A stretch of DNA of 64,000 nucleotides from a candidate division FCPU426 bacterium (GTDB taxonomy: Bacteria; Oederibacteriota; JAAXVQ01; JAUVAV01). Positions within the stretch are counted from its first letter, which is position 1, and each line of letters starts with the position of its first letter. The notes under the pieces were generated by a model that saw only the letters and a program-made list of their open reading frames with translations, was not told the origin of the DNA and did no database searches. The DNA is taken from contig JBFLYH010000002.1 in the NCBI GenBank assembly GCA_040756875.1, positions 863,078 through 927,077 on the forward strand, written 5' to 3'. This document shows, piece after piece, positions 1 through 64,000 of this stretch. The position numbers and the translations under genes are program-made.

Positions 1-1092
1 ACGGCGGATACGATCGAGCAGTTTAAAATCATACGCTCGGAGAATATCACCTGCGATACGACGTTCTATGACACGCTGGAGATCCGTGTGCCGGATATTT
101 ATTATCCTGCAGCCACGCAGTGGACGATCGGGTTGCACGAAGGCGGATATGCAAATTATTTCAGTCTGCACAAACCGAGCGGGGCGACCGGGACGTTTGC
201 CTTTGATTTTTTGCGCGATCTCGGATGGAGCGGGATAAAGACGTTTTATATCGAAGCCAGGGTCACGGCCGATCCCAGTGATTATTTCAAAATGGATTAT
301 GTCCGTGTCTTTCATAATGCGACCGACAAAGTATATTTATGGAGGGAAGAATTCAACGGAGAAATCGCCCTGGCCTGCAAAAACTGGTGGGATGAAAACG
401 AAGACAGCACGCTGAATGCCACCATTAGCCCGGATCCCACGCAAACGTACGCCCAAATCCAAATTGTCGGTCCTGAAATATTCGGAAAAGTAATAACACC
501 GGGCGTGTATTGGAATCCTTCCAAATACAGCCGGGTATCGCTGGGGGTGGTTTCGATTTCTCCCAACACCGAGTGTACGGTGGAAGTGATCGATTTGATC
601 ACCTATCAACATGCCACCCTGGGAACCATCACCCAGGAAGGGACATACGACTTCAATGTTTTCGAGGCGCCGGGCTGGAAATGGACCCAGGAAGAATTGC
701 TCGCGATCCAGGTTTGGGTCAGCGCGGATCAGAGCGGGAAAAACTGCCTGATCGACTACATCCGCATTTATTCGTTCAAGGAGACCACGCCCACTCCCAC
801 CCCCGATATAACGCCGTACTTTCCAGAGGGCGGATATGCCAGGCCGAATCCCTTCCTGCCCACCAGGGGGCAAAAAGCGTCTTTTAATTTCCGCCTCCCT
901 CAGGCGGGTGCGGCTTACACCATCCGTATTTTCAATACCCGTGGCCGGCTGGTGCGGACGCTGGGGACGTCCTCGCGGCCGGAATGGGACGGCAGGGACG
1001 AAATGGGAAATATTTGCGAGGGCGGAATTTATTTTTATCAGATCGAGTCAGGCGGGTGGCGCATCAATGGACAGGTGGTACTGATTAAATGA
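1..1092 (+). CDS. Secreted protein (5'-truncated) with TPTP linker and C-terminal FlgD-Ig / T9SS-like sorting domain
   Basis: Frame is open from base 1, so the true start lies upstream. TTPTPTP linker, then PNPF...IRIFNTRGRLVRTL...WDGRDEMG...GIYFYQI...GQVVLIK, typical of FlgD-Ig/T9SS-type C-terminal domains. Confidence 0.75.
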   Translation, partial: TADTIEQFKIIRSENITCDTTFYDTLEIRVPDIYYPAATQWTIGLHEGGYANYFSLHKPSGATGTFAFDFLRDLGWSGIKTFYIEARVTADPSDYFKMDYVRVFHNATDKVYLWREEFNGEIALACKNWWDENEDSTLNATISPDPTQTYAQIQIVGPEIFGKVITPGVYWNPSKYSRVSLGVVSISPNTECTVEVIDLITYQHATLGTITQEGTYDFNVFEAPGWKWTQEELLAIQVWVSADQSGKNCLIDYIRIYSFKETTPTPTPDITPYFPEGGYARPNPFLPTRGQKASFNFRLPQAGAAYTIRIFNTRGRLVRTLGTSSRPEWDGRDEMGNICEGGIYFYQIESGGWRINGQVVLIK

Positions 1093-3275
1093 GGCGGCGG
1101 ATGAAAACGGAGAGCCGGTTCGTCTTTCGGTGTATCGCAGCCGGCGCCCGGCGGATCGGCACGGCGGCCCTTTTGCTGGCTTGGGCGGGTTCAGCCTTTG
1201 CCTATTTCCAGGATGCGGTGGATGGCGTGCGGCCCGCGGGCATGGGCGAAGCCTTTACCGGCGTGGCTGACGATGTCAACGCCATCCTGTTCAATCCCGC
1301 GGGGCTGGCGCAACTCCGGCAGATCGAAATCAATGGCATGTATTCCGATTTGTTTTCAGGTTTGCATACGCGGCTGTATAACGGGCAATTCGACCATGTC
1401 GGCTATAATTATCTTTCCGTGGCCGTGCCCATCGCCCCCTCGTTAGGGACCGTGGCCGCAGGCTGGGCGCAACTTCATTCGGTGTTTTATAAGGAAAACA
1501 CGTTTATTTTATCGTTCGGCCGCAGCATCTGGGCGCCTTACACCATGGCACTGGGAATCGAAGTCAGCGCCGGCGTCAATCTTAAAGGCTTGCACTGGCA
1601 AGTGGAACCCAACGAATATACCACCAATCCAGATTACTTTCCTTTCGGTGAAAAATACAAAGCGGCGTTTACCGCTGACGCTGGAGTGCTGGCGGCAGTG
1701 GGAGAAACCCTGCGGGTGGGAGCGAGCGTCGATAACATCATTCCCGCCGATGTAGGCTTGGCGGTCCATGAGCAGGTGCCCGTGGTTGTCAGGGCGGGGG
1801 GGAGTTATCGTTGGCCGTGGCGCTGCTGGTCCATGGACTCTTTATTGACGGCGGTGGAAGTGACGGCACGCAATCGGATTTACATACCCAAGGCCGGTGT
1901 CGAATCCTGGTGGTTCAACGAACGTCTGGGAGTCCGGGCGGGGATTCATACCGAAGGGGTAACCGCCGGATTGAGCATCCGCGAGCGGATACCCGAATCC
2001 CCCTTGGGCATTCAGCTGGACTATGCCTTCGCCTATCCTTTCTATGTCGCGGACACCCTGGGGTCCCATCGCGTCGGTTTTCTACTGAGGTGGGATCCGG
2101 CCCCCGTTCTCCCGCCGCCATCGCAATCACCGCTACAGCTGCCCGACGTCTACTTGATTCCCAAAATGCAACTGGCAACGGCGCTCGTGCAAGCGATTAA
2201 CGATGCATCTCAGACCGCCCAGGACCTAGCGGATCGAGCGGAACAGGTGGCCACGGAAACCAGGACGCTGGCCTCCCCCGAAGCCGCCAGCAGAGCGGCC
2301 GCTGAAACCGCCAAACTTACCGAGGCCGCGCAGCAGGTTCGGACCCTTGCCGAGCAGGCGGCGGCACTGGCCAGTCGCATGGCAAAGCTGCGCCAGTTGG
2401 CGGAGGCGGAAGCCGTTTTGAATGAATTGCAAATGATTGAGCAAACAGCCAGCCGCAGGACAACGGAATTAGGCAGGACGCTGGACGAGGTTTACACCGC
2501 GCGTTATTTTGTACCCGAAAAAGACCGAAATACCATTGTCGTCGGCATACAAACCGAAATTTTTTCGGATTTCGGGCCGCGGGAGCAAATCGACCCGAAG
2601 CTGATGATATTGAGAACATATCTTGAAGCGGAAACCGGGATGAAGATCGAATTTCGCGAATACAATATTGACAATCTTAAAAACGATTTCATTCATGGTT
2701 ATATCGATGTTTTGGCCGCCTATTCAGCGGTGTTGCAACCCTATGTGGAATATCAATCGCTTAAGCCGATTGCGACCATTCAGACCAAAGGCCAAACCAG
2801 CCAACCCTGCTGTTTGTTTGCGGCCAATGACCAACCGTTCGCCCGGCCCGAAGATTTGAAAGACAAACGGTTGGGATATTTCCACTCGGAAATCCTTCCG
2901 CACATCAAGGAATATTTTTATCCCGCGAGTGGGCTTTATAACAATCTTCATTATTTTAGAAACACCTTTAAATTCAAAAACGGTCCGGATGCCTTGGGTG
3001 CACTGCAAATGAAAGGCGTGGATGCCATCGTGGGGTTCGCTTATATGCTGAAAATAGCGGACAATCTCAATGCGGAATATCCCATTGGCATTAAATGCAT
3101 TGCGAAATCAAAGCTGATCCCCAATCAACCGCTCTATTACCGCCCGTCGAGAAATCCGGTGAAACAGCAGCAAATGAATCTGTTGGCGGATGCCCTGTTG
3201 CGTTTTCACGAGAATCCCGCGGCGGAGTCTTTCTTGAATTACTTCGGAATCGACCGCTTTGTGCCGGTCCAGTAA
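1089..3275 (+). CDS. PorV/PorP-like outer-membrane beta-barrel fused to coiled coil and PhnD-like (phosphonate-type) periplasmic binding domain
   Basis: Signal peptide (AFA|Y); GVRPAGMGEAFTGVADDVNAILFNPAGL N-terminal motif; barrel end QLDYAF...LGSHRVGFLLRW at ~aa335; Pro linker; Ala/Glu-rich helix aa~360-465; YLEAETGMKIE...EDLKDKRLG...VDAIV...CIAKSKLIPNQPL PBP-like domain. Confidence 0.7.
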   Translation: MRRRMKTESRFVFRCIAAGARRIGTAALLLAWAGSAFAYFQDAVDGVRPAGMGEAFTGVADDVNAILFNPAGLAQLRQIEINGMYSDLFSGLHTRLYNGQFDHVGYNYLSVAVPIAPSLGTVAAGWAQLHSVFYKENTFILSFGRSIWAPYTMALGIEVSAGVNLKGLHWQVEPNEYTTNPDYFPFGEKYKAAFTADAGVLAAVGETLRVGASVDNIIPADVGLAVHEQVPVVVRAGGSYRWPWRCWSMDSLLTAVEVTARNRIYIPKAGVESWWFNERLGVRAGIHTEGVTAGLSIRERIPESPLGIQLDYAFAYPFYVADTLGSHRVGFLLRWDPAPVLPPPSQSPLQLPDVYLIPKMQLATALVQAINDASQTAQDLADRAEQVATETRTLASPEAASRAAAETAKLTEAAQQVRTLAEQAAALASRMAKLRQLAEAEAVLNELQMIEQTASRRTTELGRTLDEVYTARYFVPEKDRNTIVVGIQTEIFSDFGPREQIDPKLMILRTYLEAETGMKIEFREYNIDNLKNDFIHGYIDVLAAYSAVLQPYVEYQSLKPIATIQTKGQTSQPCCLFAANDQPFARPEDLKDKRLGYFHSEILPHIKEYFYPASGLYNNLHYFRNTFKFKNGPDALGALQMKGVDAIVGFAYMLKIADNLNAEYPIGIKCIAKSKLIPNQPLYYRPSRNPVKQQQMNLLADALLRFHENPAAESFLNYFGIDRFVPVQ

Positions 3276-3287
3276 AAGGATGAAGGA

Positions 3288-4565
3288 ATGAGTGCGAGCA
3301 TCATGGTTAGAAAGCATTGGCCGGTGATCGTCGGCGGAGTCATCCTAGGCATGACCTTGTCCGCCGTGGGTGTCATATGGATGAATATCAGGGATTTCGA
3401 GCGTCAGCGTAATCGCGAACACTTTGATCTGGCGCAGAACATCGCCCGGACGTCCATGGTGTTCATTAACAACTTGCAGTACGATTATTTCCATCAAATC
3501 ATCAGACTGTTGACCCAGATCTCCTTTATTCCCTACATGGATGTCAATCTCGAAGGCAAGACCGTCCTGCGCAGCGGCTTGGCGCCGGAGCGGTTTCCGT
3601 CATGGCCGGAACGCGCCGCCGACTCGTGGGTCCATTTGGACGCGAAGCAAAATCTGGTGTTTGTTCAGCAGCCGCTGGAACTGAAAGGCGTCAGGAACGC
3701 GGAATTGCGCATGGTATTTTCGCAGGCCGGATTTCAGCAGTCCAAGCAGATGATCGGATATGCCATTGTTTTAATCCTCGTCCTGTTGAGTCTGACCCTC
3801 TTTTTCATGTCTCTGCTGGCCCGTGCCCACCTGGCTCTGGCCCAGGCGGAGAAAAACAAGTCGGAAATGATCCGCCGCATTGCCCACGACGCCAAACAGG
3901 AATTGACGGTCATTGTCGGAAAAACCGCGGTCAATCTGAGCAGACTGAAAAAAGGCCCCGGCAACGAGCAGTTGGAACGGGATTTGAAGCTGACGCAGGA
4001 GAGCGCCGAGTCCATCGAAAATTATCTGAACAACTTGAACGACCAGAGCAAACTCGCCGCCGGACAGACTGAAATCATTGCCGCGGACATCGATATTGTC
4101 AAAGTCATCAGAAACGTTTTGGAAAGCCACGCCGAAACCGTGGCGCAGTACGGTTTGAAATTCATTTTTGAACCGGCCGCCGCCCCTTGCCGCGCCTGGG
4201 CTGATCCGCACGCCGTCAAACGGGTCCTGGTCAACCTGATCCACAATGCCATCAAGTATTCAAGCCCCGGTAGCGTGATCGAGATCAAAGTCGAAACCAA
4301 CGGCTTATGGCAGAAATTATTCGTCCGCGACCAGGGCGCGGGCATTGCCCCGGAAAACTGGGAAAAAATCTTTGAACCGTATGTTCAAATCGATCCCAAA
4401 GGCAAAGGCATGGGGCTTGGCTTGACGAATGCCAGGCAATTGATCCGGCGTTTGGGAGGCGAACTGAAAGTGATCGCGAGCCAAAAGGGCAGGGGAACGA
4501 CTTTTGCATTCACGCTTCCCATCCACGAGATGTCAACCCCGGTCACGGAAGGAAGGGCGACATGA
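3288..4565 (+). CDS. Membrane sensor histidine kinase (2 TM, periplasmic domain)
   Basis: Two TM helices, H-box IAHDAKQEL, N-box NLIHNAIKYS, DQGAGI, G2 GMGLGL. Confidence 0.9.
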   Translation: MSASIMVRKHWPVIVGGVILGMTLSAVGVIWMNIRDFERQRNREHFDLAQNIARTSMVFINNLQYDYFHQIIRLLTQISFIPYMDVNLEGKTVLRSGLAPERFPSWPERAADSWVHLDAKQNLVFVQQPLELKGVRNAELRMVFSQAGFQQSKQMIGYAIVLILVLLSLTLFFMSLLARAHLALAQAEKNKSEMIRRIAHDAKQELTVIVGKTAVNLSRLKKGPGNEQLERDLKLTQESAESIENYLNNLNDQSKLAAGQTEIIAADIDIVKVIRNVLESHAETVAQYGLKFIFEPAAAPCRAWADPHAVKRVLVNLIHNAIKYSSPGSVIEIKVETNGLWQKLFVRDQGAGIAPENWEKIFEPYVQIDPKGKGMGLGLTNARQLIRRLGGELKVIASQKGRGTTFAFTLPIHEMSTPVTEGRAT

Positions 4566-5959
4566 CCAAAATACTGGTATTGGACGACGAAGTCCTGGTT
4601 TTGGAAACCATCACCGGCATCCTGCAGGGCGAAGGCTACACAGTGGAATCGAGCCGGCAGACGGAAGGGGTCCTGCAACGCATCGCCGACTTTAATCCCG
4701 ATCTGGTCACTTTGGATCTTCGCTTTGGCGACGATGAAATGGCGGGCGTCAAAGTGATCCAGCAGATCCGGGGGAAGTATTCGCGGGAGCAGCTTCCCAT
4801 CATTGTGATCAGCGGCCGCGGAGACGCCGTGAAGCTTAAGCAGCTTCTCAAACAGGGGTTGGATGACTACATCTACAAACCGTTCAAATCGGAAGAGTTG
4901 CTGGAAAAAGTTCAAACCAGCTTGGCCAGACGCCAGCCCAGCCGTGAAAACGGGCGCGAGCGGATTGACACCGAGATGATCGGCGGTCAAGCGATCATGG
5001 ACCTGATGCTCAAACTGGAGCGCCGGGCGAAAGCGCAATTGGACACTCTGATTTTGGGGGAAAACGGAACCGGCAAGGACATGTTTGCGAAACTGTATCA
5101 CCAACTCAGCCCGAGGCAGGACCAGCCGTTTTACCACATCAACTGTCCGGCCATCCCGCCCACTTTATTCGAGGCGGAAATCTTCGGCCGGGAAAAGGGG
5201 GCCTATTCCGGCGCCGTGTTCAGCCGCGGAAAAATCGAAGAGGCGGCCGGGGGCATCGCCTTTTTCAATGAGATTGGGGAACTGAATCTGGACGTGCAGG
5301 CCAAATTGCTGCATTTGTTCGACACGGAAAAGAAGACTTTTTGCCGCGTGGGCGGCAATCAACCGATTGAACTGGATGTCATCGTCATTGCGGCCACCAA
5401 CCGCAATCTGGAGCAAATGGTCAAGGAGGGTCGCTTTCGGCAGGATTTGTTTTATCGCCTTAAAACCGAACCCATCGTGCTTCCTCCGCTCAGGCAGCGG
5501 CGCGAAGACATACCCCTGCTGATCGATTACTTCATCAAAAAATACAACCAGCGCTTCAGAAAAAACATACAGCCTGCCGCACCCTCCTTGGCGGCACGAA
5601 TTTCGAAACTGGAGCTGTCCGGAAACGTCAGGGAACTGGAGAAAGGGCTGGAAGTGGCAGTGGGCAATTGCCGCGGCAATAATTTGGCCTGGGAGGATTT
5701 TGCCGATTTTTTTCCATCCCACCCCGATACGCTGCCACAACCGGGCGGCGAGAAAAGCATTTACGAATTGGACTATCTGGCCATGCGCGAGTATGTCAAA
5801 GGCAAGACCGAAGAGTTGGAGAAGGATTACCTCCAATACCATTTGGCTCAAAACGGGTTTAATCCCACCCAAACTGCCGTGAAGCTGAACATGAAAAACA
5901 CCAAGTACATTTACGAGCGTATGCGTTTGCTCAACATTAAGTTGAATGAGTATAACTGA
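4562..5959 (+). CDS. Sigma54-dependent response regulator (REC-AAA+-HTH, NtrC family)
   Basis: REC domain (LVLDDE...TLD...KPF), Walker A GENGTGKD, GAYSGA loop, VIAATNRNL, FRQDLFYRL, GNVREL, Fis-like C-terminus; ATGA overlap with the HK. Confidence 0.93.
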   Translation: MTKILVLDDEVLVLETITGILQGEGYTVESSRQTEGVLQRIADFNPDLVTLDLRFGDDEMAGVKVIQQIRGKYSREQLPIIVISGRGDAVKLKQLLKQGLDDYIYKPFKSEELLEKVQTSLARRQPSRENGRERIDTEMIGGQAIMDLMLKLERRAKAQLDTLILGENGTGKDMFAKLYHQLSPRQDQPFYHINCPAIPPTLFEAEIFGREKGAYSGAVFSRGKIEEAAGGIAFFNEIGELNLDVQAKLLHLFDTEKKTFCRVGGNQPIELDVIVIAATNRNLEQMVKEGRFRQDLFYRLKTEPIVLPPLRQRREDIPLLIDYFIKKYNQRFRKNIQPAAPSLAARISKLELSGNVRELEKGLEVAVGNCRGNNLAWEDFADFFPSHPDTLPQPGGEKSIYELDYLAMREYVKGKTEELEKDYLQYHLAQNGFNPTQTAVKLNMKNTKYIYERMRLLNIKLNEYN

Positions 5960-6227
5960 CTATAAAGATATTGAAGTAGTAAGGCATATCCGTACCGAAG
6001 TCAGGCCTCCCCTTACTTGATTCCCCTATTTCCTAGCAGTCGGCAGACCATGGGAGATCCCGGCGCCGGAGGCGCATCTTGAGTGGCAGTGGGTATGTTT
6101 TATGGGAAAGAAAAAACAGGACAAAACCTAAGCAAATAAAACGTTTTTGCAACCATCGCGAACGTTAGTTTCCCTGGCCTCCTTGGTGGCTTTTTTTGGC
6201 AAGCATACCAGAGGAAGGAATAAAACC

Positions 6228-6243
6228 TGGCACGGTTTCTGCT
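6228..6243 (+). promoter_or_regulatory. Sigma54 (-24/-12) promoter
   Basis: TGGCACGGTTTCTGCT versus consensus TGGCACG-N4-TTGCW (one mismatch), correct GG-N10-GC spacing, 48 bp upstream of the ECF start. Confidence 0.8.
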
Positions 6244-6291
6244 CTAACATAATAGCGGGCAAAAGCAGCTTTACCACGCCAGGGGGGAAGA

Positions 6292-6867
6292 ATGAAAAAC
6301 CTTGAACCGCTGAACGACGAAAAATTACTGCTCATGCTTCGCCGGGGATCAAAGGATGCCGGAGAAGTTATTTTTAAACGGTATTACCCGGCGGTGCTGG
6401 GGCTGAGCCGGAAATACCTGTGTTGCCAACATGACGCCGAAGACATTGCCCAGGAAGTTTTCTTACGCGCCTTGGCCATGGATAAAATAAGGAAGTTCAG
6501 GGGAGAAAGCAGCCTACGTACCTGGCTTTTTAGGATCGCCATCAATTTGTGCTATTCCAAGCACCGTAAACACCGGGAAAAGTTGCTGCTCAACGACGAA
6601 AAGCATCCGGAACCGGTTATTCCCTCGGGAGGCCCTGACCCCGAGGAAGAGGCCATGCGCCTGGAAGCGAAGCATCAACTGCGGGTGGCGCTGTGGAAGC
6701 TTCCGAAAAAGTATCAAACCGTGATCGCGCTTTTTTATCAGGACCAACGGACGTACAGCGACATCGCGAAAACCCTTCGGCAGTCCGTGGGAAGTATCGG
6801 CGTGTGCTTGAAACGCGGCCGGGCCATCTTGAACCGGCGATTGGCCTACCGGGGCGTATGGGTTTAA
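6292..6867 (+). CDS. ECF (group 4) RNA polymerase sigma factor
   Basis: DAEDIAQEVFL, FRGESSLRTWLFRIAIN (region 2); LPKKYQTVI...TYSDIA...GSI...LKRGR (region 4); GGGGGAAG RBS. Confidence 0.92.
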   Translation: MKNLEPLNDEKLLLMLRRGSKDAGEVIFKRYYPAVLGLSRKYLCCQHDAEDIAQEVFLRALAMDKIRKFRGESSLRTWLFRIAINLCYSKHRKHREKLLLNDEKHPEPVIPSGGPDPEEEAMRLEAKHQLRVALWKLPKKYQTVIALFYQDQRTYSDIAKTLRQSVGSIGVCLKRGRAILNRRLAYRGVWV

Positions 6868-6992
6868 AATTCCTCAATAATGATTGACGCGGCCTTTTTC
6901 AGCCCCTAAAATACTGCCCCAATGCAGGTCATTCGTTTCCCCGGCAAACCGGAGTCCTTCCGGCAGGGGCAAACTAAAACGGAGGAAAAGGA

Positions 6993-7538
6993 ATGGAAAG
7001 CAGGCAGTGGGTAGTAGGCACGATGGCCGTATTGGGTTTGTTGGTTGCAGCCGGATGCGCGCAACCGCCGGAGCAGGAAAAGGGCGCCGCGCAGACAGCC
7101 ATGCAGGCCGCACTCCAAGGCGGGGCCGAAACCTATGCGATGGCGGCTTGGAATGAAGCCAAGACCAAATGGGACGCCGCCGAGCAGCAGATGCAGCAGA
7201 AAGTGTATGCCCAAGCGAAAGTGGCGTACTTGGAAGCCAAAGCCGCTTTTGATTCATCTCTGGGCCAGGTCGAAGCCGGCAAGCAGAGCATGATAGCCGC
7301 CAACCAAACGGCATTGGCCGAGATGGAAAAGAGTTGGAGTGAAGCCACGGCGTTGTCTAAAAAAGCCATGAAAAAAATGTCGGTTGAATTAAAACAAGCC
7401 TGGACCGCGGAATCCAAAATGGTGGATGACGCGTTGAAAACGGCCAAGGACAACCTGGCGGCTCCGGCCGAAATTAAGCAAAAATTGGATGAAGTCAAAG
7501 CGTTGGTCGATAAATGGCTGGGTGAATTAAAAAAGTAA
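6993..7538 (+). CDS. Helical lipoprotein (DUF4398-like)
   Basis: Lipobox VAAGC, GGAGG RBS, all-helical A/K/E-rich sequence, followed by a terminator. Confidence 0.7.
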   Translation: MESRQWVVGTMAVLGLLVAAGCAQPPEQEKGAAQTAMQAALQGGAETYAMAAWNEAKTKWDAAEQQMQQKVYAQAKVAYLEAKAAFDSSLGQVEAGKQSMIAANQTALAEMEKSWSEATALSKKAMKKMSVELKQAWTAESKMVDDALKTAKDNLAAPAEIKQKLDEVKALVDKWLGELKK

Positions 7539-7556
7539 TCCTTTCCTGGTTTTCCG

Positions 7557-7588
7557 AACGCCCCGGGACGCTGTCCCGGGGCGTTTTT
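7557..7588 (+). terminator. Rho-independent terminator
   Basis: AACGCCCCGGGAC-GCT-GTCCCGGGGCGTT followed by T-run. Confidence 0.85.
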
Positions 7589-7901
7589 ATTTATAAACGT
7601 ATATAATAAAAGAAGCCTGCTTTTCCGGTTCGTCTTATCCGCAGTCGTCCCCAGTCGACAGCTCGTTTGGGAATTTGGTCTGGAGGCATAAAAAAGTCTT
7701 TCAATTCCTCCCGGGCGTTATATAGTAAAGCCGGGCGAAGGCCTGCGGCGCAGGGCAAACCGCCGCGGACCCGAGGCGGCTTTCGGCCAAAGAAACCCTG
7801 GACGCGTTCGTTCATCCCATCAAAAAGGAGTGCCTTCGCCGGGGTGATCTGGCGAGCGCATTTCCAATCCAAGCAACAGCCGTTTGCCAGGAGGAACCGA
7901 C

Positions 7902-8948
7902 ATGAAAAAAAACAATCTGGTTTTAACGGTACTAGTGCTGGGCATGCTGGTTTTTCTTTCGGTGGGATGCGGACCCGGGCAAAAAACGGGGCAAAGCCAG
8001 GTCCTTTATCATTGCACCATGCACCCTCAAATCATCCGGGACCATCCCGGGAAATGTCCGATCTGTGGCATGGATTTAGTTCCATTCACACCTCCGGCCA
8101 CCCCCGAAGCGACGAAGCCCGGCCTTTCGTCCGAAGGAAGCGCGATGACCATGCCGCAACAGGACCAGGCGGTCGAGGTGGATGTCCGCCGCCAGCAGCT
8201 CATCGGCGTCAAGACGGTCGTAGCTACGCGGCGAACGCTGGAAAAGACCCTGAGGGTGCAGGGAGAAGTGGCGCACGATCCGGAGATGTACCAGGCCCAG
8301 GCCGAATATCTCCGCGGCCTGGCAGCCGGTGGCGAAGGGGGGTTGCAGAGCGCCAGCCGTTTGAAACTGGAGCACATGGGCATGAGTCCTGATTTGATCC
8401 GCCGCCTGGAACGGCGCGGGCGGCCGCAGCGCAACCTGTTCGTCCGGGACCAGGACCCGGTATTTTGGATCTATGTTTATTTCTACGAGGCCGACCTGCC
8501 GTTTCTTTCGCTAGGGCAGCCGGTTGCCGTCCGGGTGCCCAGGCTGGGCGGACAACATGACGGCGTTTTGAGGGGTTTGCAGCCGTACGTGGAGCCGGCC
8601 GCCCGCACAATCCGGGGCATTGTGGAAGTGCGCGATCCTGAATTGCGGTTGTATGCCGGCTTGTATGCGGATGCCGAGGTTCGCCTGACGCTGCCCGAAG
8701 CAGTGGTCATCCCAGCCTCGGCCGTGCTCGATTCCGGCACCCGGCAGGTCGTGTTTGAGCTGACCGGGCCGGGCCGGTTTGAACCGCGGGAAGTGCAGAT
8801 CGGCGCCGTGGCGGGCGAATTCGCCCAGGTGCTAACCGGAGTGGAAGCCGGCGCCAGCGTGGTGACGGACGGGAACTTCATGCTCGACGCCGAAAGCCGC
8901 CTGCAGTCGGTGGTGAAAGAGACGGCTCCGGCCGGCCACCAGCACTAG
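7902..8948 (+). CDS. cusB: CusB-family heavy-metal efflux RND periplasmic adaptor
   Basis: YHCTMHPQI...PGKCPICGMDL heavy-metal-binding domain; MFP body; GNFMLDAESRL; AGGAGG RBS before ATG 7902. Confidence 0.88.
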   Translation: MKKNNLVLTVLVLGMLVFLSVGCGPGQKTGQSQVLYHCTMHPQIIRDHPGKCPICGMDLVPFTPPATPEATKPGLSSEGSAMTMPQQDQAVEVDVRRQQLIGVKTVVATRRTLEKTLRVQGEVAHDPEMYQAQAEYLRGLAAGGEGGLQSASRLKLEHMGMSPDLIRRLERRGRPQRNLFVRDQDPVFWIYVYFYEADLPFLSLGQPVAVRVPRLGGQHDGVLRGLQPYVEPAARTIRGIVEVRDPELRLYAGLYADAEVRLTLPEAVVIPASAVLDSGTRQVVFELTGPGRFEPREVQIGAVAGEFAQVLTGVEAGASVVTDGNFMLDAESRLQSVVKETAPAGHQH

Positions 8949-9023
8949 CGGACCCGCTCGCGGCGCCTTCCCGGACGGTCCGGATCGGCGCCGGAATCTT
9001 TGCTGCCAGGGAGAGTCGTGCCT

Positions 9024-12000
9024 ATGCTGTCCAAGTTAATCGCCTGGTCCATCCGCAACCGCATCCTGGTCACCCTGCTGACGATCCTGGTCATCGGCTG
9101 GGGGGCTTATGCCCTGGTAAAAACACCGGTGGACGCCATCCCGGATTTATCCGACGTGCAAGTCATCCTCTACACCCAGTATCCCGGGCAATCACCCCGC
9201 GTCGTGGAAGACCAGATCACCTATCCCCTGACCACGGCCATGGTCTCAGTGCCGGGTGCCCAGGCCGTACGGGGGTATTCTTTCTTTGGCTACTCGCTGG
9301 TCTACATTATTTTTAAGGACGGCACGGATCTGTATTGGGCCCGGAGCCGCGTCCTGGAGTACATCAATTACGCCCAGCAGCGCCTGCCTGCCGGCGTGCT
9401 GCCGATCCTGGGGCCGGACGCCTCGGGGGTGGGCTGGGTGTACCAGTATGCGCTGGTCTCGGACCAACGCCCCCTGCATGAGCTGCGCTCGCTGCAGGAT
9501 TGGTATTTGAAATACGAACTGGCGAGCGTTCCCGGCGTGGCCGAAGCCGCCAGCCTCGGCGGCTTCGTCAAACAGTACCAAGTGACCGTCGATCCCAGCC
9601 GCCTGCAGGCGCTGGGCCTCACGCTGGGAGACGTGGAGGCGGCCATCAAAGCCGGCAACCAGGACACGGGCGGCGAAGTGGTGGTGCTGGGCGAGCGCGA
9701 GTACATGATCCGGGGGCTGGGATACCTCAAATCCATCGGCGATTTGGAGCAATTGCCGGTGGCCTGGCGCCCCAACCAGCAGGGCGGCACCCTGCCGGTG
9801 TATCTCAAGGACGTGGCAGACATCCGGCTCGGGCCGGAAATGCGCCGCGGCGTGGCCGAACTCGACGGCCAGGGCGAAACCGTGGGCGGGATCGTGGTCA
9901 TGCGGTTCGGCGAAAACGCCCGGGACGTCATCCGCCGCGTGAAGCGCAAGCTGGAAGAGCTCAAGGCCGGGCTGCCGGCGGACGTGCGGATCGTGCCGGT
10001 GTATGACCGGTCCCGGCTGATCACGCGGGCCATCGACAATCTGCGTGGCAAGCTCTTCGAGGAAATGCTGATCGTGGCCCTGGTCTGCCTGATGTTTCTG
10101 TTTCACGCCCGGAGCGCGCTGGTGGCGGTGTTCACGCTGCCGACGGCCATCCTGATGTCTTTCATCGTCATGCGCAGCCAGGGCATCAATGCCAACATCA
10201 TGTCCCTGGGCGGGATCGCCATTGCCATCGGCGCCATGGTCGACGCCGCCATCGTCATGATCGAGAACGCCCACAAACACCTGGAACGGGAAGAGGCGCT
10301 GCCGGCCCGGCGGCGCCGGCCGCACTGGCAGGTCATCCTGGAGGCTTCGCAGGAGGTGGGGCCGGCCCTGTTCTGGTCCCTGCTGGTGATTACCGTCTCG
10401 TTCGCGCCCATTTTCGCGCTGGAGGCGCAGGAAGGGAGATTGTTCCGGCCGCTGGCGTTCACCAAGACTTACGCCATGGCGGCCGCGGCGCTTTTGGCCG
10501 TGACCATCGTGCCCGTGCTGATGGGGTTCTTCATCCGCGGGCGCGTTCCGTCCGAAGCCAGCAATCCCGTGAACCGCTGGCTGTTGCAGCGCTACCACCC
10601 GCTGGTGCAGTGGGTCCTGCGCCATGCCCGGGGCGTGCTGCTGGCCGCCGCGGGGGTCGTGGCTTTGGGCGCGGTGCCGCTGCTGCGCCTGGGCACGGAA
10701 TTCATGCCGCCCCTCTTCGAAGGCGACCTCCTGTATATGCCTACCACCCTGCCCGGATTGTCCATTGCCGCGGCCCGCGACTTGCTGCAGCGGACCGACC
10801 GCCTGATACGCTCTTTTCCCGAAGTGGAGCGCGTGTTCGGTAAAATCGGGCGGGCCGAAACCGCCACCGACCCCGCCGGGCTGGACATGATCGAGACCAC
10901 GATCCAGCTCAAGCCCCGCAAGGCCTGGCGCCGCGGCCTGACGGAAGCGAAGCTGATCGCGGAGCTGGACCGCACGGTGAAGCTGCCGGGGCTGACCAAC
11001 GCCTGGACCATGCCGATCAAGGCGCGCACGGACATGCTGGCCACGGGGATCAAAACGCCGGTGGGAATCAAGCTGTCAGGGCCGGACCTGGGCGAATTGC
11101 AGCGCCTGGGGACCCAGATCGAGGCGGTTCTGCGCCGCGTGCCGGGAACGGGATCGGCCTTTGCCGAGCGGGCCATGGGGGGATATTATCTGGACATCGC
11201 CATCGACCGGCCGGCCGCGGCCCGCTACGGCGTCAATGTGGAGGACCTGAACCGGGTGATTCAAATGGCCCTGGGCGGCATGAACGTCACCACCACGGTG
11301 GAAGGGCTGGAACGGTATCCGGTCAACGTGCGCTACAGCCGTGAATTGCGGGACAGCGTGGAATCCATCCGGCGCGTGCTGGTGGCCACGCGGACCGGCG
11401 GGCAAGTGCCCTTGGCGCAAGTGGCGGACATCAAGCTGTCGCCCGGGCCCATGGTCATCCGCACTGAAAACTCACGGCCGAACGCCTGGGTCTTCGTGGA
11501 CGTGCGGGGCGTGGATCTGGGGACGTACATCCACCGCGCTCAGACGGCCATCGGGAAAGCGCTGCGACTGCCGGAGGGGTACACCCTGACTTGGAGCGGC
11601 GAATTCGAATACCTGCAGCGGCTGCACCGCCGGCTGCTGCTGGTGGTTCCCCTGACGCTCTTCATCATCGTGCTGATCCTATATCTCAACACCCGCTCCC
11701 TGGCCAAGACCGCCATCGTACTGCTGGCCGTGCCGTTTTCCCTGGTCGGCGCCCTGTGGTTTGTCTACGCGTTGGGATACAATTTAAGCCTGGCGGTCTG
11801 GGTGGGCCTGATTGCGCTCGCCGGCCTGGACGCGGAAACCGGCGTGGTGATGCTGTTGTATCTGGACCACGCTTACGAGGCGGCGCGCAGCCGCGGCCGT
11901 ATGAACGGGCTTTCCGATTTGCGCGTTGCGATCGACCAGGGGGCGGTCCAGCGTGTGCGCCCCAAAGTCATGACCGCGGCCGTCATCATTGCAGGCTTGC

Positions 12001-12185
12001 TGCCGATTTTCTGGGGCGCGGAGGCCGGGTCGGACCTGATGCGGCGGATTGCGGCTCCCATGATGGGCGGGGTGGTGACCTCGGTGCTGATGGAGCTGGC
12101 CGTGTATCCGGCGATTTATTATTATTGGCGCGGGTGGCGCTGGCTGCGGCCCGGACGCCGCGCGGAAAAACCCTTGCCAGCATAG
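9024..12185 (+). CDS. cusA: CusA/CzcA heavy-metal efflux RND permease (Cu/Ag type)
   Basis: PVDAIPDLSDVQVI, DLYWARSRVLEY, GAMVDAAIVMIENAH, EGDLLYMP, RVRPKVMT. Confidence 0.95.
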   Translation: MLSKLIAWSIRNRILVTLLTILVIGWGAYALVKTPVDAIPDLSDVQVILYTQYPGQSPRVVEDQITYPLTTAMVSVPGAQAVRGYSFFGYSLVYIIFKDGTDLYWARSRVLEYINYAQQRLPAGVLPILGPDASGVGWVYQYALVSDQRPLHELRSLQDWYLKYELASVPGVAEAASLGGFVKQYQVTVDPSRLQALGLTLGDVEAAIKAGNQDTGGEVVVLGEREYMIRGLGYLKSIGDLEQLPVAWRPNQQGGTLPVYLKDVADIRLGPEMRRGVAELDGQGETVGGIVVMRFGENARDVIRRVKRKLEELKAGLPADVRIVPVYDRSRLITRAIDNLRGKLFEEMLIVALVCLMFLFHARSALVAVFTLPTAILMSFIVMRSQGINANIMSLGGIAIAIGAMVDAAIVMIENAHKHLEREEALPARRRRPHWQVILEASQEVGPALFWSLLVITVSFAPIFALEAQEGRLFRPLAFTKTYAMAAAALLAVTIVPVLMGFFIRGRVPSEASNPVNRWLLQRYHPLVQWVLRHARGVLLAAAGVVALGAVPLLRLGTEFMPPLFEGDLLYMPTTLPGLSIAAARDLLQRTDRLIRSFPEVERVFGKIGRAETATDPAGLDMIETTIQLKPRKAWRRGLTEAKLIAELDRTVKLPGLTNAWTMPIKARTDMLATGIKTPVGIKLSGPDLGELQRLGTQIEAVLRRVPGTGSAFAERAMGGYYLDIAIDRPAAARYGVNVEDLNRVIQMALGGMNVTTTVEGLERYPVNVRYSRELRDSVESIRRVLVATRTGGQVPLAQVADIKLSPGPMVIRTENSRPNAWVFVDVRGVDLGTYIHRAQTAIGKALRLPEGYTLTWSGEFEYLQRLHRRLLLVVPLTLFIIVLILYLNTRSLAKTAIVLLAVPFSLVGALWFVYALGYNLSLAVWVGLIALAGLDAETGVVMLLYLDHAYEAARSRGRMNGLSDLRVAIDQGAVQRVRPKVMTAAVIIAGLLPIFWGAEAGSDLMRRIAAPMMGGVVTSVLMELAVYPAIYYYWRGWRWLRPGRRAEKPLPA

Positions 12186-12233
12186 GATCTTTTTTAGAAA
12201 ATAGGAACAACGACAACGGCAGGGAGCGGCGAC

Positions 12234-13094
12234 ATGGCCAACGAACGGATCGCGATTGTCACGGACAGCACCAGCGACTTGGGCGACGCGGTGATAAAAG
12301 GCCAGGATATTTTCCGTGTGCCGCTGCGGATCTATTTCGGCTCCGAGGAGTTCTTGGACCGCGAAAACATGACGCCGGACCAGTTTTACCGGCGTCTGCA
12401 AACCGACAAGCAATTCCCGCGCACCCAGCCGCCTAATTCCAAAAACTTTTTGGAGCTGTTCCAGCAGCTCAGCGACGGGGGATTCACGCACATCCTCTGC
12501 CTTTTCATCTCCAGCCAGCTTTCCAAAACCATGGAAAACGCTCAATTTTCGGCCAACATGGTGACGCGAGTTAAAATCAAACTGGTGGATTCCAAGACCG
12601 CCAGCCTGGGGCTGGGGTTCCTGTGCTTGTACGCCCGGTCGCTGGTCCGCCAGAATCTGAGCTTCGACGCCATAGTGGACAAAGTGGAACAGCTGGTGCC
12701 CAAGACTCTGGCGGTCTTTTCAGTCGACAATCTGGATACGCTCGAACGGGGCGGGCGCATCAGCAAAGCCAAGGCCTTTTTCGGCAAGATGCTCGGCGTC
12801 CGTCCCATTCTGGCGGTCCAGAACGGGACGGGTGTGATTGAGCCCGTCACCACGGTTAAATCCACCGAGGCTGCCCATGACTTCATGGCCAAGCTGGCGA
12901 TCGAGCATTATCAGCACCACGGCCTGGCTTACGGCATAGGGGTCATGCACACCGAAGTCGTGGAAAATTGCCAGGCGTTGAAGCAGAAAGTGGCGGCTTT
13001 GGGATCGAACTTGGGGACGATCAGCGATGGCCGCATCGGAGGGGTGGTAGGCTGCCACCTGGGCCCCACGGGCTGGGGCGTCGTCGTCTGTTAG
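12234..13094 (+). CDS. DegV family fatty acid-binding protein
   Basis: IAIVTDSTSDL, ISSQLSKT, VDSKTAS, LERGGRI, GCHLGP. Confidence 0.92.
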   Translation: MANERIAIVTDSTSDLGDAVIKGQDIFRVPLRIYFGSEEFLDRENMTPDQFYRRLQTDKQFPRTQPPNSKNFLELFQQLSDGGFTHILCLFISSQLSKTMENAQFSANMVTRVKIKLVDSKTASLGLGFLCLYARSLVRQNLSFDAIVDKVEQLVPKTLAVFSVDNLDTLERGGRISKAKAFFGKMLGVRPILAVQNGTGVIEPVTTVKSTEAAHDFMAKLAIEHYQHHGLAYGIGVMHTEVVENCQALKQKVAALGSNLGTISDGRIGGVVGCHLGPTGWGVVVC

Positions 13095-13834
13095 ACGACG
13101 GGCAAAAACTGCGTTACGAAGCTCGCCGTCCAATGGCACGCCATGGCCGCTTCCAGGCCGCGGCGCCAGTAACACCATCCAAACAACAATCCTTGCAAGA
13201 CCGTTTGGGCCGCGAACCAGGCCGCAGGGCCGTTCCCGGCCGCGCCTCCCCGCAGGTGGGCGAATCCGGAAGCCAGGCTCACCACGGCGATAATGAGCCA
13301 GGCACTCCAGGCCGGAAGCCAAGCCCCGGCCCGTACGCGCAATAAGGCGGCCAGCAGCCACATTCCCAAGGTAACCAGCAGCCAGCGCATCCAGAGTTCT
13401 TCGCCGATCCCGGCGTAAAAACTGGCCAGCAACCGGTCCACCCACGCCTGGCCGGCTCCGGCCTGCAGGTTGACGCGCACCAGGAGCGCAAGGAGCTGCA
13501 GCAGCGTTCCGGCCAGCAGTCCCCAGACCGCGGGGAAAACCAGGGAGGATTTCAGTCGGTGGGCCACCGGCTGGCCGGAGAACCAGGCTTCAAGCAGCGG
13601 CGCGCCCAAACCTACGGCCGGTGCGAGGCGCGCCCCCAGCCAAACAGCCAGGCCCAGCAGGAGCACGGTTTGGGCATATTGCCCGGCGAAGAACCAGGCC
13701 AGGGGAATGGCGGACCCCGCCCGGGCGTGGGCTGAAGCCGCGATGGCCGGGAAGACAGCCAGCAGAGACAAGCTGCCTGCCGCCCACAGCGTGAAGAGCA
13801 CTTTCCAATTCATGCGCGCCAACGCGGGAGTCAT
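13091..13834 (-). CDS. CPBP (CAAX protease/Abi) family intramembrane metalloprotease
   Basis: GIGEELWMR, GFAH, GLEAAMACH motifs; multiple TMs; start uncertain (13834 or 13813). Confidence 0.8.
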   Translation of the reverse strand: MTPALARMNWKVLFTLWAAGSLSLLAVFPAIAASAHARAGSAIPLAWFFAGQYAQTVLLLGLAVWLGARLAPAVGLGAPLLEAWFSGQPVAHRLKSSLVFPAVWGLLAGTLLQLLALLVRVNLQAGAGQAWVDRLLASFYAGIGEELWMRWLLVTLGMWLLAALLRVRAGAWLPAWSAWLIIAVVSLASGFAHLRGGAAGNGPAAWFAAQTVLQGLLFGWCYWRRGLEAAMACHWTASFVTQFLPVV

Positions 13835-13877
13835 GACAGGAATAATAAGGGAAATGACCTTCCGGCGCAATAAATAT

Positions 13878-14012
13878 GAGCAGGTGGATGAAAAGTCCGC
13901 ATCGCAGTCTTTTTCGCTCGCGGCGCGTTGAATACCTCTTGAAAAATCAGAGGTTTTTCAAGGGGTAATAGGGTGCTAGCGGAATATATTCGAGTTTTTC
14001 AGCACCCTATTA
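13878..14012 (-). mobile_element. MITE-like miniature inverted-repeat element, family A (copy 1)
   Basis: Reverse complement aligns end-to-end with 29312-29447; ends AGGGTGCTGAAAAA...TTTTCATCCACCTG; internal hairpins. Confidence 0.65.
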
Positions 14013-14033
14013 GGTACAATAAAACGGTTGCCA

Positions 14034-14221
14034 TCATCCCCTTCGCAGGAAACCCCGGTCTATGGCCGGGAATGAATGTGGATCTTCTGCTGCGGGGATG
14101 TCGCCCCGACCGGATGGATATGGGACTTTCCCTATAGGGACTTCCTCCGGTCGCCGCCTACCCTGCAAGAAGCACAGGGTAGGAATTGGTACCCCGGGCC
14201 CTTCGGCCGGGGAGCTCCATG
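14034..14221 (+). repeat. Structured dispersed repeat, family B (copy 1), IS200/IS605-end-like
   Basis: Near-identical to the reverse complement of 35479-35615, plus a 50-nt hairpin insert at 14106-14155. Confidence 0.75.
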
Positions 14222-14237
14222 CGCTCCGGGAATGCTT

Positions 14238-16745
14238 ATGCCAGAAGATTTCACCCAGCTGCCGGTCTATCCGTTCTTGAAAGAATTGGCCGCCACCCTT
14301 GCCGGCCAGGGGCTGTTGTTGCTCGACGCCGAGCCCGGAGCCGGCAAAACGACCCTGGTTCCCTGGAGGCTCCTGGACGAGCCGGCCCTGGGCGGCGGAA
14401 AGATTCTTCTGCTCGAACCCCGGCGGCTGGCGGCCCGCGCAGCTGCGGACAGGATTGCCGGCCTGCTGGGCGAACGCCCGGGCCAAACCGCGGGCCTGCG
14501 CACGCGGTTGGAAACCCTGGTGAGCAGCCGCACGCGCCTGGAGGTTGTAACCGAAGGCGTGTTGACGCGGATGCTGCAGGCTGATCCCGCCCTGGAAGGC
14601 TATTCCACGATCATTTTCGACGAATTCCACACCCGCAGCCTGCACGGCGATCTGGGGCTGGCGTTGGCGTGGGACGCCCGGCGCCTGCTGCGGCCGGATC
14701 TGCGCCTGGCCGTCATGTCCGCCACCCTGCCTGCGGCCGAGCTGCAGGCTGCCTACGGGCCCTGGCCCCTGGTGAAAGTGCCCGGCCGCTGTCACGAAGC
14801 GGAAGTGCGTTACCGGCCGCCGCTCTCCCCCCGGGAAAAGCCCTGGGAAGCGGCGGTCCGTTTGTCGCTGGAAGCTTGGGGGGCCGTCGCGGAGCAGGGC
14901 CAGGGCACGGTCCTTTGTTTCCTGCCCGGGTACCGGGAAATGTTCCGCACCCGCGAGATCCTCAGCCGGCAACGCCCGGACCTCGACCGCCAGGCGCAGC
15001 TGCTGCACGGCCGCATGCCGCCCGAAGCGCAGCGCGCGGTGCTGGACCCCGGCCAGGCAGCTGGCCTTCGCCTCGTCTTCGCCACCAATGTCGCCGAAAC
15101 CAGCCTGACCATTCCGGGCGTGCGCGCCGTGGTGGACATCGGGCTCGAGCGGCGCGTGCGTTTTTCTCCGCGCACGGGCATGGACCACTGGGAAACCGTG
15201 CCCATCAGCCAGGCCTCGGCCGAGCAGCGCAAAGGCCGGGCCGGCCGCCTGGGGCCGGGGATCTGTTTCCGTTGGTGGGACGAAACCGAACGCCGCCCGC
15301 CGTTCGCGCCGCCGGAGATCCAGGAAGCGGACCTTTCGGCCCTGCTGTTGGAAACCGCCGTGTGGGGCGCGGCCGGGCCAGCCGCCTTGACCTGGCTCAC
15401 CCAACCGCCCGAGGCAGCGGTGCAGCAAGCCCGTTCTTTGCTGGGGGCTTTGGGCCTGCTGGACAATCGGGGTGCGGTCACGCCCGCCGGGCGCCGGGCC
15501 GCGGGCCTGGGGCTGCATCCACGGCTCAGCCGGATGGTGCAAGCCGCGGAGGCGCGCGGGTGGTCGGACACGGCCATCGTGCTCGCCGCGCTGCTGGAGA
15601 CCCAGGATCAGGGCCGGGAACCGGAGCCGGACCTGGCGGGCCGTTTGGCGGATTGGAAATCCGGCAAGCAAGGTTCAGCCGGAAAAGCGTTCCGGTTTTT
15701 GGAGGAGGAGATCCGCCGCCTGGAGCGCGCGCTGGGCCGGCAGTCCGGAGATTCAGGCGGGCAGAACGTCGATCCGGATGTAGCGGGCAGAACGCTGCTC
15801 CTGGCTTACCCGGACCGGGCGGCGATGAGAACCAGACAGGATACGCCGAACGCGGCCCGCTATTTGCTGGCTTCGGGACGGGGCGCGCTCGTGGAAGGCC
15901 CGTTGTCCCGCCAGGAGTTCCTGGCCGTGGCCGAATTGGACGGAGGCGAGCAGGACGCCAGAATTTTTTTAGCGGCGGCCGTTACCCGTCAGGACCTGGA
16001 ATCCGGATTAGCGGGAAACCCGGTCGAGCGCAGGCAATTTAAATGGGAGGGATGGACCCCTGTGGCCAGCCTGGAAACCACGCTGGGTGCGATTGTGCTT
16101 CGCCGCCGCGTCGAGCCGCAGCCAGACCCGGCGGCAATCCAAGCCGGCGCCCGGGAGCGTCTGCGCCAGGCCGGCTTGCAGGCGCTGCCGTGGAATGCGC
16201 ATTCCCGGCGCTGGCTGGCCCGCTGCCGCTTCGTGGAACGCTGGGGACAGGCAGGGACCTGGCCCGCCTTTTCCGATGCAGCGCTGCTCGAGCAGGCCGA
16301 GGCGTGGCTCTGGCCGTTCGGACAGTGGTCCGGAGGCCGGGTTTGGGACGAGCACGCGTTGTTGTCCGCGCTGGAACACCGCCTGGGCTGGGAACGGCGC
16401 CGGCAATTGGATCAGCTGGCGCCCGAATCCTGGACCCTGCCTTCAGGCAGCCGCAAGCGGCTGGGTTACGAAACCCAGGAAGTGCCCGTGCTGTCCGGCC
16501 GCCTGCAGGAATTCTTCGGCACCCGGGAAACGCCCCGGTTGTGCGGCCAGGCTTTGATGCTGGATCTGCTCAGCCCGGCCAACCGGACCGTGCAACTGAC
16601 CCGCGACCTGGACGGGTTTTGGGACCGGGCGTATCCGGAAGTCCGCAAGGAACTGCGAGGGCGTTATCCGCGCCATCCCTGGCCCGAGGACCCGCGCGCC
16701 GCCCAAGCCACGGCCAGAACGAAAAAATCCCGGAGGGTGTCATGA
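14238..16745 (+). CDS. hrpB: ATP-dependent RNA helicase HrpB
   Basis: AEPGAGKTT, LEPRRLAAR, DEFH, MSAT, ATNVAETSLTI, QRKGRAGR, C-terminal LRGRYPRHPWPEDP. Confidence 0.95.
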   Translation: MPEDFTQLPVYPFLKELAATLAGQGLLLLDAEPGAGKTTLVPWRLLDEPALGGGKILLLEPRRLAARAAADRIAGLLGERPGQTAGLRTRLETLVSSRTRLEVVTEGVLTRMLQADPALEGYSTIIFDEFHTRSLHGDLGLALAWDARRLLRPDLRLAVMSATLPAAELQAAYGPWPLVKVPGRCHEAEVRYRPPLSPREKPWEAAVRLSLEAWGAVAEQGQGTVLCFLPGYREMFRTREILSRQRPDLDRQAQLLHGRMPPEAQRAVLDPGQAAGLRLVFATNVAETSLTIPGVRAVVDIGLERRVRFSPRTGMDHWETVPISQASAEQRKGRAGRLGPGICFRWWDETERRPPFAPPEIQEADLSALLLETAVWGAAGPAALTWLTQPPEAAVQQARSLLGALGLLDNRGAVTPAGRRAAGLGLHPRLSRMVQAAEARGWSDTAIVLAALLETQDQGREPEPDLAGRLADWKSGKQGSAGKAFRFLEEEIRRLERALGRQSGDSGGQNVDPDVAGRTLLLAYPDRAAMRTRQDTPNAARYLLASGRGALVEGPLSRQEFLAVAELDGGEQDARIFLAAAVTRQDLESGLAGNPVERRQFKWEGWTPVASLETTLGAIVLRRRVEPQPDPAAIQAGARERLRQAGLQALPWNAHSRRWLARCRFVERWGQAGTWPAFSDAALLEQAEAWLWPFGQWSGGRVWDEHALLSALEHRLGWERRRQLDQLAPESWTLPSGSRKRLGYETQEVPVLSGRLQEFFGTRETPRLCGQALMLDLLSPANRTVQLTRDLDGFWDRAYPEVRKELRGRYPRHPWPEDPRAAQATARTKKSRRVS

Positions 16746-17707
16746 GCCGAGACCTCAGCCTGTATTACGGCCAGGCCCTGGGGCAATATGGCTTTGGGCC
16801 CGGGCACCCCTTCAACCTGCGGAGGCAGGAGATTTTTTGGGAGGCCTTCAGGCTGCGGAGCTGGAGCGCGCAGTTCGAAATACGCGAACCCGTGACCGCC
16901 GGCCAGGAAGTGTTGGAACGCTTTCACACCGCGGACTACGTGGAACAGGTGAAGCGCGCGTCCGCAACCGGCGGAGGATTCCTGGACTGGGGCGACACGC
17001 CCGCCTATGCGGGCGTGTATGAAGCCGCGGCCGCCGTGGCAGGCAGCACGGTGGATGCGGCCGAACGCATCCTGGCCGGCGAATGCCGCAAGGCGTTCAT
17101 CCCCATTGCCGGCCTTCACCATGCGCGCCGGGACCGCGCGGCCGGTTTCTGCGTGTTCAATGACTGCGGCGTGGCGATCGAGACACTGCTCCGGCTGCAC
17201 GGTCTGGAGCGGATCGGGTACGTGGACATCGATGCCCACCACGGCGACGGCGTGTATTACGGGTTCGAAGCGGACCCGCGCGTGGTGATGGCGGACATTC
17301 ACGAGGACGGGCGGTCGCTTTATCCGGGCACCGGCCACGCGGCCGAGCAGGGGAGCGGCCAGGCGCTGGGCACCAAACTCAACCTGCCCCTGCCGCCGGG
17401 CGCGGGGGACCGCTCCTTTTTCGCGGCCTGGGAAAAAGTCCTGGCTTTTTTACGGGAGCGGCGGCCGGAATTCATCCTGTTGCAGTGCGGGGCCGACGGG
17501 TTGGAGGGTGATCCGCTGACGCATCTCAAATACTCGCCGCAGGTGCATGCGCGCGCCACCGCCGATCTCTGCCGTCTGGCCGAAGAGCTGGGGCACGGCC
17601 GGGTCCTGGCCATGGGCGGCGGAGGCTATCTGCCCGAAAACCTCGCGGCAGCCTGGGTGGAAACAGCGGACGCCCTGCGTCAGGCCGGGAAAAAATCCCG
17701 GCCGTGA
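16742..17707 (+). CDS. Histone deacetylase / AcuC family Zn-dependent deacetylase
   Basis: GPGHPF, GLHHA, GFCVFND, DIDAHHGDG, YPGTG, GADGLEGDPL, GGGGY. Confidence 0.92.
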   Translation: MSRDLSLYYGQALGQYGFGPGHPFNLRRQEIFWEAFRLRSWSAQFEIREPVTAGQEVLERFHTADYVEQVKRASATGGGFLDWGDTPAYAGVYEAAAAVAGSTVDAAERILAGECRKAFIPIAGLHHARRDRAAGFCVFNDCGVAIETLLRLHGLERIGYVDIDAHHGDGVYYGFEADPRVVMADIHEDGRSLYPGTGHAAEQGSGQALGTKLNLPLPPGAGDRSFFAAWEKVLAFLRERRPEFILLQCGADGLEGDPLTHLKYSPQVHARATADLCRLAEELGHGRVLAMGGGGYLPENLAAAWVETADALRQAGKKSRP

Positions 17708-18258
17708 AGGCGCAAATCGCGGGCGCAATCCTGCTTCTGGCGCTGCTGGGCGCGGGCTGCCATCCGAGGCTTGAGAGCCGGCCCGAGGTCAAGGTCATCA
17801 CCCACGCGGACCTGGGCGTTCGCTTTACCGCCGCGGCCCGGGAGAAGGAAACCGGAAGCTTTCTGGTGCTGCTCAACCAATACCGCAAGCAGCAGGGCCT
17901 GGGCCCGCTGGCCGCGGACCGCACGCTGCAGCAGGCGGCCCAGTGGCTGAGCGAGGACATGGCAGCGCATGATCAGGTCGGGCACATCGATTCCCGCCGC
18001 CGAGACCCTTTCCGGCGCCTGGAGGATTTCGGCTACGACCTCAACACCTACAAAGCCGAGAACGTGGCTGCCGGGCAGGCCACGGCCGCGGAGGTCCTGA
18101 AATCATGGCGGGATTCGCCCGCGCATAACGCCAATCTGCTCAATCCCCATCTGAAATTCATCGGCATCGGGTTCACGTACCGTCGGAAATCCAGATTTGG
18201 CTGGTATTGGGCGACAACCTTCGGCGGGGAAGCGGGCCGCGGCCCGAAAAAGCGCTAA
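17704..18258 (+). CDS. CAP (SCP) domain lipoprotein
   Basis: Lipobox LGAGC; LLNQYRKQQGLGPL; ENVAAG; WRDSPAHNANLL. Confidence 0.88.
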   Translation: MKAQIAGAILLLALLGAGCHPRLESRPEVKVITHADLGVRFTAAAREKETGSFLVLLNQYRKQQGLGPLAADRTLQQAAQWLSEDMAAHDQVGHIDSRRRDPFRRLEDFGYDLNTYKAENVAAGQATAAEVLKSWRDSPAHNANLLNPHLKFIGIGFTYRRKSRFGWYWATTFGGEAGRGPKKR

Positions 18259-18274
18259 AGCGCCGCGGACCAGG

Positions 18275-18829
18275 TCAATCTTCACGCACGAGGTAAAGAC
18301 GGTTGTCCTCGACGCGGTACAGCAGGGGCGCGACCACGATGCGGGGATAGCGCTGGCGCAGGCGCTTGGTTTCGGTGAGCACAAAATCGATTTCGTCGCC
18401 GATCTCGAACATGGGGGCGAAGTTCATGAAGTGGGTCTCGGCCCATTCCCGCTCCCATCCGCCGTGGGCCACCAGCCCGTCCACGAATTCCTGGCGCCGG
18501 CCCATGAGGTTGCGCATGTTGCACTGGGTGTGGCTGATGAGGGCGATGGCCCGGACACGGCCGATGGCCACGGCGTAAGACACCTTGAACTCGCTGTAGC
18601 GCAGATTGCCGCCGCCCGTGCGCAGAATGTAGGCGAAGTTGTCCGGAAGGCGGAGCGTCTTGCGGTTGTCCATGCACATGCCGATAAGGAGCTCGGCCTG
18701 CTGGTATTCGTCCAGCGGCCGGTTGAGGTTGTGGTATTCGAGCAGACGGCCGATGGGCGTGTCCCGGTAAACGGGAACGATCGCTTCGGGCGTGGCGACG
18801 TCGATAAGGCGCCGCATGGGCTCAATCAT
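18275..18829 (-). CDS. Beta-class carbonic anhydrase-like protein
   Basis: CMDNR and HTQC Zn-ligand motifs; RTGGG. Confidence 0.8.
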   Translation of the reverse strand: MIEPMRRLIDVATPEAIVPVYRDTPIGRLLEYHNLNRPLDEYQQAELLIGMCMDNRKTLRLPDNFAYILRTGGGNLRYSEFKVSYAVAIGRVRAIALISHTQCNMRNLMGRRQEFVDGLVAHGGWEREWAETHFMNFAPMFEIGDEIDFVLTETKRLRQRYPRIVVAPLLYRVEDNRLYLVRED

Positions 18830-19097
18830 CCTGGGAAGGCTCGCCGCCGCTGCGGCGCGCCTGTTCGATCAGTTCAATCAGGGTCAGCATTTTCGGTGGG
18901 GAGGGACGGGTGAGGCGGGCCAGCTCCGCCTCGCCGAATTCCGCGCGGATATACTCCTCGATGGGCAGGCGCTCGAACCAGCAGTTCAGGATCTGGCGGC
19001 ACAGCTGACTCAGGCCCTGGGAGCGGCAATAGCTGAACGCCACCGTATGCCCCAGCAGCCGGCAATAAGCTGTGAGCGAATCGTGCGCTTCGCGCAT
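18822..19097 (-). CDS. Small Cys-containing hypothetical protein
   Basis: YCRLLGH...YCR...CRQILNCW; GGAGG RBS; overlaps the downstream gene in the trpB2 operon. Confidence 0.65.
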   Translation of the reverse strand: MREAHDSLTAYCRLLGHTVAFSYCRSQGLSQLCRQILNCWFERLPIEEYIRAEFGEAELARLTRPSPPKMLTLIELIEQARRSGGEPSQDD

Positions 19098-19122
19098 AAG
19101 GCCTACACCCCTCCGACGTGCT

Positions 19123-20514
19123 TCACCACTTGCCCGTTTTAGCTGAACTGGCTTTGGGCAAAGACGCCAAGGGTTTGAGCGATTTCTGAAGCTCCTCTTC
19201 AGGCAGGCTGTAGTTGGTCAGCTTGCCGGAGAGATAGGCGTCGTAACCCGAAAGATCCATCAGGCCGTGCCCGCTCCAGTTGAAGAGAATGACCTTTTCC
19301 TTGCCTTCCTCTTTGGCCTTGCGGGCTTCGGAAATGGCGCAGGCAATGGCATGGCTGGTTTCCGGCGCCGGAATGAAGCCCTCGGTCCGGGCCCAGGTGA
19401 CCGCGGCCTCGTAGCATTCGAGCTGGTTGAACGCGCGGGGCGTGACCAGGCCCTCGACCACGGTCTGACTGACCAGGGGCGCCATGCCGTGGTAGCGCAA
19501 GCCGCCGGCGTGGATGGGCGCGGGCACGAAGGAGTGCCCCAGCGTGTGCATGGGCAGCAGAGGCGTCATTTGGGCCACGTCGCCGAAATCGTAGGTAAAC
19601 TGGCCTCGGGTCATGCTTGGGCAGGAGGTGGGCTCCACGGCGTAGATGGCGATGTCCTGGCCGTGGATCTTGTCGCTCACAAAGGGGAAGGCCAGGCCGG
19701 CGAAATTGCTGCCGCCCCCCGCGCAGCCGATGACCACGTCCGGTTTTTTCTCCCCGGCTTTCTTGAGCTGCTTCTGGGCCTCCATGCCGATGATGGTCTG
19801 GTGCAGGAGCACGTGGTTGAGCACGCTGCCCAGAGCGTAGCGGGTCTGGCCCGAACTGTCGGTGACCGCGGCCTCGACGGCCTCGCTGATGGCGATGCCC
19901 AGGCTGCCCGGCGTGTCCGGCATCTTCTGCAGGATGCCGCGCCCGGCTTTGGTTTCGTTGCTGGGGCTGGCCACGCAGGTGGCGCCCCAGGTCTGCATCA
20001 TGATTTTCCTGAACGGTTTATGGTCGAAGCTGATCCGCACCATGTACACCTTGCACTCCAGGCCGAGCAGGCTGCAGGCCATGGCCAGGGCGCTGCCCCA
20101 TTGGCCGGCGCCGGTCTCGGTGGTCAGGCGCTTGATGCCGAACTGCTTGTTGTACCAGGCCTGCGCCACGGCCGTGTTGGGCTTGTGGCTGCCGGCCGGG
20201 CTCACGCCCTCGTTTTTGAAATAAATCCGCGCCGGCGTGCCCAGCAGCTTTTCCAGGCGCGTGGCGCGGTACAGAGGGGAAGGCCTCCACATATACAGGA
20301 GATCCAGGACCTCGGGCGGAATATCGATCCAGCGTTTGGTGCTGACTTCCTGTTCGATCAGGTTCATGGGAAAGACCGGCGCCAATTTATCCGGGGAGAC
20401 CGGCGCGCCGTCCGGACCCAGGGGCGGCTGCAGGGGCGTGGGCAGATCAGCGGCGAGGTTGTACCATTGTTTGGGGATTTCATCTTCGGAAAGGAGAATT
20501 TTGACCGGGGGCAT
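19123..20514 (-). CDS. trpB2: TrpB2 (TrpB-like PLP enzyme, tryptophan synthase beta type 2)
   Basis: [65 protein letters not shown]. Confidence 0.93.
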
Positions 20515-20710
20515 GCGACCTCCTGGGAATCGGCCAGAGGACAGCCGGACGTTGGGAATCATCATAAACCACGCCCAGCCAAAAGAAAATCGCAAAATGC
20601 AGGAAACCGGCAGAGCGAAGTTTCTGCCTCGGGCAACGGCTGACAGCAACGGGGCCGGTCGGTTTTGCGCTAGCCGGGCCTGGCCAAACCCAGTATAATC
20701 GGGACTTGCC

Positions 20711-21907
20711 ATGAAAGTGCTCTACCTTTCCACCATCGTGCCGTATCCCCTGGACGACGGAGACCGCCAGCGTTGTTACCACCTGCTGGAGGCCGTGGCC
20801 GCCAAACATCAGGTGCATTTGCTGAGTTTCGTGCGCAGTCCCGAGGAAGCCGCGCACCTGAAATCTTTGGACCGACTCTGCGCCTCCACGCAAGGGGTGC
20901 CCATCAACCGGGCGCGGGTCTATGCCAACAGCCTGGCCGCCTGGTTGGGGCCCAGCTCCCTGAACGTGTCCTCCTTTCAAACCACGGTCATGGCCGAGGC
21001 CGTAAAACAGGCCGTGGCCAGGCACCGGATCGAGGTTTTGCACGCCTACCGCCTGCGCATGGCTCCGTACGCGCTGGCCGCGCAGGTCCGCTGGCGCGTG
21101 CTGGACTATACGGATTCCCTGGCCAGGCAGTTTGCCAACCGGCTGGAAGAACACCCTGCGGCCTGGCAGCGCTGGTATTGGAGCCGCGAAGCCGAAAAAT
21201 TAGCGTCGTATGAAACCGAAGTGTCACGCCGCTTCGACGCGGCCTTTATCTCTTCCTCCGCGGACCGGGATTATTTGCAGGCCCTGGGCGCCGGGCCGAT
21301 CACGGAAGTGACCAACGGCGTGGACACGCGCGTCATCAAGCCGGCCAAGCGTCTGCCCCAGGAGCCGCGGCTGCTTTTCGTGGGCAACCTGGAATATCCG
21401 CCCAACCATTGGGGAGTGAAGGATTTTTGCCGCCGCACGTGGCCCTTGATCCGCAGCCAGGAGCCCCGCGCGCAATTGACGGTGATCGGCCGCAGGCCCC
21501 GCGATTTCAGCCGGGAGGCGGCTTACCGTCAGCCGGGCCTGGAATTCCTGGGCGTGGTGCCTGATTTAGGGCCGCACTACCGGTCCAGCCGGCTGGCGAT
21601 TTGCCCGGTGAACGTGGCCTCGGGCCGGCAGTTCAAGGTGCTGGAATATTTCGCGGCCGGCTTGCCGACCGTAACCACCCGGCGCGTGGCGGACAATGCC
21701 CAGGCCCGGCCTGGCCGCGAATGCCTGGCCGCGGATGCGCCCGGCGATTTCGCCCGGGAGGTGATCCGCCTGCTGAAGGACGACAAGCTTGCGGACCGGT
21801 TGCGGACTTCGGCCCGCGCCTTGGTCCTGAAAAAATATGACTGGCGCCTTGCGGCTGCCAAGCTGCTGGCGGTCTACCGCGCGCTTCCTGGAGGGCGGGC
21901 ATGTTGA
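20711..21907 (+). CDS. Family 4 glycosyltransferase (GT-B)
   Basis: [35 protein letters not shown]. Confidence 0.88.
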
Positions 21908-22956
21908 TCAGTTTCGGCGTTTTTTTATTGGCCCTGGCCGCAAGCCTGGCGCTTACGCCCCTGGCCGCCTGCCTGGCCAGGCAGTGGGGCTGGCTCGACC
22001 ATCCGGATCAGAAGCTCAAGAAGCACGTCCAGCCCGTGCCCTATGGCGGCGGGGTGGCGGTGTTTGTCTCCTTCCTGTTGGCCCTGGTCGCCTTTAAATT
22101 TTGGGAAGGCAGCACCCTGGTGGGTGTGGTCGGCGTGACCGCGGGCACCAGCCTGATCGTGCTGCTGGGGCTGGTGGACGACCGCTTCCAGCTTTCGCCG
22201 GCGGTCAAGTTCGCCGGGCAAACCCTGGCCGCGCTCACGCTGTACGCCTGCAACATGCGGCTGCAGTTCATCGAACCGCCGCTGCTCTCGCTGCTGCTGA
22301 GCCTGCTGTGGGTGGTGGGCGTGACCAACGCTTTGAACCTCATCGACATCATGGACGGCCTGGCCGCGGGCACGGCGGCGATTGCCGCCGCCGTGTTTTT
22401 CATGATCGCGGCCCAGAACGGCCGCTACAATGACATGTACATCCTGGCTGCGCTGGGCGGCGCCGCGCTCGGCTTTTTGCCCTATAATTTCCCGCGGGCG
22501 CGCGTGTACCTGGGCGATACAGGCGCACTCATGCTCGGCTTCGTATTGAGCTCGATCGCCATGGGCGAAGCCTACACCCGCGTCAACCCCCTGGCCGTGC
22601 TCACGCCGCTTCTGATCCTGGGCGTGCCCATTTTCGACACTCTGTTTATCATGTTTTTGCGCCACCGGCGCGGGGTCTCCATGTTCCGGGGCAGTCCGGA
22701 CCATCTGGCTCTGCGCATGGTGAAAACCGGGCTGACGCGGCAACAGACCGTGCTGCTGCTGTGGGGGGCGAGCCTGGCGCTGGGCGGCCTGGCTTATGCC
22801 GGCATGCGCCTGCCGCTGACCTGGTCCCTGTTCCTGTATTTAGGCGTGGCCGCGGCCGCCTTGTTCATCGCCGAACGCATGGGGAGTTTTTCCATGGAGT
22901 CCCACGCCCCGTCCCGTGAAAGCAAAAAGGCCGGCCACAAGGAGAAAAAGGCATGA
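21901..22956 (+). CDS. MraY/WecA-TagO family polyprenyl-phosphate sugar-1-phosphate transferase
   Basis: PYGGG, GLVDD, NALNLIDIMDGL, YLGDTG, PIFDT, DHL. Confidence 0.9.
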   Translation: MLISFGVFLLALAASLALTPLAACLARQWGWLDHPDQKLKKHVQPVPYGGGVAVFVSFLLALVAFKFWEGSTLVGVVGVTAGTSLIVLLGLVDDRFQLSPAVKFAGQTLAALTLYACNMRLQFIEPPLLSLLLSLLWVVGVTNALNLIDIMDGLAAGTAAIAAAVFFMIAAQNGRYNDMYILAALGGAALGFLPYNFPRARVYLGDTGALMLGFVLSSIAMGEAYTRVNPLAVLTPLLILGVPIFDTLFIMFLRHRRGVSMFRGSPDHLALRMVKTGLTRQQTVLLLWGASLALGGLAYAGMRLPLTWSLFLYLGVAAAALFIAERMGSFSMESHAPSRESKKAGHKEKKA

Positions 22957-24260
22957 ACAGGCAGGCGGCAGGCGGGGGAACGGTGGTGCTGGGCGCCGGG
23001 CTGGCCGGCTTGTCCGCGGCCCATCACCTGGGCCGCAGCTGCCGGGTGTTTGAAGCCGCCGGCCGGCCGGGCGGCTTGTGCGCCACGGACCATGTCCAAG
23101 GCTACGACTTTGACCTGGCCGGACACCTGCTGCACCTGCGCGAGCGCTCCAGCCGGGAATTCGTCGAGCGCCTTCTGCCCGGACGCTGGCAGCACATCCG
23201 GCGCGACGCCAGGATCCATGTGCTGGACCGGGAAGTGCGGTATCCCATCCAGGCCAATGCGTTCGGATTGCCGGCCGACGTGAAAGCCCGGGTGCTGCAA
23301 ACCTATCTTGAGGCCAGAACCCGGCGCGGCCCGGCGCCGGAGAATTTCGCGGAGTGGGCCAGGCAGACCTTTGGATCCGCCCTGGCGGAACTGTTTTTTG
23401 AGCCTTACAACCGCAAGCTTTGGACGGTTCCTCCCCGCGAATTGATGCTGACCTGGATGGGCGCTTATGTGCCCGCGCCCGAGCCGGCGCGCGTGATCCG
23501 CGGCGCCTTCGCGGACATTCCCGAAGGCGGAGGGTACAATGCCCGCTTTTGGTATCCACGGAAAGGCGGCATCGGCGCGCTGCCCCAGGCTTTGGCCAGG
23601 CACGTGCCCGAACTCCGGCTGAACGCCCCGGCCCGCAAAGTGGACTGGCGCCGCCGCCGCGTGGAGATCGCGGGTTTGGGCTGGGTGCCCTGGCAGCGCC
23701 TGGTTTCCACCCTGCCTTTGCCCGCACTGGCGGCCCGCTGCCTTTCCCTGCCCGAAGCCGTCCGGCGCGCCGCCGGAAAGCTGCGGGCCAACTCCGTCCT
23801 CGTGGTCAATCTCGGCGTGCGCCGGGCCCGCCTGCACCCGGCCCACTGGGTCTATTTTCCCGAGAAGCGGTTCTGCTTCTACCGCGTCGGGTTTCCCTCG
23901 AATTACGGGCGCCTGGCGCCCAAGGGCCGCAGCACGCTCTATGCCGAGGTGGCCGTGCCCGCGGGCACGGGGTGGGAGCGCAGGCACCAGGTGGCGCGCC
24001 GCGTGCGGCAGGACCTGGTGCAAGCCGGCATCCTGCGGAACACGGACACCGTGGAAATCGAGCATATGCAATACCTGCGCCACGCCTACGTGATTTACGA
24101 CGAAGCGCACGCCCACGCGCGGAAACAGGTGCTGGATTTTTTCAGGAAGCAGGGGATTTGGAGCATCGGGCGCTGGGGGAACTGGGAATACTCGGCCATG
24201 GAAGACGCGCTGGCGGCCGGCAAACGGGCGGCCGAGGACATCCAGGGGGATTTGGAATAA
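22953..24260 (+). CDS. FAD-dependent oxidoreductase (protoporphyrinogen oxidase / UDP-Galp mutase-like)
   Basis: GAGLAGLSAA, PGGLC, FDLAGH, PYNRKLW, GRWGNWEY. Confidence 0.8.
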   Translation: MNRQAAGGGTVVLGAGLAGLSAAHHLGRSCRVFEAAGRPGGLCATDHVQGYDFDLAGHLLHLRERSSREFVERLLPGRWQHIRRDARIHVLDREVRYPIQANAFGLPADVKARVLQTYLEARTRRGPAPENFAEWARQTFGSALAELFFEPYNRKLWTVPPRELMLTWMGAYVPAPEPARVIRGAFADIPEGGGYNARFWYPRKGGIGALPQALARHVPELRLNAPARKVDWRRRRVEIAGLGWVPWQRLVSTLPLPALAARCLSLPEAVRRAAGKLRANSVLVVNLGVRRARLHPAHWVYFPEKRFCFYRVGFPSNYGRLAPKGRSTLYAEVAVPAGTGWERRHQVARRVRQDLVQAGILRNTDTVEIEHMQYLRHAYVIYDEAHAHARKQVLDFFRKQGIWSIGRWGNWEYSAMEDALAAGKRAAEDIQGDLE

Positions 24261-24482
24261 AAAAGTGACGCCCGCTACGCTTTCGGCCTGAAACCTCAGG
24301 CTAGTTGGGCGTCACATGAATTGGTTCTGCTTGGCGTCTTGGCCGCCGTTCGGCCTCGGGCCTGTTCTGGGAGGTTGTGCCCAATGCAGAACCAACCCTA
24401 AAGACAGTATACCACGCGGCCGGCGCAAAAGCAAAACAATCGCCGGACGAACAGCCGCGGGAACACAGACAACGAGGCCGAA

Positions 24483-25646
24483 GTGCCGACGACGCAGGAA
24501 AAAAAGATTCGCATCGCCCAAGTCATCACCCGCCTGGAGCTGGGCGGCGCGCAGCAAGTGGTGCTGCACACGCTGAAGGGGCTTGATCCGCAGCGCTATG
24601 AGCGCTTTCTGATCGCGGGCCAGGGCGGGCTGCTTGACGACGAGGCCCGCCGGCTCGACGGCGTGCGCGTGGAATTGTGGCGAAGCCTGAAACATCCGAT
24701 CCATCCCCTGTGGGACCTTGTGGCCTGGTCGCGCCTGGCGGGCTGGCTGCGCCGCAACCGCATTGACATCGTGCACACCCACAGCTCCAAGGCCGGGATC
24801 CTCGGACGCCTGGCCGCGGTCCGGGCCGGGGTCAAGGCCGTGGTGCACACCGTGCACGGCTGGCCGTTTCACGACCGCCAGCCAGAATGGGTACGCGGGA
24901 CGTATGTACAGCTGGAGCGCCTGGCCGCGTGCCGCACAAACCGCCTGATTGCGGTCTCGCAAATGACGAAGGACCTGGGCCTCAGACACCGCGTCGGCAG
25001 GCCCGAGCAGTATGAGGTGATTTACCCGGGTTCGGACCTGGAAGCTTTTAAACCGGCCACAGCCGGACAGCGCCGAGAAGTGCGCGAGGAATTTGGATTC
25101 CCCGCGGACTGCCAGCTCGTGGGCATGGTGGCCTGCCTCAAGCCCCAGAAGGCGCCGGTGGATTTTATCCGCGCGGTGAACGAAGTGCGCGCGCCCGAAG
25201 CGAGATTCCTGATCGTGGGCGATGGCAGCGAGCGGCAGGCCGTGGAACGGGAAATCCGGCGCTTGAAGTTGGAGGGCCGGGTCACGCTCGCAGGCTGGCG
25301 CCGCGACGTACCGCGCCTTCTGCCGGCTTTCGACGTGCTGGCGCTGACCTCCCTGTGGGAGGGACTGCCCTGTGTCCTGGCCCAGGCCATGGCCAGCGCC
25401 GTAGCCGTGGCAGCCACGGATGTGGGCGGCAGCCGCGAAGCGCTGGCTGACGGCGCGAACGGCAGACTGGTGCCGGCCGGAAATCCCCGGGCCATGGCCC
25501 AGGCGCTGAGCGAATTGCTTTCCCGTCCCGACGAACGCAGCCGCCTGGCGGCGGCCGGGCCCGGCCGCGCGGAGGCTTTCACCATTTCCACTATGGTCCA
25601 GCGCCTGGACCGGCTTTACCGGTTGCTGGCAGAAAGGATCTCATGA
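24483..25646 (+). CDS. Family 4 glycosyltransferase
   Basis: ITRLELGGAQ, HTHSSKAG, HTVHGW, SLWEGLP, TDVGG. Confidence 0.9.
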   Translation: MPTTQEKKIRIAQVITRLELGGAQQVVLHTLKGLDPQRYERFLIAGQGGLLDDEARRLDGVRVELWRSLKHPIHPLWDLVAWSRLAGWLRRNRIDIVHTHSSKAGILGRLAAVRAGVKAVVHTVHGWPFHDRQPEWVRGTYVQLERLAACRTNRLIAVSQMTKDLGLRHRVGRPEQYEVIYPGSDLEAFKPATAGQRREVREEFGFPADCQLVGMVACLKPQKAPVDFIRAVNEVRAPEARFLIVGDGSERQAVEREIRRLKLEGRVTLAGWRRDVPRLLPAFDVLALTSLWEGLPCVLAQAMASAVAVAATDVGGSREALADGANGRLVPAGNPRAMAQALSELLSRPDERSRLAAAGPGRAEAFTISTMVQRLDRLYRLLAERIS

Positions 25647-26731
25647 AAGCCGGGTTACGCCCTCGCTGGCAGCAAACGCAGGCATGGTTGCGGCAGAAGC
25701 GCTGCCGCGCTTTGTGGGTGGTCCAGGCCGCCAACCGTCGTTATCTGACGGGATTTACCGGCAGCGCGGGATGGGTTTTGCTGCCCAGCCAGGGGCGCCC
25801 CCTCTTGATCACAGACGGGCGGTACCAGGAACAGGCCAGGAAAGAATGCCCGGGCGTGGCAGTGGCCATTTGTCAGAAAGACGCGCAAAACTGCCTGTCA
25901 GAATACCTCCGACAACAGGGCGTACGGACCTTGGCGTTTGAAGATGACCGGGTGGCAGTGAAAAGCTGGCGGGAAATGCGCCGCGCCTGTCCCCGGGTGC
26001 GGTGGGTGGAAGCCGCCGGGCTGATTGAACGCCTGCGCCAACGGAAAAGCCAGGACGAGATCAGCTGCCTGCGCCGCGCCATCCGTCTGGCCGAGACCGC
26101 CTATGCCCGCATATATCCGCGTATCAAGCCCGGGTTGAGAGAGATTGATTTAGCGCAACGCCTGGAACAGGCACTGCATGAGGCTGGCGGCCAGGGATTG
26201 GCCTTTCCGACCATTGTTGCCTCAGGCCCGAATTCAGCCCTGCCGCACGCCAAACCCACCACCCGTAAAATCCGGCGGGGCGATTTGCTGGTCATGGACT
26301 TCGGCACTATATATAAAGGTTATCATTCCGACTTGACAAGAACAGTCGCTGTTGGTAAGATTACGCCGAAACAAAGGGAAATCTATAAATTGGTTAAAAA
26401 AGCTCAAAAAGAAGCGAAAAAAGCGATAATTTCAGATGCTTTTTCGTCTGAATCTGATAAAAAGGCACGCGAAATATTCAAAAATAAAGGTTTGGAAGAA
26501 CATTTCGTGCACAGTCTTGGACATGGGTTGGGATTGGAAATCCACGAAGCACCCAGATTGTCCATCCGTTCACGGGAAAAACTGGCCAGCGGCATGGTGG
26601 TTACCTGCGAACCGGGCTTGTATTTGCCGGGATGGGGGGGCATTCGCATCGAGGATGATGTTCTGGTAACCTCGCACGCCAGCCAGTGGCTTTCGCGCTC
26701 GCCTGAAGATCTGCCTCTCGTTGGCCGCTAA
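25643..26731 (+). CDS. pepP: Xaa-Pro aminopeptidase (M24B)
   Basis: RYLTGFTGS, TDGRY, GYHSDLTRT, HSLGHGLGLEIHEAP, EPGLY, GIRIED. Confidence 0.92.
   Translation: MKAGLRPRWQQTQAWLRQKRCRALWVVQAANRRYLTGFTGSAGWVLLPSQGRPLLITDGRYQEQARKECPGVAVAICQKDAQNCLSEYLRQQGVRTLAFEDDRVAVKSWREMRRACPRVRWVEAAGLIERLRQRKSQDEISCLRRAIRLAETAYARIYPRIKPGLREIDLAQRLEQALHEAGGQGLAFPTIVASGPNSALPHAKPTTRKIRRGDLLVMDFGTIYKGYHSDLTRTVAVGKITPKQREIYKLVKKAQKEAKKAIISDAFSSESDKKAREIFKNKGLEEHFVHSLGHGLGLEIHEAPRLSIRSREKLASGMVVTCEPGLYLPGWGGIRIEDDVLVTSHASQWLSRSPEDLPLVGR
26333..26361 (+). promoter_or_regulatory. Intragenic sigma70 promoter, probably for efp-accBC
   Basis: TTGACA-N17-TAAGAT within an AT-rich patch of pepP. Confidence 0.55.
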
Positions 26732-26833
26732 ATCCGTCGGATTCGGCTAGAAAAGCCGGTTGTCCTGATCGCGTGGCCGGGCCGCATGGTCCCCACCGCA
26801 GCGGGCTGACCGGGTATTTGAAGGAGGAAGGGT

Positions 26834-27397
26834 ATGGGAGTGGTAATATCCAACGACGCCAGGCCTGGCACGTATCTGGAGCACGACCGGGTCTTGTACC
26901 GCGTGGAGGAATACACGCACGTGAAACCCGGCAAAGGCGGCGCCTTCATCCGGCTCAAGCTGCGCAATTTGCGGCTGGGCACCCTGGTGGAGCGCACCTT
27001 CAACTCGGGCGAAAAACTGGAGTCGCCCGAGGTGGAAGACAAGAAAATGCAGTTCTTGTACCGGGAGGGCGAGGATTACGTGTTCATGGACCACGACACC
27101 TATGAGCAGATCCACTTCACTCCCGAGGCGCTGGGCGAATCGCGCCAGTGGCTCAAGGAAGAAATGACGGTGGACGTGCTCATGCACGCGGGAGAGGCCC
27201 TGACCCTGGAACTGCCCTTCAAGGTGGAGCTGAAAGTGGTGCAGTCCGAACCCAGCGTCCGCGGCAACACAGTCAACAACGTCACCAAGGAAGTGGTGCT
27301 GGAAACCGGCGCCAAAGTGCAGGTGCCGATGTTCGTCAACGAAGGCGACGTGATCCGGATCGACACCCGGACCGGCGAATACCTGGAAAGGGTGTGA
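26834..27397 (+). CDS. efp: Elongation factor P
   Basis: HVKPGKGGAF, MQFLY, TYEQ, VRGNT, LETGA.V.VP.F, DTRTGEYLERV. Confidence 0.97.
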   Translation: MGVVISNDARPGTYLEHDRVLYRVEEYTHVKPGKGGAFIRLKLRNLRLGTLVERTFNSGEKLESPEVEDKKMQFLYREGEDYVFMDHDTYEQIHFTPEALGESRQWLKEEMTVDVLMHAGEALTLELPFKVELKVVQSEPSVRGNTVNNVTKEVVLETGAKVQVPMFVNEGDVIRIDTRTGEYLERV

Positions 27398-27404
27398 TTT
27401 CCCG

Positions 27405-27965
27405 ATGGCAGAGAAAGGCGGTGGCGACGTGGCAGGCGAGCGCACGACCAAGAAGGAACGCGAGACCAGCCCGCTGAACCTGAAGTCCCTCAAGAAAATC
27501 ATCACCATCATGAACCGGGCGAAAATCACGGAGCTGGATATCGAGCAGGACGGCGTGAAGATCCACCTCCGCAAGGGCCCGGGGCCCGGCGAAATCGCCG
27601 CGGCGCCGATGATGCCCATGGTGCCGGCCGTGGCGCCCATGCCGGCGGCCCCGGCTCCGGCAGCCGCTCCCGCACCGGTCGCGGCGGCCCCGGCAGCCGC
27701 CCCGGAGACCGAGGACGCCAACCTACACCCCATCGCCTCGCCCATGGTTGGCACGTTCTATCGCGCGCCGGCGCCGGACGCCAAGCCTTACGTGGAAATA
27801 GGCGCCGAAGTGGACGAAAACCAGGTCGTCTGCATCGTCGAAGCCATGAAACTCATGAACGAAATCAAAGCGGACGTCAAGGGCGTGATCCGGAAAATCC
27901 TGGTCGAGAACGCCCAGGCCGTGGAGTACGGGCAACCGCTGTTCCTGGTGGAGCGCAAAGGCTAA
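27405..27965 (+). CDS. accB: Acetyl-CoA carboxylase biotin carboxyl carrier protein
   Basis: Ala/Pro linker, [17 protein letters not shown]. Confidence 0.96.
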
Positions 27966-27967
27966 CC

Positions 27968-29314
27968 ATGTTCAAGAAAATACTGATCGCCAACCGCGGA
28001 GAGATCGCCCTCCGCGTCATCCGCGCCTGCCGGGAGCTGGGCATCAATACCGTGGCCGTGCACACCGAAGCCGACGCCAATTCGCTGCACGTCCGCTACG
28101 CGGACGAGGACGTGTGCATCGGCAAAGGCCCGTCCAAAGAGAGCTACCTCAACATCCCGGCCATTCTTTCGGCCGCAGAGATTACGGACGCGGACGCCAT
28201 CCATCCGGGCTACGGTTTTCTGGCTGAAAACGCCCACTTTGCGGAGATTTGCGAATCCTGCAACCTGGCGTTCGTCGGGCCCACGCCAGGCGCCATGCGG
28301 CTCCTGGGCGACAAGATCGCGGCCCGGAAGCTGATGAAGGAAAACGGCCTGCCCATGCTGCCCGGATCGGACGGCCCGGTGGAAAACGAGGACGACGCCC
28401 TGCGCCTGGCCCGCAAGATCGGGTATCCGGTCATCATCAAGGCCTCGGCCGGCGGCGGCGGCCGGGGCATGCGCGTGGCCCATACCGACGTGTCTTTGTC
28501 CAACGCCTTTCTAACGGCCCGCAGCGAGGCTGGCGCCGCGTTCGGCGACAGCAAGGTATACGTTGAAAAATACCTGGAAGAGCCGCGCCACGTGGAGTTT
28601 CAGCTGATCGCGGACAAGCACGGCCACTGCGTGTGCTTGGGCGAGCGCGACTGCACGGTGCAGCGCAAACACCAGAAACTGATCGAGGAGTCGCCCTCGC
28701 CCATCATGACGCCCGAAATCCGAGAGCGCATGATGGCGCTGGTGGTCAAGGGCGCCCAGTCGGCCGGGTACCACACCACCGGAACCATGGAGTTCCTGGT
28801 GGACCGGCATTTGAATTTTTACTTCATGGAAATGAACACGCGCATCCAGGTCGAGCATCCGGTGACCGAACAGGTGACAGGGCTGGACCTTATCAAGGAC
28901 CAGATCCGCGTGGCTGCGGGCGAGGAACTACCCTATCATGAAAACCGGACGCCCCAGGGGCACGCGCTGGAATGCCGGATCAACGCCGAGGACCCAGGCA
29001 GCGATTTCCGGCCCTCGCCGGGCACCATCACCAGCTTCCACATGCCCGGCGGGCCCGGAATCCGCATTGACACGCACGCCTATGGAGGGTATAAAATTCC
29101 TCCATACTACGACAGCCTGCTGGCCAAGCTGGTGAGCTACGGCCAGACCCGCGAGGAGGCCATTCTGCGCATGCTGAGGGCCTTGGAGGAGTTCGTGATC
29201 GAGGGCGTCAAGACCACCATCCCGTTTCACATCCGCGCCCTGAACACCAACGAATTCCGGGCGGGGCGGTTCTCCACCAATTTCGTGGAACTGCTTATGG
29301 CGAATAAAATATAG
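27968..29314 (+). CDS. accC: Biotin carboxylase
   Basis: [46 protein letters not shown]. Confidence 0.97.
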
Positions 29315-29447
29315 CAGGGTGCTGAAAAATCTATATAGGTTCCACTAGCATCCTGGTACCCCACGAAAAATCTCTGATTTTTCATGGGGTATTCCATGCA
29401 ACGCAATCGAAAAAGGCCGCTCTGCGGGCTTTTTCATCAGCCTGATA
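29312..29447 (+). mobile_element. MITE-like miniature inverted-repeat element, family A (copy 2)
   Basis: TAGCAGGGTGCTGAAAAA...TTTTTCATCAGCCTGATA imperfect terminal inverted repeats; homologous to 13878-14012. Confidence 0.65.
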
Positions 29448-29468
29448 GACACCAACCGGAGGGACACC

Positions 29469-29852
29469 ATGCCGGAAGACAGAAACGAAGGTGAAGTCGG
29501 CAGCATCCGCATTTCCGACGAGGCCATCGCCGTCATCGCCGGCCTGGCCGCGCTGGAAGTGGAGGGCGTCGCCTCCATGGCACACGGTACGGCGGACAGC
29601 TTTGCCGAAATGCTGGGCGTGAAGACGCCGCAGCGCCGCGGCGTGCGCGTGGAAGTGGCCAACGAGGAAGTCGCGATCGAGATCAACTTGTACGTGGAGT
29701 TCGGCGTGGACATTCCCTCGGTCTGCCAGAAAGTCCAGGATGGCGTGCGGGAGGCGGTGGAGGAAATGACCGGCCTGACCGTGTCGCAGGTCAACATCTC
29801 GGTCCAGGGCGTCAAACTTAAAGGCACCAAGAAAGAAAATCCGCTGGGATAG
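29469..29852 (+). CDS. Asp23/Gls24 family envelope stress protein (YqhY-like)
   Basis: GSIRISDEAIAVIAGLAA.EVEGV, GVRVEV, EEMTGL.V..VNI.V. Confidence 0.92.
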   Translation: MPEDRNEGEVGSIRISDEAIAVIAGLAALEVEGVASMAHGTADSFAEMLGVKTPQRRGVRVEVANEEVAIEINLYVEFGVDIPSVCQKVQDGVREAVEEMTGLTVSQVNISVQGVKLKGTKKENPLG

Positions 29853-29864
29853 AAAGGAAACAAC

Positions 29865-30482
29865 ATGCGCGGCGTCAATGTCAGTATGATGGTGTTGGGA
29901 ATCCTTACGGTCCTGCTGCTGGGCTTGTTGGGCCTGGCGGGCGCGATTTCGCCGGGGCTCTTCACGGCTTGGGGGGATTTTTTCGGCGGGCCCGTGGCGC
30001 TGGCCCTGGACACGCTCACCGGCCGCGTGATCGCCCTGGTCTGGGGAGGCGTGATCCTGGCGGTTTTGGCGTATTACGGGTGGGCCGCCGTCCGCAAATC
30101 CCAGCGCGAACGGACCGTGGTGCTTAAAAGCCCGCTGGGCGATGTGCTGGTTTCCCTGCCGGCCATCGAGGATTTCGCCCGCGTGCTGCGCGGGAAGATC
30201 GAAGGCCTGCGCGAAATCAAAGGCCGCGTGTGGTACACCCGCAAGGGCCTGAAAGTGACGGCCCGGATCGTGGTTTTCTCCGACGTCAGCCTGATCCAAG
30301 TGACGGAAAAAGTGCAGATGGAAGTGCTGAGCTACATCCAAAAAACGCTCAACATCACCCAGCCCATCCAACCCAAAGTCATCGTCACCAAAGTGGTGGC
30401 CCGTGAAAAACCGCTGACCATGGGCGGCGGCAAGGAGGAGTTGTCCGCGGACAAAGGCTCCTACGGCTCGGCTTGGCGCTGA
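29865..30482 (+). CDS. AmaP-like membrane anchor protein
   Basis: Two N-terminal TMs, then SPLGDVLVSLPAIED; directly follows asp23. Confidence 0.7.
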   Translation: MRGVNVSMMVLGILTVLLLGLLGLAGAISPGLFTAWGDFFGGPVALALDTLTGRVIALVWGGVILAVLAYYGWAAVRKSQRERTVVLKSPLGDVLVSLPAIEDFARVLRGKIEGLREIKGRVWYTRKGLKVTARIVVFSDVSLIQVTEKVQMEVLSYIQKTLNITQPIQPKVIVTKVVAREKPLTMGGGKEELSADKGSYGSAWR

Positions 30483-30632
30483 GCCCGGGACGGTTTCGCC
30501 CGAAGTTAAGGTTCGCACCCTCCCCGTGCGAGGAGTTCCGAAGGCTCCGACGCAGATCGTCCATCCTTCCTTCTCTCTCCGTATGCGCCGTGGCGGGTTC
30601 GTGACCACGTTTTACCACCCCGGGAGCGTATA

Positions 30633-31100
30633 ATGCCAGACGCGTGGTATCGATTGCTGGACGCCAATTGCAACCGGGCGCGCGAGGGCCTGCGCGTGGT
30701 GGAGGATCTGGCCCGTCTGGTCTGGGAGGACGCGGACGTGCAGCGGCGCATCAAGCGCCTGCGGCACGCCCTGCGGGAGGAAGAAGCCCGCGTGCCGCTG
30801 CCGGCCCGGGCCCGCAGCCGCGCCGTGGAACGCGATCCCGGCGCCCGCCTGACCCTGAGGTCCGAAGCCAGCCGCGCCACCTGGCACGATCTGGCGTGGG
30901 CCAACCTGCGGCGCAGCCAGGAAGCGCTGCGGGTCCTGGAGGAAATCGCCAAGCTCAGGCCCCGCGTGGTTGACGCAAGCCGGTTCAAGCGACTGCGATT
31001 TGAAACCTATGCTCTGGAAGGTCAGCTGGTGGAACGCTGGGGCAGAACCCAGCTTCCAATCGGGCGAAGATCGGGACGGAAAAGGAAAGGAAAGCCATGA
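30633..31100 (+). CDS. Standalone ThiD2-like protein (N-terminal domain of long ThiE)
   Basis: RLLDANCNRAREGLRVVED...ANLRRSQEALRVLEE...RFETYALE; overlaps the thiC start. Confidence 0.78.
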   Translation: MPDAWYRLLDANCNRAREGLRVVEDLARLVWEDADVQRRIKRLRHALREEEARVPLPARARSRAVERDPGARLTLRSEASRATWHDLAWANLRRSQEALRVLEEIAKLRPRVVDASRFKRLRFETYALEGQLVERWGRTQLPIGRRSGRKRKGKP

Positions 31101-32416
31101 CGCAACTGGAAGCGGCGCGCGCAGGCCAAATCACGCCCGCCCTGCAGGCCGTGGCAGCCGCGGAAAAAGCGGCGGTGGAAACCGTGCAAGCCGGTGTGGC
31201 GCAGGGTGTGATCGTGGTGCCGCACAATCCGGCGCGCGGCGCGCTGCTGGCGGCCGCGGCGGTCGGCATCGGCGCCGGGCTGAGGACCAAAGTCAACGCC
31301 AACCTCGGCACGTCTCCGGACTGCGCGGAGGCCGAGGAGGAACTGCGCAAGGCGCAAGCGGCGGTGGACGCCGGCGCGGACGCGCTCATGGACCTGTCCA
31401 CAGGCGGAGACCTGCTCGGCCTGCGGCGCCAGCTGCTGGAGCGCTTCAACGTGCCGCTGGGCACGGTGCCCATTTACGAAGCCGCGGTGCGGGCCCGCGA
31501 AAAAGGCGGCAGCTACCAGGCCATGACGCCGGACGACATGCTGGCCGTGGTCAGGGATCAGGCGGAACAGGGCGTGGATTTCATGACCATTCACGCCGGG
31601 GTGACGCAGGAAAGCCTGAAGCGTCTGCGGTTGCAAGGGCGCCTCATGGACATCGTCTCGCGCGGCGGGGCCATGCTCAGCGGCTGGATGCTGAAGCATG
31701 ACCAGGAAAATCCCTACTATACCCGCTTTGATGAACTGCTGGAGCTTTGCCGTCGGCACGACGTCACCCTGTCCCTGGGTGACGGCTTGCGTCCCGGCTG
31801 CCTGGCGGATGCCACGGACCGGGCGCAAGTCCAGGAACTGTTGACCCTGGGCGAACTGGCCCGGCGCGCCCGCAACGCGGGCGTGCAGGTGATGATCGAA
31901 GGCCCGGGGCACGTGCCCCTCAACCAGGTCGCCGCGAACATCCAACTGGAAAAATCGCTGTGCGAAGGCGCGCCGTTCTACGTGCTCGGCCCCCTGGTGA
32001 CCGACGTGGCCGCAGGCTACGACCACATCGCGTGCGCCATCGGCGGCGCGGTCGCGGCCGCGGCCGGCGCCGATTTCCTCTGCTATGTGACGCCGGCCGA
32101 GCATCTGCGCCTGCCCGATATCCAGGACGTCCGGCAGGGCGTGATCGCGGCCCGGATTGCGGCCCATGCCGCGGACGTGGCCAAGGGCGTGCCCGGCGCG
32201 CGCGAGTGGGACGAGAGCATGTCCCGGGCGCGCAAGGCGCTGGACTGGGAGCAGCAGATCGCCCTGGCCATCGACCCGCAGGCCGCGCGGGCCGCGCGGC
32301 AGTCGCGGCCGCCGGCCACGCCGGACGTGTGCACCATGTGCGGCGAATTCTGCGCGGTCAAAACCATCAACGAGTTTTTGTCCTGCAACGCTGAAGACCA
32401 GCGTCATGGCAAGTGA
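31097..32416 (+). CDS. thiC: Phosphomethylpyrimidine synthase ThiC (short form; BzaA/B/F paralog not excluded)
   Basis: TKVNANLGTS, MDLSTGG, GTVPIYE, VSRGG, SLGDGLRPG, EGPGHVP, GYDHI, CYVTPAEHL, CTMCGEFCA. Confidence 0.9.
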   Translation: MTQLEAARAGQITPALQAVAAAEKAAVETVQAGVAQGVIVVPHNPARGALLAAAAVGIGAGLRTKVNANLGTSPDCAEAEEELRKAQAAVDAGADALMDLSTGGDLLGLRRQLLERFNVPLGTVPIYEAAVRAREKGGSYQAMTPDDMLAVVRDQAEQGVDFMTIHAGVTQESLKRLRLQGRLMDIVSRGGAMLSGWMLKHDQENPYYTRFDELLELCRRHDVTLSLGDGLRPGCLADATDRAQVQELLTLGELARRARNAGVQVMIEGPGHVPLNQVAANIQLEKSLCEGAPFYVLGPLVTDVAAGYDHIACAIGGAVAAAAGADFLCYVTPAEHLRLPDIQDVRQGVIAARIAAHAADVAKGVPGAREWDESMSRARKALDWEQQIALAIDPQAARAARQSRPPATPDVCTMCGEFCAVKTINEFLSCNAEDQRHGK

Positions 32417-32478
32417 ACAAAAGGCTATAAGGCGTTGCAGGATGTCGCCTTCCAATTAAGCCGGATTTACGTGGGAAA

Positions 32479-33780
32479 TTAATGGTGCCCCGGCCTTCGG
32501 CCGTGGGGCTCCAAAGGGTTTATCATCAGGAACGCCGCACCCAGCGCGAAGAGCAGCAGTACGACCGAAAGGCTGAGGCGCGACGCCTGATCGCCCGCCA
32601 AACCGAAATGCCGGCCGGCCAGGGCCGCAGCGCCGAGCAGCAGGGGCCCGGCGGCAATAGCCAGCTTGCCCGTCAGATCGTACAGCCCGAAAAAAGCGGC
32701 CGCAGAATCCCGGGAAATCAACGTTGCATACCAGGCGCGGCTCAAAGCTTGGATGCCGCCCTGGACCAGCCCGATCCCAGCAGCCAGCAGGAAAAAATCC
32801 CCCGCAGACCGCAGGTTCATCCCCCCGAGGGTCACCAGCGCATAAATCACGATGGCCAGCAGCAAGGCCGGGCGCGCGCCCAGGCGCCGGCCGAGCATCC
32901 CAAAGGCCAGGGCCGCCGGAAACCCCACGGCCTGCGTGAGCAGCAGGGCCAGCAGCAGGGAGCGGGAGGACAGCCCGAGGGCCAGGCCGTAATCCACGGC
33001 CATGCGCATGATCGTGAAGACTCCGGCAATGTAGCAGATGTAAGCGGCGAGAAACAGCAGCACCGGCCGGCCGGCGGTCCGCAACTCACGCCAGACCGTC
33101 TGCAGGCGGCGCAGCCCGGCGCCGAACAGGCTCCAGCCGCGCTCCGCGCCAGGTTCCAAAGGCTCGGGCACCCAGCGCCACAAGGGCAAACTGAAGACCA
33201 GCCACCAGCCTGCGACCAGCACAAAGGAAGCGCGCACCGCGTCCGCGGCATTCGCCAGGCCGAAGCGGCCGGGTTGCCCGACCATCCAGATATTGAGCGC
33301 CAGGAGCAGTCCGCCGCCGACATAGCCCAGAGCGTAACCCCGGGCGGATACCGCATTGTAGTCTTCGGGAGGGGAAACCCGCGTCAGGAGCGCGTCATAG
33401 AAAATATTGCCGCCGGAAAAGCCGATGGAAGCCAGGATGTACAAACCGACGGCCAGGATCCACGCACCGGAAGGAACGGCCGCGAATGCCGAGGTGGCGG
33501 CCAGGCCCAGCAGGGCGAAGGCCGCCAGGAAGCGTTTGCGCGCCGAACCCTGGTCGGCAGCCGCGCCCAGCCACGGCCCCAGCACAGCCAGGGCCAGCCC
33601 GGCCGCGGAATTGGCCAGGGCCAGGCGGCCGGTGCTGGCCACCGGGTCCGCGCCTGCGCTCCAGTATTGTTTAAAAAAAACAGGGAAGAAACCGGCCATG
33701 ACCGTGGTGGCGAAGGCGGAATTGGCCCAGTCGTACAGGCACCAACTCCAGACTGCGCGGGAGAAGGCTGGGCGCCGCAT
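32479..33780 (-). CDS. MFS transporter (UMF1/Atg22-like)
   Basis: WCLYDWANSAF, FYDALL, GYALGYVGG, GGIQALSRA, FFGLY. Confidence 0.88.
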   Translation of the reverse strand: MRRPAFSRAVWSWCLYDWANSAFATTVMAGFFPVFFKQYWSAGADPVASTGRLALANSAAGLALAVLGPWLGAAADQGSARKRFLAAFALLGLAATSAFAAVPSGAWILAVGLYILASIGFSGGNIFYDALLTRVSPPEDYNAVSARGYALGYVGGGLLLALNIWMVGQPGRFGLANAADAVRASFVLVAGWWLVFSLPLWRWVPEPLEPGAERGWSLFGAGLRRLQTVWRELRTAGRPVLLFLAAYICYIAGVFTIMRMAVDYGLALGLSSRSLLLALLLTQAVGFPAALAFGMLGRRLGARPALLLAIVIYALVTLGGMNLRSAGDFFLLAAGIGLVQGGIQALSRAWYATLISRDSAAAFFGLYDLTGKLAIAAGPLLLGAAALAGRHFGLAGDQASRLSLSVVLLLFALGAAFLMINPLEPHGRRPGHH

Positions 33781-33794
33781 GCGGGCAGGGGGGG

Positions 33795-35450
33795 TTAGAA
33801 CAGCCAGGTCAGGCCCAATTGTCCGGAGAGGTCCTGCTCCGAGTCCTGGTCGACTTCCTTGAGGTCCACGGGTTTGTCGGGGAAATCCCAACCCATGGGA
33901 CTGTGTGCCACGCGCGTCAGCTGAACCGCAAGGTTGAGGCTCATGGGTCCGTCGCTTACGCCGACGCCGAAACGCAGTGAATCCGTGTTGGTGGTCCAGG
34001 TCCGCAGGGCCAGCGTGGAAGTATTGGGGCCGCGCGGCGTCCGCGATTCGTAGGTGACGCGTTCGTCCGTGTAGCCGAAACGCAGCGTCAGGCCGCGCAG
34101 GACTTCATACTGGGCGCCGAATCCGAACTGGTTGTATCCTGAATTGGCCAGGAGTTCTCCGGCTTGCCGGCTTTTAGAGGACCCCAGCCGGTACTGCATG
34201 GCGATGATGCTTTTTTCGGCCGGGACCACGGCCACGCCGATGCCGATGGACGAAGAGCCCGTGGTGATCTCCGGAGACAATTCCTGGGTGGCGAGGTCGA
34301 GCAGCTCCAGCCGGCCGGTGGGATAGGTATGCTCATGGCCGCGGTTGTCGAACTGCACGCCGAAACGCAGGTCGTCTTCACGCACCATGGGGAGGCGCAC
34401 GCGGAAGGACAGGCTGTACAGAAGGTTCTGCACGTCGCTGGCCAGGAGTGACGAACGGTCCGCCAGGCCGGGGAGATTGGTGTCCCAGCCGAGGTATTGT
34501 TCCTCAGCCTGCCAGGCGGTTTCCAAGGCCACATCCATGACATTGCGGTAGGCATAGAGGCCGTGCAGCATGAGGCTGCGGGGCCAGGCGGCGGTTTCCA
34601 AACGGTTGAACCAGCCGGAATCGGCGGCGGTTTCGGTGAGCGCCAGGGATTGATCGTCCGTCTGCCGCCCCGCCTTCAGCGTCAAACCGACGGTGAGCAG
34701 ATCCTCGGGCGTGAAAAGATCGGCCCAGCGGCTGGCTGCGCCCGCTTCGGCCGCCAAGGACCAGCGGTCGGCATTCAAAGCCGAGGAAAAGATTCCGGGT
34801 GTCGGCGCCAGGGCGTTAAGCCACGAGGCGTACGCCGCGCCTTCCCAGGATGAAATCCGGCCGCGCGCCAGATCGACGCCCGCGCCCAGCGAGAAACTCG
34901 GCGACGCCAGCCAGGCGCCGCGCAGGCGGCCGCCGCCCTGGTAATCCGTGCGCTCCCGGGTCTCGTCGGTCGAGGAGACGATCTCCGCCCCGGCCCGCGG
35001 ATCCAGCTGCAGCACGATTTCCGGCGAAAGCCAGGCCAAGGCGCCTCCGTAACCGGAGGTTTGCCACTGGTTCAAATGGATGGACCAGGTGCTGTCCTTA
35101 TGGCTGAAAACCGTGTCAGCCGGCAGGGTGTTGCCATAGGGATCCAGGTTGGGATATAGCGTGTTGCCGTACACATCCACGATCACGGCCTGGTCGGCGG
35201 GTTTGGTCGTGAATTCGGACATCTCGGTTTTTTGGGAGAGCAGCAGGGAGGCGTCCAGGCGGTCATGATGCGGCAGAAACGCGGCGCCGGCCGGATTGCC
35301 CAGGTTGAACAGGGACAGTACCGTGGTTTCGTCCTCCAGGACCAGATACGTGTCTCCCAGCGCCTGGACCGTCGCTTCGTCCGCAAGCGCGGCCAGGGAA
35401 CCCGCTCCCAATAAGATAACGACCATACCGGCAATTCCAAGACCGCGCAT
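33795..35450 (-). CDS. Outer-membrane beta-barrel protein (FadL/PorV-like N-terminus)
   Basis: Signal peptide; ALGD...NPAG motif; amphipathic strands (GFGAQYEV, LRFGY); C-terminal LGLTWLF; GAGGAAGG RBS. Confidence 0.7.
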   Translation of the reverse strand: MRGLGIAGMVVILLGAGSLAALADEATVQALGDTYLVLEDETTVLSLFNLGNPAGAAFLPHHDRLDASLLLSQKTEMSEFTTKPADQAVIVDVYGNTLYPNLDPYGNTLPADTVFSHKDSTWSIHLNQWQTSGYGGALAWLSPEIVLQLDPRAGAEIVSSTDETRERTDYQGGGRLRGAWLASPSFSLGAGVDLARGRISSWEGAAYASWLNALAPTPGIFSSALNADRWSLAAEAGAASRWADLFTPEDLLTVGLTLKAGRQTDDQSLALTETAADSGWFNRLETAAWPRSLMLHGLYAYRNVMDVALETAWQAEEQYLGWDTNLPGLADRSSLLASDVQNLLYSLSFRVRLPMVREDDLRFGVQFDNRGHEHTYPTGRLELLDLATQELSPEITTGSSSIGIGVAVVPAEKSIIAMQYRLGSSKSRQAGELLANSGYNQFGFGAQYEVLRGLTLRFGYTDERVTYESRTPRGPNTSTLALRTWTTNTDSLRFGVGVSDGPMSLNLAVQLTRVAHSPMGWDFPDKPVDLKEVDQDSEQDLSGQLGLTWLF

Positions 35451-35478
35451 GCCAATGACCTTCCTCTCGTGCGAATTC

Positions 35479-35615
35479 CATGGAGCTCCCCGGCCAAGGG
35501 CCCGGGGTACCAATGCTTGCCCTGCGTTTCTTGCAGGGTAAGCGGCGACATCCCCGCAGCAGAAGATCCGCATTCATCCCCGGCCATAGGCCGGAGGTTT
35601 CTGCGAAGGGGATGA
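35479..35615 (-). repeat. Structured dispersed repeat, family B (copy 2)
   Basis: Reverse complement TCATCCCCTTCGCAG...GGCCGGGGAGCTCCATG matches 14034-14221 minus the 50-nt insert. Confidence 0.75.
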
Positions 35616-35741
35616 AAAGGTAACGCCGATGATACCCTTGGGTTTTGCTTTGTGTCAAGCGTTACGAAAGCAGACCGGTTAGAATACTATATCTATATGA
35701 AGAACGGAAGCGCGTGGCCACGGGATTTGGACACCGTTTTC

Positions 35742-35771
35742 TTGACGCGGCGCAAAAATGTTTGCTATAGT
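35742..35771 (+). promoter_or_regulatory. Sigma70 promoter upstream of the aroB leader
   Basis: TTGACG-N18-TATAGT with extended -10 TG. Confidence 0.6.
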
Positions 35772-35781
35772 AACCCGTTCA

Positions 35782-35956
35782 GACGCATGGACCTGTTTCG
35801 TCCCTCCGCAAGACCTTCGGCCGGGCTTCGGCTCCCCAAGGGACCGCTGGCCGGAGCGAGGATTGCGGGATTATGTTGCGGAGGGAGGGAGCCCCGGCCA
35901 AAGATCCCCGCAGGGGCACTTGAGTCCGGGGGTCACTCCACTGGCACCAGTGCGTC
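35782..35956 (+). ncRNA. Candidate structured RNA / leader of unknown family
   Basis: Nested stems by eye: GACGCATGG/CCAGTGCGTC, TCCCTCCGCAA/TTGCGGAGGGA, CCCCGG/CCGGGG; starts just after the promoter. Confidence 0.4.
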
Positions 35957-35978
35957 CTGGTTTGGCGCGGAGGGCAGC

Positions 35979-37073
35979 ATGCCGACCGTTTGGGTTCGCT
36001 TTGGCGACCGGCGCGATTATCCGATCAGGGTCCAGCCCGGGGCGCTGTCCCGCACCGGCGCGTGGATGCGGCAGCGCGTGGCTGGCAGGACCGCCTGTCT
36101 CATCACGCATCCCGCGCTGCAGCGCCTGTACGGCCTGCGCGTCTCGGCTTCGTTGCGCGCCGCGGGCTTCGATGTGCTGACCCTGCTGGTGCCCGCGGGC
36201 GAAACCAGCAAATCCCTGGCATGGGCCGAGCGGCTGATCAGCAGCATGCTCCGCCGGCGCCTGGACCGTTCGGCCTGCGTGGTCGCGCTGGGCGGCGGCG
36301 TGGTCGGGGACTTGGCCGGGTTCGTGGCCTCGGTTTACCTGCGCGGCATTGAATTCGTGCAAATCCCCACGACCTTGCTGGCGCAAGTGGATTCCTCGGT
36401 CGGCGGCAAGGTGGCGGTGAACCACGCTCTGGGTAAGAATTTAATCGGCGCTTTTTTACAGCCGCGCCTGGTGGTTACAGATCCCGAGACCCTGCGTTCG
36501 CTCCCCCGGCGGCAGTTCCGGTCCGGGCTGGCGGAAATGATCAAGGCGGCGATTATCGCCGATGCCGCGTTTTTCAAGTATTTGGAAAAAAATTTGCCCC
36601 TGTTGCTGGCGCGCGATCCCAAGGCCTTGAGCCGGGCGTTGGCCTGGACGTGCGCGATCAAAGGCCGGGTTGTGGAGCAGGACGAAACCGAAAAGAACCT
36701 ACGGGCGATTTTGAACTATGGCCACACGTTCGGACATGCTCTGGAAACCTATCATCATTACAAACAGTATCTTCACGGTGAAGCCGTGGCCGTGGGAATG
36801 GTTATTGCCGCCCGATTGGCCCAGCAAACAGGCCTTTTGTCCCAGACTGATTCAGAACGGCAGGTTCGTTTAATTAAAATGGCAGGATTGCCGACAGTAG
36901 GAAAAGGGGAAAATATTCAGGCAATAATGAGTCTCATGAAAATTGACAAAAAAGCTCGAAGTGGTCAAAATAGTTTTGTATTGACACCTAAAATCGGTGG
37001 TGCTAGGATTGTGAGGAAAATACCGCCTTTTTCTGTACAACAGGCACTAAAAACCGTTCTCCGGAAGGCCTGA
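35979..37073 (+). CDS. aroB: 3-dehydroquinate synthase
   Basis: GETSKS, LGGGVVGDLAGF, PTTLLAQVDSSVGGK, KNLIGAF, LNYGHTFGHA, HGEAVA. Confidence 0.96.
   Translation: MPTVWVRFGDRRDYPIRVQPGALSRTGAWMRQRVAGRTACLITHPALQRLYGLRVSASLRAAGFDVLTLLVPAGETSKSLAWAERLISSMLRRRLDRSACVVALGGGVVGDLAGFVASVYLRGIEFVQIPTTLLAQVDSSVGGKVAVNHALGKNLIGAFLQPRLVVTDPETLRSLPRRQFRSGLAEMIKAAIIADAAFFKYLEKNLPLLLARDPKALSRALAWTCAIKGRVVEQDETEKNLRAILNYGHTFGHALETYHHYKQYLHGEAVAVGMVIAARLAQQTGLLSQTDSERQVRLIKMAGLPTVGKGENIQAIMSLMKIDKKARSGQNSFVLTPKIGGARIVRKIPPFSVQQALKTVLRKA
36981..37009 (+). promoter_or_regulatory. Intragenic sigma70 promoter for TPR/roadblock genes
   Basis: TTGACA-N17-TAGGAT with TG extension in the AT-rich 3' end of aroB; a second TTGACA-N17-CAAAAT at 36943-36971. 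Confidence 0.55.
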
Positions 37074-37086
37074 GGGCGGAGGTTAT

Positions 37087-38256
37087 ATGGCAAAAGACGA
37101 TTCCGGGTTTGCTGAAATTGAAGAATATAGCAAAAAATTGAACAGCAATCCCGAATCCCTCGTTTTTGTTCCTTTGGCCGAGTCGTACCGCAAGAGCGGG
37201 ATGCTGGACGAGGCGATAGAAACCTGCCTAAAAGGATTACAGATCCATCCCTCGTACATGAGCGCCCGCATGGTATTGGGCCGGGCTTATATGGAAAAGA
37301 AAATGTACGAGGAGGCGGCGACCGAATTCAAAAAAGTCGCCTCGGCGGATGTAAACAATATCATGGCCCATTCGCTGCTGGGCCAGAACTATCTGCTCCA
37401 GACCAAATACGCGGACGCCATTAAGGAATTCCAGAAAGTGCTGGCGCTTAACCCGGACGACGGCAATGCGCAGCAGATGCTGACCAAGGCCCTGGAATTG
37501 GCGAAACAGAGCAACGGCGCCAAGCCGGAAGCCGGACCGTCCGCCAAATCCGCGGCGGACGCGGAGCGCGACAAAAAACAAAACCTCACCCGCGCCGAAG
37601 AACTCAGCCGGCAGGGTGACGTTGAAAACGCGGTCAAACTGTACCAATTGATATTGGAAGCGGACCCTGAAAACCTGGTGGTTCGCCAGCGGTTGAAGGA
37701 TCTTGAAGTCAAGAAAGCCAAAGCCAGCACGGAACGCAAGGCGCCCGAACGCCCCCGTACGGAAGGCGGCATGTCCGGCCGGGACAATGACAAGATCACG
37801 TCGGACGACATTTTGTCCGTTATGAAAGACACGGTTCCCAGGCCTTCGGCCCCGCCGGCCCAGGTTCGTCAAGCTCCGGCTGCGGCCCCCAAGGCGGACG
37901 CGGCACCGGTTGCGGGCGAACCCATTCCGGCCCTGGCCAAGCTGCAGCAAACCGAAGGCATTATGGGCACCTTGCTGATGGACCTGCAGGGCACGGTGAT
38001 TTCCAGCGCCCTCCAGACCAAGACCGACGTCAAGGAACTGGTGTCGACCGTCTCCCTGATTTTCACCAAGACGGAGAAGTCGGTGCAAGTTATGCATTAC
38101 GGGCAGCAGGTCAACCAGATCTTGATTACGGGCGAACACGGCCAGATCATCTTCAGCAAGATCGGCAGCAAGATTCTGGTGGTGCTGGCCAACGACAACA
38201 TCAATCTGGGAAAGATGCGCCTGGCCATGAGTGAAGTGGTCAAGGTGCTGCGATAG
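37087..38256 (+). CDS. TPR-repeat protein with C-terminal roadblock/LC7 domain
   Basis: PESLVFVPLAESYRKSG...TPRs; Pro/Ala linker; EGIMGTLLMDLQGTVISS...NLGKMRLAM. Confidence 0.85.
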   Translation: MAKDDSGFAEIEEYSKKLNSNPESLVFVPLAESYRKSGMLDEAIETCLKGLQIHPSYMSARMVLGRAYMEKKMYEEAATEFKKVASADVNNIMAHSLLGQNYLLQTKYADAIKEFQKVLALNPDDGNAQQMLTKALELAKQSNGAKPEAGPSAKSAADAERDKKQNLTRAEELSRQGDVENAVKLYQLILEADPENLVVRQRLKDLEVKKAKASTERKAPERPRTEGGMSGRDNDKITSDDILSVMKDTVPRPSAPPAQVRQAPAAAPKADAAPVAGEPIPALAKLQQTEGIMGTLLMDLQGTVISSALQTKTDVKELVSTVSLIFTKTEKSVQVMHYGQQVNQILITGEHGQIIFSKIGSKILVVLANDNINLGKMRLAMSEVVKVLR

Positions 38257-38268
38257 ACGGGAGTCGGC

Positions 38269-38628
38269 ATGGACTTTAAAGCCATTCTCAACGAGATGGT
38301 CAGCAACGTGGACGGGGCCATCGGCGCCGGGCTGGTGGGCACCGACGGCATCGTGATCGACCAGGTGTCCCTGAAAGGGTCTTTCAACATCAGCGACGTC
38401 GGGGCGGAATATGCGACCATCATTAAGAACGCCAAGAAGGCGTCGGAGAGTTTCGGCTTAGGCAAGACCAGTGAGATTCTCATCAGCACCGAGCGGGCCA
38501 TGATGATCATGAACACGGTGAGCACCCAATATTTCTTGGCCATTGCGCTGGAACTGGACGGTAACCTGGGACGCGGACGCCTGGAAGTGAAAAAGGCGAT
38601 CCCCAAGATCGAAAAAGAATTGACATAA
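38269..38628 (+). CDS. Roadblock/LC7 domain protein (MglB/MglC-like)
   Basis: VDGAIGAGLVGTDGIVI...GNLGRGRLEV. Confidence 0.88.
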   Translation: MDFKAILNEMVSNVDGAIGAGLVGTDGIVIDQVSLKGSFNISDVGAEYATIIKNAKKASESFGLGKTSEILISTERAMMIMNTVSTQYFLAIALELDGNLGRGRLEVKKAIPKIEKELT

Positions 38629-38757
38629 TGTTTCGTCCCCGCTAGCGGGCACCGCCACTTTTAGCCGCAAGGCTGAAAGTGGTTTTTTTTAGGGAAAAAC
38701 CGCGGATGCCCGCACGGATTCTTAGCCGGTCGCGCGGCGGCCGGACCGGAGGTCGGC

Positions 38758-39144
38758 GTGTCGTCCCATCAGCGTGCGGAATCACATCCCGCGCGGTACA
38801 CCCTGAAAGTGCCGGGCACCGGCCGGCTGTGGCGGTGGGTGGCGTTCGGACTAGGCCCGCTCCTGCTCCTGGCGCTGCTGTTCTGGGGAGATAAAAGCGT
38901 TTTGCACATCTGGGCGCTCCTTCGTGAAGACCGGAACGCGCAGCGGCAGATCGAGACGCTCGAGACCAAAAACCAGCGGCTGCGCGGCCAAATCGGGGTT
39001 CTGCGCCAGGATCCCAAGGCCGTGGAACGGATCGCGCGCGAGGAACTTGGTTTTGTGAAACCGGACGAGATCGTGTACCGCTTCGTGCCCCCCCAACGCG
39101 GGGACGTTCCGCCGACGGTTCAGGAAAGCCGGGAAAAGCAATGA
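38758..39144 (+). CDS. ftsB: Septum formation initiator FtsB/DivIC family
   Basis: Single TM, coiled coil, VERIAREELGFVKPDEIVY. Confidence 0.85.
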   Translation: MSSHQRAESHPARYTLKVPGTGRLWRWVAFGLGPLLLLALLFWGDKSVLHIWALLREDRNAQRQIETLETKNQRLRGQIGVLRQDPKAVERIAREELGFVKPDEIVYRFVPPQRGDVPPTVQESREKQ

Positions 39145-39758
39145 ATTGGGAACGGGCCACGAGCGCGGACCGCGAAATCATCGGTCGTCAGATTCAGCGT
39201 CCGCCCCGCAACCTGCATGGTCTGGCGCTGCGCTGCGCGTGCCATTGCCCCAAGGTGACGGTCAATTACCCGCTGGGGCAGGGCGAAGCGGACGCGGCAT
39301 TTTTCCCTACCGTGTTTTGGCTGACCTGCCCCGAGGCCGTGCGCCGCGTCAGTCAGATCGAGGACCGCGGTTATATCTCCAAAATCCAGGACCACATTGA
39401 TCATAGCGCCGCGCTTTCCCAGGAGTTGCGGGACGCCCACATGGAATATATATTTGTCCGCCGTTCGTTGCTCGCGCCTGAAACGCGCCTGGCCCTGCGT
39501 GCGGAGCAGGCCGTGTGGGCGCCGCACGTGGAACAGCTCGGCATCGGGGGCGTGGCCGATCTGGCGGGCATCAAATGCCTGCACATGCATTACGCCCATT
39601 ATCTGGCCACCCACCACAACCCGGTGGGCAGGCTGGTGGACCACATGTTGCGCTTGATGCAAGAACGCTGGCAGTGCCAATGCTGCCAACAAATGCCCGA
39701 ACATGCCGGGGTGGCGGAATTGGCAGACGCAACGGACTTAAAATCCGTTGAACCGTAA
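39141..39758 (+). CDS. DUF501 family protein
   Basis: RQIQRPPR, FPTVFWLTCP, GIGG...IKCLHMHYAHYLA...NPVG; last 54 nt overlap tRNA-Leu. Confidence 0.85.
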   Translation: MNWERATSADREIIGRQIQRPPRNLHGLALRCACHCPKVTVNYPLGQGEADAAFFPTVFWLTCPEAVRRVSQIEDRGYISKIQDHIDHSAALSQELRDAHMEYIFVRRSLLAPETRLALRAEQAVWAPHVEQLGIGGVADLAGIKCLHMHYAHYLATHHNPVGRLVDHMLRLMQERWQCQCCQQMPEHAGVAELADATDLKSVEP

Positions 39759-39793
39759 GGTTCGTGCCGGTTCGATCCCGGCCCTCGGCACCA
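39705..39793 (+). tRNA. tRNA-Leu (TAA)
   Basis: Acceptor stem GCCGGGG/CCTCGGC, GGCAGAC D-loop, anticodon arm ACGGA-CTTAAAA-TCCGT, long variable arm, GGTTCGATCCC T-arm, encoded CCA. Confidence 0.96.
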
Positions 39794-39989
39794 GCGCCCC
39801 GCTTGCGCGGGGCGCAGAGCAGGTGAGCAGGCGAACAGGCGAGCAGTAGAATAAAGAAAAAGGCATGCGAACCCGCGGTCACCTGATCATCTGTTCAACT
39901 GTTCTCGCCGTAGGCGAGGGCCAGAGCAATTGAGCAAGTAGAGAAATCCCGGGCAATACAACCCTAAACAACCTCCCGAACATTTTCCG

Positions 39990-40046
39990 TTGACAAAAAC
40001 CCGACCCGGGTATATATTTCGTCTTCCGAATAGTTCGGATACCGAA
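39990..40046 (+). promoter_or_regulatory. Sigma70 promoter with overlapping palindromic operator (probable MarR site)
   Basis: TTGACA-N17-TATATT; TTCG-N5-CGAA at 40018-40030 and 40034-40046; TCCGAA-TAG-TTCGGA. Confidence 0.7.
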
Positions 40047-40069
40047 ATAAAACCGGAAGGACCCGCGCG

Positions 40070-40522
40070 GTGTCGGAACTGACCGAACAGGCGAAGTACC
40101 TGATCCAGCTCATGCCCCGGCTGCACAAGATGATCTCCGGCCGGGTCAGCTGGCCGCCGCACCCTCTGGCGCGGAAGCTGACCGTAAGCCAGATGCACGC
40201 CATGGGGTATCTCGCGGCCCGGGGGCCCCTGACCATGCGGGAACTGGCCCAGTGCTGCCAGATTGCCATGCCTTCGGCGAGCGAAACGGCGGACCGCTTG
40301 GTGCGGCTGGGCATGGCCCAGCGTAAATCCGATCCCCGGGACCGGCGGCGCGTGCGGCTGCAGGTCACGGCCAAAGGGCGGAAGGAATTCCTCGCCCAGC
40401 AGGCGTACGCCTGCAACCGGTTTACCAAGCTGCTGGATACGCTGGACGCCGGCGAACGCCGGCAGCTGTTGAACGCTTTTAAGATTATTGAACGGGTGCT
40501 GGCCCCCGGGAGGAAGCCATGA
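40070..40522 (+). CDS. MarR family transcriptional regulator
   Basis: LTVSQ, TMRELA, DRLVRLG, DPRDRRRVRLQVTAKG. Confidence 0.92.
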   Translation: MSELTEQAKYLIQLMPRLHKMISGRVSWPPHPLARKLTVSQMHAMGYLAARGPLTMRELAQCCQIAMPSASETADRLVRLGMAQRKSDPRDRRRVRLQVTAKGRKEFLAQQAYACNRFTKLLDTLDAGERRQLLNAFKIIERVLAPGRKP

Positions 40523-41886
40523 CGAAAAAAGTGTTGGCGCTGGCCGTGCTGCTGATTGGCGCTGGAGGAAGCCCGGTTTTGGCCGCGACCGACGCCGCGG
40601 GCAATACCGCAGGGGCCGTGCTGTCCTTCGAGCGGGCGCGCGACCTGGCGCAGGAATACAGCAAAACCTACCAGCAGGAACTGGCCAAGGAGCGCCAGGC
40701 CCAGTCGCGGTGGTGGCAGGCCCTGCTGGCCTTGGGGCCGACCGGGACTTTACAGGCCGGCTACATTCTCAAGAACAAACCCTCGACCATGACGATTGAC
40801 ACGAGCGCCTTCATGCCGCCCGGCTCGCCTGCGGCCACGCAGGAATTGGAATTGTCCAGCAACTATACCAGCGGACGGGTAATGTTGTCCCAGCCCCTGT
40901 TTACGGGCGGTAAACTGTACAGCGGGCTGGAAATGGCGGGGCTGCAGGCGGAATCGGCCCGCGATTCGGTCCGCTTGGCCGGCACCCAGTTGTACGTGGA
41001 CGCGGTCGAGGCGTATTACCAGGTGGTGCTCAACCAGCGTTCCCTGCAGGTGATGGAATCCTCGCTGGCTTCGCTGGAGCAGCATTTGGCGGTGGTCAAA
41101 GCCCGCTATCGCGAAGGCTTGGCCTCGAATTTTGAAGTCTTGCGTTCCCAGGTCCAGGTCGCCAACCTGAAGCCGTCGGTGCTTCGGATGCGTACGGCCC
41201 TGGCTCTCTCCAAGAACGCACTGGCCATGCTCACGGGCCTGCCCCTGGGCTCGCCCCTGGAAGTGGACGACCGGCTGGAGGTGGCCGCGGAAAGCTGGGC
41301 CACGCTGCCGGAATTGTTGGCCCGGGCGCAGGAGCGGCGCCTGGAACTAAAAAACCTGGAACGCAGCCAGCGTCTGGCCGGAATCGGCGTCCGCCTGGCC
41401 GCGACCGGCAACGTGCCCAACGTGGCGCTGACCGGAACCTGGAACTATTACGACACCGAGGACCGCGGATTTCCGCCGGCCGGGGAAAACCTCAAGCATT
41501 CCTGGGATGTCAGTTTGGGCCTGAGCTGGACCTTTTGGGACAATTTGTCCGCCCTGCCCAGAGCCCTGGAGGCCGAAGCCAAGGTGCAGGAAGCCGAACT
41601 GGGCCGTCAGGCCTTGGTGGACGGAATCCAGCAGCAGGTGGAGGCGGCCTACTTGACATTGACTGCCGCCCAGGAAACGTACCAGGCGCAGCAGCAGGCC
41701 GTGGATCTGGCGCGGGACAGTTACCGTCTGGCCGAGGTGCAGTATGCCAACGGCCAGGTGACCAATCTCGAGGTGCTGGATGCCCGCGTGGCTTTGAACC
41801 AGGCGGAATTGACGGCCTTGGAAACGCTGTATCAGTACCGTTTGGCAGGCGTCAAACTGCACCAGGCGGTCGGCGATACATTTTAA
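40519..41886 (+). CDS. TolC family outer-membrane efflux protein
   Basis: Signal peptide, LSQPLFTGG, RYREGLAS, QYANGQVTNLEVLDA. Confidence 0.9.
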   Translation: MTKKVLALAVLLIGAGGSPVLAATDAAGNTAGAVLSFERARDLAQEYSKTYQQELAKERQAQSRWWQALLALGPTGTLQAGYILKNKPSTMTIDTSAFMPPGSPAATQELELSSNYTSGRVMLSQPLFTGGKLYSGLEMAGLQAESARDSVRLAGTQLYVDAVEAYYQVVLNQRSLQVMESSLASLEQHLAVVKARYREGLASNFEVLRSQVQVANLKPSVLRMRTALALSKNALAMLTGLPLGSPLEVDDRLEVAAESWATLPELLARAQERRLELKNLERSQRLAGIGVRLAATGNVPNVALTGTWNYYDTEDRGFPPAGENLKHSWDVSLGLSWTFWDNLSALPRALEAEAKVQEAELGRQALVDGIQQQVEAAYLTLTAAQETYQAQQQAVDLARDSYRLAEVQYANGQVTNLEVLDARVALNQAELTALETLYQYRLAGVKLHQAVGDTF

Positions 41887-41928
41887 TTCACATCCCCCGT
41901 TGATTAAATGGATGGAAAGGGGCAACAC

Positions 41929-42855
41929 ATGGAAAAGCGAGTTCGTAAAAGCAAAAGAACTTTGTGGATCATCATCGCCGCGGTGGTGCTGGCTTTGTTT
42001 ATCGCCGGACGGATTATAAGCAAACAGCATAAAGCCAAGACAGTCGCGGAACTGCCGATCGCGGTCAGGGTGATGAATCCCAAAGTCGGGCCGGTGTATG
42101 ACCGGATCAGCGTTTCCGGCACGGTCTCGGCCAAGGAAGAGGCGAATGCCTATTCCAAGGTGCCGGGCAAACTCCTGCGCTACGTGAAAGCCGAGGGCGA
42201 CTGGGTCCGCAAGGACCAGGTGGTGGCCTGGGTGGAGCGCGACGAGGTGGGGCTGACCTACGAACCCGCGCCGGTCAAAGCGCCGATCGCCGGTCAGGTC
42301 GCCCAGCGCTTCCTGGAAATCGGGACCGCGGTTTCAGCCGGCATGGGCGGCCCGGGAACACCCGTGGCACTGATCGTCAATCCCGGGCAATTGGAAGTCA
42401 AGGTCAATGTCATCGAAAAAGACGCGGCCCGCGTGCAGCCAGGCCAGGAGGCGTTGGTGCGGGTGGACGCCTATCCAACCGAGGTTTTTCGCGGCCGGAT
42501 CGACCGGGTTTCGCCCGTGGTGGACCGTATGACGCGCACCACCTTGGTCGTGGTCAGGCTGGAATCCCCGGAGGGGAAGCTGAAATCCGGGATGTTTGCG
42601 GACGTGGAACTGATCGTGGGCCAGAAGCCGAGCAGCCTGCTGCTGCCCCGGGAGGCGGTTTTAAAACAAAACCAGCAGTACTATGTGTATGTGGTGGAGA
42701 AAGACCGCGCCATCCGCCGTGAGGTCAAGCCCGGCTGGCCGCAGGACGCGGAGACGGAAATCCTGAACGGAATCGCGCCCCAGGACCGCGTGGTCGTGGA
42801 AGGGCAAACCCGGCTGACCGCCGATTCGCGCGTGCAGGTGCTGGAAGGAGAATAA
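41929..42855 (+). CDS. RND efflux periplasmic adaptor (MFP)
   Basis: N-terminal TM, EGDWVRKDQ, VKAPIAG, LKSGMFA; alternative start 41908. Confidence 0.9.
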   Translation: MEKRVRKSKRTLWIIIAAVVLALFIAGRIISKQHKAKTVAELPIAVRVMNPKVGPVYDRISVSGTVSAKEEANAYSKVPGKLLRYVKAEGDWVRKDQVVAWVERDEVGLTYEPAPVKAPIAGQVAQRFLEIGTAVSAGMGGPGTPVALIVNPGQLEVKVNVIEKDAARVQPGQEALVRVDAYPTEVFRGRIDRVSPVVDRMTRTTLVVVRLESPEGKLKSGMFADVELIVGQKPSSLLLPREAVLKQNQQYYVYVVEKDRAIRREVKPGWPQDAETEILNGIAPQDRVVVEGQTRLTADSRVQVLEGE

Positions 42856-42859
42856 CGCC

Positions 42860-45800
42860 ATGTTTCTGTCCCGCTTCGGCATCCGACGGCCCCTGACCGT
42901 CTTCATGATCTTTACCGGCGTGATCGTGCTGGGCCTGATCTCGCTGCAAAACCTGAAAATCGACCTGTTCCCCGAGATGAGTTTTCCCATGATCGCCGTG
43001 GTGACGAATTACAGCGGCGTGGGGCCGCAGGAAATGGAGAGCATGGTCACCAAGCCCATCGAAGGCGTGCTGGCGACCGTCACGGACATCAAAAACGTCA
43101 CGTCAAAATCCCTGCAGGAAATCTCCGTGGTCATGCTGGAGTTCGATTGGGGAACCAACATGGACGTGGCCTCGACCAACGCCCGGGAAAAAATCGACCT
43201 CGTCCGGCGCTTTCTCCCGGACGGCATCGACAATCCCATGATCATCAAGTTCGACCCGTCCATGATGCCCGTGCTGTTTTTGGGGGTGTCCAGCCAGGAC
43301 CGGGGCCTGGACGAACTGCGCAGCCTGGCGGAAGACACGATCAGCCAGCGCCTGGCGCGCATCAACGGCGTGGCCGTGGTGTCCGCGGCCGGCGGCTTGG
43401 AGCGCGAGATCCAGGTGCGCCTGGACCGGAACCGCCTGGAGGGCGCGGGGTTGTCCCTGGAGCAGGTCAAAATGGCTCTGGCCGCCGCCAACCTCGACCT
43501 GCCCGGCGGGCACCTGAAGATCGGCGCTACGGACTTTTTGGTCCGCACCACGGGTGAATTCAAGACCGTGGACGAAATCGCGGATACGGTCATCGGCAGC
43601 CCGCGCGGCGTGCCCCTGCGGCTGCGCGACGTGGCCGAGGTCAAGGACGACTACATTGAGAACACCTCGGTGCTGAAGATCAACGGCAGGCCGGGCGTAC
43701 TGGTGCAGATTCAAAAGGCTTCCTCGGCCAATACCGTGCAAGTGGCGCAGCGCGTGCGCAAGGAGCTGGCCAAACTCCAGGCGGACATGCCGAACGGGGT
43801 GACGATCACCACCATCTTTGATTCGGCCAAGGACATTGAAGCATCCATCAACGGCGTCAAGCAGGAGGTGCTGATCGGCGGGATTTTAGCCATCATCCTG
43901 ATCCTGGTGTTTCTCGGCAACTGGCGGAGCACGTTCATCGTTTCCCTGGCGATACCGATTTCCATCGTCGCCACGTTTGCCCTGCTGTATTTCGCCAATA
44001 TGACCCTGAATATCGCCACACTGGGCGGGTTGGCCCTGGGCGTGGGCCGCCTGGTGGACGACGCCATCGTGGTGCTGGAGAACATCTACCGCCACATGCA
44101 GGCCGGTGAGCGGCCCCGGGAGGCGTCGCTCTTGGGCGCGGCCGAGGTCAGCAACGCGGTCATCGCGGCCACGGTGACGACCATCGTGGTGTTCGTGCCG
44201 ATCCTGTTCGTCACCGGCCTGGCGGGCATCATCTTCAAACCCATGGCATATACGGTTTCCTTTTCGCTGTTCGCCTCGCTGTTCGTGGCCCTGATGCTCA
44301 TTCCGGTCCTGACGTCCAAATTTCTGCGGGCCGAGGTGATTTGCGAACCCAAGCCCGAGGAACTCAAAGGCTGGACCAAATGGCCGGCCTGGCTGCATTG
44401 CCGCTTTGCAGAAGGGTTGGAACGCGTGACCGCGTGGTATCAGCGGATGCTGGAGCAGGCGCTAAACCGGCGGCGCCGCGTGATTCTGGCCACCGTGGGC
44501 ATCGCCTTCGCGAGCCTGTTCCTTCTCCCCCTGATCGGCATGGAATTCATTCCGGTGGCGGACGAGGGCGCGATCGAAATGACCTTTAAACTGCCCATCG
44601 GCGTCCGGCTTGAGGAATCTGAAAAAGCGTTGAATCAAATCCAAAAGATCCTGGAAGAAGAAGTGCCGGAGATGGAGGATAATTTCGCCCGCGTGGGCGT
44701 GGAAGGCCGCGGCATGGGCGCCATGGCGTCCATTTTCGGTGGCATTACGGGCAGCCACGCGGGCAACATGCGCGTCCAGTTGGTCGAAAAAGGCAAGCGC
44801 CGGCGGAGCACGGACGAAATCGTGGAAGTACTGCGCCGGAAGTTTTCCCGCATTCCGGGGCTGGACTGCAAGGTCAGCGTTGACCAGGGCATGGGCAGTT
44901 TCGGGAGCACGGCGCCCATCGTGGTCGAAATCCAGGGGTATGACCTGATTACAGCCCGCGACCTGTCCCAAAAGATCGTAGCTATCATGGGAAAGGTCAA
45001 GGGCGCGCGGGACCCCGAAGTGTCGCGCGAGGAAGGGCTGCCGGAAATGCAGATCGACATCAACCGCCAGCGGGCCGCGGACCTGGGCCTTTCCGTGGCG
45101 CAGGTGGCTGGCGCGATCGAAACCGCCATGGCCGGCAAAGTGGCGGCCATTTACCGCGATCCGGTCAAAGGCAAGGAATATAATATTCTGGTGCGCTATC
45201 AGGAGAAGTACCGCCGCACCCTGCAGGACCTCGACCGCGTGACCATTACCACGCCGGCCGGCGTCAAGATCCCGCTCTCGAACGTCGCCTCCCTGCGCCA
45301 GGGGGAGGGGCCGGTGACCATTGACCGCAAAAACCAGGAGCGCATCATCACGGTCAGCGCGCAGGTCAGCGGCCGCGCGCCCGGCGACGTGGCCGCGGAA
45401 ATCCAGCGCCGCATCCGCACCGAGATCACCATTCCCGACCAGTTCACGGTCAAGGTGGCGGGCACCTACCAGGACATGCAGGACGCGTTCCGCAACCTGC
45501 TGTTCGCCCTGGGCCTGGCGATTCTGCTGGTGTACATGGTCCTGGTGGCGCAGTTCGAATCGCTGATGGATCCCTTCATTATTATGTTCGCCGTGCCGCT
45601 GGGCGTTGTGGGCGTGATCTGGGGGCTGTTTTTAACCGGACACACCCTGTCCACCGTCTCCTTCCTCGGCATCATCATGATGTCCGGCATCGTGGTCTCG
45701 AACAGCATTCTGCTCGTGGATTACACCAACATCCTCCGCCGCCGGGGCAAGCCCCTGCGGGAGGCGGTGGTCGAGGCCGGCCGCACCCGCCTGCGGCCCA

Positions 45801-46003
45801 TTCTCATGACCACGCTGACCACCATTCTCGGCATGCTGCCCATGGCCATGGGCTGGAGCGAAGGCGGCGAGACCGAGGCGCCCATGGCGGTGGCCGTGAT
45901 CTTCGGCCTGGGGTTGTCCACGGTGCTGACCCTGGTGGTGATTCCGGTGCTATATACGATTTTCGAGCAGCGCTTGAAGCGCTTCGAGCAAGTATCTCTG
46001 TAA
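42860..46003 (+). CDS. AcrB/HAE1 family RND efflux permease
   Basis: RRPLTV, IDLFP, GRLVDDAIVVLENI, GIVVSNSILLVD, RLRPILMTT. Confidence 0.95.
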   Translation: MFLSRFGIRRPLTVFMIFTGVIVLGLISLQNLKIDLFPEMSFPMIAVVTNYSGVGPQEMESMVTKPIEGVLATVTDIKNVTSKSLQEISVVMLEFDWGTNMDVASTNAREKIDLVRRFLPDGIDNPMIIKFDPSMMPVLFLGVSSQDRGLDELRSLAEDTISQRLARINGVAVVSAAGGLEREIQVRLDRNRLEGAGLSLEQVKMALAAANLDLPGGHLKIGATDFLVRTTGEFKTVDEIADTVIGSPRGVPLRLRDVAEVKDDYIENTSVLKINGRPGVLVQIQKASSANTVQVAQRVRKELAKLQADMPNGVTITTIFDSAKDIEASINGVKQEVLIGGILAIILILVFLGNWRSTFIVSLAIPISIVATFALLYFANMTLNIATLGGLALGVGRLVDDAIVVLENIYRHMQAGERPREASLLGAAEVSNAVIAATVTTIVVFVPILFVTGLAGIIFKPMAYTVSFSLFASLFVALMLIPVLTSKFLRAEVICEPKPEELKGWTKWPAWLHCRFAEGLERVTAWYQRMLEQALNRRRRVILATVGIAFASLFLLPLIGMEFIPVADEGAIEMTFKLPIGVRLEESEKALNQIQKILEEEVPEMEDNFARVGVEGRGMGAMASIFGGITGSHAGNMRVQLVEKGKRRRSTDEIVEVLRRKFSRIPGLDCKVSVDQGMGSFGSTAPIVVEIQGYDLITARDLSQKIVAIMGKVKGARDPEVSREEGLPEMQIDINRQRAADLGLSVAQVAGAIETAMAGKVAAIYRDPVKGKEYNILVRYQEKYRRTLQDLDRVTITTPAGVKIPLSNVASLRQGEGPVTIDRKNQERIITVSAQVSGRAPGDVAAEIQRRIRTEITIPDQFTVKVAGTYQDMQDAFRNLLFALGLAILLVYMVLVAQFESLMDPFIIMFAVPLGVVGVIWGLFLTGHTLSTVSFLGIIMMSGIVVSNSILLVDYTNILRRRGKPLREAVVEAGRTRLRPILMTTLTTILGMLPMAMGWSEGGETEAPMAVAVIFGLGLSTVLTLVVIPVLYTIFEQRLKRFEQVSL

Positions 46004-46018
46004 GGGGAGCGTGTCTGC

Positions 46019-46345
46019 ATGCCGACCCAATCTGGTACCCGGTCTCCCAAAGCCAAACTCAACCTGTACTGGCTGATTTTCAATGTGGCCCTGGAAACCG
46101 ATGTCAAGCAACTGCTGGCCACGTTCGAGCTCAAGGCCTTTTCCCGCTGGGACGAAGTCAAAGGCAGCGGCCGGTCCGGCCCGCACCTCAATGACGAAGT
46201 CTGGCCCATGGTGAACGCGCTCTATGTGTTCGCGGCGCCGGCCAGCCTGGAAGCCAGGCTGGCGCGGGCCGTGGAAGCCATCCGCAAGCAGTTCCCGGGC
46301 GAAGGCATCAAGCTGATCGTCCAGCCCTGCTCGGCCGTGCATTGA
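46019..46345 (+). CDS. RND transporter-associated PII-like protein (PG0541-like)
   Basis: [27 protein letters not shown] motif directly after the RND permease. Confidence 0.7.
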
Positions 46346-46448
46346 TCCTTCTCCCCCGGGCAGGCGACCCCGGACCTATTTCTTGCATTTTCACGCCAAA
46401 AAGCGGACAATGTCAGCCGCATCAAATCCCCGGACAAGGAGCGGCTCC

Positions 46449-48089
46449 ATGTCTTCCCTGACCTCCTCCCCGGCCTGGCAGGCCCTGCAGGCTCATTATC
46501 AAAAAATCAAGGACGCTCAGATGCGGGACCTGTTCAGCCAGGACCCCGGGCGGTTCAACAAATTCTCGGCGTCTTTCGGCGGCCTGCTTTTGGATTATTC
46601 GAAAAACCGGGTCACCGCCGAAACCCTGAAACTGCTGTTCGCGCTCGCCGAGCAGGCCGGGCTCAAGGCCAGGATCGAGGCCATGTTCAGCGGCGAAAAG
46701 ATCAACGTGACGGAGAACCGGGCCGTACTGCACGTCGCCCTGCGCAACCGCTCCAGCCGCCCGATCCGGGTGGACGGGCAGGATGTGATGCCCGGCGTCA
46801 ACCGTGTGCTGACCCATATGCGCCAATTCAGCGAAGCCGTGCGCAGCGGCGCCTGGACCGGCTACACCGGGCAGCCCATCCGCGACGTGGTCAACCTCGG
46901 CATCGGCGGTTCGGATCTGGGCCCCCAGATGGCGGTCCTGGCCCTGACGCCGTATATCCATCCGCGCCTGCGGTTTCATTTCGTATCCAACGTGGACGGC
47001 ACGCACCTGGCCGAGGTGCTCAAGCGGGTCGAGCCCGAGACCACGCTTTTTCTCGTCGCCTCCAAGACCTTCACCACCCTGGAAACCATGACCAACGCCC
47101 ACAGCGCCCGGGACTGGTTCCTGAAAGCCGCCGGCCGCGAAGAGGCGGTGGCCAAGCATTTCGCGGCCATCTCCACCAACACCGCGGCTGTAACGCAGTT
47201 CGGCATTTTACCGGAAAATATGTTCGAGTTTTGGGACTGGGTGGGAGGCCGCTATTCCCTGTGGTCGGCCATCGGCCTTTCGATCGCCATCGCCGTGGGC
47301 ATGGACTCCTTCGAGGAACTCCTCGCCGGCGCGCACGCGATGGACGGGCATTTCCGGCAGGCCCCCTTGGCCGAAAACCTGCCCGTGCTCATGGCGCTGC
47401 TGGGCGTTTGGTACACGGACTTCTTCGGCGCGGCCACGCATGCGGTCCTGCCTTATGACCAGTATCTGTCCCGCTTTCCGGCGTACCTCCAGCAAGGCGA
47501 CATGGAGAGCAACGGCAAGCGCGTCACCCTGCAGGGCGAATGGACGGATTATGCCACCGGCCCGGTCATCTGGGGCGAGCCGGGCACCAACGGGCAACAC
47601 GCGTTCTATCAGTTGCTCCATCAGGGGACGCACCTCATTCCCTGCGATTTCCTGGCCCCTGTGAATTCGCACAACCCCATGGGAGACCACCACGTCCTGC
47701 TGATCGCCAATTTCCTTGCGCAAACCGAAGCGCTCATGCGCGGCAAAACCGAGACCGAAGCCAGGCAGGAATTGGCCGCCAAGGTCACAGGCCCCCGCCT
47801 GGACCTGTTGGCCCGCGCCAAGACCTTTCCCGGAAACCTGCCGACCAACACCCTTTTCTTCAAGCGCCTGGATCCGCGGACCCTGGGCATGCTGATCGCT
47901 CTGTACGAACATAAAATTTTCACCCAGGGCGTTATATGGAACGTCAATTCTTTCGACCAGATGGGTGTGGAATTGGGCAAAGTACTGGCCCTGGCCATTG
48001 TGCCGGAATTGAAGGGGACTAAATCCATGGGGACGCACGATGCGTCTACTATGGGGCTTATACAGTACTATCTGGAACATAAAGCCTGA
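46449..48089 (+). CDS. pgi: Glucose-6-phosphate isomerase
   Basis: [51 protein letters not shown]. Confidence 0.97.
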
Positions 48090-48261
48090 AAATCCCTTGA
48101 AATTCGCCTAAAATCCGCTGCCGGGACTTTTTCCCGGCCTCTGAAAAACCCTTTTGTTTCAAACACATTCTCAAAGGGGATTTGAATCCGGCCCATTTGT
48201 TTTCCGCGAATTTCTATGCTATACTTACTATCAAGCAGATCAGAGAGGCAGGTGAGACGCC

Positions 48262-48465
48262 ATGATCCCCAAGCCCGAAACCGATAACAATTACTTGCTC
48301 CTCCTGAATAAATCCTCATTGGATCTGGTCCGCGCCACGGAGCGCCAGCGCCTGCGCCAGGCCTTGGCCAAGGCAGTCATGAAACAAAGCCAGCAGTTGG
48401 AGCCGTTGCTCCAGTTTTTAAAAGAGCGCTGGCCATCCCATCAGGCTGTTTTTTATAGAAATTAA
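48262..48465 (+). CDS. Small hypothetical protein (67 aa)
   Basis: TGnTATACT -10 and GAGG/GGTGA RBS upstream; GC-biased third positions; fills the pgi-gpmA gap. Confidence 0.5.
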   Translation: MIPKPETDNNYLLLLNKSSLDLVRATERQRLRQALAKAVMKQSQQLEPLLQFLKERWPSHQAVFYRN

Positions 48466-48643
48466 AGGCGTTTTCCGCCAGGTTCTCATGTGCCGCCTGC
48501 ACCCGCTGCAGGCGGTTTTTTTTATCCCTGCCAGGAAGAATACCCCGGGGTTCTTTCAGTCGCCAGCAGAGGAATGCGGCTTGGGCCTTGCAATCCAGCT
48601 CGCTAATGCTATAATGCCTGCACTTTTCTAGAGGAGGACTGGG

Positions 48644-49393
48644 ATGATCAAGCTGGTGATGTTGCGGCACGGCGAAAGCAGTTGGAATCTCGAGAACCGG
48701 TTTACCGGATGGACGGACGTGGATCTGTCCGAAAAAGGGCTGAAGGAAGCCCACGCAGCCGGGAAATTGCTGCGCCAGGAAGGATACACGTTTGACCTGG
48801 CGTACACCTCGGTGTTGAAACGGGCCATCCGTACATTGTGGATCGCGCTGGACGAGATGGATCTGATGTGGATTCCCGTGCACCGGACGTGGCGCTTGAA
48901 CGAGCGCCATTACGGCGCCCTGCAGGGGTTAAACAAAGCCGAAACCGCGGAGAAATACGGAGAAGATCAGGTTAAAATTTGGCGCCGCAGCTATGATGTC
49001 CCGCCGCCGGCCCTGGAGCTTCAGGACTCCCGCCATCCCCGCCACGATCCCCGGTACGCCGGCTTGTCCGATCAGGAAATTCCGGCGTGCGAGGATCTCA
49101 AAGCCACCCTGGAACGCGTGCTCCCGTATTGGTTCAACGAAATCCTGCCCCAATTAAAAGCAGGGAGAAAGATCCTGATTGCGGCCCACGGCAATTCGCT
49201 CCGGGCCCTGGTCAAGCACCTGGACCAGGTGTCAGACCGGGAGATTGTAGAGCTCAACATCCCCACGGGCGTGCCGCTGGTGTATGAATTGGACGAAAAA
49301 TTCAACGCGATCAAGCATTATTATCTCGGGGACGCGGAAGCCGTGAAACAGGCCATGGCCGCGGTTGCAGCGCAGGGCAAGAAGGGCAAATGA
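48644..49393 (+). CDS. gpmA: 2,3-bisphosphoglycerate-dependent phosphoglycerate mutase
   Basis: [36 protein letters not shown]. Confidence 0.97.
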
Positions 49394-49483
49394 GAGGAAA
49401 AAGAGAGTTGGGGAAAGGATTTTATATAGACATTAAGAGTGGGAAGTGTTAAGTTACAGCCTCACCAGCAAAGCGGAATATAT

Positions 49484-49558
<75 letters not shown>

Positions 49559-49561
49559 GAT

Positions 49562-49599
49562 AAAGAAAAAGGCTCCTCGTCCGAGGAGCCTTTTTCTTT
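49562..49599. terminator. Bidirectional Rho-independent terminator
   Basis: AAAGAAAAAGGCTCCTCG-TC-CGAGGAGCCTTTTTCTTT between convergent genes. Confidence 0.88.
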
Positions 49600-49656
49600 A
49601 TCCCGCAACGCTGAAAACCCCGGGCATGTCCCTAAAGGGACTTCTTCCATCGTCCG

Positions 49657-50796
49657 CTAAGCCGGAAGAAAAACCGCGACCTCGGGCTCGATTTCTCCCC
49701 GGTAGGCATAGTTCTCGATGAACTTGATCAAAGTCGCGGTGACTTCCCGCCCGGCCGGCGCCAGAAAAACGCCGTTGCGGGTTCTGATGTCCTCGGCCAG
49801 GACCATTTCCGTCGTCAACGTAAAGACGTCCTTCCGGTGTTTGACCACGCTGGCTTTTTGGGCGTTGGCCGCGCGCAGGGCTTCGGCCGCGGATACGGGA
49901 TAGACATCCGGCTGCTGCAGCAGGCGTACAACGGCCTGGGCCGGCGCCTGCTTTTCGCGCGTGACCAAGTCATCGTAAGCCAGGACCGTTCGCAGCAGCA
50001 GGCTTCCCAGCTCGACAGGCGGCAATTGCGTCCATTCCCCGGCCTTGGACAGGGAAGCCGGGGACCCGCTGGACCCGGAAATCATCTGGGCAATGGGTTC
50101 CAGGCGCGGGATATTGATCAGCAAATCCCGCCCGATCGCAGGCACACTGGCCAGCTGTTTTTGCTCCTCCTCGGAAAGCGACAGACCGGCATGGTACCGT
50201 TGCAGCAAAGTCACGGGCAAGGTAATGCAGCCGAGTTGGGACAACTGGGCGGAAAGCTCGAACTGCCAGACCTGGCCGAGGTTGTGGGCGGCGCATATTT
50301 CCTTGATCAGGCGCCGCAGGCGTTCCGCCCGGCTGAAGGCCTCGGGATTGGCCAGGGAGAGCACATCCACGAGCAGTTTGACGCTTCCGTTCAGCGTTTT
50401 TTCCAGAAGCTCCCGTTCAGCCGTGATCAGGCGGTTTTGCTCAAGGGCGGCGGTCACGGCCTTGGCCAGCAGGGGAGCATCGCAGGGTTTGGTGAGGAAG
50501 CGGAAGATGTTGCCCTCGTTGACCGCCTGGACGGCGTCGTCGAGATCAGCCTGGCCGGTGAGCATAATTCGGACCGTATCCGGATAACGCTCGCGCATCT
50601 GCGCCAGAAACTGCACTCCGTCCATGCCCGGCATCCGCATGTCGGAAACCACCACCGCAAACGGGCCTTCCCGCTCCGTCAGAGCGAGCGCTTCCGCTCC
50701 GCCGGGCGCAGTGGCCAGCGCAAAGGATTTCCGCAGGTTCCTTTGGTAGCCCGCCAGTAGGTTTTCGTCATCATCCACGAAGAGAACTTGGCTCAT
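49657..50796 (-). CDS. Response regulator, REC plus degenerate HD-like output domain
   Basis: VLFVDDD, VVSDMRMPGMDG, FRFLTKP, LEKTLNGSV, LSQLGCITLP, LLINIPRLE. Confidence 0.85.
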   Translation of the reverse strand: MSQVLFVDDDENLLAGYQRNLRKSFALATAPGGAEALALTEREGPFAVVVSDMRMPGMDGVQFLAQMRERYPDTVRIMLTGQADLDDAVQAVNEGNIFRFLTKPCDAPLLAKAVTAALEQNRLITAERELLEKTLNGSVKLLVDVLSLANPEAFSRAERLRRLIKEICAAHNLGQVWQFELSAQLSQLGCITLPVTLLQRYHAGLSLSEEEQKQLASVPAIGRDLLINIPRLEPIAQMISGSSGSPASLSKAGEWTQLPPVELGSLLLRTVLAYDDLVTREKQAPAQAVVRLLQQPDVYPVSAAEALRAANAQKASVVKHRKDVFTLTTEMVLAEDIRTRNGVFLAPAGREVTATLIKFIENYAYRGEIEPEVAVFLPA

Positions 50797-52010
50797 TAGA
50801 ATGACTCCGAGGTTCCAATGAAATTTTCGCAATCAGCTTCCCAGCGGGGCATTTGATCCGCCAGGCCCAATTGCTGAAGATACTCCACGTCGACAGGAAT
50901 AGGATCTAATGGTTCCAGCGGCTGAAGCTTGCGCAGGATGGCGTCCGCGATATGGACGATGGTCAGCGGCGCCAGCTGCTGGAATTTGCTGAGTTGCGGT
51001 TGGTGGTGAAACGCCACGGCCTCGACAATGGGCGTGGGCAGGCCCCACAAGCCGAGCAGATAGGCGCCGATTTCGGCGTGCGAGGCGCCCATAATTTCGT
51101 ATTCGCATTCAATCTGGGTGCAGTTGTTGGCCCGGGCGCGCTGTACGATTTCCTCGTATTGGTCGTGCAGCTTGGCAAGCATGATGAATTTTCCCGTGTC
51201 GTGGAGCATACCGGCCATGAGGGCTTCTTCCTGAAAGGGTTTGCTTTGCTTCAAATCCTGGGCGATCCGCTTGGCGCAACTGCCCACCATCAGGTTATGC
51301 TTCCAATAGGCGTTCATGGTGGCGTTGGCTTCCTCGGAGTGGATCAGGCTGGTGAAGACATGGATGGACAGCACCAGGGAACGGATTTTATCGAGCCCCA
51401 GGATGGTCACTGCCCGCATGGCGTCGTTGACGTGGGAATAAAAGCCGAAAAACGCGGAATTGACGAGTTGCAGGAGTTTGGCCGTCATGCCGGCGTCCCG
51501 GGAAATGATATGCCCGATTTTCTCAATCGAGGCTTCCGGGGAACGGAGTTCAGTGAGCACTTCGGTGTACAGGGCCGGCAGGCTGGGCAGGGACTGAATC
51601 TGGGAAATGGTCCGGCGCAGCTTCTCGTCACCCAGCAGGCTTTGCAGAGAACAGGCGCGGTCAATGGTGTTTTTCAAGGTTTCCGCGTCGCACGGTTTGG
51701 TCAGATACTGGTGCGTGGGGCCGACCGAACGTAAAATGCTTTCCTGGTCCGAATGCCCGGACAGCACCAGGCGGATGATTTGAGGATGCCGCTTCATCAC
51801 TTCCGTCAGCAAGCGCACGCCGTCCATCCCGGGCATGCGCATGTCCGAGACAATGACGTCGAAAGGCGACTGGTCGAGCAGCGCCAGGGCCTGCTCGCCG
51901 CTTTCAGCGGTTTCGATCTCCCACTCCTCCCGAAGGGGGCGGAACATCCGCCGAATCCCCTGGAGAATGTTCGGTTCGTCATCGACGAAAAGGATGTGCC
52001 GCTTGCTCAT
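50796..52010 (-). CDS. Response regulator, REC-HDOD
   Basis: REC; LPSLPALY, KLLQLVNSAFFG, AGMLHDTGK, HAEIGAYLLGLWGLP. Confidence 0.9.
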   Translation of the reverse strand: MSKRHILFVDDEPNILQGIRRMFRPLREEWEIETAESGEQALALLDQSPFDVIVSDMRMPGMDGVRLLTEVMKRHPQIIRLVLSGHSDQESILRSVGPTHQYLTKPCDAETLKNTIDRACSLQSLLGDEKLRRTISQIQSLPSLPALYTEVLTELRSPEASIEKIGHIISRDAGMTAKLLQLVNSAFFGFYSHVNDAMRAVTILGLDKIRSLVLSIHVFTSLIHSEEANATMNAYWKHNLMVGSCAKRIAQDLKQSKPFQEEALMAGMLHDTGKFIMLAKLHDQYEEIVQRARANNCTQIECEYEIMGASHAEIGAYLLGLWGLPTPIVEAVAFHHQPQLSKFQQLAPLTIVHIADAILRKLQPLEPLDPIPVDVEYLQQLGLADQMPRWEADCENFIGTSESF

Positions 52011-54178
52011 TCGGCGGCCTCCCCCAGGGGGAGGCGGATGATGAACACCGTGCCAGACCCCAGCTGGGATTCGAAATCGATGGTGCCGCCGTGCTTGTCC
52101 ACGACCACAGAGCGCGAAATGGCCAGCCCCTGCCCGGTGCCTTTGCCGACTTCCTTGGTGGTGAAGAACGGGTCGAAGACCCGGTCGCGGATTTCCGGCG
52201 GAATGCCGGCGCCGGTGTCCGCAATGCGGATTTCCGCCCAATTGTTTTCGGCGCGCGTGGAAATCGTGATGCGGCCCTTGGTGCCGGGCTGCTTTTTAAT
52301 GACATCGTCTATGGCATGGGCGGCGTTGACGATGATGTTCAAGATGACCTGGTTGATTTCGCCCGGCAGGCAGGGGACCATGGGCAGGCTGGGATCCAGA
52401 TGGGTTTCCATGTCCGCCACGTATTTCCACTCGTTGCGCGCCACGGTGATGGTGTTTTCCACGGCCTGATTGAGATTGACCGGCGATTTTTCTCCGGCTG
52501 TGCCCGGATGGGCAAATCCTTTCAGGGCGCGGACGATTTTGGAAACGCGGTCCACGCCTTCCAGGGACTGAAGAATGGCTTTGGGGATTTCGTCCAGCAG
52601 GTATTCCGAGTCGATTTCCTTGGCCAGCGAGCTGATTTCCTGCTGCATGGCTTCGGGCAAATGGCCGCTTTGGCAGGCAGCCTGGGCCTCATGGAATCTT
52701 TCCAGCAAACGCGACAGATCGCCAAAAGCCTCCTGAAAGAAGCGGATGTTGTCGCCGACGTATTGGATGGGCGTGTTGATTTCGTGGGCAATCCCGGCTG
52801 CCAGCTGGCCGATGGACTCCATTTTTTGGGCGTGCAGCAATTGCATTTCCATGACCGTGTATTCGGTGATGTCGCGTCCCACCAGCAGGTAGCGCGAGGC
52901 ATTGGGGGATGAGTCCTGGACCGAGGTGACGGTGAGGGAGAGAAAGCCCAGCTCGCCGTTCGGTTTCTTGAAACGGATGCTTTTAATGGTCAGCGGCTGG
53001 TGCGAGGTGACGATTTTGGGGATGTTCTTAAGGGTCTCGGTCCATTGCCAGGGAATGGTGCAGGCGGTAAAGTCGTGGCCCAAGGCCGCTTCGGCCGGGA
53101 TGTTGAAAGTTTTTTCCGCGGCCTGGTTCCATTCCACGATGAGATTGTTGCTGTCCACGCCAATGAGGATCGTGGGGATGGTGTCCATGAATTGCTTGAG
53201 GCGCGATGATTCCCAAAAAAGATTATCCTGGGTGGACGTGCGCTCGATGATGCCGGCCAGGAATTGCGCCACGTTGATGACGAAAGCCGATTCATTGACG
53301 TCCAGCTCCATGCCGGACCGCGCGAACAGCGCGAGCACTCCCAACAGTTTGTCGCCTGACCCGACCAACGGAATACACAAGTGTCCCAGCGCGGGGTTGT
53401 CCTGCACGCAGGAAACCGCCGGCCCGAGGTTTTTGACGATGAACAGGGGTTTTCGGTCGGCAGCGGCCTTTCCGCACAGGCACTGGCCAAAGGCGATCTG
53501 GTCGCACGGCGGGTGCCATATGGTGTCCAGATTTTTTTGGGCGGCCAAGCCGAGGAGCTGGTGCTTTTTATCCAGTAGAAAAATGGCTCCCCGCGGTTCC
53601 AGAAAGTCCAGCATGGAGGCGGATAAAACGTGTTCCAGCAGCCAAGACAGCAGATCCTGGGGCGGCAGGTCGCGCAGGGACAAGCCGATCAATTCGTTGA
53701 AGGCGGTTTGGAACTGGTACGCACGCTGCAGGGATTTGTATTCGGCTTTTTGATGGTGGATGTCCCAGATCAGGCCGGTCATGCGGCTGGGCGTTTGGTC
53801 GTCCTTGCGATTGCTCGCAACGCCGTTGATCAGGATCCACTTCCAGGCGCCGGACTTTGATTGGCAGCGAACCTCGGCCCGGAAAACCGGGACGTTTCCG
53901 TTCAGATATGATTTAAGCGCAGCCTGGCACAGGGCGACGTCCTCGGGGTGGAACGTTTCGATCCAATCATCGAAGCGGGCGGAGATTTCCGTGGGGAGGT
54001 AATCCAGCACGCCCGTCGGATAGAAACTGACTTTTTCGTTGATGCAGTCGCATTCCCAAAAAACCAGGCCGACAGTTTGCAGTATCGCCAGCAAACTCGG
54101 CGAACCCAGGGAAGGAATGCCGCCAGCATCAAGGAACAATGATGGCGTTGTCAGCGTATTGGGCATGTTTTCACCCAC
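52007..54178 (-). CDS. Cytoplasmic PAS-GAF-PAS sensor histidine kinase (NtrB-like)
   Basis: HPED PAS, CLCGKAA GAF, WNQAAE PAS, QKMESIGQLAAGIAHEINTP, DPFFTTKEVGKGTGQGL. Confidence 0.92.
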   Translation of the reverse strand: MGENMPNTLTTPSLFLDAGGIPSLGSPSLLAILQTVGLVFWECDCINEKVSFYPTGVLDYLPTEISARFDDWIETFHPEDVALCQAALKSYLNGNVPVFRAEVRCQSKSGAWKWILINGVASNRKDDQTPSRMTGLIWDIHHQKAEYKSLQRAYQFQTAFNELIGLSLRDLPPQDLLSWLLEHVLSASMLDFLEPRGAIFLLDKKHQLLGLAAQKNLDTIWHPPCDQIAFGQCLCGKAAADRKPLFIVKNLGPAVSCVQDNPALGHLCIPLVGSGDKLLGVLALFARSGMELDVNESAFVINVAQFLAGIIERTSTQDNLFWESSRLKQFMDTIPTILIGVDSNNLIVEWNQAAEKTFNIPAEAALGHDFTACTIPWQWTETLKNIPKIVTSHQPLTIKSIRFKKPNGELGFLSLTVTSVQDSSPNASRYLLVGRDITEYTVMEMQLLHAQKMESIGQLAAGIAHEINTPIQYVGDNIRFFQEAFGDLSRLLERFHEAQAACQSGHLPEAMQQEISSLAKEIDSEYLLDEIPKAILQSLEGVDRVSKIVRALKGFAHPGTAGEKSPVNLNQAVENTITVARNEWKYVADMETHLDPSLPMVPCLPGEINQVILNIIVNAAHAIDDVIKKQPGTKGRITISTRAENNWAEIRIADTGAGIPPEIRDRVFDPFFTTKEVGKGTGQGLAISRSVVVDKHGGTIDFESQLGSGTVFIIRLPLGEAAE

Positions 54179-54321
54179 CTGAAATCCGGAAACCCTCTCG
54201 CAAGCCGGAGCGGGCGTTCCGCTTTGCAGGCAGTATCGGTAGGCCGGACTGCGGTATAAAGGGAGGATTGAACCCTAGGGGGTTGGAACAGGGCAGAGAT
54301 AAAACACGTGAGGGGACGCGA

Positions 54322-55038
54322 TTATAGGCGCTGGTGCAGCCAATCGGGAATCAGGCGCAAGAACCATCCGATCAAGGCCCAGCGCCGGGTGACGTAAACC
54401 CGGCTTTTTTTGGCAGCCAGGGCCGAGGCGATCTGGCGGCTGGCGGTTTCCACCGGCGCGACCCAGAACCGCTTGGAACCCGAGCCCCGGATAAGGGGTG
54501 TATTCACCCAGCCGGCCAGGATTTCCGTAACGGTAATGGGCAGCTGGCGTCGAAAGGCTTGTTGGCGCAGGCCCTGCAGGTAATTGGAGACAAAAGCCTT
54601 GCTGGCCGAGTAGGCGACGTTTTCTCCGCGCCCGCGGATCGCGGAGATGGAGGACAACCCGGCCAGATGGCCGTGGCCCTGGCTGCAGAAGTAGTCGAAC
54701 CCTGCCCGGGCCATGGCCGCGAATCCCTGCACGTTGGTGGCGATGATTTCCAGTTCTTCGGGCCAGCTGGCCTGCCGGCGGGAAATGCCGGCGCTGAGGA
54801 CCAAAAGATCCAGGCCCCCGAGCGCGCGGATGAGCCGTTTGAATGACAGGAGCGCTGCCTGCGGACGGCGCACGTCCAGGGGCTGGATGCGCGTGGTCCG
54901 CGGCAGGGAGTGCTGGAGGCTGCGCAAGCGCTCCAGGCGGCGGCCCGCGAGGCCGAGGCTATATCCCTGGCGGGCCAGGTCGTGGGCTAGGGCCCAACCG
55001 ATGCCTGAAGTGGCGCCGATGATGATGGCTTTGGGCAT
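54322..55038 (-). CDS. SDR family NAD(P)-dependent oxidoreductase
   Basis: IIGATSGIG, YSASK. Confidence 0.9.
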   Translation of the reverse strand: MPKAIIIGATSGIGWALAHDLARQGYSLGLAGRRLERLRSLQHSLPRTTRIQPLDVRRPQAALLSFKRLIRALGGLDLLVLSAGISRRQASWPEELEIIATNVQGFAAMARAGFDYFCSQGHGHLAGLSSISAIRGRGENVAYSASKAFVSNYLQGLRQQAFRRQLPITVTEILAGWVNTPLIRGSGSKRFWVAPVETASRQIASALAAKKSRVYVTRRWALIGWFLRLIPDWLHQRL

Positions 55039-55163
55039 GAAGACATTTTCGCATACGCTTCTGCCGCAAATCCAGGCGAAAAAGCCAGCACGCAGATGTC
55101 CTGCGCAGGCTGTCTGATAAAAGCTGGCCGGGAAAGTCGTTCTCATTTCCCCGGGCTTTTGCT

Positions 55164-55688
55164 ATGATGGCCGGCATGGAAGCGTCCGGGGAGTGGTTCG
55201 AGGTGGTGGATGCCGAGGGGCGCGTGCTGAAGCTCGCGCGGCGCGAGGAATGCCACGCCGATCCCTCGCTCATGCACCGCGTGGCGCACGTGCTGGTGTT
55301 CGATCCCGAGGGGCGCCTCTACCTGCAGCTGCGTTCCCGGACCAAGGACATTCAGCCCGGCAAATGGGACACCTCAGTAGGCGGGCACCTGCAGCCCGGC
55401 GAAACTGAGCTTGCGGGCGCGCAGCGGGAGTTGCAGGAGGAGCTCGGCGTCCAAGGCGCGGCCTTGGAGCTTTTATACCATTATATAATGCGCAGTCCGG
55501 TGGAAACCGAGCTGGTCGCGACCTTCAAGACCGTGTGGCAGGGCGAAATCAGGCCTGATCCGCTGGAAATCGAAGACGGCCGGTTCTGGGAACCTGCGGA
55601 AATCCAGGCGAATCTCGGCCGGGGGATTTTCACGCCCAATTTCGAGGACGAATACAGCCGCTGGCAAAAAGTGGCGCCGCCGGCCTAG
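55164..55688 (+). CDS. NUDIX hydrolase (Idi type 1/YfcD-like)
   Basis: HRVAHVLVF, KDIQPGKWD, GGH..PGE...A.RELQEELG; start could be 55176. Confidence 0.85.
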   Translation: MMAGMEASGEWFEVVDAEGRVLKLARREECHADPSLMHRVAHVLVFDPEGRLYLQLRSRTKDIQPGKWDTSVGGHLQPGETELAGAQRELQEELGVQGAALELLYHYIMRSPVETELVATFKTVWQGEIRPDPLEIEDGRFWEPAEIQANLGRGIFTPNFEDEYSRWQKVAPPA

Positions 55689-55696
55689 GGGGGCGA

Positions 55697-56458
55697 ATGC
55701 GCGATTGGTGGAAAAAAATCCGGGCCGCCCTGAATCTTTTGGGCGATTATGCCCTGTTTTCTTTACAGGCGCTGGTCGGGATCGTGCGCAGGCCGCCGCA
55801 ATACCGGGACGTGCTCGAACAGCTGGACGCCCTGGGCGTGCAGTCCCTGGTCATCATGATCGCCACCGGGTTGTTCATCGGCATGGCCATCACCTTGCTG
55901 CTCGAGGCTGAAATGGCCATCTACGGCGCCAAGGTGTACATCGGCCGCATGCTGGCCGTGGCCACCGTGCGGGAACTGGCGCCCGTGGTGACCGGCCTCA
56001 TGCTGGCCGGTCGGGTGGGCGCGCGCATTGCCTCGGAATTGGGGTCCATGCGGGTGACGCAGCAGATCGACTCCATCGAGGGCCTGGGGCAGGACCCCAT
56101 GCACAAACTGGTGGCGCCCCGCGTGGCCGCGATGTTTATCGCCGCGCCGGCCCTGACGATCGTCACCAATCTGGTGAGCCTGCTGGGCGGATTTTTAATT
56201 TCCTCGGTGTCGCCCGGCACGTTTTGGTTCGAGGCGCGCAAGGCATTCGTGATGCGCCACCTGTCCGGCGGCCTGATCAAGCCGTTCGTTTTCGGGCTGA
56301 TTATCGCCACCATCGCCTGCTATCTGGGATTGCGCGCCGGACAAGGCGTGCGCGGCGTGGGGCAGGCGGCGGCCAATGCCGTGGTGGCGAGTTCGGTGGT
56401 GATTTTTTTGGCGAATTACTTTATCGGATTTGTCGTGCTTAAGGCATTTGGAGTATAA
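55697..56458 (+). CDS. mlaE: MlaE family ABC permease
   Basis: RELAPV, AGRVGARIASELGSMRVTQQID, LVAPR, GVGQA. Confidence 0.92.
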   Translation: MRDWWKKIRAALNLLGDYALFSLQALVGIVRRPPQYRDVLEQLDALGVQSLVIMIATGLFIGMAITLLLEAEMAIYGAKVYIGRMLAVATVRELAPVVTGLMLAGRVGARIASELGSMRVTQQIDSIEGLGQDPMHKLVAPRVAAMFIAAPALTIVTNLVSLLGGFLISSVSPGTFWFEARKAFVMRHLSGGLIKPFVFGLIIATIACYLGLRAGQGVRGVGQAAANAVVASSVVIFLANYFIGFVVLKAFGV

Positions 56459-56475
56459 GGCGCGGAGCCAAAACT

Positions 56476-56565
56476 GAGATTGCTTCGTCGCCCCTTCGGG
56501 GGCCTCCTCGCAATGACAGATGCATTCATTTGCGTGCGAGTCCCCTCAGGGGACACGGCCATCTC
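56476..56565. repeat. REP-like palindromic doublet
   Basis: GAGATTGCTTCGTCG...CTCCTCGCAATGAC followed by a degenerate inverted partner TGCGAG...GGCCATCTC. Confidence 0.7.
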
Positions 56566-56606
56566 GCTTTGGGCGACAGGAATCTTTTATTAGTAAAGGA
56601 AAAAGC

Positions 56607-57359
56607 ATGGTCGAGTTGCAGTCCGTGGATTACTCCATCGCCGGCCGGCTGATCCTCCAGGGCGTTTCGCTCAGCGTGGGCGAGCGCGAGACCCTGGCCA
56701 TTCTCGGCGCGTCGGGGTCGGGCAAGAGTACGATTCTGCGCGTGATCCTCGGGCTGGCCTGGCCGGACGCCGGGCACGTGCTCGTGGCCGGCAAGGACCT
56801 CGGCCGCTTGCAGTATGACGAACTCGTGGAAGTCCGAAAACGGATCGGCATCGTGTTCCAGGACGGCGCGTTGTTCGATTCCCTGACCGTGGGCGAAAAC
56901 GTCGGCTACTATTTCATGGAGCACAATAGCCGCACGCATGAGCAGGTGGAGCCCGAAGTCCGGGAGATGCTTCGGACCGTAGGACTGGGGCATACCCTGG
57001 ACATGATGCCGGACGAACTCTCGGGCGGCATGCGGCGCCGCGTGGCCATTGCCCGGGCGCTGATTTACCGGCCGTCCCTGATTCTTTACGACGAGCCCAC
57101 CACCGGCCTGGATCCAGTGGCCCGGGAGAGCATCCTGGAGCTGATCAACCGCCTCAAGCACGAGCACCACGTGGCCAGCGTGCTCGTGACCCACAGCCTG
57201 GACGACGCCGCCAAGGTGGCGGACCGTTTCGTGGTCATCCGTGCAGGCCGCGTGGTCTGGGCCGGATCCCGCCGGCAGTTTCTCGCCCAGCAAAACCGGC
57301 TGGTGGCTTTCTACCAGCCCGCCGGCCAGGAAACCGGGGAAGAGGTCAACGCGCGATGA
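56607..57359 (+). CDS. mlaF: MlaF/Mkl family ABC ATPase
   Basis: GASGSGKS, FQDGALFDSL, LSGGMRRR, YDEPTTGLDP. Confidence 0.92.
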   Translation: MVELQSVDYSIAGRLILQGVSLSVGERETLAILGASGSGKSTILRVILGLAWPDAGHVLVAGKDLGRLQYDELVEVRKRIGIVFQDGALFDSLTVGENVGYYFMEHNSRTHEQVEPEVREMLRTVGLGHTLDMMPDELSGGMRRRVAIARALIYRPSLILYDEPTTGLDPVARESILELINRLKHEHHVASVLVTHSLDDAAKVADRFVVIRAGRVVWAGSRRQFLAQQNRLVAFYQPAGQETGEEVNAR

Positions 57360-58657
57360 AAAGCAGCCGCAATTATCCCGCCATGCAGGTCAAGGTCGGC
57401 ACCCTGGTGGCCGTGGCGTTGTCCGTCGCCCTGCTGGCCATGATTTTTCCCACCAAGGGCGTAAACCCCTTTTCCGCCAAGATCAAATTGACGGCGTATT
57501 ATCCGGCCGTGGCCGGGCTGCGGGCTTCCTCGCCCGTGTGGTTCTCGGGCGTGGAGGTGGGCTCCGTGCTCCGCGTGGAGTTCGTGCCCGGGAGCGACCC
57601 GCCGCAGCTCAAAGTGGTCATGGAAGTGGAACGTAAAATCCAGCCGTATCTCAAGACCGACTCCAAAGCCGAAATCAAGGGCATGGGGCTGCTGGGCGAC
57701 ATGTACGTGGATTTAACGCCGGGCTCGCCGGGCGCAGCCATGGTCCGCAACGGAGGGGTGATCGAAGGCAAGCCGCCCAAGGAATTCACCGATGATCTTG
57801 AGGCTCTCATTGCTTCGGCCAAAGGCCTGCTCGCCAACCTGGACCAGATCTCGCGGGACGTGGCCGAGGGCCGGGGCAGCCTGGGGCTGCTGGCCAAGGA
57901 TCCGAGCCTCTACCAGTCCCTGCGCGACACCCTCAGGGAACTCCAGTCCATTCTCGGCGCCGTGCAGTCCGAGGACCAGGGGACCCTGGCCAAACTGGTG
58001 CACGACCCCGCGCTGTACGACGAAATGGTGTCCGCGGTCCGGGACCTGCGCTCCGTGGTGGCGGACCTCAAGCAAGCCGGGGACAAGATCCTCACGCCCG
58101 AAACCAAGGAAACCATCACTCAGACCGTGCAGACCGTTTCCCGGGTGGTCAAGCGCGTGGGCGACTACCAGGAAAAAATCGACCGCATCCGTTTCGACCT
58201 GAATTTCGGGCTGTACAAATTCGACCGCGCCGTGTCGTCCGGCCACGCCCATCTGCTGATCTGGCCGACGCAGGACCGGTATTATATGCTGGGTCTGCAG
58301 AAAATCAGCGAACTGTACGGCAATGAGACCGACCGCACGACCTGGGAAGCGCAACTGGCGTGGCGGATTCTGCAAACGCCGCTGTTCATCCGCGGCGGGC
58401 TCATCCGGGATGAATACTTCGTGGCCGGTCTGGACCTGCGCCTGTGGGAGGACGACCTGGCTGTGCTCCTGGACGCCTACCGGGTGGAATACAACCCCAT
58501 GCAACTGGACGTGCGCGTGGGCGTGGTGGTGTGGGACCTGCTGGAATTCACCGCCGGCGCGGAAAACGTGCTGCAAACCCCCTTCTACAAAGCCGGCCTG
58601 ACCATCCACTACCGGGACGACGATTTGCTGAATGTGTTGTTTAAAACGATGTTCTAG
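57356..58657 (+). CDS. mlaD: MlaD/MCE protein with long helix and C-terminal beta-rich domain
   Basis: TM, GLRASSPVWFSGVEVG, GLLGDMYV, GRGSLG/GTLAKL repeats, then amphipathic strands from ~aa279. Confidence 0.85.
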   Translation: MKSSRNYPAMQVKVGTLVAVALSVALLAMIFPTKGVNPFSAKIKLTAYYPAVAGLRASSPVWFSGVEVGSVLRVEFVPGSDPPQLKVVMEVERKIQPYLKTDSKAEIKGMGLLGDMYVDLTPGSPGAAMVRNGGVIEGKPPKEFTDDLEALIASAKGLLANLDQISRDVAEGRGSLGLLAKDPSLYQSLRDTLRELQSILGAVQSEDQGTLAKLVHDPALYDEMVSAVRDLRSVVADLKQAGDKILTPETKETITQTVQTVSRVVKRVGDYQEKIDRIRFDLNFGLYKFDRAVSSGHAHLLIWPTQDRYYMLGLQKISELYGNETDRTTWEAQLAWRILQTPLFIRGGLIRDEYFVAGLDLRLWEDDLAVLLDAYRVEYNPMQLDVRVGVVVWDLLEFTAGAENVLQTPFYKAGLTIHYRDDDLLNVLFKTMF

Positions 58658-58721
58658 CCGCGCCTCTGGCGAATAGGACTTCCGAGCGGGCGGACCGGGT
58701 TTCCCCGAGAGGAGCGTTCCG

Positions 58722-59135
58722 ATGAAAAGCCATACCGCCTACCTGACGTTTAACACCCGCGCGCACCGGGAATATGTCAACATCACCGAAGACGTGGCCA
58801 AGGCCGTGGCCGCCTCTCGCGTCCAGGAAGGCATGGCGCTGGTTTCGGCCATGCACATTACGGCCGGCGTGTTCGTGAACGACGCGGACGACGGGCTGCT
58901 GGAAGACATCGACGAATGGCTGGAGAAGCTCGCGCCGTTCAAGCGGGATTACCGCCACCACCGCACCGGCGAGACCAACGGCGACGCGCACCTGAAAAAT
59001 CTGCTCGTCCATCATGAGGTCATCCTGCCCATTACCCAGGGCAAACTGGACCTGGGCCCCTGGCAGCAGGTGTTTTACGCCGAATTCGACGGGCAGCGGC
59101 CCAAACGGCTGGTGATCAAAGTGATGGGAGAGTGA
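58722..59135 (+). CDS. yjbQ: YjbQ/UPF0047 family protein
   Basis: [34 protein letters not shown]. Confidence 0.92.
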
Positions 59136-59159
59136 CCGGCAAAGCGAGGGCTTGAACTT

Positions 59160-59351
59160 ATGGAATGCCGCAAGGATAAGAACTTGAAAATGTGCAACTG
59201 CACCTACCCCTGCAGCCGCAAGGGGCTTTGCTGCGAATGCCTGGCCTACCACCGCGACTCCGGCGAACTGCCGGCTTGCTATTTCGACGCCAAGATCGAA
59301 AAAACCTATGACCGGTCAGTGGAGGCTTATCTGCGTTCCCGCAGAGGATAG
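59160..59351 (+). CDS. Small Cys-rich protein (DUF6485-like)
   Basis: CNCTYPC.RKG.CCEC..YH...ELPACYF...EKTYDRS. Confidence 0.75.
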
Positions 59352-59426
59352 CCGTCCGCTTGACTGGCAAAACACTGAAAAAAAGGGCGCAAAACAAGGC
59401 GGGTCCGCCAAAACCCCTTTTTGCGT

Positions 59427-59455
59427 TTGACAAGCGCCCCCCCTGGGGGTATGAT
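59427..59455 (+). promoter_or_regulatory. Sigma70 promoter of the symporter/K+ uptake operon
   Basis: TTGACA-N17-TATGAT. Confidence 0.7.
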
Positions 59456-59521
59456 GCATTCTCGCAGGTCGAGCGGGAAGGTTCCGCCGGCCTGCTTTGT
59501 CATTTCTAGGGGGACGAGGGA

Positions 59522-61042
59522 ATGGCCCTAAGGGGTCGTTTTACCACCAACGCGGGCTTTTTGCTGGCTGCCATCGGATCCGTAGTGGGCATGGGCAGCA
59601 TTTGGCGCTTTCCTTATATAGCCTACGCCAACGGCGGCGGGGCTTTTCTCATCCCTTATTTTATCGCGCTGCTCACCGCCGGTATCCCCCTTTTGCTGCT
59701 CGAATACGGCCTGGGGCATAAAATGCACGCCTCGTCGCCCTTGGCCTTTGCCAAAATCAGCCTAAAGGTGGAATGGCTGGGGTGGTGGATGCCGCTGTTC
59801 GTCACTTTTGGCATCCTGTTTTACTACCAGGTGGTCATCGGCTGGTGCGGCAATTTCCTGGTTTATGCCCTGTCCACGGCCTGGGGGGCTGATTCCGAGG
59901 GCTTTTTTCTCAACACCTTCCTGGGTCTTACCTCGGCGCCTGAAAAAGTAGGCGGCTTGCGCTGGCCGATCGTGGCTTCCACGGCCGCGGCCTGGTTCGT
60001 CACCTGGGCGGTCACCTTCCAGGAAGTCCACCGGGGCATCGAACGGACGCTTAGGGTGTTCATGCCCGTGCTGCTCGTGACCACCCTGATCCTGGTGGGC
60101 TGGGGACTGACCCTGCCCGGCGCCAGCGAGGGGTTGAAGTATTATCTCACGCCGCGCTGGGATAAGCTGCTGGACGTGAAGGTCTGGCTGGCGGCTTACA
60201 GCCAGATTTTCTTTTCTTTCTCCCTGGCGTTCGGCGTGATGATCGCCTACGCCAGCTACCTGCCGCGCCGGGCGGATCTGGTGCAGAACGCCTGGATCAC
60301 CAGCCTGTCCACCTGGCTGTATTCGCTGGTGGCGGGAGTGGCCGTGTTTTCGGTGCTGGGGTACCTGTCGGTCAGCAAGGGTTTGCCGATCGAGTACGTG
60401 GTCAAGTCCGGGCCCACGCTGGCGTTCGTGGTGTTTCCCGAGGCCATTTCCAACCTGCCCTGGCTGCGGGAAGCGTTCGGCGTATGTTTCTTTTTCGCCC
60501 TGATGCTGGCCGGCCTCGCATCCGCGGTGGCCATGGTGGAGACGTTCGTGGTCTCGGTCCAGGACAAGTTCGGCTGGCCGCGCAAAACCGTGGTCACGGT
60601 GCTGGTCCTGGTGGGCATGGTCGGCTCCCTGTTGTACACCACGGGCAGCGGACTGCACTGGCTGGTGATCGTGGACCGCTATCTGAACCAGTACGGGCTG
60701 GTGCTGGCGGGATTGCTGGAGTGCCTGGTGATCGGGTTCGGGCTCAAGGCCGGCGTGGTGCGGGATCACATCAACCGCCACACGCGCCTGCCCATGGATC
60801 CGCGCTGGGACTTTATGGTCAAATTTCTGACGCCGGCCCTGCTGCTGGTCATGCTGGTCCGGAGTTTGTGGGCCGAGATCGCCCACGGATTCGGCTCCTA
60901 CCGCACCCTGACCGTGCTGGCCATGGGCGGCGGATGGCTGCTTCTGACGCTCCTCGCGGCCTGGTGGCTGGCGCGCCGGCCGTGGGATCCGCAGCGCCTC
61001 CGCACCGAGCACCAGCCGGCCGAAGACGAACTTTTTCGCTAA
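59522..61042 (+). CDS. Sodium:neurotransmitter symporter (NSS) family transporter
   Basis: GSVVGMGSIWRFPY, NGGGAFLIPY, QIFFSFSL, GPTLAFVVFP. Confidence 0.92.
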   Translation: MALRGRFTTNAGFLLAAIGSVVGMGSIWRFPYIAYANGGGAFLIPYFIALLTAGIPLLLLEYGLGHKMHASSPLAFAKISLKVEWLGWWMPLFVTFGILFYYQVVIGWCGNFLVYALSTAWGADSEGFFLNTFLGLTSAPEKVGGLRWPIVASTAAAWFVTWAVTFQEVHRGIERTLRVFMPVLLVTTLILVGWGLTLPGASEGLKYYLTPRWDKLLDVKVWLAAYSQIFFSFSLAFGVMIAYASYLPRRADLVQNAWITSLSTWLYSLVAGVAVFSVLGYLSVSKGLPIEYVVKSGPTLAFVVFPEAISNLPWLREAFGVCFFFALMLAGLASAVAMVETFVVSVQDKFGWPRKTVVTVLVLVGMVGSLLYTTGSGLHWLVIVDRYLNQYGLVLAGLLECLVIGFGLKAGVVRDHINRHTRLPMDPRWDFMVKFLTPALLLVMLVRSLWAEIAHGFGSYRTLTVLAMGGGWLLLTLLAAWWLARRPWDPQRLRTEHQPAEDELFR

Positions 61043-61059
61043 AAAGGACGGAACAGCGA

Positions 61060-62436
61060 ATGAAATCACCGCAGGAATTCATCCAGGAATTGTTCGTTTC
61101 CAGGCAGTCCGTAATGGCGGGAAAGACCTGGACCGTCACTCCGCCGCAGCGGCTGGTCATGTTTTTCATCGGCTTGATCATCCTGGGCACGGTGCTGCTG
61201 ATTCTGCCCTGGGCCCATCCGGCGGGCAAGGCCTGCAGCCTGGTGGATGCCTGTTATACCGCGACCTCGGCGGTGTGCGTGACCGGCCTGATCGTCCGCG
61301 ACACGGCCGCGGACTTCACGCCCTTCGGGCAAGTGGTCATCCTGGCGCTGATCCAAATCGGCGGGCTGGGGTACATGCTTCTGGCCACGGCCGCGGCCGT
61401 GTTGCTGGGCCGGCGCATCGGCATCACCGAGCGGTCGGCCATCGCCCAATCCCTCAACCTGGACAGCCCGGAGGGCATGGGGCGCTTCGTGCGCAGCGTG
61501 GTCTATTTCACCCTGGTGATGGAAGCCGTCGGCGCCGTATTGATCACGGTATCGTATTGGCCCCAGCATTCGCCCGGGCAGGCGATGGCACTGGGCGTGT
61601 TCCATGCCATTTCCTCGTTCAATAATGCGGGATTCAGCCTGTTTCCCGACAACTTCATGTCCACGGGGCTGAAGCCCTTGGCCTTGGCCGTGGTCATGGG
61701 GCTGACAGTGATCGGCGGCATCGGTTTTCTGGTGTACCAGGAAGTATGGGACCACGTGCGCGGACAGCGCCAGCGTTATTCAGTGCACACCAAGCTGGTG
61801 GCGATTACGACCGTACTGCTGCTGGGCTTGGGCTGGCTGGGCCTGTTCTTCGGTGCGCATCTGAACTGGCTGCAGGCCTTGTTTTTGTCGGTCACGTCGC
61901 GCACCTCGGGATTCAACATGCAGGATATAGGGATGCTGCCCGTGGGCGCGCACTGGCTGCTGATCCTGCTGATGTTCGTCGGCGCTTCGCCGGGCGGGAC
62001 AGGCGGGGGCATCAAGACCACTACGGCGGCTACGGTCCTGGTCGCGCTCTGGGCCATGATGCGCGGCCGGGACCGGGTGGCGGTTTTCAGCCGCGAGCTG
62101 CCCCAGGACACGGTGCAAAAAGCGTTGGTGATCTCCATCACCATGGCGCTGGTGGTCGTGGGCATGAGCATGCTGATCATCGCCTGCGAAACCGGGGCGC
62201 AGTCCCTGCGCAAGGTGCTGTTCGAGGTGACCTCGGCCCTGGGGACCGTGGGGCTGTCCACGGGCGACGGCCACATCCTGAGCTTGTCGGCAACATTTTC
62301 GCCGGTCGGTAAAATACTGATTATCCTGACCATGTTCATCGGCCGTTTGGGGCCCTTGACCCTGGGCGTGGCGTCGGCGGCTAAAACCGCCCCCGCGCAG
62401 TTGACTTATCCCGAAGGGAGAGTGAGCGTCGGATGA
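61060..62436 (+). CDS. ktrB: TrkH/KtrB K+ uptake membrane subunit
   Basis: TSAVCVTGL, IQIGGLG, FNNAGF, RTSGFN, GGTGGGIK, SALGTVGLS, GRLGPL. Confidence 0.92.
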   Translation: MKSPQEFIQELFVSRQSVMAGKTWTVTPPQRLVMFFIGLIILGTVLLILPWAHPAGKACSLVDACYTATSAVCVTGLIVRDTAADFTPFGQVVILALIQIGGLGYMLLATAAAVLLGRRIGITERSAIAQSLNLDSPEGMGRFVRSVVYFTLVMEAVGAVLITVSYWPQHSPGQAMALGVFHAISSFNNAGFSLFPDNFMSTGLKPLALAVVMGLTVIGGIGFLVYQEVWDHVRGQRQRYSVHTKLVAITTVLLLGLGWLGLFFGAHLNWLQALFLSVTSRTSGFNMQDIGMLPVGAHWLLILLMFVGASPGGTGGGIKTTTAATVLVALWAMMRGRDRVAVFSRELPQDTVQKALVISITMALVVVGMSMLIIACETGAQSLRKVLFEVTSALGTVGLSTGDGHILSLSATFSPVGKILIILTMFIGRLGPLTLGVASAAKTAPAQLTYPEGRVSVG

Positions 62437-63251
62437 CAACGCCCAAGAAACGTAAAAACGACAAAGCGGCGCGCAAGGAAGATCTGGACTGGTTTAAATT
62501 CGACGACTGGCTTAAAACGGTCCGGCCCCTGTCCACGCGCCTGGAAATGCGCAAGCGCAATTCCTTCGCCGTGCTCGGCCTGGGCAATTTCGGCCAGCAC
62601 GTGGCCGAAGCCCTGATGCGGGCCCGCAAGGAAGTCCTGGCCATTGACCAGGACCCCGAGCGGGTGGGGGAAGTGTCGGACCTCGTGACCCAGGCCGTGG
62701 CCGCCGACGTCACGGACGTCAAGGCCCTGCGTTCCGCGGGCGTGGAAGGCGTGGACGCGGCCATTGTCTCCATCGGGGAGAGCATCGAAGCCTCGGTGCT
62801 GGCGGTCATGATTCTTAAGGACCTGGGGGTGCCCGAGGTGATCGCCAAGGCCACCAACCTGCTGCACGCCAAGGTGCTCGACAAAGTGGGCGCGACGCGC
62901 GTGGTTTTCCCCGAACGCGAGGCCGCGATCGACCTGGCCGGCGAACTGACCGTGGTCAGCGTGCTGAATTACTTCCAGCTGGCCGAGGGCATTTCCGTGG
63001 TGGAAGTTCCCGTGCCGCCCGGCATCGTGGGCAAGACCATCCGCGAAACCGAGTTGCGCACGCGCTTCAACGTCAATGTCATCGGCGTCAAGCACCGGCA
63101 CCTCGAGCTCGACAAGGAAGGCATGGGGCACGAAAAGGCCGTGTACGATGTTTTGATCACGCCGGATTTGGTGGTCGAGAAAGACGACACCCTGGTGCTG
63201 GTGGGACGGGACGAGGATCTGAAGAAAGTCGAGCGTTTGCAGACCGAATAG
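62433..63251 (+). CDS. ktrA: TrkA/KtrA K+ uptake regulatory (RCK) subunit
   Basis: AVLGLGNFG, KVGATRVVFPERE, RCK_C domain. Confidence 0.92.
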   Translation: MTTPKKRKNDKAARKEDLDWFKFDDWLKTVRPLSTRLEMRKRNSFAVLGLGNFGQHVAEALMRARKEVLAIDQDPERVGEVSDLVTQAVAADVTDVKALRSAGVEGVDAAIVSIGESIEASVLAVMILKDLGVPEVIAKATNLLHAKVLDKVGATRVVFPEREAAIDLAGELTVVSVLNYFQLAEGISVVEVPVPPGIVGKTIRETELRTRFNVNVIGVKHRHLELDKEGMGHEKAVYDVLITPDLVVEKDDTLVLVGRDEDLKKVERLQTE

Positions 63252-63271
63252 GAAGGGTTCTTCTTTTCCCC

Positions 63272-63305
63272 AGCCTCCCCGGACGAGATCCGGGGAGGCT
63301 TTTTT
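63272..63305 (+). terminator. Rho-independent terminator
   Basis: AGCCTCCCCGGA-CGAGA-TCCGGGGAGGCT followed by T-run. Confidence 0.88.
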
Positions 63306-63395
63306 ATTAATAAGGACGAACGGGCAAGAAAGCGTTTAAGGTCGGCGGCGAATGCACGATACTTGAACCAGTCCCCATGCAGGAGCGCGCGACTC

Positions 63396-64000
63396 ATGCC
63401 CCTTGTCCAAACGTCCAACCCGGCGATTCTCTCCTACCAGGAATTGGCCGCGGCGTTCCAGCGCCTCAACCGCATAACGGATTTCGGGCAATTGAGCAAC
63501 CACGTTTTGGCGGAACTGTCCCGGCTCTTCGAAGTCGAGGCCGCGGCGCTGCTGCTGGTCAACAAACACAGCCAGGAGCTGGAGATCGCGGCCGTGCGGG
63601 AGGTGCCCGAGGAAATCCTGACCGCTTACTTGCAGCATCCGGCGCGCGCTCAAGCCGTGGCCGAGGCCATGGTCGATCACAACCTGGGAGTGGACGATTC
63701 CAATTGCCCGGAACAGGTCCGGTCGCTCGCCGCCGCCGGGCTGAATCATTTCCGGCTGTTCCCGATTTTGCTGGAGGAAAACATCATCGGCTATTGCGCC
63801 CTGGCCTCCTCCCGGCCCGTGTGCACGACGCCGGAGCAGCAGGCCGCCGCGCCCCTGGTCCTGGCTTTTGTGGCCCAAGCCATTGAAAACGCCTATTTCA
63901 TCTACCAGCTCAAGCAGCAGAACGCCCGCCTGGAACACATGATGACCCGGCTGCAAAACACCCAAAACCACCTGAAACGCGCGGAAAAAATGGCGCTGGT
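63396..64000 (+). CDS. GAF-domain sensor histidine kinase (3'-truncated)
   Basis: Not in the ORF track (no stop in window). AGGAG RBS; MPLVQ...AAALLL...FPIL...AIENAY...LKRAEKMAL coiled coil leading toward an H-box. Confidence 0.75.
   Translation, partial: MPLVQTSNPAILSYQELAAAFQRLNRITDFGQLSNHVLAELSRLFEVEAAALLLVNKHSQELEIAAVREVPEEILTAYLQHPARAQAVAEAMVDHNLGVDDSNCPEQVRSLAAAGLNHFRLFPILLEENIIGYCALASSRPVCTTPEQQAAAPLVLAFVAQAIENAYFIYQLKQQNARLEHMMTRLQNTQNHLKRAEKMAL

Follow-up and report, generated by a model that had tools for sequence, protein, structure and literature searches.

Related signaling systems

In cell-surface signaling, as carried out by FecA-FecR-FecI and by SusC-like transducers with their anti-sigma/ECF partners, a barrel and a periplasmic signaling domain lead to an ECF output. 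The locus described here likewise joins an outer-membrane barrel with a periplasmic domain to an ECF sigma factor as its probable output, but it has no TonB-dependent receptor, N-terminal signaling domain or anti-sigma. A histidine kinase serves as inner-membrane partner, and control of the ECF appears to lie in its synthesis and not in its release. A second relative is AioXSR, a three-component system made up of the PBP AioX, the kinase AioS and AioR, an RpoN-dependent regulator (PMC5908839). As in AioXSR and ArrXSR, the gene for the PBP immediately precedes those for a kinase that senses the periplasm and for an NtrC-type activator with a sigma-54 output (PMC5908839). Here, however, the PBP is not free but is fused, as C-terminal domain, to an outer-membrane barrel, the sigma-54 promoter targets an ECF gene instead of an enzyme operon, and the module includes a secreted surface protein.

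A third comparison comes from Pseudomonas syringae, whose HrpR and HrpS are without receiver domains, unlike the activator of the present locus, a response regulator of the classical, phospho-accepting kind that is paired with a kinase and an accessory sensor of its own. The chain from HrpRS through sigma-54 to HrpL (ECF32) has been described as the best-known example of ECF control at the transcriptional level (PMC8999054), and the ECF of the present locus resembles HrpL in having no anti-sigma and in its predicted dependence on a sigma-54 promoter that an enhancer-binding protein opens. Its likely regulon differs, consisting of surface-protein genes and not of a type III system. The paper re-classifying ECF sigma factors does not mention sigma-54, enhancer or NtrC in its main text (PMC7826278).

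Type IX secretion (T9SS) offers two further parallels. T9SS cargo genes paired with PorP/SprF-like or PorV/PorQ genes show the same succession of a CTD cargo gene and its own small barrel gene (PMC9143113, PMC12618676), and the barrel here has the 14-strand fold of PorV; unlike those barrels, it carries a 390-residue periplasmic extension that ends in a sensor PBP and is apparently wired to a kinase. Related logic is already in print for Porphyromonas: surface PorA was found in association with PorV, and in P. gingivalis the PorA C-terminal domain (CTD) directly binds the kinase PorY within the periplasm and activates PorXY-SigP, a two-component system whose action runs through an ECF sigma factor (PMC12152298). 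That system and ours have in common a CTD cargo, a two-component system, an ECF and genes of the same secretion/display pathway. They differ in that a PBP fused to a PorV-like barrel would stand here between CTD and kinase, that the regulator is a sigma-54 activator with the ECF controlled at its promoter, and that the host lies outside the Bacteroidota.

Layout and conservation of the module

The module occupies the start of the 64-kb stretch of DNA that was analysed (the window; Table 1). The host, a groundwater bacterium that has not been cultured, belongs to the Firestonebacteria group. The tight gene coupling claimed in the initial annotation is present: the start of the fusion gene overlaps the cargo stop codon in an ATGA, a second ATGA joins the activator start to the kinase stop, and the 12-nt gap between fusion and kinase genes contains a ribosome-binding site. 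The same annotation had described the block as less GC-rich than the core genes, and module GC is indeed lower, at 53.2% against 60.2% for the genome, without being extreme (11th percentile among 7-kb windows).

Table 1. Features of the module, in window coordinates.
Feature	Position	Strand	Remarks
Cargo (surface-protein) gene	start 230 nt before window, end 1092	+	ORF runs off 5' edge
Barrel-PBP fusion gene	1089-3275	+	728 aa
PorV-like outer-membrane barrel, 14 strands	1323-2093	+	residues 79-335 of fusion; AF2 model
Three long helices	2157-2501	+	residues 357-471 of fusion; AF2 model
PhnD/AioX-type binding domain	2532-3263	+	residues 482-725 of fusion; family match and AF2 model
Sensor histidine kinase gene	3288-4565	+	425 aa
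Sigma-54 activator (bEBP) gene	4562-5959	+	465 aa
Imperfect palindrome	5979-5995	+	just 3' of activator stop codon
Sigma-54 (-24/-12) promoter element TGGCACGGTTTCTGCT	6228-6243	+	pattern match
ECF sigma factor gene	6292-6867	+	191 aa

Synteny was compared over 15 fusion loci in 8 related genomes. The kinase is kept in 14 of the 15 and the activator in 13; 12 have a CTD cargo gene immediately next to the fusion gene, often translationally coupled; and an ECF gene is adjacent in 8, a count that includes as negative at least one locus (L031) ending at a contig end right after the activator. Given that the set is kept while the loci fall into at least three gene orders, selection seems to act on the set rather than on an inherited order. 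Copies are also numerous, with three activator-ECF modules in the host genome, including that of the window, and up to five modules per genome in relatives, as counted by PBP-domain matches.

The surface protein and the barrel-PBP fusion

In the cargo protein (440 aa), a signal peptide and a pair of CBM-like beta-sandwich domains are joined to a conserved CTD of the T9SS type, the matches to which are weak and all below cut-off (FlgD_ig 1e-5, CHU_C 9e-5, Por_Secre_tail 5e-4). Both sandwiches and the CTD appear in its AF2 model (pLDDT 72), the best Foldseek match of which is a tandem CBM22 (1e-7) with a low TM-score. The CTD is the best-conserved part, and the N-terminal domain is common to 13 of the 2444 called genes of the genome, which we call the cargo family. 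A SprA-like frame of the genome matches in pieces only, below cut-off.

The fusion protein begins with a signal peptide and was modeled at pLDDT 81. Its PBP domain matches Phosphonate-bd above cut-off (57 bits), while the barrel matches the PorV/PorQ family at E 2e-10 and 40.6 bits, below the 90-bit cut-off. Foldseek on the model returned ArrX (7l22, 1.5e-16), AioX (6esk, 2e-14) and 8gl6_F (8.7e-10), a chain of the RemA-CTD-bound T9SS complex which we take to be PorV, with 7t1m also among the matches; a profile search against the PDB gave ArrX (2.6e-12) and AioX (3.9e-9). Among solved structures, the PBP domain is thus closest to the signaling PBPs ArrX and AioX, and the barrel is closest to PorV. 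Other barrels of the same lineage carry OmpA or TPR extensions in place of a PBP.

A reading of the fusion as a plain sensor of small ligands is unlikely, though it is the most serious of the alternatives considered. The ligand-bound PBP domain would then activate the kinase, the ligand being an oxyanion, as for AioX, ArrX and PtxB, or a hydrophobic or sterol-like compound; it might enter through a FadL-type barrel serving as channel or anchor and not as cargo reporter, and the surface protein would be just something that the cascade turns on, or else a protein that is co-transcribed without being related to it. The PhnD fold of the domain, which in solved members binds small anions, speaks for this, as does the FadL architecture common to PorV-type barrels. 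So do the matches of several paralogous PBP domains to the sterol carrier BstB (E 1e-5 to 3e-10), together with the 7t1m match, and the many paralogs with diverged PBP domains, which would fit many ligands. In the second module of the host genome, moreover, the PBP is a free 304-aa protein beside a TolC-like outer-membrane protein, yet still stands upstream of kinase, activator and ECF. Such a sensor would, however, leave the adjacent and often coupled cargo gene unexplained. Nor is it favored by the few invariant PBP positions, six over 21 fusions (G486, G537, D540, L639, D645 and K692), by the lack of transporter genes accompanying the PBP, or by the conserved Cys-Cys strand of the fusion, to which no AioX cysteine aligns, the arsenite-binding residue of AioX being Cys106 (PMC5908839).

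In favor of a contact between PBP domain and kinase, mean identity over 105 pairs is 27% for the PBP domain, 28% for the kinase sensor domain, 37% for the kinase core and 43% for the barrel, and the fast divergence of the first two, the fastest-diverging parts, fits a co-diverging interface.

Kinase and activator

The kinase matches HisKA and HATPase_c (Pfam/NCBIfam), and Pfam reports no HAMP domain in it. A hydropathy scan places membrane helices at residues 11-34 and 152-185, with a periplasmic domain between them that spans some 117 aa (nt 3390-3740); a DHp domain with His200 and then an ATPase domain make up the C-terminal part. H200, the N box and the G box are invariant across 15 homologues. 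In the activator, Response_reg (77 bits) and Sigma54_activat (181 bits) matches correspond to a receiver domain (D9, D52, K106) and an AAA+ domain, followed by a conserved DNA-binding-like C-terminal tail. Alignment of 16 homologues shows a sigma-54 contact loop of GAYSGA against the consensus GAFTGA, and a Walker B motif with Asn-Glu instead of Asp-Glu, which recurs in 6 other homologues; consequently, the ATPase could be slow or altered. The palindrome behind the activator gene has 19 of 25 aligned columns in common with a same-genus ortholog, where, in this one comparison, it is perfect, and is weakly suggested as a candidate activator-binding site.

Co-encoding of CTD cargo, kinase, response regulator and ECF, with the CTD as the best-conserved cargo part, also brings to mind the sensing of a secretion backlog as with PorA: export flux would be reported by cargo CTD that, not yet out of the periplasm, binds directly to the kinase or to the tethered PBP, and the barrel would merely position the sensor at the export site. 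We regard this as improbable despite the PorA-PorY precedent. PorX is a different kind of regulator, which binds SigP and acts at the protein level, whereas the present module has a sigma-54 AAA+ activator as its response regulator and an ECF apparently controlled at the promoter; moreover, the PBP domain would be left without a role.

Probable control of the ECF sigma factor at its promoter

The ECF protein matches Sigma70_r2 and r4_2, as well as TIGR02937 above cut-off (101 bits), and consists of regions 2 and 4 alone, without extension. The near-consensus -24/-12 box reported directly upstream of its gene was recovered: TGGCACGGTTTCTGCT lies 64 nt upstream of the ECF start, is off consensus at one position (CTGC for TTGC), and places the predicted transcription start near 6254. 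Nothing else in the window matches TGGCACN5YTGCW, for which 0.15 matches would be expected; since 14 of 100 shuffles contain at least one match, the element is by itself only suggestive, and its weight derives from conservation. All eight adjacent ECF genes in relatives are preceded by a strong box, 48-89 nt upstream of where ECF similarity begins, with scores of at least 13.5 of 15.5, a level reached by 3.75% of random 350-nt windows. Genome-wide, two of the nine intergenic matches to the pattern lie upstream of ECF genes that follow activators, and the third activator-ECF pair has a weaker box, TGGCATGCTTCTTGAA. The genome encodes rpoN (222 bits).

The distribution of anti-sigma genes points the same way. 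Five of the eight ECF genes in the genome are followed immediately by a zf-HC2 anti-sigma gene; no such gene lies beside the three sigma-54-driven ones, and with all five zf-HC2 hits behind the other five ECFs, no unassigned zf-HC2 anti-sigma is left anywhere in the genome. No anti-sigma domain was found in the ORFs downstream of module ECFs in relatives either. The gene after the window ECF (6993-7538) encodes a helical lipoprotein, in agreement with the initial claim that no anti-sigma follows, and has its own sigma-70-like promoter (TTGACG-17-TAAAAT).

That these genes are neighbors without a shared pathway, and the box a chance match, is very improbable. The shuffles do show that a single box can arise by chance in 64 kb, but chance would not account for a gene set that 13-14 of 15 loci keep under varying gene order, for boxes before every adjacent ECF in relatives and both paralogous ECFs of the genome, or for the absence of anti-sigma genes exactly at the sigma-54-driven ECFs. 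Of the four observations named beforehand as able to overturn the proposal, the analysis covered three, namely unconserved synteny, a genome without rpoN, and a cognate anti-sigma encoded elsewhere; instead, synteny is conserved, rpoN is present, and every zf-HC2 hit belongs to another ECF. Because of synteny, rpoN and the zf-HC2 partition, the predicted chain from activator through sigma-54 to an ECF without anti-sigma is well supported, and with it the original proposal that output occurs through ECF transcription and not through anti-sigma release.

Likely output of the module

Three intergenic sites in the genome carry an ECF-type motif, TGTAAT-N17-CGTC, and each stands 84-129 nt upstream of a cargo-family gene, one of them being that of the window operon. 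As the motif was defined from the window's own site, only two of the sites are independent, and one of the three belongs to a cluster at whose head stands another sigma-54-driven ECF gene. For two of the motif promoters, same-genus orthologs keep both blocks, with diverged spacers. The likely candidate targets of the ECF are thus its own cargo operon and two paralogous surface-protein genes. Feedback onto the operon is not general, however, since the cargo gene of another paralogous module has a sigma-70-like promoter instead of the ECF-type motif (read by eye), and since one related locus (L038) has a sigma-54 box upstream of its cargo operon and no adjacent ECF.

A proposed route from the cell surface to surface-protein genes

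Taken together, the earlier reading is partly supported. The explanation that we favor, with a probability of roughly 55%, joins both halves of the pathway: the kinase and sigma-54 activator, encoded beside the barrel-PBP fusion, would turn on the ECF from its sigma-54 promoter in response to a relay from the surface. From the fusion itself, the gene order and the likeness to AioX/ArrX and to PorV, we infer that this relay runs from cargo to barrel to tethered PBP to kinase. The barrel would hold the surface protein encoded beside it by the CTD, much as PorV does with the tails of its cargo, and the PBP domain would hang from the barrel into the periplasm on the helical linker. There the PBP domain may touch the periplasmic domain of the kinase, in the way proposed for AioX and AioS, and this contact would pass on the state of the surface protein or of a bound ligand. 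The kinase would then phosphorylate D52 of the activator, which would open the sigma-54 promoter, and the ECF, made without any anti-sigma, would read TGTAAT-N17-CGTC promoters, acting on its own operon as positive feedback and on two other genes of the cargo family. The module is thus likely to report on the cell surface and to switch on surface-protein genes.

Organization of the module and its neighborhood

The window spans contig C2:863078-927077 of a 3.22 Mb genome that is 100% complete. The five genes of the module all lie on its forward strand, and their spacing bears out the tight coupling proposed in the initial annotation: the cargo and fusion genes, like the kinase and activator genes, share an ATGA overlap, and a 12-nt gap separates fusion from kinase. 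Genes for CreD, DUF2148 and BatD lie 5' of the module and are unrelated to it. Between 13 and 6 kb before the window (locus L002:1994-9126), one Pfam scan found an 808-aa ORF with RHS-repeat matches and a 1524-aa ORF with a Tc-toxin TcA/TcB-binding domain and PKD domains.

Features of the module and of its 3' flank (coordinates in window nucleotides)
Feature	Start	End	Strand	Details
Cargo gene	230 nt before window	1092	+	440 aa
Barrel-PBP fusion gene	1089	3275	+	728 aa
Kinase gene	3288	4565	+	
Sigma-54 activator gene	4562	5959	+	
Activator-ECF spacer	between 5959	and 6292	+	332 nt
ECF sigma factor gene	6292	6867	+	191 aa
Sigma-70-type promoter of lipoprotein	6884	6912		TTGACG-17-TAAAAT
Helical lipoprotein	6993	7538	+	181 aa; lipobox LVAAGC; directly 3' of ECF
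Strong terminator-like hairpin	7556	7586		between lipoprotein and cusB

The helical lipoprotein is exported and is 75% identical to its counterpart in the same-genus genome, where a sigma-70-type promoter, read by eye, likewise stands before the gene; its ortholog has a weak DUF4398 match. Next, at 7884-12185 (+), come genes for a CusB-like adaptor, which includes a heavy-metal-binding domain, and for a pump of the CusA/AcrB type. The order ECF-lipoprotein-CusBA is retained in the same-genus genome (locus L029), and no tie to the ECF was found. Control of these genes by the ECF was considered and rejected: the lipoprotein has a strong sigma-70-type promoter of its own and the hairpin precedes cusB, so that lipoprotein and CusBA are treated here as mere neighbors.

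A probably sigma-54-driven ECF without an adjacent anti-sigma factor

The near-consensus -24/-12 box that had been claimed upstream of the ECF is indeed present at 6228-6243, departing from TGGCAC-N5-TTGCW at one position (CTGC), with its GG and GC ten bases apart. It is the sole match to the pattern TGGCACN5YTGCW in the window, and 14 of 100 shuffles also give a match; because the box is weak when taken alone, its weight rests on comparison. In relatives, a box stands before every one of the eight module ECFs, 48-89 nt upstream of where ECF similarity begins, with scores of 13.5-15.5 out of a possible 15.5, whereas random 350-nt windows reach a score of 13.5 in 3.75% of cases and 14.5 in 0.3%. 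Further, rpoN, without which the initial annotation would have abandoned the cascade, is present in the genome. The pattern occurs there 17 times, nine times in intergenic sequence, and two of these nine sites precede ECF genes behind an activator gene, namely the window's ECF and one on contig C1. The third activator-ECF pair, on contig C2, has a weaker box, TGGCATGCTTCTTGAA, ahead of a 125-aa ORF and the ECF.

In the kinase, a periplasmic domain some 117 residues long lies between two membrane helices, and no HAMP domain was reported. The activator matches Sigma54_activat (PF00158, 181 bits) and the receiver family (PF00072, 77 bits), and its receiver residues D9, D52 and K106 are invariant across 16 homologues. 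Its contact loop reads GAYSGA against the family consensus GAFTGA; among the 16 module activators aligned the loop also appears as GSFTGA, NAFTGA, GAHSMA and other forms, and Walker B is Asn-Glu in seven of them, the window's included, the Glu being invariant. Both the Asn-Glu Walker B and the loop variation are unusual for sigma-54 activators and may reflect altered ATPase activity or coupling. An inverted-repeat scan returned only one weak palindrome (6151-6166). Given that the spacer measures 332 nt here and about 180 nt in the same-genus ortholog, and that only a short palindrome near the activator stop aligns between the two, no firm activator binding site can be named.

A cognate anti-sigma factor is typically, if not universally, encoded beside an ECF. 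The ECF of the module consists of regions 2 and 4 only (PF04542 and PF08281 over cut-off; TIGR02937, 101 bits). By tblastn the genome has eight ECF genes, and each of its five zf-HC2 anti-sigma matches immediately follows one of the five ECFs not driven by sigma-54; the genome-wide search for the zf-HC2 class found none beside the three sigma-54-driven ECFs. In relatives, the ORFs 3' of module ECFs encode cargo proteins, barrels or unrelated enzymes, or are small and match no family. The claim that no anti-sigma gene follows the ECF is thus upheld, and a cognate zf-HC2 factor elsewhere, which would have counted against the cascade, is likewise not in evidence, as every such match adjoins another ECF. 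The lipoprotein, which is exported, has its own sigma-70-type promoter and has an ortholog with a weak DUF4398 match, is not an anti-sigma factor. The genome is a compact example of two modes of ECF control, in which the sigma-54-driven ECFs have no zf-HC2 anti-sigma factor and all the others do. The regulatory wiring, running from the activator through sigma-54 to the ECF, is well supported by comparison.

Conservation and sister modules

A search with the fusion across 41 genomes of the phylum returned full-length matches in relatives and many paralogs, and the window's domains were mapped onto each of 15 fusion loci from eight genomes. Of the 15, 14 have the kinase next to the fusion (L040 lacks it), 13 the activator (absent in L040 and L034), and eight an ECF, with L031 cut directly after the activator. 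A CTD cargo gene sits immediately alongside in 12 loci and 3.3 kb off in one more; the remaining two loci run into a contig edge. Three orders recur: cargo-fusion-kinase-activator-ECF, cargo-kinase-activator-fusion-ECF, and ECF-cargo-fusion-kinase-activator. That content is kept as order is shuffled argues for a functional unit, and the co-occurrence of fusion homologs with kinase, activator, ECF and, in eight of eight cases, a strong box answers the synteny check that had been proposed.

In one relative, L038, the order is cargo-kinase-activator-fusion, and at L038:4794 (+), 154 nt upstream of the cargo gene, there is a perfect sigma-54 box, TGGCACGCCCGTTGCA, with no adjacent ECF; judging from this arrangement, the activator may drive the cargo operon directly.

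The genome under study also has two sister modules. On contig C1, kinase-activator-box-ECF opens a cluster that spans about 45 kb (1393170-1439538; L023-L025), and the ECF is followed by some 40 kb encoding giant proteins (up to 3163 aa) with the cargo N-terminal domain. One giant protein of this cluster has Kelch repeats, and the cluster also encodes three PorV-like barrels, the last of which is a TPR fusion. On contig C2 (360898-367289; L027), a TolC-like outer-membrane protein, a free PhnD-type PBP, a kinase and an activator precede the weaker box, the 125-aa ORF (which has no family matches) and the ECF, after which comes a 2443-aa FG-GAP protein with Por_Secre_tail. Both sister modules show the logic of the window module with other sensors.

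The barrel-PBP fusion

The AF2 model of the fusion (pLDDT 81 overall) has a 14-strand barrel at residues 79-335 (pLDDT mostly 80-94), a linker at residues 357-471 made up of three helices, each some 35 residues long, and, at residues 482-725, a class II binding fold. As modeled, the barrel is of the 14-strand FadL type, like solved PorV. Foldseek matches it to chain 8gl6_F of the substrate-bound type 9 complex at E 8.7e-10 with a target-normalised TM-score of 0.60; we take this chain to be PorV. The family-level assignment is less firm: the score against the PorV/PorQ family NF033709 is 40.6 bits (E 2e-10), under the curated 90-bit cut-off. Likewise, 22 of 25 fusion relatives match NF033709 at the N-terminus, all under cut-off, and a SprA-like frame of 2149 aa, the genome's candidate for the SprA/Sov translocon, has five TIGR04189 matches whose scores (22-78 bits) stay below the cut-off of 200 bits. 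The genome has at least 27 PorV-like barrels (tblastn). Near relatives of the barrel (P0012-P0019, 44-51% identity) bear OmpA or TPR domains where the PBP would be, which argues that the barrel is a platform for various periplasmic modules in this lineage.

The C-terminal domain scores 57 bits against PF12974, above the 27-bit cut-off. Its nearest relatives, by profile and by fold, are ArrX (profile 2.6e-12; fold 1.5e-16, TMt 0.73-0.77 by Foldseek) and AioX (profile 3.9e-9; fold 2e-14). No ABC transporter genes occur in the module, in which the PBP is accompanied by a kinase and a response regulator of the sigma-54 type. AioX is a free periplasmic binder of an arsenic oxyanion through Cys106 (PMC5908839), whereas the PBP here is fused to a barrel. 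An arsenite-type cysteine was considered and rejected: the conserved Cys-Cys strand of the domain aligns with non-cysteine positions of AioX and ArrX, and for that reason no ligand can be named. The PBP domains of four fusion paralogs (P0032, P0034, P0035, P0037) match the sterol-carrier family BstB at E 1e-5 to 3e-10, which hints at hydrophobic ligands for some of them.

The fusion is rare. PBP-domain relatives occur in 11 of 99 phylum-sample genomes, confined to two families of one order (8/11 and 3/4, the genome under study included), with none in the other 84 genomes of the sample; of the 25 matches, 19 are in frames of at least 587 aa. A search of 1.84 billion representative proteins with the PBP domain yields just 36 matches at a threshold of E 0.001; 26 of the matching proteins measure 586-850 aa and are matched at the C-terminus (these 26, less the window's own, are the 25 relatives scanned against NF033709). 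An alignment query against 185,579 species genomes gave, among the best 80 loci, four that match through the PBP part, two of them titled Candidatus Firestonebacteria and two uncultured bacterium, the other 76 being barrel-only matches from many phyla; a scan of the species genomes' contigs with the single fusion protein as query found no relative. Database records name the fusion only as 'PhnD/SsuA/transferrin family binding protein', and no description of a barrel-PBP sensor fusion was found in open-access literature text.

The cargo protein and the likely ECF output

The cargo protein has a signal peptide and a tail that weakly matches FlgD_ig, CHU_C and Por_Secre_tail, all under cut-off. 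Its model (pLDDT 72) comprises two beta-sandwiches and the tail, and in fold it comes closest to tandem carbohydrate-binding modules (E 1e-7), though with low TM-scores, on account of which it is called CBM-like and no more. A protein atlas search gave sub-threshold leads only (best score 0.88; CBM-like families 0.86-0.87). The cargo N-terminal domain is present in 13 of the 2444 called genes of the genome.

The motif TGTAAT-N17-CGTC, which has the shape of classical ECF promoters, lies 129 nt upstream of the cargo start, outside the window. The form TGTAA[TG]-N16-18-CGTC has 15 matches in the genome, three of which fall in intergenic sequence no more than 400 nt from a gene start. Each of the three precedes a gene with the cargo N-terminal domain; besides the one upstream of the cargo gene, these promoters lie at C1:1403792 and C2:782352. 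Same-genus orthologs of two of these promoters read TGTAAG-N17-CGTCA and TGTCAT-N17-CGTCT, the blocks being kept and the spacers changed. In a weight-matrix scan the three sites score 18.5-21 against 13.7 for the next best, the matrix having been trained on the same three sites. We infer that an ECF of the sigma-54-driven group reads this motif, in which case the module would be under positive feedback and two other surface proteins would be induced along with it. This feedback would not be general, given that another paralogous module has a sigma-70-like promoter (read by eye) ahead of its cargo gene and that L038 has its box with no ECF nearby.

A proposed signaling mechanism and its implications

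The fusion, the gene order, and the behavior of PorV and AioX lead us to infer two binding steps, in which the cargo tail would bind the barrel and the PBP domain would bind the kinase. On this basis a tentative mechanism can be put forward, to which we give a probability of roughly 0.3: an outer-membrane type IX carrier barrel would hold a glycan-binding-like surface protein by its tail, the fused PBP would tell the inner-membrane kinase whether the surface protein is present, loaded or lost, and each of the several paralogous barrel-kinase pairs of a genome would serve as a dedicated connection between a single surface protein and a single sigma-54-driven ECF. The main rival is that the PBP domain senses a small ligand, a reading supported by the free PBP of the C2 sister module and by the scores of some paralogs against BstB. 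Across 15 modules, the PBP (mean identity 27%) and the kinase sensor domain (28%) are the fastest-diverging parts and diverge at similar rates, set against 43% for the barrel and 37% for the kinase core, a pattern that fits a private interface or differing ligands alike.

The component logics of the module are of known kinds. It resembles AioXSR as a three-component sensor (PMC5908839), HrpRS-HrpL in the sigma-54-to-ECF step (PMC8999054), and PorA-PorXY-SigP in its cargo-to-ECF feedback logic (PMC12152298). What is new is that a sensor PBP is fused to a type 9 carrier-like barrel, that a single operon unites the three logics, and that this combination is multiplied within genomes.

The module thereby joins kinase accessory binding proteins, sigma-54-to-ECF cascades and type IX style surface display, themes that are usually separate, in a candidate phylum without cultured members. 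Because the rare fusion physically couples an outer-membrane protein to the accessory sensor of a kinase, it offers a concrete, testable case of envelope signaling without TonB or anti-sigma factors, and the small size of the parts allows them to be rebuilt in E. coli, where the wiring could be tested with no need to culture the organism itself. If the proposed surface-protein mechanism is true, it would represent a previously undescribed principle of cell-surface signaling, independent of TonB receptors and anti-sigma factors.

Follow-up and report, generated by a model that had tools for sequence, protein, structure and literature searches.

A PorV-like outer-membrane barrel fused to a periplasmic binding domain as a candidate trans-envelope adaptor in a candidate division FCPU426 bacterium

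In a 64,000-nucleotide stretch of a candidate division FCPU426 genome (contig JBFLYH010000002.1, positions 863,078 to 927,077 of the forward strand; hereafter the window), a single uninterrupted open reading frame at 1089-3275 of the plus strand encodes a 728 amino acid protein in which a PorV-like barrel is connected by a linker to a periplasmic binding (PBP) domain of class II; it has no internal stops, as expected from the preliminary description. The barrel-PBP fusion is real and no product of mis-assembly. Predicted folds and gene pairing incline us, by a modest degree, to the reading that it is an adaptor anchored in the outer membrane that would link a surface protein with a two-component cascade, a trans-envelope signalling unit composed of T9SS parts.

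Architecture and distribution of the fusion

A mis-assembly junction is excluded because 30 distinct fusion proteins were found, with fusion loci in 9 of the 15 genomes of one order, and by a Logan contig which spans positions 1-6900 of the window with zero differences and is possibly the source of the same DNA. The data sets listed as containing it included none of RNA. The idea that the fusion might be confined to this assembly was dispelled by full-length homologues with 58-59% identity in other assemblies. Locus statistics refer to 15 fusion loci besides the present one, spread over 8 genomes; the full-fusion loci L041, L043 and L045 were left out of these counts because they are possible duplicates of loci already counted. 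Relatives were sought by word-index protein searches (5, 3 and 4 proteins), the sensitivity of which is below that of a full HMMER search, and by a barrel-seeded scan of genome contigs, where the matches listed were mostly generic barrels; a metagenome scan found no confirmed relative. The ten structure matches listed from the ESM Atlas were barrels alone, barrels with TPR, OmpA, LysM or FlgD tails, or the PBP alone, and none of its feature matches exceeded 0.76, a listing that speaks neither for novelty nor for absence. Judged by titles and abstract openings, in a literature collection with few subscription journals, no published description of a barrel-PBP fusion was found.

The protein begins with a predicted Sec signal peptide (1089-1202, plus strand; aa 1-38), recognized by eye from the sequence, with a predicted cleavage between AFA and YFQD and with AYFxD retained at this position by the homologues. 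The PorV/PorP/FadL-clan beta-barrel follows at 1203-2093 (plus strand; aa 39-335), assigned by profile and fold matches. The proposed terminal strand was located correctly, as SHRVGFLLRW ends at aa 335 and is succeeded by DPAPVLPPP. The PorV_fam profile NF033709 matches aa 46-243 with an E-value of 2.2e-10 and 40.6 bits, i.e. below its cut-off of 90, and the predicted structure of aa 39-335 aligns best to PorV (6h3i_F; Z 30.6, rmsd 2.2, 262 residues aligned), which bears out the N-terminal barrel. 8gl6_F is also matched (E 4.5e-10), while FadL-family chains score Z 26.1-28.8, under PorV, and the homologue P0012 exceeds the PorP_SprF cut-off (28.6 versus 22.3). The N69-P70-A71 motif of the N-terminal NPA hatch is invariant among 22 fusions. 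As for the rarity of the arrangement, barrels with periplasmic tails turned out to be common in this genome, where 28 of 43 carry a tail of at least 90 aa, while the PBP tail and the link to a kinase are indeed unusual; only 2 of the 43 barrels have a kinase encoded no more than 3 kb away, the fusion barrel being one of them.

Between barrel and PBP lie a Pro-rich flexible segment (2094-2153, plus strand; aa 336-355), with pLDDT under 50 at aa 343-351, and an Ala-rich helical spacer (2154-2504, plus strand; aa 356-472), recognized from the model and fold matches. The AF2 model of the whole fusion has a mean pLDDT of 93.5 and a pTM of 0.61. It resolves the spacer into three helices of 36-39 aa (aa 356-394, 397-433 and 437-472), not into the single coiled coil of about 100 aa that had been supposed. 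Two elongated helical bundles are matched by the linker, 6xz6_C over 129 aligned residues (Z 13.0, rmsd 2.5) and 5vtl_A over 131 (Z 13.9, rmsd 2.5), although for helices a Z near 13 speaks for arrangement only. Most likely, the linker thus modelled is an antiparallel bundle with a calculated reach of about 5.5 nm, versus 17.6 nm for one continuous helix, and not a periplasm-spanning rod. Among 30 fusions the linker measures between 49 and 270 aa and falls into three classes, 49-92 aa (13 fusions, often Pro/Ala-rich), 125-168 aa (13) and 251-270 aa (4). Judged by the modelled helices, the bundle matches and the calculated reach, a single periplasm-spanning coiled coil is unsupported, and the suggestion that the helix spans much of the periplasm does not stand, with three short helices here and a segment of 49-92 aa in 13 of the 30. 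Short disordered linkers offer no obvious route for a conformational signal. Conservation is lowest in the spacer (identity 0.11), compared with 0.46 in the barrel and 0.29 in the PBP.

The C-terminal domain (2523-3275, plus strand; aa 479-728), characterized by profile, fold and a predicted complex, has the ArrX/AioX/PhnD fold without the oxyanion pocket. The Pfam profile PF12974 is matched well above its cut-off at aa 507-727, with 57 bits versus a threshold of 27 (E 2.5e-15), in agreement with the anticipated PhnD-like domain; all 20 members examined possess this domain, and the fold is of class II. ArrX and AioX are the top matches in sequence and fold, and the sterol-transport PBP 7t1m is also close in fold (E 2.7e-14). 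Mapped via a HMMER alignment to ArrX, in which the position of Tyr88 is approximate, none of the seven oxyanion-pocket residues of AioX (Tyr88, Cys106, Tyr131, Ser161, Ser163, His192 and Asp210) is retained. Tyr545 and Phe650 stand in the place of Cys106 and Asp210, and across the 20 members the Cys106 and His192 columns hold neither Cys nor His, apart from one His at Cys106. While the binding-protein fold expected of the domain is present, the loss of the PhnD/AioX oxyanion pocket casts doubt on its description as ligand-binding. Phosphonate uptake is ruled out by the lost pocket together with the lack of a PhnE permease match over cut-off in the 100%-complete genome (G000), with none seen in the fusion loci either. 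Arsenite sensing is ruled out by the lost AioX pocket and by a search for arsenite oxidase (TIGR02693) alone, which found none in the same genome. The PBP also occurs without the barrel, in five loci 3' of a TolC-family gene and elsewhere fused to domains homologous to the jelly rolls of the cargo described below (E 6e-29 to 2e-6).

The co-encoded cargo and its tag

The stop codon of an upstream gene for a secreted cargo protein overlaps the ATG of the fusion (ATGA). This gene, whose start lies about 230 nt 5' of the window and of which the window holds the 3' part (1-1092, plus strand), encodes two CBM-like jelly rolls (CBM-type folds, Z about 12) and, at about 793-1092, a T9SS-type C-terminal domain of a dedicated 'CEGG' subtype. 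Profile matches of the cargo to FlgD_ig, CHU_C and Por_Secre_tail are all under cut-off. A tag HMM built without this genus scores the cargo with 114 bits and the runner-up gene of the genome with 49.5. Tagged cargo is present in 13 of the 15 other fusion loci, the two remaining being short contigs without cargo, and the cargo domains differ widely from locus to locus. In locus L042 the same barrel subfamily bears an OmpA-like tail and is again paired with the same tag subtype; tag binding therefore looks like the job of the barrel. An SprA-like ORF of 2149 aa was matched as six pieces, all below cut-off.

The barrel fold and the genetically linked cognate cargo with its C-terminal tag are shared with PorV-type shuttles. 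Unlike these, the fusion scores under the PorV_fam cut-off, extends into the periplasm with a tail of 390 aa, is found outside Bacteroidota and is linked to a two-component system.

Kinase contact and regulatory output

A histidine kinase is encoded directly downstream (3288-4565, plus strand), with two hydrophobic stretches, recognized by eye, around a periplasmic sensor of about 125 aa (3381-3767), followed by HisKA and HATPase domains. The sensor has no Pfam match, and the sequence search gave no solved relative. The kinase accompanies the fusion in 14 of the 15 other loci in shuffled gene order, L038 being the locus without a kinase nearby. This genome encodes yet another, third kinase with a sensor of this family, and no PBP adjoins it. 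Most sister pairs are common to the PBP and kinase-sensor trees (Mantel r 0.655, 0 of 5000 permutations), while same-genome paralogues fall apart. Congruent trees are expected of any operon inherited whole.

The predicted complex of PBP and kinase sensor scores 0.66 versus 0.00 for the best of three controls, a mark that 116 of 157 solved pairs and 2 of 215 mismatched ones attained in calibration, although the run used custom alignments and a 2+1 layout differing from that of the calibration. At least 91% of the contacts agree between runs, with a partner pLDDT of at least 85. The predicted docking face comprises aa 627-643 and 662-666 of the PBP, almost all on one lobe, and aa 60-73, 86-96 and 132-135 of the kinase; conservation shows no excess at this interface over the rest (0.43 versus 0.42 for the kinase, 0.39 versus 0.41 for the PBP). 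Taken together, co-occurrence, congruent trees and predicted complex suggest that the PBP is placed beside the inner-membrane kinase, as had been proposed.

The kinase gene overlaps by ATGA with that of a receiver and sigma-54 activator of NtrC/AtoC type (4562-5959, plus strand), recognized by domain matches, in which the GAFTGA loop reads GAYSGA; exact GAFTGA occurs in none of the eight activator loops read out of 17. A sigma-54 regulator is present in 13 of the 15 other loci. Upstream of a gene for an ECF sigma factor (6292-6867, plus strand; profile match) lies the site CTGGCACGGTTTCTGCTC (6227-6244, plus strand), which resembles a sigma-54 -24/-12 promoter by its consensus, and rpoN is present in this genome. 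The ECF sigma factor is the likely output of the system; as fetched, its gene is found in 8 of the 15 other loci. A stricter first sigma-54 pattern found sites near 9 of 15 ECF genes versus 0.09 expected per 600 bp and missed the site in the window, while the pattern relaxed after that site had been read by eye found 12 of 15 versus 0.15 expected per 500 bp, the site of L040 among the 12 being far from the likely start. No GTCTAA-type promoter was found 5' of the cargo gene of the window.

Candidate mechanisms and relation to known systems

In the favoured adaptor reading, the outer-membrane barrel would, like a PorV-type shuttle, hold the C-terminal tag of the co-encoded surface protein, a role suggested by fold, gene pairing and the dedicated tag subtype. 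The predicted fold would present the periplasmic tail on a flexible spacer of changeable length, and the PBP, no longer sensing phosphate or arsenic oxyanions, would dock as an adaptor on the periplasmic sensor of the kinase, as predicted complex and co-inheritance suggest. The kinase would then phosphorylate the sigma-54 activator and thereby switch on the ECF sigma factor from the -24/-12 promoter; here the domains and the site are seen, and the flow of the signal is deduced from them. The signal would most likely be the barrel-cargo state (loaded, gathered in clusters on a glycan surface, or close enough to reach the inner membrane), transmitted by proximity and not by a rigid rod, which is the weakest step of the scheme. 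More tentatively, the family may constitute an undescribed class of signalling at the cell surface, in which a T9SS-type shuttle barrel exposes an exchangeable sensor protein on the outside, while the inner-membrane kinase is switched directly by a covalently attached pseudo-PBP on a modular spacer with no helical bundle, one or two. The same PBP-kinase-sigma54-ECF plug would elsewhere be rewired to TolC-like channels or soluble CBM-like domains.

That the module is instead a tethered small-molecule sensor, whose PBP binds a ligand and activates the kinase in AioX fashion while the barrel does no more than keep it in position or supply it, is rather doubtful; the ligand would perhaps be a sugar set free at the cell surface, or else a hydrophobic molecule entering via the FadL-like barrel. 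A different, partly conserved residue set at the cleft-equivalent positions (Y545 in 10, Q572 in 14, E at 651 in 14 and Y652 in 16 of 20 members), the closeness of 7t1m and of FadL-family barrels (Z 26-29), and two weaker TolC-PBP relatives (L158 and L159) adjoining genes labelled by eye as ABC-permease-like would suit such a sensor. However, PorV outscores FadL as barrel match, the tag pairing persists with the OmpA-like tail, and the predicted kinase contact on almost one lobe only would be unlike a closure-gated readout. Feedback on secretion or assembly, by which the module would report barrel assembly, engagement of the SprA-like translocon or membrane spacing and tune ECF-driven surface-protein genes as do PorA-PorXY-SigP or RcsF, appears unlikely. 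It could draw on the SprA-like ORF, on the three linker-length classes, as if set by distance, and on the TolC-type variant without cargo, but no shared ECF-type motif was found upstream of the cargo genes, and two genomes (G003 and G014) each hold several paralogous modules with differing linker lengths and cargo domains, so that distinct inputs fit better than one housekeeping gauge. It is very improbable that no trans-envelope contact is made and that the PBP is one of many swappable tails (OmpA, TPR, others), or is cleaved and soluble. While the abundance of tailed barrels, the nesting of OmpA-tailed barrels within the PBP-fused clade and the poorly conserved linker agree with such swapping, 30 divergent proteins keep the fusion, the kinase accompanies it almost throughout, and the predicted complex points to contact, although it would be compatible with cleavage.

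As far as the passages cited describe them, AioX-AioS-AioR and ArrXSR combine a PBP, a kinase and a response regulator, of AAA+/RpoN type in AioR (PMC5908839, PMC8050422). A PF12974-fold PBP co-encoded with kinase and response regulator is common to both, whereas in the present case the PBP forms one chain with an outer-membrane barrel, lacks the seven pocket residues and is found without aioA, the apparent target being an ECF sigma factor. In Escherichia coli, QseG, described in the cited excerpt as a lipoprotein of the outer membrane's inner leaflet, binds the periplasmic domain of the kinase QseE, and QseEF signals via a sigma-54 activator to the ECF sigma gene rpoE (PMC6075780). The fusion shares this kinase-to-output logic and would work alike without being a member; its signal is of the AFA/Y cleavage type without a lipobox Cys, not that of an outer-membrane lipoprotein, and it is anchored by an integral barrel that has surface loops and a co-encoded surface cargo, the PBP fold being the predicted kinase contact. 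In the PorA-PorXY-SigP system of Porphyromonas gingivalis, the cargo tag is stated to bind the kinase PorY directly in the periplasm (PMC12152298). T9SS cargo, kinase and ECF sigma factor form one regulatory loop in both cases, but the predicted kinase partner here is the barrel-borne PBP and a sigma-54 activator stands in between. The lipoprotein RcsF, by the cited account, acts on the inhibitor IgaA and not on a kinase sensor (PMC5736177); it has no homology to the fusion, but in either case a tethered domain must cross the periplasm, hence spacer length matters.

Known routes from the outer membrane to a kinase run via lipoproteins, as with QseG and RcsF, or via the cargo itself, as with PorA. 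If the adaptor reading is true, an integral barrel that brings along the ligand for its kinase would depart from these designs, and T9SS shuttle barrels would gain a role in signalling. The family offers a natural experiment, in which about 30 versions differ in spacer and sensor head and further variants lack the barrel or are linked to TolC, and the predicted PBP-kinase interface names specific residues for testing. In our reading of the predicted complex, the PBP would also clearly exemplify how a solute-binding fold can be put to new use as a protein adaptor.

A PorV-like barrel and a binding domain in one protein

The fusion occupies a single ORF of 728 aa (window 1089-3275, + strand), as the preliminary description had proposed and as Pfam, NCBIfam and AlphaFold2 together confirm: Phosphonate-bd matches aa 507-727 above the cut-off, while the PorV_fam match to aa 46-243 is significant yet below it. 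The AlphaFold2 model of the mature protein, built from an 86-row alignment, predicts the domain folds with high confidence (mean pLDDT 93.5, pTM 0.61), with a barrel (aa 39-335) followed by a brief disordered Pro-rich segment, three helices and a two-lobed binding domain (PBP). Compared with 48,161 solved chains, the modelled barrel is closest to PorV (6h3i_F, Z 30.6, rmsd 2.2), FadL-family chains ranking below (Z 26.1-28.8). The C-terminal domain, earlier called PhnD-like, finds its best structural matches in AioX (Z 20.8) and ArrX (Z 20.5), and ArrX is also the first match in a profile search (E 1e-14) and with Foldseek. The public gene call P0003 begins at aa 47 (682 aa) and so omits the signal peptide and first mature residues (window 1089-1226); a Logan record has 724 aa.

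The linker had been described as one coiled coil of about 100 aa. The modelled helices (aa 356-394, 397-433 and 437-472) together align with two elongated bundles of helices, 6xz6_C (129 residues, rmsd 2.5) and 5vtl_A (131 residues, rmsd 2.5), which we take to be three-helix bundles, and a bundle is therefore more likely than a rod. Each helix measures a computed 5.4-5.8 nm, and a single continuous helix would measure 17.6 nm; for usual domain sizes and a usual periplasm width, a bundle together with the flexible stretch, PBP and kinase sensor could still plausibly reach about 20 nm. Sequence identity is lowest in the linker (0.11, with 0.29 for the PBP and 0.46 for the barrel). Linker lengths in 30 distinct fusions fall into three classes (49-92 aa, n=13; 125-168 aa, n=13; 251-270 aa, n=4), suggesting that the linker can hold no bundle, one bundle or two.

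Conservation of the fusion and of its gene neighbourhood

The fusion is real and conserved. Mis-assembly of the junction is countered by a single Logan contig covering the locus with zero differences, which may itself be the source of the window DNA, and independently by the homologues P0004 and P0005, 58-59% identical over the full length; both domains occur in 24 of the 150 50%-cluster representatives listed, the window protein among them. Within the order, the PBP profile finds matches in 13 of 15 genomes, weak ones in two; elsewhere in the phylum it finds only weak, stand-alone proteins, in 2 of 84 genomes. Barrel-fused PBPs occur in 9 of the order's 15 genomes, and the full fusion is also found at two loci (L041, L043) of a Ca. 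Firestonebacteria bacterium record. In the barrel tree, all 30 fused members share a single group of 35 whose support is weak (FastTree 84) and which adjoins TPR-tailed barrels; the group's other five members have OmpA-like tails (three) or are apparently truncated (two). Such a tree would fit one tail swap and duplication afterwards.

The fusion had been judged unusual. This does not hold for a barrel with a tail as such, which is ordinary in the source genome since 28 of its 43 PorV-like barrels have tails of at least 90 aa; it does hold for kinase proximity, found for only 2 of the 43. The tail of one PorV-like barrel (G000:C2:500751-502601, - strand) resembles by eye a second small beta-barrel with a terminal Phe. 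The genome also has 39 T9SS-tag matches, 21 immediately beside a barrel gene, and a SprA-like ORF scoring below the cut-off.

The window's cargo, fusion and kinase genes and its sigma-54 activator gene stand in a row with overlapping or almost touching ends, and the ECF sigma gene is next. At 15 further fusion loci from 8 genomes, some on short contigs, the kinase recurs in 14 (L038 has the fusion and no kinase nearby), the activator and tagged cargo in 13 each and the ECF gene in 8, in at least three arrangements. An HMM built without sequences of the window's genus sets the cargo tag apart as a subtype (window cargo 114 bits, runner-up gene of the genome 49.5). In the window cargo there are two jelly-roll domains that resemble CBMs (Z about 12), and cargo domains elsewhere are by eye propeller-like or other. 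Window position 6227 has a -24/-12 site; such sites stand close to 12 of 15 ECF genes under a loosened sigma-54 pattern, for which chance expectation is 0.15 per 500 bp, and to 9 of 15 under the stricter earlier one. The genome has rpoN, and all 8 GAFTGA loops read out, from a total of 17 activators, are degenerate.

An Ala-rich helical lipoprotein-like gene without a Pfam match (window 6993-7538, +), 3' of the ECF gene, is kept in a same-genus genome (L021), and genes that by eye resemble those of the heavy-metal RND efflux components CusB and CusA (window 7884-12185, +) likewise lie downstream in the same-genus locus. Upstream of the window are two long ORFs of 2353 and 1529 aa (G000:C2:845436-857203, +), the longer starting SpvB/RHS-like by eye. 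At locus L023 (7769-10170, -), genes labelled by eye as a HipA-like pair and one hydrolase-like gene split the cargo-barrel pair, and the cargo is divided between two frames.

Predicted kinase docking and the proposed input

The PBP is predicted to dock on the kinase sensor. With two sensor copies and one PBP the complex scored 0.66 (best of three controls 0.00), a mark that 116 of 157 solved complexes attain, versus 2 of 215 mismatched pairs, counts that hold only roughly because author-built alignments and a three-chain layout were used; runs shared at least 91% of contacts, with partner pLDDT of at least 85. The predicted interface (PBP aa 627-643 and 662-666; kinase aa 60-73, 86-96 and 132-135) comes, on the PBP side, nearly all from one lobe and, though kinase Q64/Y65 and PBP A638/Q640 belong to it, is overall no more conserved than the remainder. 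The complex may resemble other PBP-kinase complexes; no solved relative of the kinase sensor was found by sequence. PBP and sensor trees are closely congruent (21 loci), as would be expected from contact and also from simple co-inheritance. That PBP and kinase make no contact at all ranks last and appears very improbable.

A tethered PBP acting on the kinase is shared by the three other readings. The one we favour, by a little over even chances, is that the state of the cargo is the input and is passed on through proximity or clustering: the fusion would sit in the outer membrane, its barrel would bind the cargo tag and the signal would run on to the ECF sigma factor, the input being the least certain element. 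A tethered ligand sensor ranks second and is distinctly less probable. The AioX pocket comprises Tyr88, Cys106, Tyr131, Ser161, Ser163, His192 and Asp210 (PMC5908839); transferred via ArrX, 0 of these 7 residues are kept in the window PBP and none is conserved among 20 family members. The genome has no PhnE above the cut-off, and arsenite oxidase was not found in it. An oxyanion sensor was rejected on these grounds; the PBP may bind a different ligand, since some other cleft-side residues are moderately conserved. Secretion or envelope feedback, which would keep the same docking, ranks third and seems unlikely.

Binding-domain variants and known systems

Outside the fusion, a stand-alone PBP gene follows a TolC-family gene, with kinase and sigma-54 activator, at five loci (G000:C2:360898-367301, -, in the source genome; L040, L151, L152 and L153 elsewhere), four of them with an ECF gene. 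Barrel-free PBPs are also fused to two or three domains homologous to the cargo jelly rolls (L027:2875-5292, L028:221-2683, L034:8020-9783 and protein P0101), the L034 gene having kinase, activator and ECF alongside. A third kinase-activator-ECF unit of the genome (G000:C1:1428298-1439550, -), with the same sensor type, adjoins no PBP; after it come a protein with Kelch repeats and a tagged one of 1514 aa in which jelly-roll-like domains are repeated.

At two other loci (L158:213-3649 and L159:5538-9929) a TolC-like gene stands by eye with a weakly related PBP and an MlaE-like permease, at L159 also with an ABC ATPase, a transporter setting from which the PBP adaptor possibly originated. Outside the order, a weak PBP match (L154:1253-7908, genome G048) adjoins by eye a kinase and a molybdopterin-oxidoreductase-like gene, in a cluster resembling the ArrXSR type.

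The barrel-PBP fusion is apparently undescribed: no description was found in the literature searched, which took in only a minority of subscription journals, and the main text of a review of SBP signalling (PMC8050422) lacks the words 'outer membrane' and 'fused'. The closest T9SS precedents are PorA-PorXY-SigP and cognate T9SS shuttles. The module is built like AioXSR and works like QseG-QseE-QseF (PMC6075780), but is a member of neither. It is a variant form of three-component trans-envelope signalling, and the TolC-family gene would be a second outer-membrane partner into which the PBP-kinase signalling unit plugs.
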